A stretch of 64,000 nucleotides of DNA, taken from the NCBI GenBank assembly GCA_951804945.1, contig OX638151.1:53382001-53446000 (forward strand). The letters are read 5' to 3'. This DNA is from Podarcis cretensis. Lineage: Eukaryota. The position numbers and the translations under genes were made by a program. The notes under the pieces were generated by a model that saw only the letters and a program-made list of their open reading frames with translations, did not search any database and was not told where the DNA came from. Below are positions 1-64,000 of the stretch, piece after piece (position 1 is the first letter of the stretch; each line of letters starts with the position of its first letter).

Positions 1-103
1 CAGTACCACATCAGCAATGTAGAATTAACTATACATTCTTCCCTCACCCATGAAATGAGAAACTTGTTATGTCAATCATTTTTTATCTCATTATATTTAT
101 ATA

Positions 104-280
104 CAGTGGTACCTCGGTTGACAAACATTGTGGTTGTTGAACGCCGTAAACCCGGAAGTAGATGCTTCGGTTGTTGAACTCGCCTCGGAAGTCGAACATG
201 CCACATGGCTTCTGTACTGAGTTTTCGGAACTTGGACGGTCTTCCAGAACGGATTACATTCAAAAACTGAGCTACCACTG
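104..280. mobile_element. Tc1/mariner-type MITE (CAGTGGTACCTC TIR)
   Basis: TIRs cagtggtacctcggtt / aactgagctaccactg, TA on both sides. Confidence 0.85.
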
Positions 281-936
281 TATCTACAAGTCACACTTTT
301 TCTTAGATCAAGGATATATTTTTCGGGAGAGCTCAAATGTATGTTTTATTTTGACCAAACACAATAAGATGTTACACTAGCATGGTAATTCTATTATCTG
401 ACCCTTTGCAAAGGCAGAATTTGTCTTTACAGGGTGTGGGATGCAAGAAACCCTTACACTGTTTTCAGAACTTCTCCATCAATGGAAGCTTCATATACCT
501 AATGCACCCCACATATTCAACAGGGGTTTTTTTTACAGTGCAGATCAGTGAGAAGTATTTTCCCTTTCCTCTCTCCCTTGGATTTGAATGTTTTCCCCGG
601 AGTCTAGTTGAGGAAATACAGGTAAGTAGGTGGAGACATAGATGCCGTGATCACTGTCAATTTCAGTTATTTGTGTTTAAAACAAGATAGTGATTTCTGG
701 CCATGTCACTGAAGCAGTTCAGCCAAGAGATTAAAAGCAAACAGTGCTCAAATTCTAATGTATTTTTTCCTGTACAGAGCAAAAGTCTGCCAAACACATT
801 TAAGTGAAATTTTTCTAGCATTAAATATGGAACTTTTCAGCATTTCATTTGTTCGCATAGAGGATCTTTGAATTGTAGCTGAAGTTCAATCAATTTTAAA
901 TTGATTTAAAAACAATATGATATATTAGCTCTTCTA

Positions 937-952
937 CATGCACATGCACATG

Positions 953-981
<29 letters not shown>
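937..981. repeat. (CA)n microsatellite
   Basis: catgca repeats grading into (CA)n. Confidence 0.95.
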
Positions 982-983
<2 letters not shown>

Positions 984-1719
984 TTAAAGATTTATTGCTG
1001 TGTCTTATGCCCTTTTCTTCCCAATCCTGCATCACCAGGGGGTATAGAGCACAAAGAAAGAGAGAGATGTGGAACACGACCTTTATGACCATATTCCATG
1101 CTCTTACAGAAAAAATTAATGTCTCTTAATAAATCTGGGTATGGAGCTTCAACTGCACATATATCACTTCATATGCTGCTATAAACGCATTACTTTATAG
1201 TAAGCATGAGATCTTGTGGCCTGAAAATTGAGCCTTTATAGTGGGAAATAAATGTGCTGGGTCAGATAATAGAATTACCATGCCAGTGAAACATCCCAAC
1301 ATGTGTCATCATTACTGGATGCAGTGTAATGGCAATGTAAAGCTTTTATGCAGACCTGGAAGAGGCAAGGAAGCAGTGAATGGGTAAGACGTTCTGAGGG
1401 CTACAGAAAACCTACCTATTCCAAGGCCTTCTAGATGTTGAGCCAGAATGGCTAGTATTGCTGTATGCAACTGTGATACCGTAGAAAGCTGTATAGTGTA
1501 GGATGCTGCACAGCAGACTTCCCTAACCCAGGACTCAGCTAGACTGGTAAAGAAAAAGTGCTTTATATGTGTTTTATATGTGATACCAGACAGCGCTGTG
1601 GAGTTCCGATTTCTCATTATAAAGGTTACAACGCATTTTTCTGAAGCACTTCTTTGATGTGTCTAGATCTAGCCCCGGTATTCTACAGATGTTTTGAACT
1701 TGTATATCTCTGCCTGGAC

Positions 1720-1780
1720 CTAATGCATATTGAACCTTCTGCATGCAAAGCAAATGTTCTACCAATGCAATACGGCCTCA
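1720..1780 (-). mobile_element. tRNA-derived SINE head fragment (Squam3-like)
   Basis: Reverse complement reads gtagaacatttgctttgcatgcagaaggttcaa, matching the head at 4441. Confidence 0.6.
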
Positions 1781-1899
1781 GTTTGCTAGAACCCACTGCT
1801 GTACTCCCTAACTTTTGCATACGTTGACTACAGACTCTGCAACTGGCAAGCCAAGACAGGTGCCCTGTGTGCTGTCACTATGCAAGAATAAACAGACGA

Positions 1900-2450
1900 T
1901 TAGAAGAGCCCTGCTGGATCAATGCAGATGCCCATCAACTCCATCATCCTCTTTCCAACACTGGCCATCCTGATTTACTTGCAGTCTTGGACCAAGATTG
2001 GTATAGAGCCCATAATTAAAGCAGGAAGGCAGCCTCCTTCCTTGCTGTTTGCCTCCCAGCAACTGGTATTCAGAGGCCTGTGGACTCTGAACCAATCAGC
2101 TGTCATCACTAATAGCCCCTGATACACCTCTCCTCCATCAATTTCTCTAATTTCTCTAATCCCCTTTCAAGATCAGCTTTGCTAGTGGAGCGGCCATTAT
2201 TGTCTTGTGGCAGCAAATTCAGAAAGTTAATTATGTGGACCTGTGAATACGTATTTTTCTTCAAATCCAGTGCTACTCAATTTCATTGGGTCACCCTAAG
2301 GTCTAATATTATAAGAGAGGGAGAAGATTATCTATTTTTCTCCACACCACACCATGCATAAACTTTTAAACATCTATCACGTCCCTTCTTACTCATCTTT
2401 CTTTCTAAAAAGTATTTTCTTTAAATGCTTTAACCTTTCATTGAAGAGAG
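1900..2450 (-). mobile_element. old CR1 LINE 3' fragment
   Basis: agaagagccctgctggatc...cagcaactggtattcagagg...ctcctccat...ggcagcaaattc; related to 26520-26790 and 23880-24100. Confidence 0.65.
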
Positions 2451-2944
2451 AGAGAAGAAGCCTTCATCTGCCCCAACTGCAACAAAACATGTCTCTCCCC
2501 TATCAGTCTCTACAGCCACAGCAGGTGCTACAACCTTGCAACATTTTGACTTTATCCCTAACGGTGCACTCCTCCATTGTCTCCCAAGACAGACGGATGC
2601 CCACAACAATCCTTGCAGAGAAGATGTCCCAACCTCTTAATCATCTTGGTTACCCTTTCCAGCATTTCCCCCAGTACTATGCACTGTATACCAGCACAGA
2701 CTAAGACCCTCCAACAAGGTAAACACACACACAAAACAACCCTGTTGTTGCTTAATCTTGATGCCCAAACAATTATTTGAATCTTGGATCTTGAATATTG
2801 ACCCACTATGGTTTTGTGATTTGAATCTTTCTTACACAACTTCTAAAGTGAGAAACAAGATTTTCTTCCTTAGCTGCTGGTTAGTTAGAATTTTTTCTAA
2901 ATGCTAACCCATGCGACATGGATAGGGGTTGTCCCCATCTTTAG

Positions 2945-2965
2945 CCTGTAGATGGCGCTCACGTG
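2945..2965 (+). promoter_or_regulatory. candidate CTCF motif with adjacent E-box
   Basis: cctgtagatggcgct resembles the CTCF core; immediately followed by cacgtg; motif match only. Confidence 0.3.
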
Positions 2966-3983
2966 CATAAAACCATCACTCAACTGACATTTGGAAGAAT
3001 TTACTAGTGACAGCAAGCCAAATTGCATTCTGTGCCCTCAGATGACCACTGTCTTAGACAAGCTGCCAATAAAATGGAATCTGGACCCAAAAAGGAAGTG
3101 AGGAAAGTAGTTGTGCAAATTGGCCCTCTGTGACTATTAAATTGGTGGGTAAAAAGGTTGCTGAGGCAATATTTATTTAAAGATAGCAAAAGAAACAGGC
3201 AGAAGCATTTACCAGATTGCCCAAATACCTTCCTGTGCAGACGGAAAGTGGCAGAGGATCCAGCTGTCCTGGCTTTAATGCAATCTGAAGCTTCTCAAAG
3301 AACTTATTTGCTGCGTCTAATGGTTTTTCTTGCTCGCTGCTAGGTTACGTGTGGGATTCGTTTTAAGATCCTGTTGATTTTTAAAGCATTGCTCAATTTG
3401 GACTCCCCAATACAACTAATTGAGGTTTTGGTTCCCTGATGCCCAGGTCATGCTCTGCACTCTGCAGATACTGGACTGTGGCTTTTACTGTAATTCCAGA
3501 CTGCTGGCGTCTTTTTGCAGCATGTCCTTCCACCGTCACATGTCTCTAGGAAATACAATCATCACACATTAAATGCTGCAAATTCAACATTTTGTGCTAA
3601 TTTAGGAACAGCACACACAGTACAGCTGGTGGATGACTACTTCAATTGTGTCACATGATGGTGATCATTTCTGCATTGTAACGAAAGAATGTCGGCATCT
3701 GGTTTTTCTAACAACAACCAAAAGTATATGAATCCAAAAATATTTTAATATAGAATTTATAATAAAGCATGAAAACCTCACTGCGTCATTACTTTGTGTT
3801 TATGGTCAGAAGTAAGATGGCATCCGATTGACCTTGATCCACTTCCATTCTTGAAAATATTCATGGTTCATTGTGCTTGTTCAAAGGTGGGGTGGTGGGT
3901 GAAGTAAAGAAAACTATGCTCCGGGATGATGGCAGCATTGGCAGGACGAGAAAAATAAGGAATTCCTGCAGAGGGGAAAGCAA

Positions 3984-4404
3984 TGTTGTTGTTGTTGTTT
4001 AGTCGTTTAGTCGTGTCTGACTCTTCGTGACCCCATGGACCAGAGCACGCCAGGCACTCCTGTCTTCCACTGCCTCCCGCAGTTTGGTCAAACTCATGCT
4101 GGTAGCTTCGAGAACACTGTCCAACCATCTCGTCCTCTTCTCCTTGTGCCCTCAATCTTTCCCAACATCAGGGTCTTTTCCAGGGAGTCTTCTCTTCTCA
4201 TGAGGTGGCCAAAGTATTGGAGCCTCAGCTTCACGATCTGTCCTTCCAGTGAGCACTCAGGGCTGATTTCCTTCAGAATGGTGAGGTTTGATCTTCTTGC
4301 AGTCCATGGAACTCTCAAGAGTCTCCTCAAGCACCATAATTCCAAAGCATCAATTCTTCAGTGATCAGCCTTCTTTATGGTCCAGCTCTCACTTCCATAC
4401 ATCA
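3984..4404 (-). mobile_element. Bov-B (RTE) LINE, 5'-truncated 3' end
   Basis: Minus-strand ORF ...LRRLLRVPWTARRSN...LQYFGHLMRREDSLEKTLMLGKIEG (RTE RT C-terminus); (CAA)n tail. Confidence 0.95.
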
Positions 4405-4440
4405 TAATGAAGACTAAGTTGCATGGCATCCCAATGTTAG

Positions 4441-4542
4441 AGGAAGGACCATAGCTCAGTGGCAGAGCATCTGCTTTGCATACAGAAGGTCCCCAGTTCA
4501 AACAATGGCATATCCAAGTAAGGCTCAAAGAGACCCCTGTGT
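4441..4542 (+). mobile_element. Squam3-like tRNA-derived SINE, 5' part (3' part resumes at ~5096-5175)
   Basis: Box A tagctcagtggcag, degenerate box B agttcaaac; tail tgaaacc...ctgccaatc...tatggtcct found ~555 bp downstream. Confidence 0.7.
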
Positions 4543-5715
4543 CGCATGCCAACCCTACCTCTGAGCGGTGTGAGATTCCAGGGGTTCCAGGTGCTTATTC
4601 AGGGTTCAGTTTCCTTTGAATAAGGGACAGTGGAGACTGTGGTGTATTTAGGAAATATGGTTTGTTTGCACATATATACAACCTGAGCCTACGATGCAAG
4701 GGGTTCACAGAATGAGCACTCCAACAGGGTCTTGCTTCTCCCATAGCCACAGCCTTGGATTCCAGCAAAAATTAGGCATGCTTCTGTCTCCCAGCTGCCC
4801 AGCCAACAGCCTTGCTTCTATCTTCTAACGCACACACATCTCAGCTCTTGGCACTGGCCTTTTTAAACTACCAGCAAATTGAGGGAGTGGGACCAACCCA
4901 ATTGCTGTCTGGCACAGAGCCACTTTTTTGTTGCCTTAATTGCCCATACTTAGAGAGCCATAACCTGACCCAGAAGCTAACCTGGCTATTCCAGGTATTG
5001 TATGTGTGCTGGGTTCAGGAATTAGAAGGGAGCTCGGGCATAAAGCCTATGCATTTCCATCCCCCCCCCCAAAAAAAAACCTCATAACAGTTGTATGAAA
5101 CCTTCAAGTATCACTGCCAATCATTATAAATAATACAGAGCTAAGTCTGATAAAGCAGTCTTCTATGGTCCTAATGTCCAGCCCAGCCCTATAGATGTGC
5201 CCAAAGCTTCTAGTTTCCGCACCTGAATTGATATCCTCTGCAGCCCCTGGTCTTGGTAGATGGTTATCCTCTTCCTTATTGATTTATGACCTTCAGTTTC
5301 CCATCTTTCCTCTCGCCTTTCACACTACAATACCCAAGACAGCTTTTGAGGTGAACTTAGTTTTCATGGCAACGGCTCTGCCTTCTTTTTACTCATTGAG
5401 TTTGGCTGCTCCTGAAGTCTGGTGCCAGAACTGGGAAAGGATTTGCTGACTACTGAAAGGCATTGAGTCATCCCTCTGCAGGACTTCCACAACAAGCTGA
5501 AAAGAAACACCGTTTTCGGCCACTCCTGGTGGCAAGGCATTTCTAAACCCAGGCTTTGTTTCCGATCAAAACCAAGACTCTGAACATTTTCTTGCCCTGA
5601 CACAAAGACATTTCCAACGAGCAAGAAAGAATGCCAAGTAATACTTACTGCACGTAGGCCTCACTCCAGCAATAAGAGTATCAAGCCAGATGCAGTCTGC
5701 AGGAAGTCCTCCATC

Positions 5716-6350
5716 TGTAAGTGTAAAATGCCAAGTTTAAAGAGCCAGGCATTTTACTAGTTTTCTTCCCTAAATGAACTTGGCCCAGATTGGTGAATTG
5801 TAGACTTGAGTTGGAAAAGTGCTGGAGAGAGATTGTCAAATGAACCAGAATACAGAACAGCAGAAGCTACTTGGAAAGACAATTACAGGCCAGTGGAAGA
5901 ACTGGGGGAAGACACCATATGGTGAAGAACCCTGCCAGTTCTGTTTCAATGAACAAAGACTGAAGACAACCGAGTTATTTTATTGATGCCTGGCCCTATC
6001 CAGTTTTCCCTTGAATCCAGACATTAAGCCGGCAACTTCCTCTGAAGGATATCCACAAATGGCCCCTAATCTCATCCCAGGGGCAGTTAGAGTGGAATAA
6101 CAATAGACGCTGACATCTGTCCAGTGGCACTCGACAACCCACATATCTGCTTCCGGAGGTAGAGAGTCAGCCTTGCCAAAGTTAAAAATAAGAGTCATTT
6201 CCAGGAGGAAGTGCAGAGAGCAATAATAAATACATCGGCTCCATGCCAGAGCCAGGCAGACATACACTTATGAGCTCAAGTCTAGAAAGAGAATCTGTAT
6301 GCCTCCCACCTATACAGTCCTAAGCCCGATGAGTCAGAGAACGCGTGACA
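5716..6350 (+). mobile_element. possible solo LTR
   Basis: Ends cgcgtgaca with aataaa ~125 bp upstream; 5' boundary and TSD not found. Confidence 0.3.
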
Positions 6351-8064
6351 GAAAGCAGCCCCTCCCACATGCGCATCTCCATTTCCCTATAAATCACCAC
6401 CTTCTCCCCTTTGAGGAGAGACAAGAGTGCCACTCCGATTGAAACAAAAACTAACAAGTGCTTGCCTTATTTGAATGATCCCTGCCTAAATTACCTTCAG
6501 CATTAGCCATAACAGATGAAGAGACAAGAACAGATTGTTCAAATTAATTTGATTCTTCCGTTTCCAATTTCAGTGCTGCAGAGACACACTCAGAGGGCCA
6601 GGGAATGTTGTTTCCCGAACTTCAGTTGAAATGGTGATGTACATCCATAATTTGGAATTAAAATCCTATCCACTCACGGAATTCATTGCACGGATTTGAG
6701 CTAGTCAGTAAGCAGCTTCACTAGGAGGGAAAGGCGCTAAACCAGGGCTTCCAGTTGCCAGTCTGTATGCATCCCTGCCTCTTCTTTACACCTTACCTCC
6801 TGGATCTGGTCACTCAGAAAACTGGGGAAATTCTCAGGGAAGAGGTACTCCACTGTTAATACGTAGACTGTACTGGACTTGCATGATGACCGCATGCCAA
6901 ACATACAGGCAACCCCCATGTTAAATGTTCCAAGTCACTGCATACGTTAGTGAAATTGTGTATATTTGAAACACCAATAAAAAAGCCTGCAAACACCCCA
7001 TTCCACCTCCACCCTGCCCTGCCCCATTCTGCCTCTTTTTGTAACATTTTTGTGACATTTTTGGGTCACTTCCAGGTTCAGCGCAATGCACATATACAAA
7101 GCCATGTTCATACTGATTGTGCGTATGGGGGGGTTGCTTGTAAAATGAATCTGAGGGCTGTATTCAACTAGCTTTCCCAATGACCCCTCCCCAAATGTGC
7201 TCCGGAGGTTTGAGGGCGAACCCCTAGAACAGATTTAGGCAGGGCATGAGCAGATTAGGCTCTGTGGATCAAGACGCTGAATTTTATACCTGAATACAAT
7301 TATGCATTTATTATTATTTATTAAATTTCTGTACTACCCTTCATCCAAGGATCACAGGGCAAGTTTACAATAAAAATGAGATGCGCCCCCCGCCCACAGT
7401 CTTAATACTGTCAGCTGGCCTATGAGCCAATTGTGACATGCCAGGCCTTTTTGCCCCAAAGTCAGATGACTCACTGCCTCGTCTTCTTGATCTGCTTGAT
7501 CCAAAACCTGATCACCAGCCCGTTTTCAATGATGCTGAGGCATCTAATCATAGCCTGCATTTTTATTGAGGCTTGATCAGGGCCTGTATTTTAAAATGAG
7601 CTTAAAGATCTTCAAATGTTCATGCCAGGCAGAAGAGCAGCTGCCTAAGAACCTTGGCAATGATTTATAGCAGAAAACAATTCTCAAAGTCAAAGGGAAT
7701 TACAGGCTGACAGCCAAGGTTACACTGACCCTACATATTACAGAAGATAAAAAAAAGAGATAAACATAATTAAGAGTGGGTAAATAGTAAAATAAAACCA
7801 TGTGCCTCCCATTAAACTTGAGCCATATTTTCCTAAGGTTCAAAGGTCAAGAGCAATGGAAAAGCATCTAGCTGGCAGAAAGGAAGAGAGTATTTTGGGA
7901 AGTCTTTTTCTAAAGTTGTTTCTTTCTTAAACTGAGATCCTTTTAAGATTTCTTTTCCTTTTAAAAGGTTATTTATGTTATGTATTAAATATATTGGCTT
8001 GAATGTAATTATGCAAAGGAATTCGAAGCTAAGAAATGTTAAATCCTTATGCTAGATTCTTATT

Positions 8065-8190
8065 TCATATAGTTGGAAGAGATCACAGGGGCCATCAGCC
8101 ACCAGCCCCCCTGCCAAGCAGGAAACATTATTAGAGCACACATATGGTTGTCAGGCCTTTGTTTAAAAGACCTTCAAGAGAAGGAGATCT
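8065..8190 (-). mobile_element. diverged CR1 3' end
   Basis: Similar to 51175-51310 (agttggaagag..cacag..gccatc...ccctgccaagcaggaaac). Confidence 0.7.
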
Positions 8191-10262
8191 TTCAATGATG
8201 ATGTGAATTCAAGATCCTTGACATCTGTTTAAGATAAAAATTTAAGATTAACCATCTGTTTTGGAGGGCAATAGGGCGAGGTGAGCTGGTAATTAAGGTT
8301 CCTTGTTGAGACACATGTAAGATATATTACTACTTATTTGTCATTTATAGATAGAAGAATATATAGCTTTTTGTCTCCCATAAAAGGACAAGAGGAAATG
8401 GGTGTATCTTTTGTGATTGGTTCTAGCAAACAGCCAATAGGAATTTCAACCAGGCTGATTGGACAGAGGCAGCCACAGGAGGAGCAAGGGGGCTGGATTA
8501 AGGAAATATAAGTGCTGGCCAGAATGGCAGGAGGCCAGGCCAGAGCTTGGTAACCATATACCACTGTGCCTCATATTTATTTGTCTGACAAATAAATTAT
8601 TATTTTAATTTCTCTATTGCTGCGTTGAATATTTCATTCCAGCTAAGCGTTAACCACAAGCAGGGTGCTACAATGCCATTGGCTTCTGGCCCTTTGATCC
8701 TCAGGCCAGACCTAAGGGCCCAGTTGTGGTCTCTGCATTGTGATTGGAAGGAGAGGAAACAGTCCACTCTTCAGAGATTGGTCTCGGAAGGACATAGTAA
8801 ACATTTTCCCTGCTCACCAAAGCATTGTGCTGGGTGACTAGGAACCTTTTATCTCAGGCCAGCACTGCAATGGGGAGGAAAATACACCCCCTGCTTCTCT
8901 GATAATGTGTGCTGTGTGTGTCTTATTTCTGGTTCTGTGTGTATAGAGTGTGTGGTGAGTGTGCACATGTGGTTTACAGGGGTATGTAATCCTTATGTGT
9001 TGTGACAGCCATGTGACAACTGTCGCCCCGATCGCCGCTGGCATGTGGCCCCAGAAGAACTGGCCAACCTTGAATGCATCCCTCAGGCTGTAAAAAAATG
9101 TTACCCCACCCTTGATTTGCATGCCTGTGAAATTGCCTCATCCACCAAAGAACATCTGCATATGCACTCAAGCACTTGTGGGGCTTTGGATTGGGGTACA
9201 AGCATAGACATGATGCAGCAACATCAGTCAAACTCCGTTATTCCAGTGCTACTTTATCTGTGTCTGGTATACAGGAACTCATTAATATCATTGTCTCTGT
9301 GCAGACAGCCTTGGATAAACTTGCATGCCGTTTTTCATACCCACCCATTCAGAACACCTCCCCACACAGCTAACCTTACATCGGGGGCGGGGGAAGCCAA
9401 GCTCCACACTGGTGCCAGAAGTTTTCAATTGAGGCTATTTTCATCCAGAAATCCCCTTTGTGGTTGTGTCAGTTCTAATTTAATATCAGCAAGCTCATAC
9501 ATCTCTCGGCTTCCAAGTTGTATTAAAAAAACAGGAAATAAACGCACACTGATTTAGATGAGCTCTGACAGAAAATCAATCCTCAGGACTACGCTCTGAC
9601 CACACCTCCGCACGGTTTGCAAGGGGGAGGTCAGTACTAAAATTAAAAGTGTTGTTAACTTCCAAACTGTGCTTTTTGTTGTTTTATGTTTGGAATAACT
9701 GACCAAATGGGACATGTTCACTTTTAATGCTGTTTTATTTATTTTTCCTACAATATTTCTTTAGTGCTTCTTCCTTTTATATGACATATTAATACATAAT
9801 TCAGTGGTTTTTATGTCTCCCTGCACAGTCTGCATGATTTCTTGTGCTAGTGAACTCTACTATTTATGATCAAATGGCCCAAATGTCTTTTTTTATTATC
9901 AATCCTTTTTTTTTTGGTGGTGGAGATTGCTTAGTTTAGGTTTCCAGCCATTTTTCTAAACCCGCCGAGAATGCTTAACTCTTGAGATTCCAGCATGGCT
10001 TTCCCGGAAACAACCACCTCCTGCTCCTGGTATCAGAAGAAAACTCACCAGATGAACCAGAAGCTGAGCAAACGGCTTGTGGTTGAGATTATGGATTTGT
10101 TTGGTGCTATTTAATAACCTCAGTGCTGCAAGGTGCTGTGGAAGTGATGTGGTCTGCTCCCTCTATAGGGACTGTTAACCATTCTAGTGTTTAACTCAGA
10201 TAATGCATGTTAATTGTTCTGAAACTTAAAAGAGCTAAAATAGCTAAACTATTATTATAACA

Positions 10263-10424
10263 AATTTTAAAAAATTGTCCAGTAGCACCTTAGAGGTATC
10301 TGAAGAAGTGTGCATGTACACAAAAGCTTATAGCCAGAACAAACTTAATTGTTCTCTAAGGTGCTACTGGGGGAAAAATTATTTTTTTCAGCTGCGTCAG
10401 ACCAACACGATTACCTACCTGAAT
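10263..10424 (+). mobile_element. Penelope-like element pLTR remnant with inverted 5' segment
   Basis: ccagtagcaccttagag inverted against ctctaaggtgctactgg; ctgaagaagtgtgcat..cac motif; 14-bp direct repeat ctattattataaca at 10249-10262 and 10425-10438. Confidence 0.8.
10295..10335 (+). ncRNA. degenerate minimal type-I hammerhead ribozyme (Penelope-associated)
   Basis: GGUAU-CUGAAGA-A-GUGUGC AU GUACAC-(A)AAA-GCU-U-AUAG; core G of GAAA mutated to A. Confidence 0.6.
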
Positions 10425-10676
10425 CTATTATTATAACACACTCTGATATTATAGCATACTCTTGGGCTCCTCTTGAGTCTGGCCCAGAAGCTTCAGCCAA
10501 TGCAGATTGCTGTTGCTAGACTGGTGATAGAAACAGACTACAGACAACACCTGACACTGGGGTTAAAAGAGCTGCATTGGCTTCTCATCTGCTACCAGGT
10601 TCAAAGTTCTTATACTAGTGTATAAAGCTGTGAATAATACCTTAAAGACCACCTTACGTACTATAAGGACTCTATT

Positions 10677-11049
10677 GTAGTGGGGTAGGAGAGCTGAAAA
10701 AATATTCATCTGGCAGCCAATGTACCCCTTTGCTTTCAGATAGTACATGGGTAGACAAGTCTAAAAAACCCGGGACACAAATTTTCTCAGCCCTCTAGCG
10801 TTAACTCTGGAAGTGTATGTTGTGCCCTAGGAGGCTTAGTTTGGTCAGAATTGAATATACACTTCTAGAGTTAACACTAAATACATTACTTCTGGTAAAT
10901 GAGTCACTATAGCCACTAGAAAGATGAAAAAATTGATGTCCCAGGATTTTTAGACTCGTCTACCCATGTGCTATCTGAAAGCAAAGGGGCGCATTGGTTG
11001 CCAGATGTGAAATATACTGCCATTATTTTCAGTTCTCCTGCCCCACTAC
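10677..11049. mobile_element. long-inverted-repeat (foldback) MITE
   Basis: Arms gtagtggggtaggagagctgaaaa...catctggcagccaatg..cccctttgctttcagatag..catgggtagac mirrored at 10915-11049; inner arms 10796-10818 vs 10857-10880. Confidence 0.8.
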
Positions 11050-11079
11050 TGCAGGCTACAGCACATAATAATATAACAA

Positions 11080-11175
11080 TATTTTTGTTATGCCCCGTCC
11101 ATATGGCTGGGTTACCCCAGCCACTCTGGGCGGCTTCCAGCACATATAAAAACATAATAAAACATCAAACAATAG
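11080..11175 (-). mobile_element. L2-type 3' tail fragment
   Basis: ccccgtccatatggctgggttaccccagccactctgggcggcttcca; same motif at 38390-38490 and inside the MITEs at 23125 and 31990. Confidence 0.6.
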
Positions 11176-11991
11176 TAATAATCTGATCCAATAAAAAAGT
11201 CACAATTACTTTAATATAAGGAACTTATATCAAATAAAGCAATATTCAATACTCCATTAAAATCTGATAGTAAACAGTAAAATTCAACATCAGCAAATAA
11301 TAATTAAACAGTTTGCACTTATCAGTCACAATAAACAATTACTAATCTATAATCAATAAAAATAACAGCAAATCATAATGATAAAATACCACAAAGCATA
11401 CAAAACCATGTAAAAGGATCAAATTGAGAAACAAGGACACACAACTTGTAAAATTATTTTAAAAAATATATCCCTGAACTCTTCTTTTCCCAGCTGCTTA
11501 TGCTGTTCCCAATGCTGTTTATGGTCAGAGAAAGACTCTCAGGGTTGGAGGCTGGGGCAAGGCAGGTGGGGAAGCCATTGCCTGGTGGCCGGCAGAAATT
11601 GTATCTCCTCTCACAGTTCTTCTTCTGGAGCAGCTCTCCTACAAAGCCTCCCAGGGCTGGATGTTCTCTATATGTTCTGTGCAGAGAGCACAGTGCAGCA
11701 GTTGTTGTTTTTTCTCTTTTTCCACTGACTGAAATGAATGACAGCATTTTACTTACGGAGGACCAAGGGATGTGGTTCAGGGAAAGATAGGTGTGGGTCC
11801 TGGTCCTCACCCCTGCTTCCTTCAGCCACTGAGAATCAGCCTGCCCATTTTCCATAGCCCGTTTTCCATCTCTTCATCTGCATAACTTTGTTCCTTCATC
11901 ACGCTGGAATCACTTAGCTGTGATTCCTGCATTTCAGGGGCTTGGACTAGATGAATTTGGGGTACATTTCATCGCTACAATGCTATGATTC

Positions 11992-12344
11992 AGGAGGTGG
12001 ATAACAATTAAGGATTTATTATGTTTTCTGAATGTATTGGAAAATTTATATAGAAAGGTTTATTGTTTTGTGTACATTCACTTGTACAATAAAACATATG
12101 CAAAGGGACTTGACAGGAAGTCAAAATTGAAGAAAATATTTATTTTCATTATTATCATTATTATTCTTTCTGTGTGTGTGTGTGTTTTGTATGGGATGTT
12201 TGGGAGGAAATAAGACGGTAAATAACAAATAACAAACAAAATATTGATGTATGTAATTTTTATTTCTCAATTATATTTTGTCGTAGTATGGTTGTAATTT
12301 TTTTGTAATATAAAATCATTCAATATAATTTTTTTTTAAAAAAA
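11992..12344 (+). mobile_element. L1-type LINE 3' end inserted in a CR1/SINE tail
   Basis: A-rich tail; 16-bp TSD taca(a/g)tgctatgattc at 11976-11991 and 12345-12360. Confidence 0.6.
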
Positions 12345-14115
12345 TACAGTGCTATGATTCTGTGTAAACAGAATATGATATTGAAGGGCTTTAATGATGA
12401 GGGGGACAGAGGCAACAGGACGTTCACACACACCAAACAAAGCAGGTATATTTGAGGTTGAAAATAACAAAGAAAGGGAGGCAATTTTTATCAATTTCAT
12501 ATTTTCCCCCCTTCTTGGCTCTTATCTTATCCATTTTTATTCCTGTCTCTACTGCATTTTATTCTTAAGTATCACTCATAGTTTGACTTTACTGGGGAAG
12601 GAGCTTACCACACCTCCAGTTTGTACCACCTGTCACTACTTAAGAAAGCAGGAAGTCTCCTCAGAGACTGGAAATCAGTCTCAACTGTTTCCCATTCTGC
12701 TCTTTCCTCTGTTGTCCTCTCTTCTTGATTCTGGTATAGATAGCCCAGTGGTGTGGGTAACATGATGAATTGTGGTGGTAAAGCTCAGAGGATACACTGA
12801 ATCCTCTCTGAGGATTACTGGTGTGTAGCTGCTACAGTGAGAGGTATCTGAAAAGCGCTGCTTGGCACCTTACTCCCCCTCCCCATAATGGAACGGCAAT
12901 TTTTAGCATCCTGTGAATGTAGCTTTATAGTGTTGGCAGTTCAAAAATAGCTACAGCAAGAAAGGTAAGCTCCCAGGGACGCAGAAAGGTGGCAGCTGGC
13001 TATACAGAGAGGGACAGCCAGGCACCTGGAATTTTATTTCAAACTCCAAGGACTGAGCCCAACTCCCACTGCCTGTGAAGAGTCCTAGCATGCGAGACCA
13101 GAAAACCCATCAGTTGATTAGAAGTCTTTGCAGTTGTCCAAAGAATTGGTTATTTGCCTCTTTAATGGGTCACCTTTAAGGGAAGCAAGCAAAAGGCTGT
13201 CTGGCAACGTGCTGTGTCAGTGTGCAAGGGGAATTCAGAGCACCAGGAGCCTCCAAATTAAATTATGTCTTCATCCTTTTAGAGGAAGATAGTGAATGCA
13301 TTAACATGATTGTGCCTGGCTGCTGGCGCTTTTACTGTTATTGGGAAGCCTCCAGTAGTTCCCAAAAAGAATTTTCTTTGTCGATGAAAGTTATTGTGGT
13401 GCTCATGAATCTTTTTCTCTCTTTTGTGGGCACAGGCATACATATGCCCATGCGCATACAATGGAGACCTTCTAAGAAATGGCCTTATTTTGATGCCCCC
13501 CCAATGGGTCTGCCTCTTTTTCTTTCTTCTGACATAAACTGGGAACATGATGGAACAAAGATGTGCAGTCACAGTAATCACAGATAAGGATTTCCATCAG
13601 GCCTTGGAGAATGTGCAGATCTCAACTGCATTTGCTACACTTACCGGGTAAAAGGCACATTCTCCCTTAAGTATAATTGTCTCCAAGAAAAATGCCTCCC
13701 CCCTCCATTTATTTTTCAAAAGTGTGCCATCTGTGTTCCCCAGGCTGCTTTTGGCATGCTGTGTAATCTTACATAGCTCACAACAAACACTCCCATTGGG
13801 CAGCTCAGTAGCAGGAAGAAAGGGCCTAGCTAAAGATGGACTTTCTTCCACCATCCAACCCTGTTCTCAACACTCTCAGCTGGGGATTTCAGGGAGAAGA
13901 AAGTTTGAAACCATCCCTCCCCCCCCCCCACAATTCTGATAAAAACTGTCCCCACCTCTGTTGCCGTTAAAGTTAGGAAGAAGCTTAGTAGTGGCATGCA
14001 GGGCCGGCCCACCCATGAGGTAGGATGAGGCAGCCACCTCAGATGGTGGATGATCAAGAGGCACCCCACTGCCTTTGCAGCCAATGGAGAAGCCAGTGCT
14101 GGCTTCTGGAGAGAT

Positions 14116-14118
<3 letters not shown>

Positions 14119-14157
<39 letters not shown>
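14119..14157. repeat. (AT)n microsatellite
   Basis: direct reading. Confidence 0.95.
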
Positions 14158-14159
<2 letters not shown>

Positions 14160-14694
14160 AATAGGAAATAGGGAAAAAAATGCATGTTTTTAGAGACTAT
14201 GCGTTCTGACCAGAGAACGTGTCTATTGTAGATCCTCAGAGAATCTACAAAATGCAATAGAGATGTGCATATTCCTCTGAAGAGAAGCTGTTTAGCTCCA
14301 TCCTCTACAGCCAGCCAAAGAGGCACCCCTTTCTGCCTCCAAGTCCAAGCCCCTCCCCATGGAAAAGGTTGCCACACTGGCTGTGGAGAGGAGGAGGAGG
14401 AATAGGAGCCACCCTCACCACCCACAACATGGGCACAAGATATCACACGCACACACTTGCACGTCATGTGTGTCACATCACAAGCACGACGCGCAGGTGT
14501 GTGACATCACACGACTGCATTGCAGTGGCAGGGACACCGACAATCCCAAGGGCAAGATGGAACCCCTGTTACATTCCCTTTAGTTCGATATCATCTGGGG
14601 GTTGGAGGGCACAGGTTCCCACTTCAGCTTCAAAGCCCTCTCTGAAGGACTACCTCCTCTCATATGATCTTCCCCACTTCCTTTAGGGTGAGAG

Positions 14695-14696
<2 letters not shown>

Positions 14697-14751
<55 letters not shown>
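14697..14751. repeat. (AT)n microsatellite
   Basis: direct reading. Confidence 0.95.
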
Positions 14752-14753
<2 letters not shown>

Positions 14754-15439
14754 TAGGTAGATAGCATTGCAATTTTGTGCCACACAGCAGGATATTTAAT
14801 GGTTATATTTTGCCTTATGAATCAGTTAAGCTCAATTCTGCACAGAGCATAAACCATGCCACCCAAATAAAGCCACGAGATTAATTCTGTTTGCCTTTGT
14901 GTATTTCAAGAAAGCAAATACACGTTGATCAGTCGTTTCACAACGTGCCCTCCCTGCATGGCACACCATTACTTGACAAATACTATCAAACAACTGACTT
15001 GTGTTCTGGCACATTTTTCTGTTGTTCACCTCTTTAAAATGCTGTTTAGAAAGGCACTTGCACTGCTATAATTAAGGTTTGTCAATGCCTCCATTAAAAA
15101 TACAAACTTCCAGGGGTTTATAACTGCCATAAAAACCCTGCCTCAAGCTAATTTAGATAAGAGGTATTTTCCCAAGTTGACAGTAGTACGTTGACTTCAA
15201 TTTAGCGCAAGTGTCACAGCCTTTCTGTGCTTTGACGCCATTTCCTCCTTTTCTCTACCTCTCATTCTCGCTTGCCCACCAATTCACTGATTTATTTATA
15301 TCAGATAAAAATTCATTTTGCCTGTTTCAACTAGCAGGAATCAGTCGGTCCTGCACCATCGCTGAAAGCAAAGGGAAATGGCCAGATATGTAAAACCAGC
15401 AGTGTTGGCTGAATTATACAGACTCTGTTTGGTATTAAA

Positions 15440-15577
15440 ACTGAGGTAGCTCATCTGTGGTCTACCAGATGTTGCTGGACCACAATTCCCATTATCCATG
15501 ACCAGGGGTCAGGCTAGTTAGGGCTTATCGGAGTTGGAGTCCAAAAATACCTGGACAGTAAAAGTTCCTCACTCCTG
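15440..15577. mobile_element. hAT (Charlie-like) MITE
   Basis: Palindromic gatgttgctggac..caattccc / gggagttggagtccaaaa; same family as 29136-29273. Confidence 0.6.
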
Positions 15578-15679
15578 TTTTAAAACCCCAAATATAGCTT
15601 ACAAGCAGAGTATCTCAAGGATTACCTCCTCTCATATGAGATTGTCTGCTTCCTTTAGGGTCCTCAGATGAAGCATGAC

Positions 15680-15972
15680 TAAGCTGCTTCTGGTGAATCA
15701 GAGCAGCGCACAGAAACGCTGTTTACCTTCCCACTAGAGTGGTACCTATTTATCTGCTTGCACTTTGAAGTGCTTTCGAACTGCTAGGTGGGCAGGAGCT
15801 GGGACCAAACAACAGGAGCTCACCCTGTCATGGGGATTCGAACCGCTGACCTTCTGATCAACAAGCCCTTGTTGTTGTTGTTTAGTCGTTTAGTCGTGTC
15901 CGACTCTTTGTGACCCCATGGACCAGAGCACACCAGGCATTTCTGTCTTCCACCAACAAACCCTAGGCTCTA
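15680..15972 (-). mobile_element. partial Sauria SINE interrupted by a Bov-B stub
   Basis: agagcagcgcacagaaacgctgtttaccttcc...ctttcgaactgctagg...gggattcgaaccg. Confidence 0.85.
15870..15953 (-). mobile_element. Bov-B 3' stub (84 bp)
   Basis: (TTG)n tttagtcgtttagtcgtgtccgactc...; 11-bp TSD caacaa(g/a)ccct. Confidence 0.9.
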
Positions 15973-16379
15973 TTTATAATATCCCCAGCCATATTCTACA
16001 CCGCATATTAAAAATAGCCAGAGTGGCCATTTTCTAACTTTCCCACAGTCCAAAAACCCAAATGGGCAATTTTCTGTGAAGTCAGCTAAAACCTCCTTTC
16101 TCTGTGGCTTCAGATCTGTTTCCCATTATCTTCAAATTTATTCAGCTCTGTGTACATTTTAGTGCCTTGTTTGGCAACCTAGAAAACAAAGACGAGCCTG
16201 CTGTTAATGTCATTTTTCAGTCTAGATGAAAAGCAGCAATATTAGATGTTACTTTCCCCCTTCCATTGCATGAAGGCTACCTCAGTTCCTTAAAAATAAA
16301 TGGGGGAAGGGAGGGGCTGCGCCACATCTTTCAGGCACACTTTAGTGCCTTCTGAATGATATGTGTATTTTTTTATGTT

Positions 16380-16810
16380 TATGAATATACCATCTAGCAA
16401 AAAAAAGGAAAAAAGACCAGCAGCCTAATACTTTGACATGAAGGTCATTTGAAAGTTTTACTGCCTGCGAGGCAGATCCATTTTGTTGACAAAGAGCTCT
16501 CTCAGGACTCTTTATGCTGCCCCAGCCTCCTTTCCTTTCTTTCTGTCTAGCATTTCTCTCCCCCCACCCCTCGCCCCCTCCCTCCAGACTAATTATCAAC
16601 TCATTAAAGCTGTCCTAATGAATTATGTTACAGCATTAAGGAAGGACTCTGGGAGAGACGCACATTTAAGTGTAGGGAGGTAGGGGACAGGGAGATCTCG
16701 ACTACTGTCAACACTGGCAGCTTCAGCTAACTTGATCTGACTGAGCCGAACTCCGGCGCTGCCCCCTCCCTTCCAAAAATCATAAATATTTCAGCCAAAA
16801 TGAATTTTAG
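16380..16810. promoter_or_regulatory. candidate conserved non-coding element
   Basis: Unique sequence with tgaaggtca, several TAAT/ATTA cores, ttatca and retained CpGs; conservation not tested. Confidence 0.35.
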
Positions 16811-18435
16811 ATTGATATAAACGTGCTCTTGGGAGGAATTGGCTTCCTAATGTTCCTTGGCTCCACAGAAACTGAAATTCTCCAGAAGGTTATGGCTTGC
16901 GAATGTCTGAGTATACCGCTCTTTGAACTGTGTTCTCTGAGCGTGCGTCTGCATAGATAGGTATTCGGATGGCATGAAATGAGGTGCCCAAAAGGAACTT
17001 GTACAGTTATCAAGCGCTGACAAAGATCAAGGAACAATGCTTCATCCTCATTCTGTCCTTGGGTATTTAAAATTGTCTTGATTTACATTTGGATTAAAAT
17101 GAAATCCACTGTGAATATCTCTACCTGGCATCCCATTGAAATGCATAGGAATTGCATGGGAGCACACTCAGTGAATAACTCTCATATGCATCACTGGACC
17201 TTGTGCAGGAGATAACCCCTCTGGACAGTGCCCAAAGTCTGCAGTTCAGCACACTGTGGCAAAGGTCAGTTCCACATGAGCTGTTTATTGAGCATTCATC
17301 CTCATTTGCCTGTGTGGACATTAGTCAGACTGTTTATAGAAAGGTTAAATGACATTGTGTGAAGCAAATGTTATCCCACGCTTTCCAGTGCCTTTCCCCG
17401 TCACTTTCCTTAAGGAAAAAGTCTGAGTTTTGGAGGAAGAAGTGGGTCTGCTGCACAAGAGCAGCAAATCAGCTTTGATTATGCAACCTGAATTTGTCAG
17501 CATGTGATCGGATCCCATCCGAAAATAGCGACAGTCTGAAAGCACCCAAAATCCCAAGGATGTGGTTGGAATTTGTTGTGTATATGCATATATCTATCTG
17601 AAACAGTGAGGATTATAGCCAAAGAAATTAGGATTCATGAGTTTGCATAGTCCTCTCACTGATATTAATTAGCTGTCCCTTTTTTCTATTAGCATTGTCC
17701 AGTTGCTGGCAGCACTTTTATTTGATTTCCGTATTTATATACTTGGAAGGAAGGCTTTCTCATTTCAAATACTCATCAAATAGAAGAGGCTTTATCCCCC
17801 TTAATTTATACTAGCGGGATTGTGGATTTATTACTTTGCATCTATTAAAAATAAAGGACAATGGCTGTATTTTCAACATAAATTCTCCTCCACCACCACA
17901 AATTAGAACTGTAATATGAAACTATAGCCCTTTTTAAGCATTGTGAGCGGAATTCAACATTGTGCTAAGGCAATCATTCTGACAATGCAAACATTTGTGC
18001 TTTCCAGACAGTACAATCTCATTTCCCCCCCCCCACTGTTCTGGGGGTTCTCCTGGACCCCCCCAGCTTATTTGGGGGCACATGGGGTAGGAGAGTGACA
18101 GAAGCCACACTGTGTTAGCAGGACTCATTGGAGGACACTGAATAAGATTAATGTTATTATTAATGAGCAGCTCCCAACAAAATATCAAAAACACAAGTGC
18201 AGCTATTTAGTTGAATCTGGCCCTATATATGTGTGGAGAAATGAATATACACACAAATGGTCGTGGTGGTGGGAGTCCACCCTTGTAGCCACCATCTCAA
18301 CTTAACCAGATTTTGTATCAATACCTGAAAACAACTTGTGTCTATACTTGTACCATCCAATAAAACATTAGTGCTTTTTTACGATTGGAGAGGTGGAGGT
18401 TTTTGAGAATAGAGGACCATGAAAATCTGGGAGTG

Positions 18436-19174
18436 TGTTGTGTTATGGTAGTGGTACAGAGCAGAGTATGAAGCTTTTTGAGATTTCTGAAATGAGGGTC
18501 CATTGGGTATACTTAAGCTGATTAAACAAACTCCTTAAGACTACAGAGGCCTCCTATCTGCAGATGGTTGGGAGCAGATGAAAAGGTTATAGGGTGCAAT
18601 AACTAGAAGAGGCAGGGCTCTTGCTTAAGAATATGTAGTGTTGCATATCAGAAAGGACTCTTACCTTACCTGATGTCAGGGAATAGTTTGGATCTGAAGA
18701 TGGGGAAATGCAGTTGCAGGCAGATCAGATTCTCTCAGAAGAGGAGGGGGAATATTGCCCTGCTACGCGCCTCCAGTGTTTTCAGATGCAGAGAGACAGG
18801 CAGACACAGAAACTGAACAGATTAGGGAGGAGCTACCCAGCTACGAGATAATGACAAGAGATTCAGAAAGGAGGGGGCAGTTGGGAGACAGATCAATTGA
18901 GAGTGTGGGGAAAAACCCTTCCCCATGGACTCAGAGGTCCAAACGTATCAGGGAACAAAGGAGGCAAGGGGGGGAACAACTTCTCATTGGTGCGCTCCTT
19001 GCTGCGGAAGTAGGGAATCAGATTCAGAGTAGGCAACTGCCCTCCTTGCGGAGAGCTGTGTATTTTGTGACCGCAACATGAAACTGCAATAAAAGGACTA
19101 AAAACCTATCAACTGCTCATTAATTCTTACCTGTGAAGTTACCAAAGGGAGGAGAGGACTCTCCGAACGTGACA
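18436..19174 (+). mobile_element. probable solo LTR (Gypsy-like)
   Basis: TG start, ends cgtgaca, aataaa at ~19088, purine-rich U3-like body; TSD not found. Confidence 0.45.
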
Positions 19175-20033
19175 ACTTACTAGTTTTGTACAAGTGACTA
19201 GCTGTGTTGAGCTTGCAGTGAGATGTTTGTAAAATCCGGAGCTTTCAAGCAAATATAGAGCCAGAAAGTATGGACTACTTTGATAACTGCTGTCATCTGC
19301 TTTACATGGCAGTGCTCTACAAATGCATGTATTAGTAATCAGTAGCTGAAGGCTCTGGGGCCAAATCCTGCGCCTGAAGATTACCAGTTGACTTCAGACT
19401 GACTGTTGCCAACCCAAAAACATGTGTGGAGAGAGCAGTCCTCTGAGCCCACACACCTCCATCTTCTTCTCAAGGTGGCCTTCTTCTCTTAAAGCCTAGT
19501 TCTGACTCAGCATACCCATCAACTGCCTTGGAAAAAAACAGGACATCCCATTTTTTCCTGCGAGAGCATGGTGGGCATTTTGGGCACCTTGCTCTCATGT
19601 GATTTGGGGCCAAGGTCTACCCCCGGAAAAAACATTTTTGGGGGGAGGAGGTCTGTGATCTTGTGTGGCAACCGAAAATGAGCCAGATCATGTGACTCAC
19701 AAGGGACTTTGGACACAGAAGATGGTGTCCCAGATTTGAGCCACGTCGTGTTGTAGGCTATCTGGGTTGCACCACTCAGACTGAAGGCAGGGACTCGCAT
19801 GATAGATTCTCCAAGTGGTGCAACAACAAAACTGCTCGCACATTTTCAAAGGTAAGCAGGGTCAGGTGTGGTTTCAAGTTGGGTGGGGAACCATGTGCTG
19901 AGATTCTTGCTTTGCAGGGGGATGGACTCACAGAGTCCCTTCCAACTCTATGATTCTATGATTAAATGTTCATCTGTACAATCCTGTAAGGTCCCTCCTG
20001 CTGTCTGAAGTGGTGCTATCTAGATCCTACTTA

Positions 20034-20531
20034 CTGTATTTTTCTGTGTATAAGATGCCCCCATGTATAAGATGACCACCTTTTTTTAACCCAAAATCAA
20101 TAAATTAAGTTGTTTAGCTTTGGGGGGGACACACATCATTTCCGCCAATTACTCACCCGCCTGCCCGCAACTGCCGATCACTTGCCACAGCCACTGCTGA
20201 TTGCACACCTCACTGCAGCCGCCAATTGTCTGCCCGCTCACTGCTATCAACAGCCCACCCGCCCACTTGTCGCAGCCACCAATTGCCTGCCCACCTCACC
20301 TTACCACAGCCACCAGTCGCCTGCCCAGTTGCTGCAGCCATAACCAATTGCCAGCAGGCCTTGCTGCAGCCACCAATCACCCGCCCAATCACTGCTGCCA
20401 ATCTTCTGCTTGCTACTGCCATTAATCGCACATTCCCCCTCCGCATTCACTATCCGTGTATAAGACAACACCCAATTTTTGCCTTTTTTTTTTTAAGCAA
20501 TAAGCATCATCCTATACATGGAAAAATACGG
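20034..20531. mobile_element. Tc1/mariner (Tigger/pogo-like) non-autonomous element
   Basis: TIRs ctgtattttt / aaaaatacgg, TA flanks, internal gtataagatg repeats and a degenerate GC-rich minisatellite. Confidence 0.8.
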
Positions 20532-21156
20532 TAGTTTACCACCTCAGGGAGGCTTAAAATTAATTGTTGACCTGAAGTGCAGTCCAATTTTAAGCATTTG
20601 GTACAGAATAATTTACTTATAGTCAAACAATACCAAAGACATAATCTTGTCACATTTTTGAGGGGGGTTTTTGTTTTTGGTTTTTTTATGCATTTTGATG
20701 CATGCATTTTTAAAGTACATTTGTCCTGCATACATTTTCTGTGGCACTTTCCTTGATGACAGTAGCAATTCTCTGCTAGAGAAATATTATACTCTAGCCC
20801 ATACTACATATACTGGTTTTTAAATGGATTCATTATCACTAAGGAAAAAGTAAATACTTCTAGGAAAGCCTACAAGCTGACATTTCCACGTAGACCTCAA
20901 AACCTTTCACTACTGCAGGTAATAATTTAAGCTGTCTTTTGAAATAAAAGGCCACAGATAACTAAGGTCTTTGTACTTTAAGAGCTGTCAATAATTGGTT
21001 ACTTTCTTAGCAAATGCATAACTCCCTTGACCCCAAGAAGGGTTTTAAAAGCTGCTGCTTTCCAGCAGGAACTAGATTTTAGTTATTGCTTTTCCTCTTA
21101 GAAAACTATAGTGAGTCACTCCTGTTCTAAACCCTCAACTTCATGTGTGTGGATTA

Positions 21157-22165
21157 CCGTATTTTTCGCTCTATAACACGCACCCGACCATAACACGATC
21201 AAAAACCTCCTCAGTTTTTAGAGGAGGAAAACAAGAAAAAAAAAATTCTAAACGAAACAGTGGATGTATGAGTTTTGTGGTTCATGCTGTGGCCACAGAC
21301 ATGTGATCTGACGGTGAGTTTGGAGTAGCCCAATGCAAAAATCCTGAGGATCCATGTGGATCCATGCTTTGTAACCATGTTTTTGCACCACTGCGGCCCC
21401 AGGCAACAGTGGGTGCGTGATTTTTTTGGTGCAAGATGTAGCCATGGACATGCTATGTGATCTGATGGTGAATTTGGGGTGACCCAGTGCAAAAATCCTG
21501 AGGATCCATGTGGATCTGTGCTTTGTAACCACGTTTTAAGTGGGGAGGGAAGGAAAAGCACTCAAGGGACAAGGAGCACGCGTGGGGTGTGTGGAGAAGG
21601 ATGCTGCTAATAATGCAGGCGAGGAGTTTAAGAGGAGAAGAAGCACGTGTCGGGTGGGTGGAGAAGGAGGCTGCTAATAATGAAGAAGAGGGGTATAAGG
21701 GGAGAAGGCTCCTCTCCTCTCCCACTTTGCTCCTTTAAAGCAAGCAGGCTCTGCTTTTCTCCCTCCTCCCTGCTCATCCCCGCTTAGTGAGCTGAAAAAC
21801 TTTGCTGCTATGTAGCGAGCTGAGTGGGGAGGAGAGAGGGACAGAGAGCCCGCTTGCTTTAAAGGAACCAACCGGACAGGAGCTGCTTACACTCATGTAA
21901 GTGGCTCCTCTCCTCTTCCGCTTTGCTCCTTTAAAGAAGCAGGCTCTCTGTCCCTCTCTCCTCCCCACTCAGTGGCTCTTCTCCCGCCTTGCTGTTTCAA
22001 AGCGAGCCATGGAGGAGGGAAGGAAGGGGAACCATGGATCCTCTGCCCACTACTGCAGCAGATCCCCCCCCCTCCACCTGTAGGCATTCCCTCCATAATA
22101 CGCACAGACATTTCCCCTTACTTTCTAGGAGGAAAAAAGTGAGTGTTATGGTGCAAAAAATATGG
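21157..22165. mobile_element. Tc1/mariner (Tigger/pogo-like) non-autonomous element, ~1 kb
   Basis: TIRs ccgtattttt / aaaaatatgg, TA flanks; internal ~75-bp direct repeat at 21302 and 21456. Confidence 0.85.
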
Positions 22166-23124
22166 TATTTCCAAATGTTCTTGAGAAATTATCAACCTGT
22201 GTCTGCATCATCATCTCTACACACTGCCAAGGCTAGGTTTTCCTACATGCACCATCTGAAAGGTTGAAGGTAGAAGTGGAACATGCATCCAAATGTTGCA
22301 CTCTTGACTGCTCCTGTTCTTGGTTTCAGACAGCCTCACCCTTCTCCAGAAAACACTGTTACTTTCCCTTTGGGGTAGCCCACCCCCCCCCCAGCAACTG
22401 AGGGGTTTTGTCTCTGGAGACTTTCTACATTCTTGCAAAGCTTGGGTTTCTCCCAGGCTAGCTGATATCTCTCAGGATCCCCTCCAACTCTACAACTCTA
22501 TGATTCTGTGATTCTCTCAGCTCACCAGCAGTATTTAGGATGTAAGGAACGGCTGTCCTAGGTTCAGAAGGTCCAACCCTGAGTATTTTCCACATGCCAT
22601 GGTAGACCTTTTATCTCGCAAAGCATTTTGCAAGCAGGGGTTATTTTCCTTGCTGGTTTTCAGAAAAGGATTAACATGTTTTAATTTTGTATCTGTAAAT
22701 GTTGCTTTCTGTCCTGAACCTATGGAGACAGTGCGGGTTAATAATCCATATAAATCCAATATTGGCTGTGTGAGCCATACAGTCCTGTTAAGCAAAGTGT
22801 CCCCCTTGAGGTTTCCTTATGGCCTTGCTGCTGATAGGGACCATAAACACCAAAGAGCCTTCAGCTATTCATACCACATGGAATGCAGGTCTCATACAAG
22901 CTGTAGTCTGAGATAGGGAATTGGGGGTTTCGACTGATGAATCTATGAATCTGTGACTGCCTGTGCATTTGCTTCTTCGGGCCCATAATAATAAAAAATA
23001 TTATAATAAGACTATAACTACAGTTTTCTCTCCTACAGTAAGACTTCCCTGAGCTTTCTTTTGCAGGAAATGTGGGGCATAAAAGTGTATTCAACTTTGC
23101 TTCTCAAGGGAAAGATACAAGGGG

Positions 23125-23509
23125 ATAGACCCTCCAAGTATCCCAATTTCCAAGGACAGTCTCAGATTTACAGAAGCTGTCCCAGTTTCTAATTTGATCC
23201 TGGAATTTTCCTTTTCCTTTTCCTTAGGACGTCCCAGTTTTTACCAGAGAAATATTGGAGTGTATGGAGTTATGTGACCCTCAAACCAAGGAGATGATAC
23301 TACCTTTAGAAGACATCTGAAGGCAGCCCTGCATAGGAATGTTTATATTGATATATGTTTTATTATGTTTTTCTATATGTTAGAAGCCATTCAGAGTGGC
23401 TGGGGCAACTCAGTCAGATGGGCAGAGTAATAAATTATAAAATTGTTGTTGTTGTTGTTGAAGAAGAATAGGATGTCCCTATTTTCATCAGAGAAATGTT
23501 GGAGGGTGT
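23125..23509. mobile_element. hAT-type MITE carrying an L2-type tail
   Basis: Termini accctccaa / ttggagggt, repeated gtccc motifs; sister copy at 31990-32357. Confidence 0.7.
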
Positions 23510-23626
23510 TTAGAAAGAGAATGCCTTTGTTGTTTGGACCAGAAGTGTGCAGGATCCACTATCTCTGGCTGATTTGCAGAAATCTCTCCCAAAGAAGGCA
23601 GTGATAGTCACCACCTTAGTTGGTTT

Positions 23627-23875
23627 CAGTGCTTTTTTTCTTTAAAAAAATGTTTAGGGTTACTCTCATTTTCCTACTCATATTGAAATACTGCCCCTCA
23701 ATGAGGACAACTTAGATTCACAAAATGTTTAGGGTTTTGCGTCCCCCTCGTAGCTGTCAACTTTTCCCTTTTCTTGCGAGGAATCCTATTCGGAATAAGG
23801 GAATTTCCCTTTTAAAAAAAGGGAAACGTTGACAGCTATGGTCTCCCTGCGTCCTCCCAGAAAAAAAAAAAAAAA
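23627..23875. mobile_element. hAT MITE with nested 92-bp hAT MITE (23749-23840), inserted in CR1
   Basis: Outer TIR cagtgcttttt; inner TIRs cgtagctgtcaac / gttgacagctatg with 8-bp TSD gtc(c/t)ccct. Confidence 0.85.
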
Positions 23876-23879
23876 TTAG

Positions 23880-24100
23880 AGGACAAGGCTATCAACAGCG
23901 ACTAGCCATGATAACTATGTTCTATGTCCACTGCTGGAGGCAGTATGCCTTTGAATGCCAAATGCAGGTGGGCAGAGTGCTGTTGTGCTCATGTACTGTT
24001 TGAAGACTTCCTACAGGCATCTGGCTGGCACTCTGAGACCAGGATGCTGGACCAGATGGGCCACTGACCTGATGCAGCGGGCTCATATTATGTTCTCATT
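23880..24100 (+). mobile_element. old CR1 3' end
   Basis: ggacaaggctatcaa...ctagccatg...aggatgctggaccagatgggccac...tatgttc. Confidence 0.7.
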
Positions 24101-24119
24101 CTAATGCCAACCTATTTAA

Positions 24120-24523
24120 TTTGCGCTCCCCAAACATTACATAAATCGAAATGCAGCTAGCCTTCAAAATTCACACTTCTCTGAATATAGTCATGCTATT
24201 CTCCAACAACAAACATTCATTCAAAATGGTGTATATTGGGGTAAACTGTGCATAATGATCCACACATTAGTGAAAATAACATACAACAAAGTATTATGTA
24301 TGGGGAAATTGCTTGCAAGAATGTGCATATGAAGTAGAATTGCATACAAAAATGTGTACATTAGGAGAAATCAATAGTAGAATGCAGATATTTTTCATGA
24401 GGATTTTTTAAATAAAAAAACAAAGAATTCACAAACTGATGCAGAAATGTTACTAACTGAACTGAAGATTGGAAAAAAGAGAAACCAAGATAAACAGAAA
24501 TTGACAGATTTACCCATCCCTAG
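24120..24523. mobile_element. old AT-rich non-autonomous DNA element
   Basis: aaattcacacttct...gtgaaaataacataca...cccatcccta; relatives at 26989-27585 and 63795-64000. Confidence 0.6.
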
Positions 24524-25472
24524 CAGCAACAAAATGGGTTTTTTTTCCACCTGAATTAGTCAGCTGAAATGAAGATAGCTAACCAGGAATAGATTTTTAT
24601 CTAAAATGACTGGTTTCAGTACTGAAAACAAATTCCAAGGCTCCAAATATTCTTTAACACCCTGTTCTTTAATTCTAATATTTAATTTAAAATATTGATT
24701 TTTAATATTTGATCTGTAGCAATTAGTATTACAGGGTATGTGATATACCTGCTTGGTACTTGACAGCTGATACGTCTTTTAATACCAACAATAAAGACTT
24801 GCCAATAAATCTAAGACACTTGAATTTCACATTCGAAAACAGATTTCAAATTTAAAAACCTGCATTTTAAAATGGAATGCCAAAATGGCAAGTTCTGTAA
24901 AACAGATATTTTTCCAGGCCTTCCTTATGACTTTTGTTGCAGCTGCAGAGAACAGTAGTTCACAGTTTCTTAGGATAAGTATTTCTCTACTGTGGGTTGA
25001 AGGTGCAAAATACCACTTTAAGGTTGTTTTGGAAATCTGGGAAGTGGTGTGCGTGTGTGTCCATCAAATCACTTTTCATTAAAGCTGAGGAGTTATGAGT
25101 TGGCAAAGTCAGAAAGGTCCCTTTGCTCAAACCATGCTGCCCTTGACAGGAACATTACGTTCTGGTTTGGCTAGACTGAACTGGAAGGGCTAATGGGGAT
25201 GCTTTGGGACATAAAGTGACCCCCCCCACCCAATTTTTCGTTTTATTATTCTTTCCTATACACCCACCCACCCACCCACACATGCACCTATTAACCAGCA
25301 GGTCTCTAAAAGCATGGATATGCATTTCAAACGGATACTTCATATTATATTTGTGTGGGTATGAGAGTATACATTATGAAATATTAAACGGAAGCATTTT
25401 GTACAATAAAGGACAAACTAGCAGTCGAGCTGTAGATTAGTCTTATCACTCTTCTGCAGGAAACCAGGAAGA

Positions 25473-25476
<4 letters not shown>

Positions 25477-25523
<47 letters not shown>
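25477..25523. repeat. (GA)n microsatellite
   Basis: direct reading. Confidence 0.95.
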
Positions 25524-25525
<2 letters not shown>

Positions 25526-25701
25526 GTGTGTGCATAAGTCAGTTTCTGCCAGAGAAACAGCGCAGGATAAAGCTGAGGTAAAAGCAAGTGACAAAAGGAA
25601 GAAGTCAGGCAGATTCCACCCACCTTCCTCACTCCCGTTTGCTCACTACCTCCCTTTATTCTTATTAAATGGAAGGGGGTTGCTTTTAAACCCTGAAATA
25701 G

Positions 25702-25702
<1 letters not shown>

Positions 25703-25762
<60 letters not shown>
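25703..25762. repeat. compound (TG)n(AG)n microsatellite
   Basis: direct reading. Confidence 0.95.
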
Positions 25763-26460
25763 CAATCAGCCTGGAAAATGCCCTCTCTCCGTGTGTTTCT
25801 TTTGCCCTTTTCCTTCCCGCTGAGGCTGGCAGAGGTGTGTCAGCGACGGAATGACAAGAGCCATCAGGCTCCTGCCACCGAAGCACGTGGGTGAATTGGG
25901 CAGTCGGCTGTATCAGCAGAGGCCATCGGCACGTTCAGCCGCCTATCAGAACTGCGCCTGGCAGCTGGGGAGATACATTTAGATAAAGCAGGCAGCAATC
26001 GTTGATAACAAGTCCCTCAAATGTCAGGCAGCATAAAGGGCAGTATTGATTGCTGCCTCACAGCCCGCCTTTCCTTTTCTTTGGTGCTCTATTTCCCTCC
26101 TCTCTCTCCCCTCCCACCGCTGCCGCACACACACACTCTTCTTCTTCTTTATTATAGGAAAGACTGGCTGGGATAATCTGCCTGCAGAAAAAGGCCATTG
26201 TGCTACAACGCACATTGTGTTAGTCGCTAAATAGAACTTATCAGCGTTCCTCCAATTCCGCTAGCCTCTGTTCCAGTTCATCCCTCCCCACCTTCTCCCT
26301 GCTTCCTTGCTCTGTTTCCCAGATGATCTCGACCCTTTCGCCTTCCATTTTGGTTATCGTCATTAAAAAGAGTGTGAGGAGGCAGGCCGGTGACTTTCTG
26401 ACCACCGGCTAATCAAAGCTAAAGTCTGCAGCCCCCTCATCATCCCTTCCCCTGTCCTCA
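25763..26460. promoter_or_regulatory. candidate GATA/E-box enhancer or alternative promoter
   Basis: CpG-retaining unique DNA; WGATAR at 25943, 25981, 26003, 26238; E-boxes cacgtg 25884 and cagctg 25962. Confidence 0.5.
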
Positions 26461-26519
26461 CCCAATGAAAATTCATCTCAGATTCCACATGCTTTGAGAA
26501 ACCAGTCCCAAAGCAATCA

Positions 26520-26790
26520 GGGCCATAGGAACATAAGAAGAGCCTGTGGGATCAGACCAGTACAGTATCCTGTTCTCACAGTGGGAAAACAGCAAGCAGG
26601 ATTCAAGCACAAGTGCACTTCCACCTCCTGAGTTTCCCTGCAACTGCTATTCAGAAGCAGAGCAGAGCCGTCATGGCTAGTAGCCATTGATAGCCTTCCC
26701 CTCCATGAATTTGTCCAATCCTTTTTCACAACCATCCAAATTCGTGGCCATCACAGCCTCCTTTGGGAACGAGTTCCACTATTTGGCTAT
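26520..26790 (-). mobile_element. old CR1 3' fragment
   Basis: aggaacataagaagagcctg...tagtagccattgatagcc...ctccatgaatttgtccaatcc. Confidence 0.75.
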
Positions 26791-26988
26791 GTTTTAACGC
26801 TGCAGTCCAGTGCACACTTACCTGGGAGAAAGTCTCATTGAACTAAAGGGGACTTACTTCCGAGTAGAGATGTATAGGAAGTTTGTCTCTCCATCCTGCC
26901 CTGTCCTCAAAAACAATCACCTTCTTCTCCCACTGCAAAATGCTTTGAAACTCTATCAGGTTTCAGAAGTGAGACAGTTGCCGCAGGC

Positions 26989-27585
26989 AGGGATGGGGGA
27001 GGAATTGGATGCAGTTCACATTTCAAGGCAAACATACTGAATTTGCACTTTCCAAAACGCCATGCAAACCAAAACCCAGCCATCCTTCAAAATTCACACA
27101 TCTCCGAATTTTGCAGTGTAGTTCTCTGGCCAAGTAATGTGTGCAAAAATGTATATGCAAAGGTAAAATGTGCACGTTAATGTATATATTAGTGAAAACA
27201 ACATACAAGAATGTGTTATATAATGGAAGACTGCTTTGCAGAAATGTGTGTATGAGGAAAAATTGCACTGAATTTTCATGAGGGTGAAATTAGATAAGGA
27301 AGAACATTAAAATGCAATTGTATGTAATTTGGGTTATAAACATTGGTGTTGGGTGAGCAGGAAGTCACTGGTTTTGCTGAATTGGACTAGAACTGTTGAG
27401 TAACATATGTAACTTTCAATATGAAAAAGAAAACATTATTGCTATTTAAAAAATTGCAGCGAATTTTCATGAGGGCTTTTTTTTTTTAAAAAAAAAAAGG
27501 AAATGTTGCAGAAATGTGGAGAACCAAACATAAGACTGGAAAAATGAGAAATGGAGAGAAGCTGAAATAGCCCTTTCCTATCTAC
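26989..27585. mobile_element. AT-rich non-autonomous DNA element with an internal insertion (27286-27449)
   Basis: Same family as 24120-24523; ~27-bp duplication aaaattgca..gaattttcatgaggg flanks the insert. Confidence 0.6.
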
Positions 27586-29135
27586 TGCTTCCCCACCAAG
27601 AGAACACTTGCACCCATATATGAGCATTGAGGATCTTTGGTTGTGGCACACTCTGCAGAGACACTTCTGGTGGCAACCAGAATGAGATCCTTCTCTGTTG
27701 TGGCACTCATCTGGTGAACAGTCTCCTTCTGGAAATAAGGCGTGCAATGATTTTTCAGTGCCTTCTGAAAATGCATTGAGATTTGGCCTTGAGAAGTGTT
27801 CTGGTTACTGAATGTATGGTTGCATTTTAATATGTACTTCTTCTTTTTGGCTTTACTGGCTTTAAACTTTTATTGGCTTTAAATTTTGCCTATTACCCAA
27901 GGGATCATATTTTAAGGTTGTAAATCACCTTGGGATTGGTATGGAAGGTGGTGTATCAGTGTTTGAGAATGAATAAATAAATTTCATGTGAGGGGCAAAT
28001 GCCCTGGGGGAGATTTGGAACAAAGAAGCAAAAGGTCTCATTCCTCAGCTACTTATCTGCTCCAGACTCTCCTGTCTCAAAGTGCTCTTTATTCTTAAAA
28101 AGAGAGGTCTGCCAAGGTTTACTTAAACCCTCATACAAAAAAGGTGACTGGGTTCTGGCTGGCAACACGACGACATTGGTCTGGATATCTGCTCTGCACT
28201 CTGTTCAATTCTATCTTTTTTAAACCAATGTGGATTTCAAGCCAATTCACACCCTCCTCCTTCAATAACGAACAGATCGTTCCCAGCTATTAGGGAGGGG
28301 GGAATTGCAATCCTTGACACTTATAATCACCATTTTAATTATTATAATTTTAGAACATGCACAATGCCAATAATAGGGCTCTGAAACAAAAGGCACGGTG
28401 TCCCCAGAGAGATAAATGACAATGGGTTTTGTCTCATGTGCTTGCTGTAATTGTGGCTGCCTGATCTGATGCAATTTTGTGCTTTTATATTTTTAGTTTG
28501 ATAGCATTTTCAAATGTGAAAGGCTTTATGAAAGATAGGCACCAAGGGCCAAATCCAGTTGCTGCTGGCGCTACTCCAAGCACAGGTGACATCCGTGGAG
28601 GCCTTGCGGCCGGAAAGCAAATAGCTTAAAGGCTGTGAAATCACAGCAGAACCAGCTGAAAAATAAATGGCTGGCTGGACAGTGTCAGCTTCAGTATTTG
28701 TGAAGGAGGGTGCTCAGGAAATGCAGCTTCACTGAGCCCCCCTATTTGGAAGAGAAAAAGTAGTCAGAGAATTCTATAATGCTGTCTCTGCTCTTCCTGG
28801 GTGCTGCAAGCAGAATGACAATGGTACCTCTGTTGAGATGGCAGTGCCTTTGCTGGTCTTGGGGGCCTTAGTAAATGGCCAACTTTGCCATCCTCAGGAG
28901 TCAGCCCTGACTTCAGTGGTATCATTTGACTAGGAGGCTTGCATTGAAGACTCAGGAGCATTGGGGTTTTCTTACAGCCCTGTGCAAACATTACTTTAAA
29001 ACAGAATGAATATACAAAGTCACCCTGAAAATGCACAGGTTCCATATATGCAATCTGCATCCTCAGTTTTCGTACAAAATAGATTCCATGAAAATTGTGT
29101 GACACCCCCCCCCAAGCTGCTGTCAGTCCCTAGAG

Positions 29136-29273
29136 CAGCGGTTCTCAGCCTGTGGGTCCCCAGATGTTGTTGGATTACAACTCCCATCATCCCTGAGCTC
29201 TGGCCTTGCTAGCTAGGGGTGTTGGGAGTTGTAGTTCAACAACATCTGGGGACCCACAGGTTAAGAAAGGCTG
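29136..29273. mobile_element. hAT (Charlie-like) palindromic MITE
   Basis: Near-perfect hairpin; 8-bp TSD ccctagag on both sides. Confidence 0.9.
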
Positions 29274-30999
29274 CCCTAGAGAGTATTTTCCATTGATGTC
29301 ATGGCACAAGAAGACATGGTTAACCCCCTTCCAGCAGGCCACAATTAGGGCCCTGCTCTCCATCCCATGGCAACTATTTGAAATCTCGTTAACCATGGCT
29401 GTTAATTGCTTACATGCAGTTAAGGCCTTGCCCACTTTAACCTGTTAGTCTTGCTTAAGGTCATAGAAATGTCCTGCCTGATTAGATCAGGGTCCACCTA
29501 ATCCAGCATTTGCTGCAAGATTCCCAGCAAACAGTGATCATTTAGTGATCCACCCCAAGTTGCCTGGTGGTTCCCGTGAACCTTCCGCCCATTGCTGACC
29601 TACATCACATACTGAAACTGGGATTATGTGCAATTATCAGGGACACCTGGAAATTGCATTTCTGTTGAAAGAGGCTAGAGAGTACTCTTAGGACCCTCAC
29701 CAAATGTCAAAACTGCCGACATGGCTGCAGTGTGGTCATCAGAATTCAATAGAGGAAACAGAAGTACATATTTGTGGCACTGTGGTGCCTTGTCTCTTTC
29801 CTAATATCCCCCTTTCTCTCAACAGCTTAACTAACCATTCCTATATTGCTTTCTTCATCTTGTCAGATGAGTAAGCTGCTTTTTATTCAAAAACGGGGTC
29901 CTAAAAATCTGAACTGGTCATATCTGCTTTTACTGCCCGAAAACGTCTGACTAGAATGCCAGTGCAACATAATGTTTTCTCTATTTCTTTTTTAGATGTG
30001 CAGGAGTCATCCTTAAAAAGCTCCTAAGAAGCTTTACATCACATATGGAAGATTTACTAAGACCCACTTTGCCCCACCATTAAAAAAACAGATGACAGAA
30101 TCCATCGATACATTTGAGGAATGCAAGATCTGGAGAGAAGGCTGCTCCGATCCTTAAACGAAGTGGCGTTTTGTCATTAACATTCCCCAAAGATCTTTCA
30201 TTCTTAAATAAAGTTTGCACAGGTGGAATGGGAGAGTTTGTCTTTTCAGAACTAGTCGCTTTGATCAGTCGCTCACTCTGGAGAGTGGAATATTGAATTC
30301 CTTTTGGAGTCATGCTATGCTTAAGCATTTTCCTCTTAGTCTGGCAGCAGCTTCTGGACTTGTGATATATGAGAAGCACCCCTCCCCTCCATTCTATTTT
30401 CCTTGACTTCAAGACTTTCAGAGGACACTGCATTTGCAGGACCTGGGAAATAAGACACCACAAACAATTCTGAGGATGCACAGCAACTACTAGTACTGTT
30501 ACTGCAATGCTACATTTAATGAGCACCTCCAGTGTGCTACGCAGTGCTCATCACAGTGTGCTTCTGAGCTTCCCAGGACTTGTCAGGAAGAAAACATAGG
30601 GCCAGATAGAACTTTTGCCTGATCCAGCAAAGCAGTGCTTAGGTTTTTCTTACAAACAGTAGGATTTTCACCAAATAGAGACATACAGTCCACACTAAAC
30701 GAATGGCGTAGGTAGAGATTGGGAATTGACAAATGAAAACCTGTGCTGTGGTTAGAAAGAGTCATTTGACAGGGAAATTGTGCGTAAAGTGAAAGGTTGG
30801 ACCTTATAAACAGATTTGTTTGTGAGAGGACCAGGCACAAGACACAGGAGACATTTGCTGGCTTGGGGAAAATATAGACAATTGTTTCTCAGGTGGTAAC
30901 TAGGGGTATCATCTGAATCTGAGAACTCATCTGAGTCTAGCTTGGATATAAACCCCCAGGGCTCTGAAAAGCCCATCTCAATGGGTGGTATACAAATAT

Positions 31000-31470
31000 A
31001 ATAAATAAAACAACAAATTATTTATAGTACCAATTTATATCAGCAACAATTCAGCAGCAAATAATACCAGTAAAACCAGGTCTAAAGATAGTTCAACGCA
31101 TTGTACAAATATCTGACATGTATAGGAATATGTACAACCTTCTTGTATAAACCACATCCCTTCCCTCCAAATCTATCCATTTAAGCACGATTCTATACAG
31201 TTCACGATCCAATCCCCTCCAAATTATGTTCAGCCTCTTCTCTCCTTCATATCTGCAGATAATAACAGCAAATAACACCCCCCCCCCCCCGCGCGCCATC
31301 TTCTGCAAGAAAACAATATGTCAATACAGAGAAAGGAGAAAATCATGTTTCTGTAACCATTGTTAAAAGTATAACTCAGTATTGTCGGATAACATCCTTG
31401 GTGCACTGCAACAGTTGTTAGGAACTTGAGGCTAAACACCTTTTGTCCTATCAGTAACAACATGAGGTAT
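31000..31470 (-). mobile_element. degenerate L1-type LINE 3' fragment
   Basis: Minus-strand translation with Trp spacing like an ORF2 C-terminus (IIWRGLD...KWIDLE), then AT-rich 3' UTR. Confidence 0.35.
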
Positions 31471-31989
31471 TACAGTCTCGTTCCTAATCAAATAAACACA
31501 TATGAAAACTATTCATAACTGGAGCTGTGCACATAGCTTTGGGCAAGAACTGAAAAAGTCAGAAATGGGTTGCATTCAGTCTTCCTCCCAAACTGTTCTG
31601 TTCTCACTATAGCAGATCTGTGCATGGAAACTTGTTTGCATAAAAGTGGGTCCCTGTAGCTGAATTAGGTCAACAGGATGGGGAAACTTCCACCTCCAAG
31701 TGAGGGGTGTGGCCTGACGAGAGTACAGCACACATGCGAGAGTAAATGCACACAAGTGTTTTTGCCTAGCTGAAATGAGTCCTTGGACTCTTGCTTGTCT
31801 GAATGGTAGATACAGAGTACTGTGTGAGTGTGTGTACAAACCACCCTACTTTACAAAGGTTAAATTTACATTAGGTGCTCCTCCCATGTTGCAACTGGCC
31901 CTGCCCACTACTGGCCCATCATGTGGCCCTGAAGGTTGTCCAGAGGGGATGTGGCCCTCGGGCCACTACCTTGATGTAGAGTATCCCTG

Positions 31990-32357
31990 AGTACCAATTT
32001 CAGAGTCTAGTGTACCTATTTTTCAGGGACAGTCCCAGATTTACAGAAGCCATCCCAGTTTCTGATTTGATCCCAGAATGTCCCTCTTTCCCTTAGGACA
32101 TCTCTTTTTCATCCAAGAAATGTTGGGGGGTATGGAGTTATGCAACCCCTGAACCAAGGAGACAACCTTTAGAAGATACCTGCAGGCATCCTTGCATAGT
32201 GAGCTTTTTTAATGTTTTATTACATTTTTATATATGTTGGAAGTAGCCCAGAGTGGCTGGGGCAACCCAGTCAGATGGGTGGGGTATAAATAATAAAGGT
32301 GTTGTTGATGTTGAATAGGATGTCCCTATTTTCATCAGAGAAATGTTGATGGGTATG
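31990..32357. mobile_element. hAT-type MITE carrying an L2-type tail (sister of 23125-23509)
   Basis: Colinear with 23125-23509; ends aaatgttgatgggtatg. Confidence 0.75.
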
Positions 32358-33024
32358 CCATTTGTTGTTCTTTTACTCTGTTCAGACTCTTTAATGTTAA
32401 TTTATAAAGCACTAAATGACTTGGGACCCTATTAGATGGACCTTCAGGCCTCTACTTAAGCCCACATGTTGCAATTCCAAACCATTACAATCATTTTTAT
32501 TTTTATTTTACCATTGGTTTCTAGAGTTTCAGGATTGCACCCTAAGTGCTTTTTCACCTACCTCTACACCATTTCTGTAGCTGTCACCCTCTTCAGCACT
32601 GCATAGAACAATTTCCCTTCTGACTGAGCCATATTTCTGGCAATCTGCTTCTTTCTCTCTCAGCTCCCTGTCACATTAAGAAATCTGAAACCAGGAGCTA
32701 GGATCAGTGGCATCGAGTTGAAAAAGGAAATGACAAAATAAACATTCAGCAATCTATAAAAAAAGGGGGGGGGGATACAGGCCATTTATGACAATACAGA
32801 AGTATACTTCCAACGAACACTCTGTTGCCGCTGACATCTTCTAAGTAGATAAAATGCTAATGTCTACAGGCAGACAATGCCTCAGTCTAAAAGGAGACAG
32901 ATTATTTTTCATACCTAATCAGGGCTGATTTGAACTGCAGAGAGTCTGCTGTATCTTGCAGTTCCCTTCAGAATCTGACATCCTAATCACTAGCACAGTC
33001 CCTGTGATTTGAGGGTAAACTCAC

Positions 33025-33238
33025 AAACCGGCATGGACAAAGTCTGTCCTGCGCAAAGGTCACGCTGAGCGAGGTCATCCAACCTGATCATCTCAGGAAA
33101 GGCGGCATTTGCCTCTGAGGCGCTGTCTTTCTTCGAAGCGTGGGCAGCAGCAATGCTAGAGCTTCCAGGCAGGCATTCGCTGGCGACCTCCTTCAAGCAG
33201 TCGGAAGAAGTCAAGCTCTGAGTGTCAGGCTCTGTCAT
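33025..33238 (-). CDS. candidate first coding exon of an unidentified gene (MTEPDTQSLTSSDCLKEV...TLSMPV)
   Basis: ATG at 33238 with G at -3 and an upstream in-frame stop; 71 codons + 1 nt, then donor GTGAGT; polypyrimidine acceptor near 33341; about 14 CpGs in 280 bp. Confidence 0.45.
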
Positions 33239-34850
33239 TGCAGACGCAGCACAAATACCTTCCGGTGATGCCACTGTCGGGGTAGAACAGCATTGTCAGA
33301 GCACCAGCAGCAGCTCAAGAAACCAGCTGTTCTGACAGGGCTGGCAGGCATATAAAAAATAAGAGATAAGGGGGAAAGCTGAAAGCAGTGGTTTATCAAG
33401 TGCATAGACAGAGTGCAGGGAGGGGGGGTCAAATATCACTCAAAGAATTGTTCAGCTTGTAAACCATTTGAAATTAATGGATTTAAGATTTCAGTAGTCT
33501 ACTCTGCATATAATTTAGTTGGCTATCACCCATAGAAAATAAATATCTGCATAGTGCAAGGAAACATTTTCAAATTACATATGTGGAAAATCTGTAATCA
33601 TCCGCAAGAATCTGGTCCTGAGAACTACAATACAGTCACAAAAGCTGTATTCCAAGTCCTGAGATTTGGATTGTCCCATTGAACCCCACTGAAATTAAAG
33701 AATCACTGCCAATTGTGGAGATGTATTTTAATCCCCCCACAAAAATTAATACAAATATTTCTTCTTCTACTATTACCATAACCATTACCAAAACCACCAT
33801 CTTTCCAGTTCCACTTGGCTCAGGTTCATGTTTTCTGGATACTAAGCCCTCAACAGCAACTTCTGAAATTCACCAAGTTTCATTTACAGTTTGGATAAGA
33901 CCTTCCTTTGATTAAAAATGAGTTTCGTTATAATTACTTATTTAGACAATAGGCTATCTTGCAGACTTTTGTTTTTAATGTCGCTGCAGGGACCAGCTTC
34001 CCAGAACAATAAATCTGAAGCAGTGGGCCAAAGGCTGGTGTTTTCATGTGAGCCAAGAGAATTCCCCATTTGATCATCAACCCTTTACATAGTTCCAAGA
34101 AATGTGCACTTCATAATGGAAAACCATTTTGTTTCACTGATTCCAAGACCTGGAAGGGATCTTGTTTGGTGAGTGTTTGTAGTGACACAAAACATCCAGG
34201 AATGCCAGAATCCCCTAAGAGGAATGCCTATTCGTTCTCCTGAAAAGTTCCTTCAGAGCAGGAACTCTCGCAGCTTTGCTGAGGCATTAGCATTATCCAC
34301 TGACAGCTGCTCTTCCAGCTGATGATCTGTCAGAACCTCCTCTTCTGCTACTTCGATGTATGCTTACAAGTCCATAACTACTCCAACTCCTCCGACCTCT
34401 GACTTGTATAATTTATCATTTACTTGGCACTCCGCCCACCATCGTACTGTATCTTTGTTCATCTGGCTTTAAAAATCCAAAAGCACAAATATATGAAATG
34501 GGATGAATCACATAATCAAAATAATGAGGGACGCTTCAAAGGTTTGTCATTTGTTGGAGAGCCCTGGACTAGGCTAGGTTCCCATGGAACTTTGTTTTTG
34601 CACATAGCTCGATCTACAGACCCTGGACCCTAAACAAAGTATCTGAGTGTGAATCTCCAGAATAAAATGACCCCTTTCCACCACAATTCCCATGTCTTTT
34701 GCTACATAATGCATGCCAGTCATAAAGACACTCCTGTTGTGAGTCAGTCAGTATGACTGGTAAGAATAATGACAATTACAAATATGAAATGTTACGTGGA
34801 AAAGTGTTCTGTGCCCATGGGAGAATTTGCTCAGATTGCATCATAGATTT

Positions 34851-34929
34851 TTGTTGTTGTTGTTTAGTCGTTTAGTCGTGTCCGACTCTTCATGACCCCA
34901 TGGACCAGAGCACACCAGGCACTTCTGTC
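34851..34929 (-). mobile_element. Bov-B 3' stub (79 bp)
   Basis: (TTG)n tttagtcgtttagtcgtgtccgactcttc... Confidence 0.9.
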
Positions 34930-35474
34930 ATAAAGCCTCCCTTTTCCTTTTATTTTGCCTTGAGGCTTTGCCATCAAATGTGATATAAGTTTGGGCCATG
35001 CACTAGTTGTTTTCAAATGAGATTACACACATACCCCTCATAACAATCCTAAAGCTATTTATTTTTCTTCTTAAGCTTGCTTCTCCTAACAGTGTTGGAA
35101 TCTGCCACTAGAAGAGTGCAGCCTCTTTAAGAGAGAGAAGTCAACACAATTTGACACCTGTCTGAGGAAGAGCAAGAGTTCCTGCACACCTGTATCGAGA
35201 AGCTGGAATCACAGCTTCAAAGCAATTCATAGCAAACTCATACTGCACTTTGATTCTACACTGTGACATTAAACTAATTACAGGAAGGAGTTGAAAGTGT
35301 CTTCAGGTGGCAAATGGTAGATGTTCATAGTGTTCCCTGGTAGAGAACTTCCTGGCCAAGCCAGGTGATCTTCTTCTGGCCACCTACCCCAAATCATGCA
35401 CAATCTGAATCATTAAAATTCTACACATGATTTATAATGATGGGGATCATATAATTTTGGTTCAGGTTCATGTA

Positions 35475-35875
35475 TTCCAACCCCCTGCAATGCAGGAATC
35501 TCAACTAAAGCATCCATAACAGGTGGCCATCCAACCTCTGCTTAAAAGTCTCCAAGGAAGGAGAGTCCACCACACCACCCTCCACTGTCAAACAGCTCTT
35601 ACTGTCAGAAAGCTCTTCCAGCTGTTTAGTCAGAATCTCCTTTCTTTTAAGCCATTGGTTTGAATCCTACCCTCTGGAGCAGGAAAAAACTCAATCTTCC
35701 ATGGGACACTCCTTTATATATTTGGAGACGGCTATCATATCTCCTCCCAGTCTCCTCTTTTCCATGCTAAACATACCCAACTCCCTCAGCTGTTCCTTAT
35801 TAGGCTTGGTTTGCAGACCCTTGATCGTCTTGGTTGCCCTCCTCAGCACATGTACCAGCTTGTCAATATCCTTCT
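35475..35875 (-). mobile_element. CR1 LINE 3' fragment
   Basis: ccaaccccctgcaatgcaggaatc...ccaacctctgcttaaa...acagctcttactgtcag...gctatcatatctcctc. Confidence 0.85.
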
Positions 35876-36574
35876 TCTCCCCTTTTGGGCAAGGTTCTTG
35901 AGCAGGTAGTCATGGACCAGATCTAGGCACTCTTGAAAGAAACTGATTTTCTAGATCCATTTCTATCAGGGTTTAGGCCCAGTTTTGGAGAAGTGCAAAT
36001 GATATGCCATTTTCAGTTGCCTTCTTTTCATGGTGCTGAACATTCCTGGAATTATAAATGGTGTTGAACAACTGGTCACGGTTGTCTTTTCCATAATTAG
36101 TTACTACTCACCTCCCAATGCAAGTCCTCCTTGAGTACTTTTGGGAAAGTGACTGCAATATGATCTCTGTGTCCAGGAATGCCAAGGATGTCACTGTGCA
36201 TGATGCCATTCTGCATGATGCCAAACATGTACCCAGAACCTGGCACCTGAAATGCATTTCTGGGAAAAATTGTGGCAGGGCAAGTGGCTTTGGGATCCTG
36301 GTCTGACCATGTAGGAGGCTGGTGGGAGAAAAAAACAAGCCACTCTATTATGAGCCACTCTGTCTCTTTATACTGTATTTTGTTTTGCCTAGGAGAGGCC
36401 CTTCTCTGTTTCCAAAAAAGTTATCACTGTGCCAAAAAAGACGACTGATAATGACAGTCGCTTTCCTTCAGCAAAGTTTACTTTTCTGCACAAACTTCCA
36501 ACTCAATGCAACTCAACAACCATATTCAGAATGGCAGTGAACTAAATCAGTAATGCAACAGCCTGGGTATGTAT

Positions 36575-36920
36575 AAAGGTAAAGGGACCCCTGACCATTA
36601 GGTCCAGTCACGGATGACTCTGGGGTTGCAGCGCTCATCTCGCTTTAGTGGCCAAGGGAGCCGGCGTATAGCTTCCGGGTCATGTGGCCAGCATGACCAA
36701 GCCACTTCTGGCACCAGAGCAGCGCACAGAAACGCCGTTTACGTTCCCGCCAGAGCGGTACCTATTTATCTACTTGCACTTTGATGTGCTTTCGAACTGC
36801 TAGGTTGGCAAGAACAGGGACTGAGCAACAGGAGCTCACCCCATTGTGGGGATTCGAACCGCCAACCTGATCGGCAAGCCCTAGGCTCTGTGATTTAGAC
36901 CACAGCGCCACCCGCGCCCC
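36575..36920 (-). mobile_element. Sauria SINE, full length
   Basis: (AAAGGT)n tail, box B gggattcgaacc, TSD ctgggtat(g/a)ta. Confidence 0.95.
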
Positions 36921-38062
36921 TCTGGGTATATACATTTCAAATAACTCTGTGAGCAATGGACAACTGGCAAGTCCAGTCTCATGTTAATTGGTTTTAATTG
37001 AAAATAGACATTTCTCCTCAACCTTACTGACAAGGACACATTGTCTATACCGTAGCAATCTTCCTATCTGAGTTGACTATATTATGCATGCTAGAATGAC
37101 AAAAGAAAACTCAGAATAGGGCTGGAACTGAGTGGTTCTGTGGGGAAGGGAAGAAGCAAAAATTCTGTATGTAAAATTCTTTGAAAATAGCAAGGCTCAC
37201 TTATCCATAGAGAAGCAGCTCTGCATTATCAACTGCCCCCAAATGAGGCCCTAGGCAGAGAATTTCTTTGATCAGGCTGATGTCTGGAAAAATCAGCTCT
37301 TGTCCCTCACCTGTGGTGGCACATTACTGCATGCTCTCCCTGTGTGCCACTGATATTGCAGAGTCATCTGATAGGTAATTGCAGCATCAGCAATCAAGGC
37401 ACTGGAGGGTTAGAAATGGCAATGGCTTTCAAGGCTTATCAGATACCATAAAGCATATGCTTGGATGGCAAGGCACAGAATGACGGAGGCATAAATCACA
37501 TGGTCTTCCCACCCAAAGGGGAAAGGGGGTGGATAATAGAGGAACTATATTGGAATGGCAAGGAAAGGAATGTGACTAATCAGAGATAAAACAGCTATTC
37601 AAAAAAGGGGGTGGATTTGTTGTTTATTCCCAGATTAATATGTTATCTGTTATATTTTCCAGCTATGTTAATTTTGACAGAGAGCAGAAAAAAAGTTTTT
37701 TGAAGGTGAAAGGTCTTACACTTTTCACTACAATATATAGTTTTGTTCTGTTTTTACTTAAACATGCATTTTACTTATTTAGGAATTTGATTGAACATTA
37801 ATGCTTGCACTTTTATTATTTTCTGTGTAAACTGCTTAAAGTGTTTATTGTTATTATATTAAGCAGTATAAATATTTAATTAATAAATCAAGAATAAATA
37901 CAAACATTGATTAAACACTTTGGTTAGCTCTTTCTGCTTTGGTGTCATTTCGCTGTAAATGCTTATTACAGGTAAGGGTTTCCATCACAAAATAATGATA
38001 AATATTTCTCCTATATGGTTACAACATCCATGTCCTTTTTGGCATGTGAGTGGTATATAAAT

Positions 38063-38065
<3 letters not shown>

Positions 38066-38106
<41 letters not shown>
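38066..38106. repeat. (AT)n microsatellite
   Basis: direct reading. Confidence 0.95.
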
Positions 38107-38109
<3 letters not shown>

Positions 38110-39997
38110 AATCACATAACCTCAGTGCTACTGCTTAGATTTTCTCTGTGGCCAGTAATTAAATAAGAAAAAATCCAGTCTTCTTTATTATGCCTCTTAC
38201 CTGCCTTTCAGCATAAGGATCTAGGATGAGATACAAGAGGATTTTAATCTGTTCAGGATATAAATCCCTCCAATTTGGCTTACAATTAAACTGTTTTTTA
38301 AAACAACAACAACAACACACAAAATAATAAAGAACTTTAACTTTTCTTTTATATTTATTTATTTATTCATTCATTCATTCATTCATTCATCCATACCCCG
38401 CCCATCTGGCTGGGCTTCCCCAGCCACTCAGGGTGGCTTCCAACAAAATACTAAAAATACAATAAAACATCAAACACTAAAAACTTCCCTAAACTTTTAA
38501 AAAGTTGGGCATCAGATAATCATGCCAAAACTTCATGGATATTAAGGGCTGCTGGTATCAGTGAGGCTGCCTTTGCTCTCCAGCAGATGCTGAACATCCA
38601 GAGTCCAAAGGATTAGTTCTTGAGGCATTTCCTCCAACCTGTCCAGTGCCATGACTAGACCTGCTAAAATGCCAGGATACATCCACAGATTATATCTTCA
38701 GATGATTTACCCTACTAAGAAATTATTTCTCAAGCAGAAGGGTGATAGAATTGAGCCTGAGCAGTAGAACCAGATTTCCCCTGTGTGTATTACTAATGAC
38801 TGCTTTAGAAAGCAGCAGGTGAGAACCAATAGATCCAATCCCTCTCTGAAGGAGCTATAGTTACTTGGAGAGCAGTCGTCAAAGAGGATTCGCTCGTCTC
38901 CTGGGATGGTGAGAGGCGCCAAGGTTTCACAGAGCTGAAGAGAAGGAAAGTTTGATCTTCCCTCTTCTTTCTAAAGAAAGGACAGAAGATGATTTCTGAA
39001 AGAGGGCAGCATTATTGGAACTTTTCCATGCAAAATTGTGGCTTGTAAGCCACATGAGTCATTTGTTCCTGCTCTAAAACTACTCTGGGGTTTTATGATT
39101 CACTGGCCGAGCTTCTGTTTACCGCTGTTTCCCTTTTCTCTCTCCTCAGAACTTGCCCCATGACATCATAATGCCTCCTTTTGTTTTATGAGCTCTTGGA
39201 CCAATTTGTTAGTACATCAGCTTCTAGTAGCCTGCCTAGAGGAAAGAAAGGCAAAGCTATAATGACTCGCTTCTCCATTTCTTCAGTTACAAAAGCCACT
39301 TATCATATTGTGGTGATGTTCTCACCCGGACTCGCTGCCAAAAGGAAGAGGCCTATTCACCTCTTGCTCACAGAATCTGTATGACCCGAGAGGCCATACA
39401 GAAGGAAACTTGGGGGAGGAAGCTTTGGAAATAATTAGAAGGTTGCTGAGGGTTGACATATTGTGCTAGTCTTGATGTAAGCACTTGAAAGAGCCTCCAT
39501 AACTGGACCCTCCTCCCCACAACACCTACATCAGTTGTGGGAAATCTGTGGCCTTCCAATGTTGTTAGATTCAAACCTCCATAATCCCCAGCCAGTATGA
39601 ACAATGGTCTGGGCTTGTAGACCAGCAATACCTGGAGGGCCACCTCTGGCATATCTTTGTTGCTTATTTCTCAAAAGACTGCTTTCCCATGAAACATTTG
39701 ACTTAGGACTCAGCTACATTAGTCAAGAAACAGCATTTTGAATGCTTTATAAACATGCAGCACCAGGTGGCTCCAGAGAGCAAAAATAAAATTTCTAAGT
39801 GATTTCCCATAGCATTTCCCCCCTTTTGTTATAATGATTTAATTTCTGACTTATTTATAGCCCTTTTTTTGCTGTGTGTAGATCCACCCTTAATCTCTCA
39901 TGCCTGACAGAAACACTTTGTTCATAACTTTCCATCTCCCGTTCAACCTCTTTGTTGACTGTTATCTTGCCCTCTCCTTCCCAACAATTTATCTTAA

Positions 39998-40356
39998 AAA
40001 AGGTAAAGGTACCCCTGCCCGTACGGGCCAGTCTTGACAGACTCTGGGGTTGTGCGCCCATCTCACTTAAGAGGCCAGGGGCCAGCGCTGTCCGGAGACA
40101 CTTCCGGGTCACGTGGCCAGCGTGACATCGCTGCTCTGGCGAGCCAGAGCCGCACACGGAAACGCCGTTTACCTTCCCGCTGGTAAGCGGTCCCTATTTA
40201 TCTACTTGCACCCGGAGGTCCTTTCGAACTGCTAGGTTGGCAGGCGCTGGGACCGAGCAGCGGGAGCGCACCCCGCCGCAGGGATTCGAACCGCCGACCT
40301 TTCGATCGGCAAGTCCTAGGCGCTGAGGCTTTAACCCACAGCACCACCTGCGTCCC
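39998..40356 (-). mobile_element. Sauria SINE, young full-length copy
   Basis: CpG-rich; 15-bp perfect TSD aacaatttatcttaa at 39983-39997 and 40358-40372. Confidence 0.97.
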
Positions 40357-42330
40357 TAACAATTTATCTTAAGATACTATAATTTAACATTCTCTCTTTC
40401 ACCAACTCATTTTTTCTTAATCCTTTATATCATTTCCACTAAAACCACATAATTTTCTCCTCTCCTTCCCCACCTCTCTGTTCTTGTATGTTGCTGTGAA
40501 TATTATTTCAATAGAAAAGTGGCATATGAAATAAATATTAAATCTTGGTATAATTCTGCTCTATGTGTTATTTGTTCTCCCGCTCTTGAAATTTCGAATG
40601 TAAAGTCTTTCTGGCAAGAACAAATTGTTTTGGCTTTGGTTGCTATATAAAATGCCATATACATTGATTGCACTATATTAATCTTTTTCTTCTTTTTTTT
40701 AAAGGTTCCACAGCTGCAAAAAGAAATTCCATTTTTTGCGGAGTAGAAAAGGCTGGTAATACATATACTTTTTGAAGGTGAGTGATATCTATTTGATGTT
40801 TACAGCCAGAAGAATCCTTCACAGTACATATTGGAGACCTATTCCCGTACATTCCTGTACATTTTTTTAAAACCATGATCATATCAGAGTGTACTAGAAA
40901 TCTGAACTGTATTGGCACATGTGAGGTTTGTGTGTGTGCCAAATCATCATTATATTTTTTATTTTAAAAAAAAAATTTGAGGAAAAATGATAATAGATGG
41001 TATTCTAGTAATGTGTCCCATCAGTGCAGAGATTTTCACTTGCCCAGCAGGACTCCCCTTTCCCCATATGCACCCTACACTCTCACCAAATCTGCTCCAG
41101 AGGCTTGGGGAAACTCCACAAAGAGATTTAGGTGGAGCCCAGGGGGAGAATGTTCCATTGTGCAAGCGGAAATCCTTGCACCAATGGAACATTCTTATTA
41201 GTGCTACTTTGGTTTCCACCCTGTGAGATGTTAGACTCGTGACAAAAATCATGATAGCAGGCAAAAACGTCTAACCCTCTCAGCTTAAGACCAGAGAATG
41301 AATATAAGGCAAAATGAAAGCCAACTTCAAGACCAAAATTGTTCATTTGTATGAAGGGTTTAACATCAGAAACTTGTCTAGTTTTAGAATATTAGTCCCC
41401 CCGAAGTCGTATTAAGCTCTCTCGGGGATTTCATGGTGGGGAAGGGCGTGTGTGTTTTCCCTTTTACATCTGCTGCCCTGCCATATTTAATTAAAGCCTT
41501 TGGAAGCTCATAAGCTCTTCTGAAAGAAAGAAAGAAAGAAAATCTCGAGACGGCATTAACCAAGACAATGCTGACTCATTCCTCCCCATGTCATGCTGGT
41601 ATTTAAGAAAAGGAAAGGTGGGTAGAAGTGATGCTTTATAATAAATATTATTTTATAGGCTGAAATAATGATCAGATGTATTATTATCTAGAGCAACTGT
41701 ATCTAACACAATGGGGATGTATTGTTCTGCAGAATGAACACTTACAGAATTAAACAATGTGAATAATGTTAAGTATTTTTTTCTTTAAAAGTAAGTATCA
41801 AAGTGAACTTTTAAAAAAAGAAAGCCATAGAATCCTACAGAGTAGCATTTCATTTAGTGTCCAAACTTTTTTTAAAAACCTATGTCATAAATAAAACAAT
41901 ATGTCCAAGTAAAGCCTGAGGGGTTTCATTTGATTAGCGTATTGGGTGCTGATGTGGAAGACCTGGGTTCAAATCCCCCCCTTAGGCATGCTCTCAATTG
42001 TCATCGTTTTATCCTTCCTCCCAGAGCTGCTGTGAAGATAAGCTTTGTTAAAGCTGCAAAGTAATGAAATGAGATCTAGAAATATATATCGCAATATTAA
42101 CCTGTCTATGCATGGATGTCTGGGGTGGGGGCAGCAGCACAGCCCCACTCCCTGTAGTCACACAATGCCCCCTTCACATGATTAACACGCAAAGAGGTCC
42201 AAAGTCTGCCTTTAGTCACAGACTGCATATTCCCTCCCCCCCAAAAAAGTATCATGGGAACTATAGTTTACGTATCACAGAGCTACAAGGTGCTTTATAT
42301 GTATGGTGTGTACACAGACGCAGTCTTAAA

Positions 42331-42581
42331 ATGGTATACCTTGGTTCTCGAATGCCTTGCGACTCAAATGTTTTGGCTCCCGAATGCCGCAAACCCAAAA
42401 GTGAGTGTTCCAGTTTGTGAACATTTTTTGGAAGCCGAACGTCTGGCGCGGCTTCCGCGGCATCTGATTGAGTGCAGGAAGCTCCTGCAGCCAATCAGAA
42501 GCCACACCTTGGTTTCCGAATGTTTTCGGAAGTTGAACGGACTTCTGGAATGGAGTCCGTTCGAGAATCAAGGTACGACTG
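42331..42581. mobile_element. Tc1/mariner-type MITE
   Basis: taccttggttctcgaa ... ttcgagaatcaaggtacgactg + TA; sister at 44656-44871. Confidence 0.8.
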
Positions 42582-43908
42582 TATAAGAGGAGGTAGCAGA
42601 CTATTGTATTAGGCTACACTGGGTTCTGTGCTGGCTGCAGGCTGCACTTGGGATCAGCAGGAGAAAGAAGCACGAAGTAACTGGTTTAGGCACACAACAT
42701 TTTTGAAAATATATAATCCAGCTGTTACTCAGATCTATTTCTAGCCTTAAGAAAACACAAAGGTTTTTTGTTAGGTAGAGAACAGAAGTAAAAAGGAAAC
42801 ATGGTGGTGGTTTTCATAAGAGCAAGCTGGAGATAATTTTAGTTGGTGTACTAAGATTTTTTAAAAAAAGTCAATAGAAGCTACACTCGGTAGCATTACC
42901 TAGTGGTTGGAAGGAATGTGACCCTCCCAAAGTAAAGCTCCACATGCAGGTTGCAGGAAATCCTCTTCCTGTTTGAGTACAAGGCGGTTGTGATCCTCTG
43001 CCTAGTAGTGAGCAGTGGGACATTGCTCTATGGCATCTAGTCACATACCATATCTGCCTCCTTCCATACGGGCACATACAGGAGACAAATCCCAGCTGTA
43101 AGATGGGGTGTTATGTGGGCTGTTGAAAAAGGAGTTGGATGAAAAAATTAGGAAGTGAGGAGCATGCAAAAGAAAAAGGCAGGGAGCTTGGAAGAAGGTT
43201 CAGGCTTACTAAGATGGACTGCTCATGGTGTGTGAAATTGGAAGGCTTTATTATACAAAGCAATCCAATTCCTAAAAGAAATATTTTAATAATGTGGGAT
43301 TTAAAATAATGGCCTTGTTCTGCAGTTTCCTTTCTGAGGAAAGTTTCCTTTCACACAGGAATTTGAACTCTTTGCTCCTGAGAATACTCTTCACTTGCTA
43401 TTTTGCTTTAGTAAAATTCTAAAATTTGCCTGACTTTTCTGCAGCTTCCTAAACTGTTGTAATCCCACTTCTCAGTGCAGCAGTTAGAAATGAACAGCAT
43501 AATATCCAGCACTGCAAACAACTGAGTTTTATTTGCTGGCAGAGACATTACCAAAGATTTAATCTACTAAAGCCATTAAAGTATTTGCAAAACACTCGTG
43601 CAATTAGTAACCAGTGCAGCTAAAGAACAAACAGAGAAACATTGTTAGGTTGGATAACAATACAAAACTGATCTCAAAAATGCTGCAAGCCACACACGGA
43701 GATTTACTATTAAACATGTTTTTTGTGTCCTTTCCTTCCAGCTCATTGATTGTTCTCCCCTATATATTGCATGGGGGATGCATTCTGGGTCATCGTGCGT
43801 CGGCAGAACGTGCTTAAGCCTGCCCCATACCCACTCCACCCCTTTCTGTTTAAAAAGTAGATTTAAATTAGGAGCAGCAATGTGGGCCAGCCATTTTAAA
43901 TCCAGCTA

Positions 43909-44134
43909 CAGTGGTACCTCGAGTTAAGAACTTAATTCGTTCTGGAGGTCCGTTCTTATCCTGAAACTGTTCTTAACCTGAGGCACCACTTTAGCTTATG
44001 GGGCCTCCTGCTGCCGCTGCGCTGCCACTGCACGATTTCTGTTCTCATCCTGAAGCAAAGTTCTTAACCCGAGGTACTATTTCTGGGTTAGTGGAGTCTG
44101 TAACCTGAAGTGTCTGTAACCTGAGGTACCACTG
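43909..44134. mobile_element. Tc1/mariner-type MITE
   Basis: TIRs cagtggtacctc / gaggtaccactg, TA flanks; near-identical to 53904-54117. Confidence 0.92.
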
Positions 44135-44655
44135 TATATGAAAATTGTTGTAAGCCCCTCCTCATTATCCATTTCTCTGAACTGTTCCCAAGTGACACCC
44201 CTTTCTTCCAGGCCACATATTTTTCCTTTGCTTTCTTTTTTCTTTACATTATATTTGTATGCCACTTTTCTGCAAAAAAAAAAAAAAAAAAAATCATGCT
44301 CAAAACAGCTTACTAGAGAAAGACAGGGATGTGTTTCAAACAAATACTGCAAAAACAATTTCATAATAACATAGTAAAACAACAACATAGTGACCATTTT
44401 ATAATAGCATGGCAAAACAATAACAACAAACCACATTTCAATACTATGCATGTAACAAGATTACTTAAACAACATGCAGCTTCCAATGGCAAAAAATAAC
44501 AAGAGAGCTTCACAGCTTCACCTTAGACTCCTCCCATGATGTTGCTCCCTTCTCTCTCCAAGCCACACCCCTCACTGGCCCTGCTCTGTGTCTTCCTTGA
44601 GTCCTTTTGCCTTGCTGGAATAGGTACTTGGGTTTCCTTGCCTGGATCAAGAAGA

Positions 44656-44871
44656 TGAACGCCTTGTGACTCGAACATTTCATCTCCCAAGCACCACAAA
44701 CCCAGAAGAGAGTGTTCTGGTTTGCAAACGTTCTTTGGAACCTGAACGTTCAATGCGGGTTCCACGGGTTTCGATTGGCCTCCAATCGGAAGCCGTGCCT
44801 TGGTTTCCAAACATTTTGGAAGTTGAACAGACTTCTAGAACAGATTCTGTTCGACTTCCAAGGTACTACTG
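44656..44871. mobile_element. Tc1/mariner-type MITE, left end missing
   Basis: Colinear with 42331-42581; ends ccaaggtactactg + TA. Confidence 0.75.
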
Positions 44872-46869
44872 TATATGTCTGTCTGTCTGTCTAGAACCCC
44901 CTGACTTTGCAAGCTAGTATGTATCTTTCTGGAAGAGTCGCATCCATGCTCTTCCCACTTTTTCCTCTTTCCTTGACCTCTGTTGGAGGGTTGCCCACAA
45001 GGGAACATGACTCCCAGGCTGGAAAAGTTTCCCTGACCCATTCATCTGGAATAGCGTATCATCTGTTATCTACAGCAAAAGTTCCCAAATGTAACTTGCT
45101 GAGACTGGGAGCTTCTGGAAGTTGTCTATTTCAAACGATGAAGCAATCACAGCCACATAAAGCTATCTCCAGGCATGCAACTGGATCTAAAGTATGCTTT
45201 TAAAGTCACCTTGAGTCAAGTTGCAAATGCTTCGAGCCAGCCTTGATTTTAATATTCTCCCACATCTTCAAGTACAGAAGGGCAAGGAGGAAAGAGGAAA
45301 GAAAAAAATATGTATTAATTAAATAAAATGTTATTATCTACTTTTCTGATTTCAAAAAGCTTCCATTAGCATTCTGGGCAAAGATTCAAGTCACTTCATA
45401 TTGCGCTCAAACGAGCTCACTCATCTTCCTCTCTAATAAAACCGGCACTAGTGAATCCATTTAATTAATGTCAGAAAGTGGCCTCAGAAGAATGCATCGA
45501 TACCACTATGTTTAGATGCCCAAATTTAATGCTTTCTGCCCTCCAAGCATCAGAGTTTAGTCTTCGTGGCTTGGCTTAGAACTTTAATAACCATTTGGAT
45601 TCAGAATTCTAGTGCTTACTTTTAGCTGCATCTCAGCCACACACTTCCAAGAGATGAAAGGTGAGCTGCATAAAATGCCATCAGGGAGATTAAGCCCCAA
45701 AGGACAGAGGCCTTAAATATCTGCCTCCTTCCCTACAGACCCTCTCAGTGGTAAGATCAACAAAGGGGGCTCTTCTGGTTGTTCAACTGCCCTTGGACAG
45801 CTTGAAGAGGGCATTCTCCATGGCCAACTCCTAAGCAGTGAAGTTTTCTCTCCACAAGTGTGTCCAGCACTTTCATTGTATATCTTTCATCATATGCTGA
45901 AGGCACATCTGGGGTATATATATGGATCCACCCTATTCTTCTAGTTGTAAATTGCTTTAACTGTTTTTAATATTGTTTTTTTTTTTGTATTGTTGTGACC
46001 CACCCTGGGACTTACAGTGAAGTGTGGGTTAAAAAATCCAAATAATACTATCACTAAAGGTGAGGAGAAAATCCTACTCATGCGTACCTTGGAGGAAGTC
46101 TCATTGACGTTAATGGCCCTTACTTCTGAGTAGTATTGTGCTGTCAGTAAGCAATGCATGTTTCAGAAAGAACGCTGTGCTTACACCGCTTTACATACAC
46201 TATATATGTGCATCCTCTCCAGAGTGACACCCAATGTATATGAAAAACTATAGCCAACATATTTTATGGAGAGATGATATTTGAACCTATAGCAGCTTAT
46301 CCAGATTTACCCCACATATAGGTGCTTGTTGTGGGCTATGCCATCTTATGATGCCTTTAAGCTTTAGAACAACCTGGTCATTCATGGGGAACAGTGAAAA
46401 TTCACCAGCAAGAAGTGAGACCTGCAACATACCATTGCTCTATGACCATTGCCAGCCATGCCCCTTTTTGCCATACTCCATTCCATTACCACCACCTCAA
46501 TTTTCCAAACCACCTCCAACATATACGGAATGTACTGTGGCCTCTGAGCATGTTTAATCCTTTGATAGGGGGTTCCCCCTATTTATTCTCCTGCAAACCT
46601 TGGAGTTACCGCAGGCCTGCTGATACCTTCTACAGTCAGCACTTGAGGAGTGAGTTTGCTATTAATTTATTAGTTGGCAAGCATAACAAATGGTTTCTTC
46701 CTGCATCCAAGCTTCTGGAATGGTCTAGAATTACAGCCAGGTGAGGAATGAAACCAATTCCATCTGGGAGGAACAATGCTAAGGTGCTGAAAGAGAAGGC
46801 TTTTTCCTTTTGAAAGTGGTCCATTTAGCTAGGATCTGATTAGTTGCATCCTCCTACCTGAGGGTCCAT

Positions 46870-47587
46870 GTTGTGTGCAGCCCCAGGACTCCCCACAACC
46901 GGTCAGTAATGCTGCTATCACTCCAGGGGCCTGGGCCAATCAGGGGTGCTGGCACAAGGTAAGTATATGGCAGTGAGATGTGTGCCTGTCTCTTGCTTTG
47001 TGCTGCCGAACGCCCGCCCACCCACCCATTGTTAGATCGGTGTCTGGCATTGCTTTGGACTTTGGTTGGTCACCTGTTTTGGAACGGGGGCCGGGTAGGA
47101 ATTTTTTCCAGTGTGGCAGATTGGCAGTGGCCACTTGGTTTTTGGCTACCTCTTAGCAATCGTCACAACTTTGTAAGGTTTGGCAGTTAGGCATTGGTTT
47201 AGGGGAATGTGGGGAGGGGAGGTGTGGCCATCACCTGCCCCTCCATGTGATAGGGTATTCCGTTAAAGGAATCCAGGGGTCTGGATCTCGTCCGAAGCCC
47301 AGGGAGGGACTAGGGCCTTGCCAGGACCCTCGGGAACCCCAGGGGTGAGCACCAGTCAATAGCCATTGTTGGAGCTCCTTCTGCTGGCAGTTTACCCTTT
47401 GCAGGCTTCCTGCTGGGTGGACAGGAGCCAATTATAGTCAGTAGATACCAATGTCTAAGCCAATACCAGTCACACCTGTGTATTCAATAAAGTTGTGGCC
47501 TAAATTTGCCCATTAACCTTGAAACTAAATTCTGTTTCCATTGTGTCTTTATTCCATGGGGGTGGGTTTTGAGGCTTGAAGCCCAAT
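46870..47587 (+). mobile_element. LTR- or DIRS/Ngaro-type terminal repeat
   Basis: ccaat and TATA-like motifs, caataaagttgtggcc; shares blocks with 56201-56953; no TSD seen. Confidence 0.5.
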
Positions 47588-50500
47588 TATTTTTTAAAGG
47601 ATCTGAGAGGTGCGAACTGGTGCTGCTGTGAATCTGGATCTGAATCTGCTTGCATTGTACCCTTGTGCATTTGTGACTGGGCAAAGATACCAATATCTCA
47701 AGAATTTTATCCACCTGAGAAAACACATCCAAGCTTCTCAATGGCCAGAGAAGACAGGTTTTGACACACTATTACTGCCTTTCACATCATTTCCCCAGCC
47801 TATCCTGAATGAAGGCTCCAGATTTTTAAAATGTCATATGTCCAAACCAAACATGTGTCTGACACCAGCAAGTCAGGTGTCAGTTGTTCTCATTGCCCAA
47901 TCTGATCATGCAGTTGTAACAAAATTAGCACAGGGTGTGGCAAACAGTTGGGTCCTGGCACATTCAAGTTGTGCGATTAAAGTGAATATGGTGTTCTTGT
48001 GCAACCAAAACCTGTTTCCCAAAAAATCATATGTAAGGTACGGAAAGCAATGAGGAAATGTTCCTGGAAAGCGTTGGCTAACAATTGCCTTAGGCAATTT
48101 TGTATTAACCTCCTGCAAACGAATCAGAATGGATGTTCAGTTAACAGCAGACATAACTCCCCCCCCCCCAAAAAAAAAACCCCTAACTTTGTGCAGAGAG
48201 ATTGGGATAAGTGCTCAATAAACAAGTTATCTGGAAGCAACCAAAGTATCTTGCAAAATCAGTGATGTATAACCGGTACCTCTTTTGTACCTATGTAAAA
48301 GACACCTCTTTTGTGAGGTGTTTCTCATTTCATTTTTCAGCATTTGGGGCTGGAGAAGCTGAAATCTGGAAGCACTTCCCCACATCCCAAGCAACAGCTA
48401 TGTGCACAACTGACTCTGAACACTTAACACGGGAGGCGCCCCTTAAATAAGATGGAGAGAGGCGGTTGCTGCTCTCTGAACTACTGTTTCAGCTTGCCTT
48501 TGCCGCACTAGCTACACTTGCTTCATCGTGTTTACAACCAGCACAGCAAGATGCTGTAAATTACATGATAAAATGGGGGTGGGAAGCAAGTGGAGAGGCC
48601 GACGTAGTGGCAGTAAGCCCAGAAGTGAAGCCAACAAGAGTAGACCTGGAATGCCCATCTGCTCTCATCTGTCCCCAGCTGTAGGGGACTCCGGGTTTGA
48701 ATGACTTTTCCTCGCAGTCACCTGCAGCTAATTAGCTGCCTCCATTTCAAAGTTTTGCTGGCTCGCTGCCCAGCATTCACAGCACTGCTCAGGTAGTGAC
48801 CTCCAGCATCTCACCCAGTGGACCTTGACTGTTCTTTCACCCGCAGCTAATTGACTAAAGCAGCAAAGGTGGGTTGGCTCCATTCGCAGGCAGTGCAGCC
48901 TCTCTGCTCAGCTCCGTTTTAGATTGTGCCAACGCAGGTGGCCAACTTTTTAACCGGCTATTGTAGCTGCGCCTTTAACACCAGCTTGATGTGCAGACAT
49001 TAACAAAAAGTGTCATGCTGCTATGAAGCTGTGAAGGTGCTGAACCAGCATCTTGAGGAAGTAGTGGATGAGAGCCAGTTAACTGTAGCTCAGTCCCGTG
49101 AGACAGAAGTTATGTTGGGGTGGGAGAGTGCATACCAAGGACTTTCCCAGCATCCTTAACAAACTACATTTCCCAGGATTCTTTGGGGGAAGCCATGAAG
49201 TGGTATTTTCAGGCTTTAAATGTATGGTGTGAATGTGGCCTCAGTCTCACAAATGAAAAATTTGTCATTCAAACTACACAATCCGTAAGGGGGGGAAATA
49301 TTTGAATTCTCTATTGGGATTTGTACTTCCTTTATGCCCAGTTGCCACTGAATAGGTATCTAGTGCCCAAAATATACTCTGAGGTACCGTGTTCCACAAA
49401 TACCCTGACACATGCTTAGGCCCTGAGTTCCTGCTTCAGATCACACACTGACTTCTGTTATTTGTCTGTTCTATTCTATTTCAACATTTCTGCTTCTACA
49501 TTGATAGATGATAATAAAGAATCCACTCTCAATATAGGAAAAGTGACTTTCCTTCAAATAATTACAGGGTTCAGCAGTGGGGAGGAAGGAGGGAGTTACT
49601 TGTCCTGAGAGCATTGCCTCTCCCTCTGGTACCACCAAGGTCCACCATGTTCCACACAGAAGAAAGCGGGGCCTCTCTTCACGGAGATATGCTGTCACGT
49701 AATTACTTTCCTGCCTGGTGGTGATGGTGGTAGTACTGACGATAATGTGTTTCCACAGTGCCTACAGTAACTCGTCACATAGTTCATTAAATCAAATACA
49801 CCCAATAGAAAAGGAGCGGAGAATAGTTGAGGTTGAAGATCATTTTGGCAATGAAAGCCTGAAGGTGTGAGTTTTTAACAGACATTTATACATTACCATG
49901 CCTGTCTCTCTGACCCTTAAGCAAGCCTGTTCTAACACAAACTAAATGGAGCTGTCTTTGATGAATCGGTGAAAGCATGAAAAAGGGTGGGGGATTTCAC
50001 TCAGGGCTGGCCCAAGACATCTTGATCCCTTCAATGAAGGACAAGATGGTGCCCTCAACTGAACAGAAGTCTTAAGGACTGGCAGCTAAACCTTACAGAT
50101 GATGGAACAGCATCCTTCACTGTAACTGAGGACTTCAAGCTACTTTAGAGGCTCCCAAAAGCCTTCCAATCTGCAGCATCCATTGCTTGAGGCAGTTGCC
50201 TCACTCTGCCCAACAGTGGGACCAACCTTGAGCATGAATTCCTCTTCTGAAAAACAATTAAAGGTGCAGAAACACTTCATTTTTTTCCCCATTCGCCAAC
50301 CTAAATCATTTACTTGAACAATGTAGCCATTTAGAGCCTTCATCCTCCCCTTTGGAAAGCCCTGCTATGCTCAGTGTTTTGCTTGCCAGAATAGGTAGGA
50401 GAGGAGGATGAGCAAAGGAGCTTTGAGGCTGGATATGAGCAGCTGCCTCCTCTCCAAGTGCCTCTGAGATTTTATATTGCATTTATTTATCAATTAAAAA

Positions 50501-50896
50501 TGATACCGCTTAATAGAATAAAAGTCCCTAAGTGGTTTGCACAGAGACAATACAAACGCGGCAACATTCAATCAAATTTCTCAAGATTAGATGAAAATGG
50601 GATGAAAACAAAATGGAACTGTTGATCACAGATAAAACTGAGCAGATATACTTTTCCCAGGCAGCCTTCTGTAGAGGCCACCTCCTCCATTCTGTTTCAC
50701 TGCTGCTTCTAGGATCAAACAAAGGCCCGTTTTAACTTTACTGTTTGTGTTCCGCCAAATCAGTCAGGAATACAAAGATGTCAAAGACCACCATGGCTTC
50801 ATCACTTACATCTTAACTACTTCATAGTATTGTATCTGGTTTACTCTCAATACAGCGAAAGAAGAAGCTTATCACAAACAGTGAACTCATCAGACC

Positions 50897-51051
50897 TCGG
50901 TGAAATAGCTCAGTTGGTGAGAGCATGGTGCTGATAACGCCAAGGTTGCAGGTTCAATCCCCATAAGGGACAGCTGCGTATTCCTGCATTGCAGGGAGTT
51001 GGACTAGATGATCCTCAGGGTCCCTTCCAACTCTACAATTCTATTATTCTA
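50897..51051 (+). mobile_element. tRNA-Ile-derived SINE with CR1 3' tail (lacertid Squam2/POM-like)
   Basis: tagctcagttggtgagagcatggtgctgataacgccaaggttgcaggttcaatcccc fused to ttcctgcattgcaggg..ttggactagatg...ccttccaactctacaattcta. Confidence 0.85.
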
Positions 51052-51174
51052 TAGTCTGAGTTAGTTTATAGCTAAAATACCTAACAGTTAAAGTTTGGGC
51101 CTACACAAGTCTGCTCAGAAGTAAGACCCACTGAGTTCAACGGGGTAAGTAAACGTGTATAGAACTGCAGTCCA

Positions 51175-51406
51175 AGAATCATAGAATCATAGAGTTGGAA
51201 GAGACCACAAGGGCCATCGAGTCCAACCCCCTGCCAAGCAGGAAACACCATCAGAGCACTCCTGACATATGGTTGTCAAGCCTCTGCTTAAAGACCTCCA
51301 AAGAAGGAGACTCCACCACACTCCTTGGCAGCAAATTCCACTGTCGAACAGCTCTTACTGTCAGGAAGTTCTTCCTAATGTTTAGGTGGAATCTTCTTTC
51401 TTGTAG
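51175..51406 (-). mobile_element. young CR1 LINE 3' end
   Basis: (ATTCTATG)n tail; minus-strand ORF ...[40 protein letters not shown]. Confidence 0.95.
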
Positions 51407-53173
51407 AGGGGCAATCCAAACTCCTGATTTGCAACAGCAGGGCAGTGTGGCCTTGGCTGCATCCACCAGGTTATCTTTTGTAATATGGTGCCTGTGCAAG
51501 GCCAAAATTTGGTGCCTCCAAATGGATCTTCTCAATTATGAATCTTCTCAGTTTTGTGCCCCCTTGGCTCAGTGCCCTGTGTAGCAGAACTGCCCACAGC
51601 ACCCTGAATCCGATGCTGAATCTACATCCCCACCACTCACAGCTGCCAAGGTGGAAGTTGGGGAGAAGGACAGGAAAAATGTTTCTTTGCTGCACTGGAT
51701 TCTAGAGTGAATCATATGCTGGACCAGCACTGTCCTCTCCCTGCCTCTGAAATGCCCTATTGTGGGCAGTTTCTAGTACCTACCACTGGTGGAAATATTG
51801 CTGACTGTAGGTAGGCTCTAACTGTTCAATGTTTGAGAAAGAGCGTTGGGGTGCTCCTCTCTGACAAGGCTGAGCCACTAATGATGGAGTTGCTCCACAG
51901 CAGAGGTTGGCTGATCTGGGCAAGTCTGGGCAGAAGGAACCCTCCGCTCCATCCCCCTCCAGCATAGCAAATTGGGATTTGAACTACTCTGTCCACCATT
52001 AACAGTGCAATGCTAGGAATGTTTATTTTGAAGTAAATCCCACTAAATTCAATGGGTCTCCCAGGTAAATGTCCTAGGCTGGCCAAAGGCAAAAGAAGCT
52101 AGATTCCTGCACTTTTAATTGTTCTGCAGAAGGGGGAATTTCCAGAGGTTTTAGCTGGCTGCACAGGCTACGCCTAATGAGAGCCCTCCTTCCATGCAAA
52201 AACAAAAGGTTGCTGCAAGACTAAAGGTTGCTGCTTTCTTTGTACTTGGCCACACTAATAGGACTGCAGCCACAATCAACTTCACGTTGCAAAATTTCTT
52301 TATGTTTGCCGATTCATCTTCAGGGAAGAAGGCTTAATTCATCTTGAAAAGGGGGGGGTGGAATACTGCATTTATCAGATTCAGGATTAAGAAGCTTTTG
52401 ACCAAAGAAGAAGAAGAAAACTAAGCAAGCTTTTACAAGTTTAAACGATGTGAGAAAAAGAGGTGGAAACTGCCTGGGTCACAGTCTGTTTTGCCAATTG
52501 TTTTACCTGAGCTCATTTTAATGGGTCTACATGCCCAAACCTGTCAGAAATGAAAGAGAATTGCTTTTAACTGACTGCTTAAAGCCTAAAGAGGCCTCCA
52601 AGAACCCACTCTGGGCATGGAAGAAGTTGCCCAGCCCTGGCAGTTCTGTCATATTAAACTCCACTGTATTGTCATTGTGTTCTTCTTCAAAGCACTCCTC
52701 CCACAAGCCTTGGGGCTTTCGAATAGGATCATTTTGTGCCTGTCCTTCTATGCTTTCTCTCTTTGACAATGTGCATATGAATCACTCTCTCTGCTGGAAG
52801 TGAGAGATCCTCGAATGAGACTAGGAGACTCATGTTACAAAACTACAGAGTCTTTGCACTTTCAGCATCATCACGCCTTGCCTCTTAGTGCCCTCCTAGG
52901 TAATTCCCACCCACCCCCGGGGGGGGGGGATTACTGCCCACTTTGTGAACTTCTAGTCCAGATGATATTCTGCTATGTTGTGAAAGAAAAGAGCTTCAAA
53001 CTATACATTTTTTTAAAAAAGCATAAAGGTTTGCTTCTGTTCATGGTTAATTAAATAAGGTTAACTCTTGGTTGGCCAGAAAATTGCAGCAGACTACACA
53101 TGGCACTTCATTCTTTCGTATGCTTTATCTTGGGATCTGGAAGAAACACCCTATATGTTTCTTCCAGATGTCA

Positions 53174-53252
53174 AGATTTTTTTAGGAACTTTCAGAAATA
53201 TTCAGATTTCTTTAGGAATGTTCAGAAATATTCAGATTTCTTTAGGTATGTT
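53174..53252. repeat. 30-bp tandem repeat, ~2.6 copies
   Basis: unit cagatttctttaggaatgttcagaaatatt. Confidence 0.9.
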
Positions 53253-53903
53253 CACGCAGTTGCCATAGCCCAGAGACAACAGGGATTTGGAATGAAACTG
53301 TTCAGAGTTACATGAGGTCCACTGCAGTTAGATAATCCCCCTTGAGCACTCCTGCTGCAGGTAGATTCCCATAGGGATTCATGTTTGTGGGATTCAATTA
53401 ACAAGGACTTCCACTAGTGCAATGGGGTTACCAAGCTTCTCCCCACACAGCCCTCCCCCCCCAAAAAAAAATGGCTCAAGGAGGGTAGGGAAAATCCCCA
53501 GAACAGTGAACATGAGGAAGAGAGAAGGGATCATAGGAGCCAACTCCTAGGGGCTAAGGTCCCTTTCCCACCCCCCATAAAATATTTGAGGGGGCTTGGG
53601 CCCTCCAAAGTTGATAAGTATTGCCATTGAAATGGTAAGTGTGTGCCACATCATGTGATCAGTTATGCAGGGCTGGACTTACCTTCCCCCGTCCCATATT
53701 TCATTCAAGTTGGCACTCCTGGAAGGAATCATTTTGTCTTGCAAGTTAAGAAGCTTTCAGTGATGGAGTAATTATTATAGGGTTAGATTGAATTCCTCCC
53801 AATGCATATTGTTGAGATGTTTTCTTCGGATTAGTGAATGAGACCGTCATTCCATCTTGGGTCAACTGGAATATATGTGACTTTGGGGAAAGTAATACCT
53901 GTA

Positions 53904-54117
53904 CAGTGGTACCTTGGGTTAAGAACTTAATTTGTTCTGTAGGTCCGTTCTTAACCTGAAACCGTTCTTAACCTGAGGCACCACTTTAGCTAATGGGGCC
54001 TCCCGCTGCCACCACGCGATTTCTATTCTCATCCTGAAGAAAGTTCTTAACCCGAGGTACTATTTCTGGGTTAGCGGAGTCTGTAACCTGAAGCGTGTGT
54101 AACCTGAGGTACCACTG
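53904..54117. mobile_element. Tc1/mariner-type MITE
   Basis: TIRs cagtggtacct / aggtaccactg, TA flanks. Confidence 0.92.
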
Positions 54118-54599
54118 TAACTATTTTACCATTTATCAGTCATTTGCAAAATGTCTTCCTCATTCAACATCAACAGCCCAATAAGGAGAATATGGAATTA
54201 TGTAGTCAATATCTCAGTTTTGAAGACTGATTTTCAGAATTAATATTTTATGTTTTAATAAAGCAGGCTCCGTCTTGAGTGTTGTTTATCATGTGCATGT
54301 GGGTGGGTGTATCAAAACAATGCATACAGTTCAACTTCTTGCTAATGAGCTGATACTGATCGGATTTTATGAGCTGGCAATGCATCAATCACTCATCATT
54401 AAACCATTCCCAAAGTGAATATTAATGCACCTTTCCTCCTATTGTAGTACAGTACAAGGCAATGCATACTTGCATCCAGATTGCACAACTGACATTAATG
54501 CTTTGCCATAAAATGAAGAATGCATTTTTTAAGTAAAAAAGGGTTATCATATTTGTTGTTCCAGAATAATATTCACAGTTTAGCCCCCCCCCCCGGGGG

Positions 54600-54798
54600 G
54601 GGACTAATCCAATGAGCCTCTTGGGCTTGCTGATCAGAAGTTCAGCAGTTTGAATCTCCACAACGGAGTGAGCTCCTGTTGCTCTGTCCCAGCTCCTGCC
54701 AAGCTAGCAGTTCAAAAGCATGCCAGTGCAATAAGATAAATAGGTACCACTGTGGCGGGAATGTAAATGGCGTTTCTGGTACTCGTCACAGTGTTCCC
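54600..54798 (+). mobile_element. Sauria SINE 5' part (3' part at 55880-56048)
   Basis: gggcttgctgatcagaag...tagcagttcaaaagca...gataaataggtacc; tail (ACCTTT)n at ~56035-56048. Confidence 0.75.
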
Positions 54799-55820
54799 AA
54801 TGGAAGCAATATTTTGAAAAGGGAAAACTTGAAATTGGGCAACATATAAAGATCTGTTAACAGAACCAGAAAATCACTTAAAGATGAAGGAATATAATGA
54901 TATAAAATGTCTGCTAACAGATTGGCCACAATACCATCAATTGATTGACATATTCAGAGGTGATAAAGGGATGGGCTTTGGGAAGGAGTTCTCAAAGTTC
55001 AAAAAGGAATTATTGGAAAATAATGAGAAATTCTTATCAAGAATGTACAAACTACTGCTGGAATGGGAGACGAAAGACGAAGAGGTTAAGACTGTAATGA
55101 AACACTGGACACAAGATATAGGGTATAACATACCATTTGAATCATGGGGAAAGCTGTGGAAAGAGAATTTAAAATTTACAGCATGCAGTTCACTAAAAGA
55201 AAATTATATGAAAATGATGTATAGATGGTATTTAACTCCAGTAAAACTTGCTAAGATGTATAAAAATGCATCTAACCTATGTTGGAAATGTAAAGATAAA
55301 GAAGATACGTTTTTTCATAGGTAGTGGACATGTAAAAAAGTAAGGGGCTTCTGGGAAATGATATACAATGAAATGGAAAAAAAAATGTTTAAAAATACAA
55401 TTGTTAAAAAACCAGAGGCCTTTTTAGTATGCAACCACAGCTGCCAGAATGCTACTTGCCCAGAAGTGGAAAGAAGAGAACGTCCCAACGAAAGAAGAAA
55501 TGAAGACTAAGATGATACACTACGCTAAATTAACTGTGAAGATCAGACACCATGAAGGAAAATTTAATCAAGAATGGGAAAAAATTATAGATTATTTTAA
55601 AGAGCGCTGTAAAAACATGGAAACATTAGCAGGATTGTTGCAACATTTATGAACTGAAGGCAAAATTAGGATGTGAAAAAGAATTTGAAATTAAGTGATG
55701 AAAAATAATTGGATGCAAGGAAAATAAAAGGGAAAAAATGGAAACCAGGAGGGGTGGGGGGGAAGTAAATCAATGTAAATTTGGAAATAATACGTTAAGA
55801 AAAATTGTTATTAGAAAAAT
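54799..55820 (+). mobile_element. L1/Tx1-clade LINE, 3' part of ORF2 (disrupted) plus 3' UTR
   Basis: ORF 54884-55324 with YRWYLTP and zinc knuckle CWKC...TFFH.*WTC; continuation LLAQKWK; followed by (TATC)n. Confidence 0.9.
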
Positions 55821-55825
55821 CTATC

Positions 55826-55864
<39 letters not shown>

Positions 55865-55880
55865 ATCATCTATCTATCTA
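55820..55880. repeat. (TATC)n microsatellite
   Basis: direct reading. Confidence 0.95.
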
Positions 55881-56200
55881 CTGCAGCAGGAAGGTAAACG
55901 GCATTTCCATGTGCTTTGGCACTCCCACTGCATAGAAAGCTGTCTGTGGACAAATGCTGGCTCCCTCAGCCAGAAGAGAGATGAGCATTGCACCCCATAG
56001 TCACCTTTGACTGGACTTAACTGTCCAGGGGTCTTTTACCTTTACCTTACCTCTCTGTGTATAAAGGTGATGAGGAGCTCCACAGCCAATATGTGGCATG
56101 AAGGGTGGATGACAGAACTAGATGTGGGGTGGTGGATGAGTGAATAAATTGATGGGTGGGTGGTGGAAGAAGTCCACTTACATTTAATGGTCAGACAGCA

Positions 56201-56953
56201 TTGTAGGCTGGTCATAGCCACATCTGCAACCCAGCAGCTGGCTGCAGTGGATTGCAGGCCTGCCTGCAGATTGGCCAATAGCAGACTGGCCTGGGGGCCG
56301 GAGTTCCTCAGAGGGTGAGACCAACCAGCCAATGGGCATTTGGGTTCGCTCCTGGGGGAATAAATAGCCTGCCAAGTCATCCTCAGCTTTTTGTCAGATC
56401 TCCCACCCTCCCTCCCTTTATCATACACTTTTCCTTTCATGCTAAGAAGGACCTTGTTAGCCACCATATTTGGGGCTGGGCAGGAATTTTTTCGCTTGAC
56501 AAATTGGCACCGGCCATTTGGTTTTCACCTACCTCATAGCAGTCATCACAACTTTGTGAGGCTAGGCATTGGGTAAGCCTTGGGTGGAGGGGAAGTTGTA
56601 GCCTCTGCCTGCCCCTCCTTGATTAAGGGTGCACCATTAAAGGGATTCGCACGGAGCTGCCTCTATCTGATGCCCAGGTGGCGGCTAGGGCCATAACACT
56701 CCACCAAAGGGGACCCCTCAGGGGGACACCTATTTGATGTATGTCATAGCCCCCCCCCATGTGGTTTACCCTTGGTTTACTCCCAGCAGACGGGCTGGAG
56801 CAAAATAAATGGCTTCACTCAATGCCTATAGCAAACTATTCACATCTGTAATCAATGAAGTTGTGGCCTATTTGAGCCCAGGCTATAGGCTGCTAGCTTG
56901 TCTAGTTCTTTATCATCTAAGGAGTGACAGGGTCATGGAGCCTTGGCATGCAA
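56201..56953 (+). mobile_element. LTR- or DIRS/Ngaro-type terminal repeat (relative of 46870-47587)
   Basis: Shared blocks aggaatttttt..attggca..ggccatttggtttt..ctacctc.tagca.tc.tcacaactttgt and aagttgtggcc. Confidence 0.5.
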
Positions 56954-57624
56954 GTCGTAGCTGTGCCATCGCCAGTTTTCTTGGGGAATTTAAGGGTATA
57001 GAGTTAAAGCCAACTTCAAGGTTTCAACCAGGCCATGTTTGTTTTTTGAAGAAGTAATTTATTAAACCAGTTTTATATTTAAGAATACGGAGGCTTTACA
57101 TTCTTCTATTTGATTAGGAAACTTGAGAAGAACAGAGGCGGATTGGATGTAAAACCTTCTCCTCAAGGCAAGTGACTTATTGTAAACACTCTATATAAAC
57201 TGGCTCAGAGTGTTGTTGTTTTTTTAAACATCAGTAGCGTGTGTTAATGGCATAGTAGGTCAGGGGTTTGTGTCAAAGCATTTTTAAAGAATAGGAAAAG
57301 AAATGTATAAGAGTTCAGAAGTGGGCTTCCAGAATGATTCATAGCTTGGAAAGCCTGGCTTCCAGCAAGATTGCCAAACTAAATAGAGTGACCTTAAAAC
57401 AGATGGTTAAGTGTTGCTATTATCACTGTTTGTAAGTGCCTCCCATGGAGAGATTTCTAATAGAGAAAAAGCATTACGATATTTTAGAGCTGGAAGTTGA
57501 AACTAGGCAAACTAAAACTGAAAAGAAGCAGCAAGCTTATAATTACAGAAGTATTTATTGGCATAAAGGATGTAACATGGTCCCCATCAAATGAGGTCTT
57601 TAAACCTTACCTATGCTGACCGCA

Positions 57625-57986
57625 GGGTACAGGTGGCGCTGTGGGTTAAAGCCTCAGCGCCTAGGACTTGCTGATCGAAAGGTTGGCGGTTCGAATCCCT
57701 GCGGCAGGGTGCGCTCCCGCTGCTCGGTCCCAGCGCCTGCCAACCTAGCAGTTCGAAAGCACCTCCAGGTGCAAGTAGATAAATAGGGACCGCTTACCAG
57801 CGGGAAGGTAAACGGCGTTTCCGTGTGCGGCTCTGGCTCGCCAGAGCAGCGATGTCACGCTGGCCACGTGACCCGGAAGTGTCTCCGGACAGCGCTGGCC
57901 CCTGGCCTCTTAAGTGAGATGGGCGCACAACCCCAGAGTCTGTCAAGACTGGCCCGTATGGGCAGGGGTACCTTTACCTTTACCTT
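57625..57986 (+). mobile_element. Sauria SINE, young full-length copy
   Basis: 12-bp TSD tatgctgaccgc; near-identical to 39998-40356. Confidence 0.97.
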
Positions 57987-58824
57987 TATGCTGACCGCCT
58001 TTCTAAATGAGATTCTTGCATTCAGTCTGAAATTATAGTTTGAAGTAATAATTAATAGGTTAAATCTATGACTTTCCCCAGACAGGCATTCACTTATTTT
58101 GCCATGTTCACTGTGGCCTTAAAGGACAAGCTCAGAAAGGGGGATGAGTAACCCTAAGTAACTAAAAGAAATATTCCTGGGGGATGAGAGTTCAACTTTG
58201 GGGACAAAAGAACAAGGTGCTTATAGATATTCATACAACCCATATTCAAATTTTCCCCCAAATTATCTGAAGCTGCCTTTATCTCAAGTGTTTGATGGTC
58301 CTGATAACTTAATGCAAATCCCCTCACGGTTTCTAAAGAGATGAAAACCCTCTTCATGTAATGTGCCCAATAAGAGAAAGCAGGTGAGGTTGGCACAATT
58401 CAAAAGCACTGTCAGGAATGCCAGTATGGCTCCACTGGTGGATTTGTACCACAATGACCTTGCCCCCCCCCCTCTCCATGGCTATATGCAGCAGCAGCAG
58501 CCAGAAGGTCAGGTGAAGAGTGCAGCCCCATGCTGCCGTCCAACTGTCCTTGTGTGTGCAGGCCCAACCTGCTCCATCCCTGACTTTCTCAAGTCGCGTG
58601 GGAAGTCTAAAGGTGGCTTTGAAATGCAGAGAAGTCTCCTTGCAATCAGGAATCCTGAGGGTGCAGGCTTCCCACTTGTCAGAAGACTTCTAAGTGTCTT
58701 CAGACAAGTGCACTTAAAAAAAGATCTCTCTCAATTCAGATCTTCTCTCTCAAAACAGGAAAGTTGGGGGTAGAGCAGACAGAAACATGGGGAGCAAGGG
58801 AGAGTGCCCTCCCCCATTTCTGAC

Positions 58825-58945
58825 TTGTTGTTGTTTAGTCGTTTAGTTGTGTCCGACTCTTTGTGACCCCATGGACCAGAGCACGCCAGGCACGCCTGTC
58901 TTCCACTGCCTCCCGCAGTTTGGTCAGACTCATGTTGGTAGCTTC
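58825..58945 (-). mobile_element. Bov-B 3' stub (121 bp)
   Basis: matches the 3' ends at 3984 and 59391. Confidence 0.92.
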
Positions 58946-59390
58946 ACTGTTGATAGCCTTGTCCACCGTGACTTTGTTTTCTTTTAAAACCAACTAGTGC
59001 TTTTCTCGGGGGGGACGCAGGGAGACCATAGCTGTCAATGTTTCTCTTTTTTTAAAAAGAGAAATTCCCTTATTCCGAATAGGATTCCTCGCAAGAAAAG
59101 GGAAAAGTTGACAGCTACGAGGGGGACGCATACCCCTAAACATTTTGTGAATCTAAGTTGTCCTCATTGAGGGGCAGTATTTCAATATGAGTAGGAAAAT
59201 GAGAGTACCCCTAAACATTTTTTTAAAGAAAAAAAGGACTGAAACAAAAAAGGTGGTGGCTATCACTGCCTTCTTTGGGAGAGATTTCTGCAAACCAGCC
59301 AGAGATATTCCAGTGGATCCTGCACACTTCTGGTCCAAACAACAAAGGCATCCTCTTTCTACACACCCTCCAACATTTCTCTGATGAAAA
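58946..59390 (-). repeat. inverted duplicate of 23482-23900
   Basis: Same order of hAT end, spacer, CR1 piece, hAT MITE with nested MITE, CR1 piece, with shared junctions. Confidence 0.95.
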
Positions 59391-59857
59391 TTGTTGTTGT
59401 TGTTTAGTTGTTTAGTCGTGTCCAACTCTTCGTGACCCCATGGACCAGAGCACGCCAGGCACTCCTGTCTTCCACTGCCTCCCGCAGTTTCGTCAGACTC
59501 ATGTTTGTAGCTTCGAGAACACTGTCCAACCATCTCGTCCTCTGTTGTCCCCTTCTCCTTGTGCCCTCCATCTTTTCCAACATCAGGGTCTTTTCCAGGG
59601 AGTCTTCTCTTCTCATGAGGTGGCCAAAGTATTGGAGCCTCAGCTTCACGATCTGTCCTTCCAGTGAGCACTCAGGGCTGATTTCCTTAAGAATGGATAG
59701 GTTTGATCTTCTTGCAGTCCATGGGACTCTCAAGAGTCTCCTCCAGCACCATAATTCAAAAGCATCGATTCTTCAGTGATCAGCCTTCTTTATGCTCCAG
59801 CTCTCACTTCCATACATCACTACTGGAAAAACCATAGCTTTAAATATACGGACCTTT
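59391..59857 (-). mobile_element. Bov-B (RTE) LINE, 5'-truncated 3' end
   Basis: ORF RVPWTARRSNLSILKEISPECSLEGQIVKLRLQYFGHLMRR...WRALVHGVTKSWTRLN; (CAA)n tail. Confidence 0.96.
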
Positions 59858-61721
59858 TTTCCGACTACTACTTTCTAATTCCCTCTTTAGACACAAGACC
59901 CGAACAAGTGTTACAGATTTCAGCCAAACACTGTTAAGTAGTACAACTGAGAGGCCACACCCAGTTATTTACCAAACTTTGGAAGGGCTGCAGAAGAACA
60001 TCACTTGGATCCAGGATCTGAGAAGCGGGGTTCACATACCCCAACCTGCTAACCTTGGGACTGCCTGCAGTTTTTAAAAATCTATTTGCAATTCAGACCA
60101 AGCCTGAGAGCAGTTCTTAGACTGTTTGCATAATAATGGGCACAGTTGAATTTCAATGACTGCTTGAAAGGTCATCTCTTCCCCTGCTCTGCCCCACGCA
60201 TTTCACTTAATGGCCTGTTTTACTTTAACTCGTCCATTTTACTTTAACCCTTATATATTGTTTCAAGCGTTTGAAGCTATTACTCTACTGAAACTCTACA
60301 TGAACTGAAGAAACATAACTGTCTCTCCATGGGTGCTAAACTTTTCTGTTTTGCAAGAAAAACAACATATTTGGACCGCTTCTCTCAGTAATGATTACAA
60401 TTCTGGATGCCTCTCCTGAGGACATAGCCCACAGCAACCAGTAGCCATTTCTGCAATCATATCAGCCATACATATCCCACAAAAAGCCCTCTGGCAGGAC
60501 TAGTACTCTCCCCTTCTGTGGATTCGAGGAACTGGTATTCAAAAGCATTGCTGCCTATGTTTCAGTGTAATTGGCTTATGAACTTATAAAGGTTGTGGAC
60601 ACCACCTGCTGCTGCAGTCCTGCTCTCTCCTTCACTTATAGATCCTACGTAGTTGTAGAAGTAAGAACTGTACCACAGAGGTTTCTCTAAGCCATCCTGT
60701 AGACAGGAGAAAATGGCGCACAGAAAATACAGCATTGTGAAAATCTAAGCAGACAGCTGCTAGGCAAGAGCCAGCCCCCATTCTTGTGAATCCCTTGTAA
60801 AGAATTTGGATTGATGTGTATATTGCCCAACTGCTTCACGACACTTTGGGGGCCAGTTGTCTTCTAAAGCTGCCATCAGTGCTGACAACGATGAGGCAAT
60901 GCTTTTTCGATCTTGCTTCCCAAAGTCTCACAATCCTGCTTTCCCCCTTGATTTATGTAGAGTTGAAGCTGCTGCTATTAGCGGATCGATTCCTATACCT
61001 GGTTCTAATCCACCGTGCCCAGAAAGCTGGAATTTTCAGCTGCTATACTTGTTTGTTATTAGACTCGCTCCAGAACTTTTAAAGGAAGGCATCTCTTGCA
61101 GCATGTTGCATTACGAAAGGGGAAGCAACAGTCATGTGGATGCAAAGGTACTTACCAGGACATCAAAGGAGAATGCATATTCTTCCTCTCCCCTCCCCCA
61201 ATCTGCACAGATCACATTTATGGGGAAATAGGACTGTGCCTGCAGGCTACACACCTGACATACCTGCTTGCCCATGTCCCTCAGCACACACACACACCCC
61301 TATTCCATGCTAATGGAAAAGGGTAGGATCACATGGAGGAATGGATGGGTGTGTAAGAACTGGGTGGATATCAGAGAAAAAGCAAAAAAAGTTCTTCTCT
61401 GGCTCAGATTCACAAGCTGCAGAAGTTTTGGAGTTTTAACACTCATATTGTATTTGAGGCAAGCATTGGAGCTACCCAAAACTATATTTCCAAGCCTGAA
61501 AATATGTGTGTGTGGTGGGGGATTCTGAGCATGCATTGCCCAGCCAATTACATTAAATGGCAAGCACTGGCAAATGCCAGAGATACTGAGGGTAGGGTGG
61601 CAAAATGGCACTGAGAAGCAGCAGCTGGAGAACAAAAACAAGGAAAGAAGAGTACTGGAACAGTGGAAATGTTTGGCAGGGTAGAATCTTTCTTTGAAGG
61701 GGGGAATTAGTTAAGCTGCAT

Positions 61722-61764
61722 CAAATCTGCTAGTTTTGAAGCAAATCTGCTAGTTTTGAAGCAA
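61722..61764. repeat. 20-bp tandem duplication
   Basis: caaatctgctagttttgaag x2. Confidence 0.9.
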
Positions 61765-62518
61765 GACTATGTAGAGGGGCCTTGGTGAACTCTGGCTCAA
61801 ATTTGGCCTTATTTTGGGAGGCCTTGATCGCTCTCTCTCAACTCAGGGAAAAGCGCACTGAAGGGCAAAAAAATGAGGATTTTATATGTATTATTAACCC
61901 AGGGATCACAATTTATGGTATAATCCAGGAGCAAGTGAAAAGATGAATGGCAAAATATTTATGTCCTGAGTCAATTCATGTTACAGGCCAAGACGTTAAG
62001 CAGTGCCTTTGGTTGTCCAACAGGAGATACCTTTCAAATAAATTTTGAAGCAATTTAAATATGACATTAATGGTGTGGATTTGTCATTGTGCTAGCCTGA
62101 AGAAAAAAAAATTGTGGGTCGCACAAATTACATTGGGGCTTCTGATTTTCTTTTGTTTCAGCTTTTGAAGGCATAGAATGACAGAGCTTAGGAGCAGTCA
62201 CTTTCCTGTGTGCCTTTGCTGTTCTAACATACCACAACATTATTTATTACAATCTGAATGCAACCCTACCTTCCAAACAACTTGCTTTAAATGCTGATCA
62301 AGCAAGCTAACCAGCTTCTCTTCTTCTCTTGTCAGGTGGGAAACTCACAGTTGCATGAGACATACAAAAGGTCTCCACACCATTGTATCTCAGTACCAGA
62401 ACAAGGGGCAACTGCTCTAATGAGCACCTGTGAGGTCCAGAGACTGCCTTCCCCTACCATCTCTGCTGTGGTCAGGGTGTTTTATCAGTCGGAACTCACT
62501 GGGTGGCATTTGCCATTA

Positions 62519-63086
62519 CAGTGGTACCTTGGTTCTCAGATTTAATTCGTTCTGGAAGTCCATTCCAAAACCAAAGTGTTTCAAAACCAAGGCGCACTTT
62601 CCCATAGAAAGTAATGCAAAACGTATTAACCCGTTCCAGACTTTTAAAAACAACCCCTAGAACAGCAATTTAACATGAATTTTACTATCAAACAAGAACA
62701 TTGAGCCAAAAAATGAAAGCAATAATCAATGTACTGTACTATAAAATAAATAAGACAATATTGTAGATGAAATAATTCAAATTATTTTTTTTTCCTCACG
62801 TGCACTGATGATAGTCATTGTTTGGATGGGGGGCTTTTATCCATTTCCACAGTCACACAATCAATCAATCAATCACTAGCTGAACTGGGCTCCACACAGT
62901 CACAAAAACAAATGAACTGAAAAAGCCTCAAAAACAAAAATGCAAAATAAATAGCAAAAACAAAAGTGCCAAACTTAATCTGTTACGGAAGTCAGTTTGA
63001 CTTCCGAAATGTCCCAAAACCAAAAGACTTACTTCCGGGTTTTCGGCGTTTGAGAATTAAGTTATTTGAGAACCAAGGTTCCACTG
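62519..63086. mobile_element. Tc1/mariner-type non-autonomous element
   Basis: TIRs cagtggtaccttggttctca / tgagaaccaaggttccactg, TA flanks. Confidence 0.9.
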
Positions 63087-63322
63087 TATAAGAGAACAAG
63101 GGAGGCATTTATGGTGAGTTCCGGCACCTCTTTTTCTAGAAAAATAGCACTGGCTGTGGTCCATATCCATGATTTGGAAAGGAGACTTGGTTGTTCTCCT
63201 CTGAGCCTTTTCAAACTCTACAATATTCTTTTTCAGATGAGATGACCAGAACTGTACATAGTAATCCAAATGTGGTTACAAACCATAGATTTGTATAATG
63301 GCATTTTGATATCAGACTGATA

Positions 63323-63522
63323 CCTGACAGTAAGAGCTGTTCGACAGTGGAATTTGCTGCCAAGGAGTGTGGTGGAGTCTCCTTCTTTGGAGGTCTTTAA
63401 GCAGAGGCTTGACAACCATATGTCAGGAGTGCTCTGATGGTGTTTCCTGCTTGGCAGGGGGTTGGACTCGATGGCCCGATGGCCCTTGTGGTCTCTTCCA
63501 ACTCTATGATTCTATGATTCTA
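63323..63522 (+). mobile_element. young CR1 LINE 3' end
   Basis: Reverse complement of 51175-51365 apart from an 8-bp duplication cgatggcc. Confidence 0.95.
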
Positions 63523-64000
63523 AGTTTTATTTCCTCTTTCTTTCTAAAGCCCTTACAGCCAATCTAGACTGTGGCACTGAGTGCCAACTTCCTCCTCTTC
63601 AGCACTGCACTTGCAGAACTGAGCAGGGAGGAAGATGAGGACAAAACTAGAATTTGTTGACTCTGATGTCACTAGTCAGGTTCCACCTCAATGGCCCCCA
63701 CCCAACACCAGCCCTGGGATTGCTGCTATAGAAGCATCCTGGGAAAGGGAAACCTAACACATTGATAAGGCTGCACGATGCTTATGGTTAGTAGTAAGGG
63801 AGAAATTCAGTTTGGTTTGCATTTTAATACAAAGCTACCTGGTTTGCACTTCCCAGAACAATAGACAAACCAAAGCATAGTTATCCTGCAAAATGTGCAC
63901 TTCTCTTAATTTTTGTAGTGCAATTCTTCAACCAGATAATGTGTATAAAAATACTTAGAAGAAAATGTACATGTATGTAAAAATTACATACTGTATGAAT

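Follow-up and report, generated by a model that had tools for sequence, protein, structure and literature searches.

An inverted copy of a locus 35 kb distant within a Bov-B-type insertion of Podarcis cretensis: probable capture in a single retrotransposition event

The stretch of Podarcis cretensis DNA analysed here (64,000 nucleotides, hereafter the window) contains at 58817-59866 a composite unit, in which a Bov-B-type stub, an inverted copy of DNA lying 35 kb away and a longer Bov-B-type piece are all enclosed within a single target-site duplication (TSD). The unit is probably the product of one retrotransposition event, in which the cDNA strayed to a nearby locus and restarted on a Bov-B tail, a rare mishap of a type familiar from other elements of this sort. 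Re-alignment within the window agreed to within 1-2 nt with the order, coordinates and sizes of the pieces given in an initial annotation of the same DNA. The unit comprises the following features:

58817-58825, minus strand: 3' copy of the TSD, 9 nt, with its final T common to the tail
58825-58945, minus strand: Bov-B-type 3' stub, 121 nt, with a tail of three CAA units
58944-58946, unstranded: overlap of Bov-B and source at the first switch, 3 nt, with one CpG change
58946-59391, minus strand: inverted copy of 23481-23899/23901, 446 nt
59391-59857, minus strand: Bov-B-type 3' end (the long piece), 467 nt, with a tail of four CAA units
59858-59866, minus strand: 5' copy of the TSD, starting with A after T on the strand of the element

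The long piece retains an open frame of 122 aa (59407-59772) that corresponds to the end of the RT ORF. This frame matches at 94% a 998-aa Podarcis muralis protein with the domains PF00078, PF14529 and PF03372, and 15 wall-lizard matches at 88-94% were found among the 120 listed. None of the matching proteins bears the name Bov-B, which rests on the tail and on PMC13295347. The tails of three and four CAA units lie within the (CAA)2-6 range of Bov-B tails given in Table 4 of PMC13295347, and the other three copies in the window have four units. These three further Bov-B-type 3' ends are located at 3986-4404, 15869-15953 and 34851-34929, all five copies being on the minus strand; the copy at 15869 sits inside a SINE and has an 11-nt TSD, and those at 3986 and 34851 have no clear TSD. 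A possible distant TSD for the stub at 34851 (12 of 14 letters, at 35446) was rejected, as a search over 2.5 kb could give such a match by chance. For the long piece, the 5' end was set at 59857, the loose ends in four of four runs continuing the family sequence beyond it.

Comparison of the Bov-B pieces revealed no private change common to the stub and the long piece in the 82 nt where four to five window copies align, which is weak evidence, as each copy has only 3-4 private changes. Further in, the two pieces have two changes in common against one outgroup copy, one of them a common N/S variant in wall-lizard proteins. The long piece differs from another copy by 4.1% (17/416), and the stub from the long piece at 7 of 121 positions. 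The divergences between source and copy and among the Bov-B pieces all fall at 3.7-5.8%, so that their ages agree.

The middle piece was traced to a locus with the following features:

23481-23901, plus strand: source (donor) segment, intact and uninterrupted at either end, starting at a T/A step
23137-23507, unstranded: MITE at the source, unbroken across 23481, with a paralogue at 32011-32354
23627-23862, unstranded: outer MITE with an 8-nt TSD
23749-23840, unstranded: inner MITE within the outer MITE, with its own 8-nt TSD
23590-24100, plus strand: CR1-like 3' fragment, unbroken across 23901, with a paralogue near 26520-26800 on the minus strand
23443-23460, plus strand: (TTG)6 tract, complementary to the CAA tail, its last letter 21 nt ahead of the capture start

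In a self-comparison of the window, 23481-23866 aligns with 59391-59001 at 94%, and the alignment extends to 23901/58944; the copy at 58944/58946-59391 is the reverse complement of 23901/23899-23481. It holds the last 27 nt of a MITE, a unique spacer, and a CR1-like piece split by a MITE that itself contains another. The names hAT MITE and CR1 follow the initial annotation and are provisional. For the spacer (23508-23600), the copy is the only second match within the window, and an exact 24-nt spacer pattern found no match in metagenome contigs. As the source sequence continues uninterrupted past the two breakpoints into paralogous repeats, the locus at 23.5 kb is the donor; the alignment and the intact donor uphold the earlier claim that a unique mosaic had been duplicated from a locus 35 kb away.

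Source and copy have diverged by 3.7% (14 substitutions over 377 aligned columns of the core, together with indels). The copy has kept 5 nt and ~22 nt that are absent from the source, among them the outer MITE's right end and right TSD; the left TSD of this MITE is intact in the source and damaged in the copy. These reciprocal losses indicate that both loci have aged independently, which rules out mis-assembly of one locus. An assembly artefact was rejected on the divergence, the reciprocal losses and the recurrence of the outer junctions in three other organisms.

The window holds further repeats. Two SINE copies (39999-40350 and 57630-57981), presumably of the Sauria type, are 98% identical and each have their own TSD; older SINE copies lie at 15672, 36574 and 54620. 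A cluster of short direct and inverted self-matches (72-84%) spans 21256-21972. The inverted pair 51175-51365 and 63323-63521, 96% identical, resembles the 3' end of a further young LINE, its 51175 copy adjoining or lying within a palindromic element (50981-51244). Two TA-flanked MITE copies with terminal inverted repeats (43892-44136 and 53902-54119) are 89% alike.

The unit bears an outer repeat of 8 nt, or 9 nt with the T shared with the tail (58817-58825 / 59858-59866), with one mismatch, at a CpG. The possible 8-bp TSD with one CpG transition noted earlier is thus present, and is 9 nt long when the shared T is counted. A match of 7 of 8 letters at two random sites has a chance of 0.0006 with exact ends, and of 0.007 with 3 nt of slack at each end. 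A flanking repeat was sought for the stub, the long piece, the copy, and the copy plus long piece, each alone, and none was found; the stub plus copy has only a 5-nt repeat, inside the tails. The length of 9 nt and the T/A start agree with the Bov-B/RTE signature (7-15 nt, A after T). Squamate Bov-B TSDs are described in PMC13295347 as starting with A after T, with three T located some 10 nt upstream of the cut, and the TSD range of RTE elements is quoted as 7-15 nt in PMC6007223. Of the upstream T stretch, the target has only TT at -11/-12 and the source none. Among the rows listed, the right TSD copy of one organism has the other CpG change, at 59863.

At the internal junctions, the stub and the copy overlap by 3 nt (TCG, with the G decayed at a CpG) and the copy and the long piece by 1 nt, in keeping with the 1-3 nt of microhomology first reported. 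Predicted folding at the first switch point and at the Bov-B end was nothing unusual (z of -1.2 and -0.7, respectively). A loose end at 58940 (run X7) has no match within the window.

Relatives were compared through the contigs of four of the 23 listed runs, one each of organisms A, B, D and E; run X1 is possibly the window's own sample, and so not independent. Both outer junctions are present in the contigs of all four organisms. The left-flank contigs of the four runs enter the stub to 58849, 58852, 58835 and 58848, and other contigs start inside the long piece at 59828, 59815, 59814 and 59828 and continue into the right flank. These overlaps are short, at most 44 letters with five of the eight below a 31-letter bar, and the left contig of organism D reaches only 11 letters into the stub. 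With flank divergences from the window of 0%, about 1%, 2-3% and 2.5-4.5%, the junctions in all four organisms suggest that the event roughly coincided with their splits or preceded them. No skip across the unit, as an empty site would give, occurs among the 15 of 292 joints listed. Among the contigs listed, none bridges the junction of copy and long piece, and the stub/copy junction is crossed by one contig, with fewer than 31 letters per side and possibly from the window's own sample. At 60210, the window and organism A are 10 letters shorter than organisms B, D and E, which is a lineage-specific deletion.

The spacer has a contig depth of 35.5, 15, 45.3 and 33 in the four runs versus 13.2, 22.3, 14.2 and 16 for the right flank, that is, 0.7-3.2 times the flank depth, a rough measure and not a copy number; in repeats the contig depth is 1e5-4e6. 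The unique spacer is low-copy in the contigs of the relatives, and many dispersed copies of the unit are unlikely. Of the three findings that the initial annotation had named as speaking against its reading, two, many dispersed units and relatives devoid of a Bov-B piece, were not encountered, the spacer not being multicopy by contig depth and both ends occurring in four of four organisms. Organism A has both spacer forms, at 59307. The contig of organism D, without the 1-nt source/copy gap near 59249, looks copy-type, and that of organism E, with an added C near 59249, looks source-type. For organism B the listed rows do not cover the middle piece, where a contig hole proves nothing.

Several features favour a single event. 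One TSD surrounds the whole unit and none surrounds its parts; both Bov-B pieces start at the 3' tail of the RNA, the point from which reverse transcription proceeds, and in the same orientation, which fits template switching as treated in PMC11702581. The differing tails (three versus four units), the missing shared private changes and the agreeing ages point the same way, as does a capture start at a T/A step, 21 nt past a TTG tract. TA makes up 5.8% of the steps. The (TTG)6 tract is the only tract of at least (TTG)4 on the plus strand of the window besides the Bov-B tails, and only 0.04-0.13% of positions are so near such a tract; against this, a degenerate TTG tract belongs to that MITE family. 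An insertion would land within 35 kb of its source by chance with a probability of ~6e-5, which argues that the capture was local.

In such an event, the endonuclease would have nicked the target at the T/A step, and reverse transcription would have copied the CAA tail and 121 nt. The cDNA, growing from left to right on the plus strand, may then have left the Bov-B RNA, its end pairing at 23901 with 3 nt of the source's plus strand, and synthesis would have proceeded over 421 nt of source to 23481. It would have restarted, via the 1-nt overlap, at the 3' tail of a Bov-B RNA (the same or a second molecule), of which 467 nt were copied, and second-strand joining would have yielded the 9-nt TSD. 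Within this single event, the template of the middle piece was probably DNA, reached by a strand invasion as proposed for L1 templated insertions; an RNA template seems unlikely, and strand transfer after Bov-B had also nicked the source is more doubtful still. The target flank bears on this point, as it resembles the end of the copy:

58807-58825, plus strand: target flank like the end of the copy (59366-59391), 13 of 15 letters

The resemblance has a P of 0.003-0.004 for 30-nt windows and of 0.02-0.03 for 20-nt windows, reaches 15/300 when anchored at the junction, and ends about 10 nt before it. It speaks against a pure RNA jump and for DNA having re-annealed at the target, with or without reverse transcriptase, be it in the course of the insertion or by later repair; like the TTG tract, it was picked out post hoc among a dozen or so features.

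The initial annotation had proposed a single target-primed event with two template jumps, by way of local nascent RNA or DNA. One event with local capture is the part that is best supported; the nascent-RNA template is not, as no host gene was found in the window. A Pfam scan of 299 of the 302 stop-to-stop frames of at least 62 aa, leaving out three that overlap the unit, detected no host gene and gave four matches, two of them below the cut-off and two from one sulfotransferase fragment. A crude scan for splice sites gave 31 candidates, none of them convincing. The fragment, at 36103-36337 on the plus strand, is a broken cytosolic sulfotransferase (SULT1-like) that covers residues of about 107-137 and 158-183 and leaves no space for introns. 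By the exon boundaries of such genes it spans three exons, and is presumably a piece of a processed pseudogene; a homologue search with this piece returned nothing. Rfam gave one weak tRNA-family match (50906-50964, plus strand), which is probably the head of a SINE.

The main alternative, absent from the initial annotation and rather unlikely, is that an ordinary 467-nt Bov-B inserted first. Later, at a break or fork stall 121 nt inside the element, the locus 35 kb away would have been invaded and 446 nt copied, followed by re-annealing at the look-alike flank and renewed copying of the element from its tail, by SDSA or fork switching. The product and its single TSD would be the same, overlaps of 1-3 nt are typical of such repair, and the end of the copy does resemble the flank beside the tail. 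Repair captures in transposons are also common in vertebrates, with 824 human cases of up to 619 bp in PMC2671141, including 58 same-chromosome captures with a donor beyond 5 kb; gap filling explains most single-copy Pack-TIRs according to PMC8277862. However, the return would have to coincide with the tail, the resemblance stops about 10 nt before the junction, and the tail of the long piece has one unit more than the stub tail from which it would have been copied. The stub and the long piece have no private change in common, the duplicated acceptor would exceed 120 nt versus 4-21 nt in the table of PMC2671141 (whose pipeline allowed only 30 nt either way), and the T/A step and TTG tract at the source would be left to chance. 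The divergences of the stub, the long piece and the copy gave no sign of a Bov-B older than the insert. From the sequence alone, a single event and a later repair would not be separable.

Two separate insertions at one spot, the stub with the captured DNA followed by the long piece or the reverse, are very unlikely. Bov-B is dense here, with five copies in 64 kb and one inside a SINE (15869), and a clear TSD is missing in two of the three other window copies. Nevertheless, re-targeting would have to be exact to the base and leave no second TSD, none having been found for any part, and both ends occur in four of four organisms. Still less probable is a 3' transduction by read-through from a master elsewhere that already held the Bov-B, the copy and the stub. 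It would account for the tail at both pieces and for the single TSD, but the spacer depth is near the flank depth, organism A has two spacer forms, the closeness of 35 kb would arise by chance at about 6e-5, and the capture problem would only be moved elsewhere. Ordinary 3' transduction from the source itself fails to explain the unit, as the initial annotation had argued, because no Bov-B adjoins the source, whose MITE is unbroken across 23481. A prior ligation of three RNAs (RtcB-type, as proposed for U6/L1 chimeras) followed by one pass of reverse transcription could yield chimeras of the same orientation (PMC13174262, PMC11702581), but seems scarcely credible, as it leaves the closeness to the source and the 3-nt overlap unexplained, and the window gave no evidence of a source transcript and no host gene.

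If the unit arose in a single event, the CAA tail might have paired at the (TTG)6 tract, which is speculation. It is doubtful that Bov-B complexes repeatedly duplicate DNA tens of kilobases away, with pairing of the CAA tail to (TTG)n at neighbouring loci halting the straying cDNA and restarting it on the tail, so that Bov-B-copy-Bov-B units would mark a recurrent, tail-guided route to local duplication in squamates. The present unit is one old non-coding locus with no sign of function.

Published precedents exist for tripartite LINE chimeras, for templated insertions and for local duplications mediated by repair. Double template switches within one TSD are described in PMC2104539 for the WEIRD-MgSINE-MGL chimeras of Magnaporthe and the B2-U6-L1 chimeras of mouse. 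Like the unit, such chimeras have three pieces in one TSD, in the same orientation and with the 3' end of the LINE at the 3' side, and the unit likewise shows one TSD around all pieces and none around the parts. They differ in adding abundant RNAs, whereas the middle piece of the unit is single-copy DNA from 35 kb away and its outer pieces come from the same LINE. The pieces of tripartite chimeras are all expected to be sense RNA copies; the Bov-B pieces of the unit are co-oriented, but no gene or transcript was found for the middle piece. Counting against a template switch, PMC8857657 argues that cells may not need template jumping and attributes L1 chimeras to RNA ligation, the standing alternative.

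In tumours and cell models, L1 is known to copy local DNA on insertion, or to join two transcripts in one orientation; the templated insertions are mostly <250 bp and lie no more than 15 bp from the site (bioRxiv 10.1101/2024.08.27.596794, PMC11702581). They resemble the unit in duplicating local DNA, with a proposed cDNA invasion akin to SDSA. They are somatic and belong to the L1 clade, whereas the unit is germline and of the RTE clade, measures 446 nt at a distance of 35 kb, and restarts at the tail; it thus lies outside the size and distance typical of L1 (<250 bp, ~15 bp). Repair duplications and single-copy Pack-TIRs are, like the unit, short copies of a nearby donor within a transposon with short overlaps; their donors lie mostly within 5 kb and the host element continues, whereas the unit restarts at the tail. 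LINE 5' ends with extra nucleotides taken from the flank are also known, as is template jumping at the 5' junction (PMC4245944, PMC2912911).

The unit shares with squamate Bov-B, as described in PMC13295347 and PMC6007223, the CAA tail, the TSD starting with A after T and the TSD length. The word chimeric is absent from the main text of PMC13295347, and no Bov-B or RTE example of such a unit was found in the literature searched, whose coverage excludes most subscription papers. The initial annotation had regarded template jumping as established for R2 and L1 and knew of no such form for Bov-B. The latter is borne out in that no Bov-B case was found, but the class, including double jumps within one TSD, is in print for other LINEs (PMC2104539). 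If the unit arose in a single event, it would represent a germline, RTE-clade case of what has been reported chiefly for L1, in tumours and cell lines, with a range far longer than usual. Bov-B has ~52,000 matches in the wall-lizard genome (PMC13295347), an abundance that would allow tail-X-tail units to be counted.
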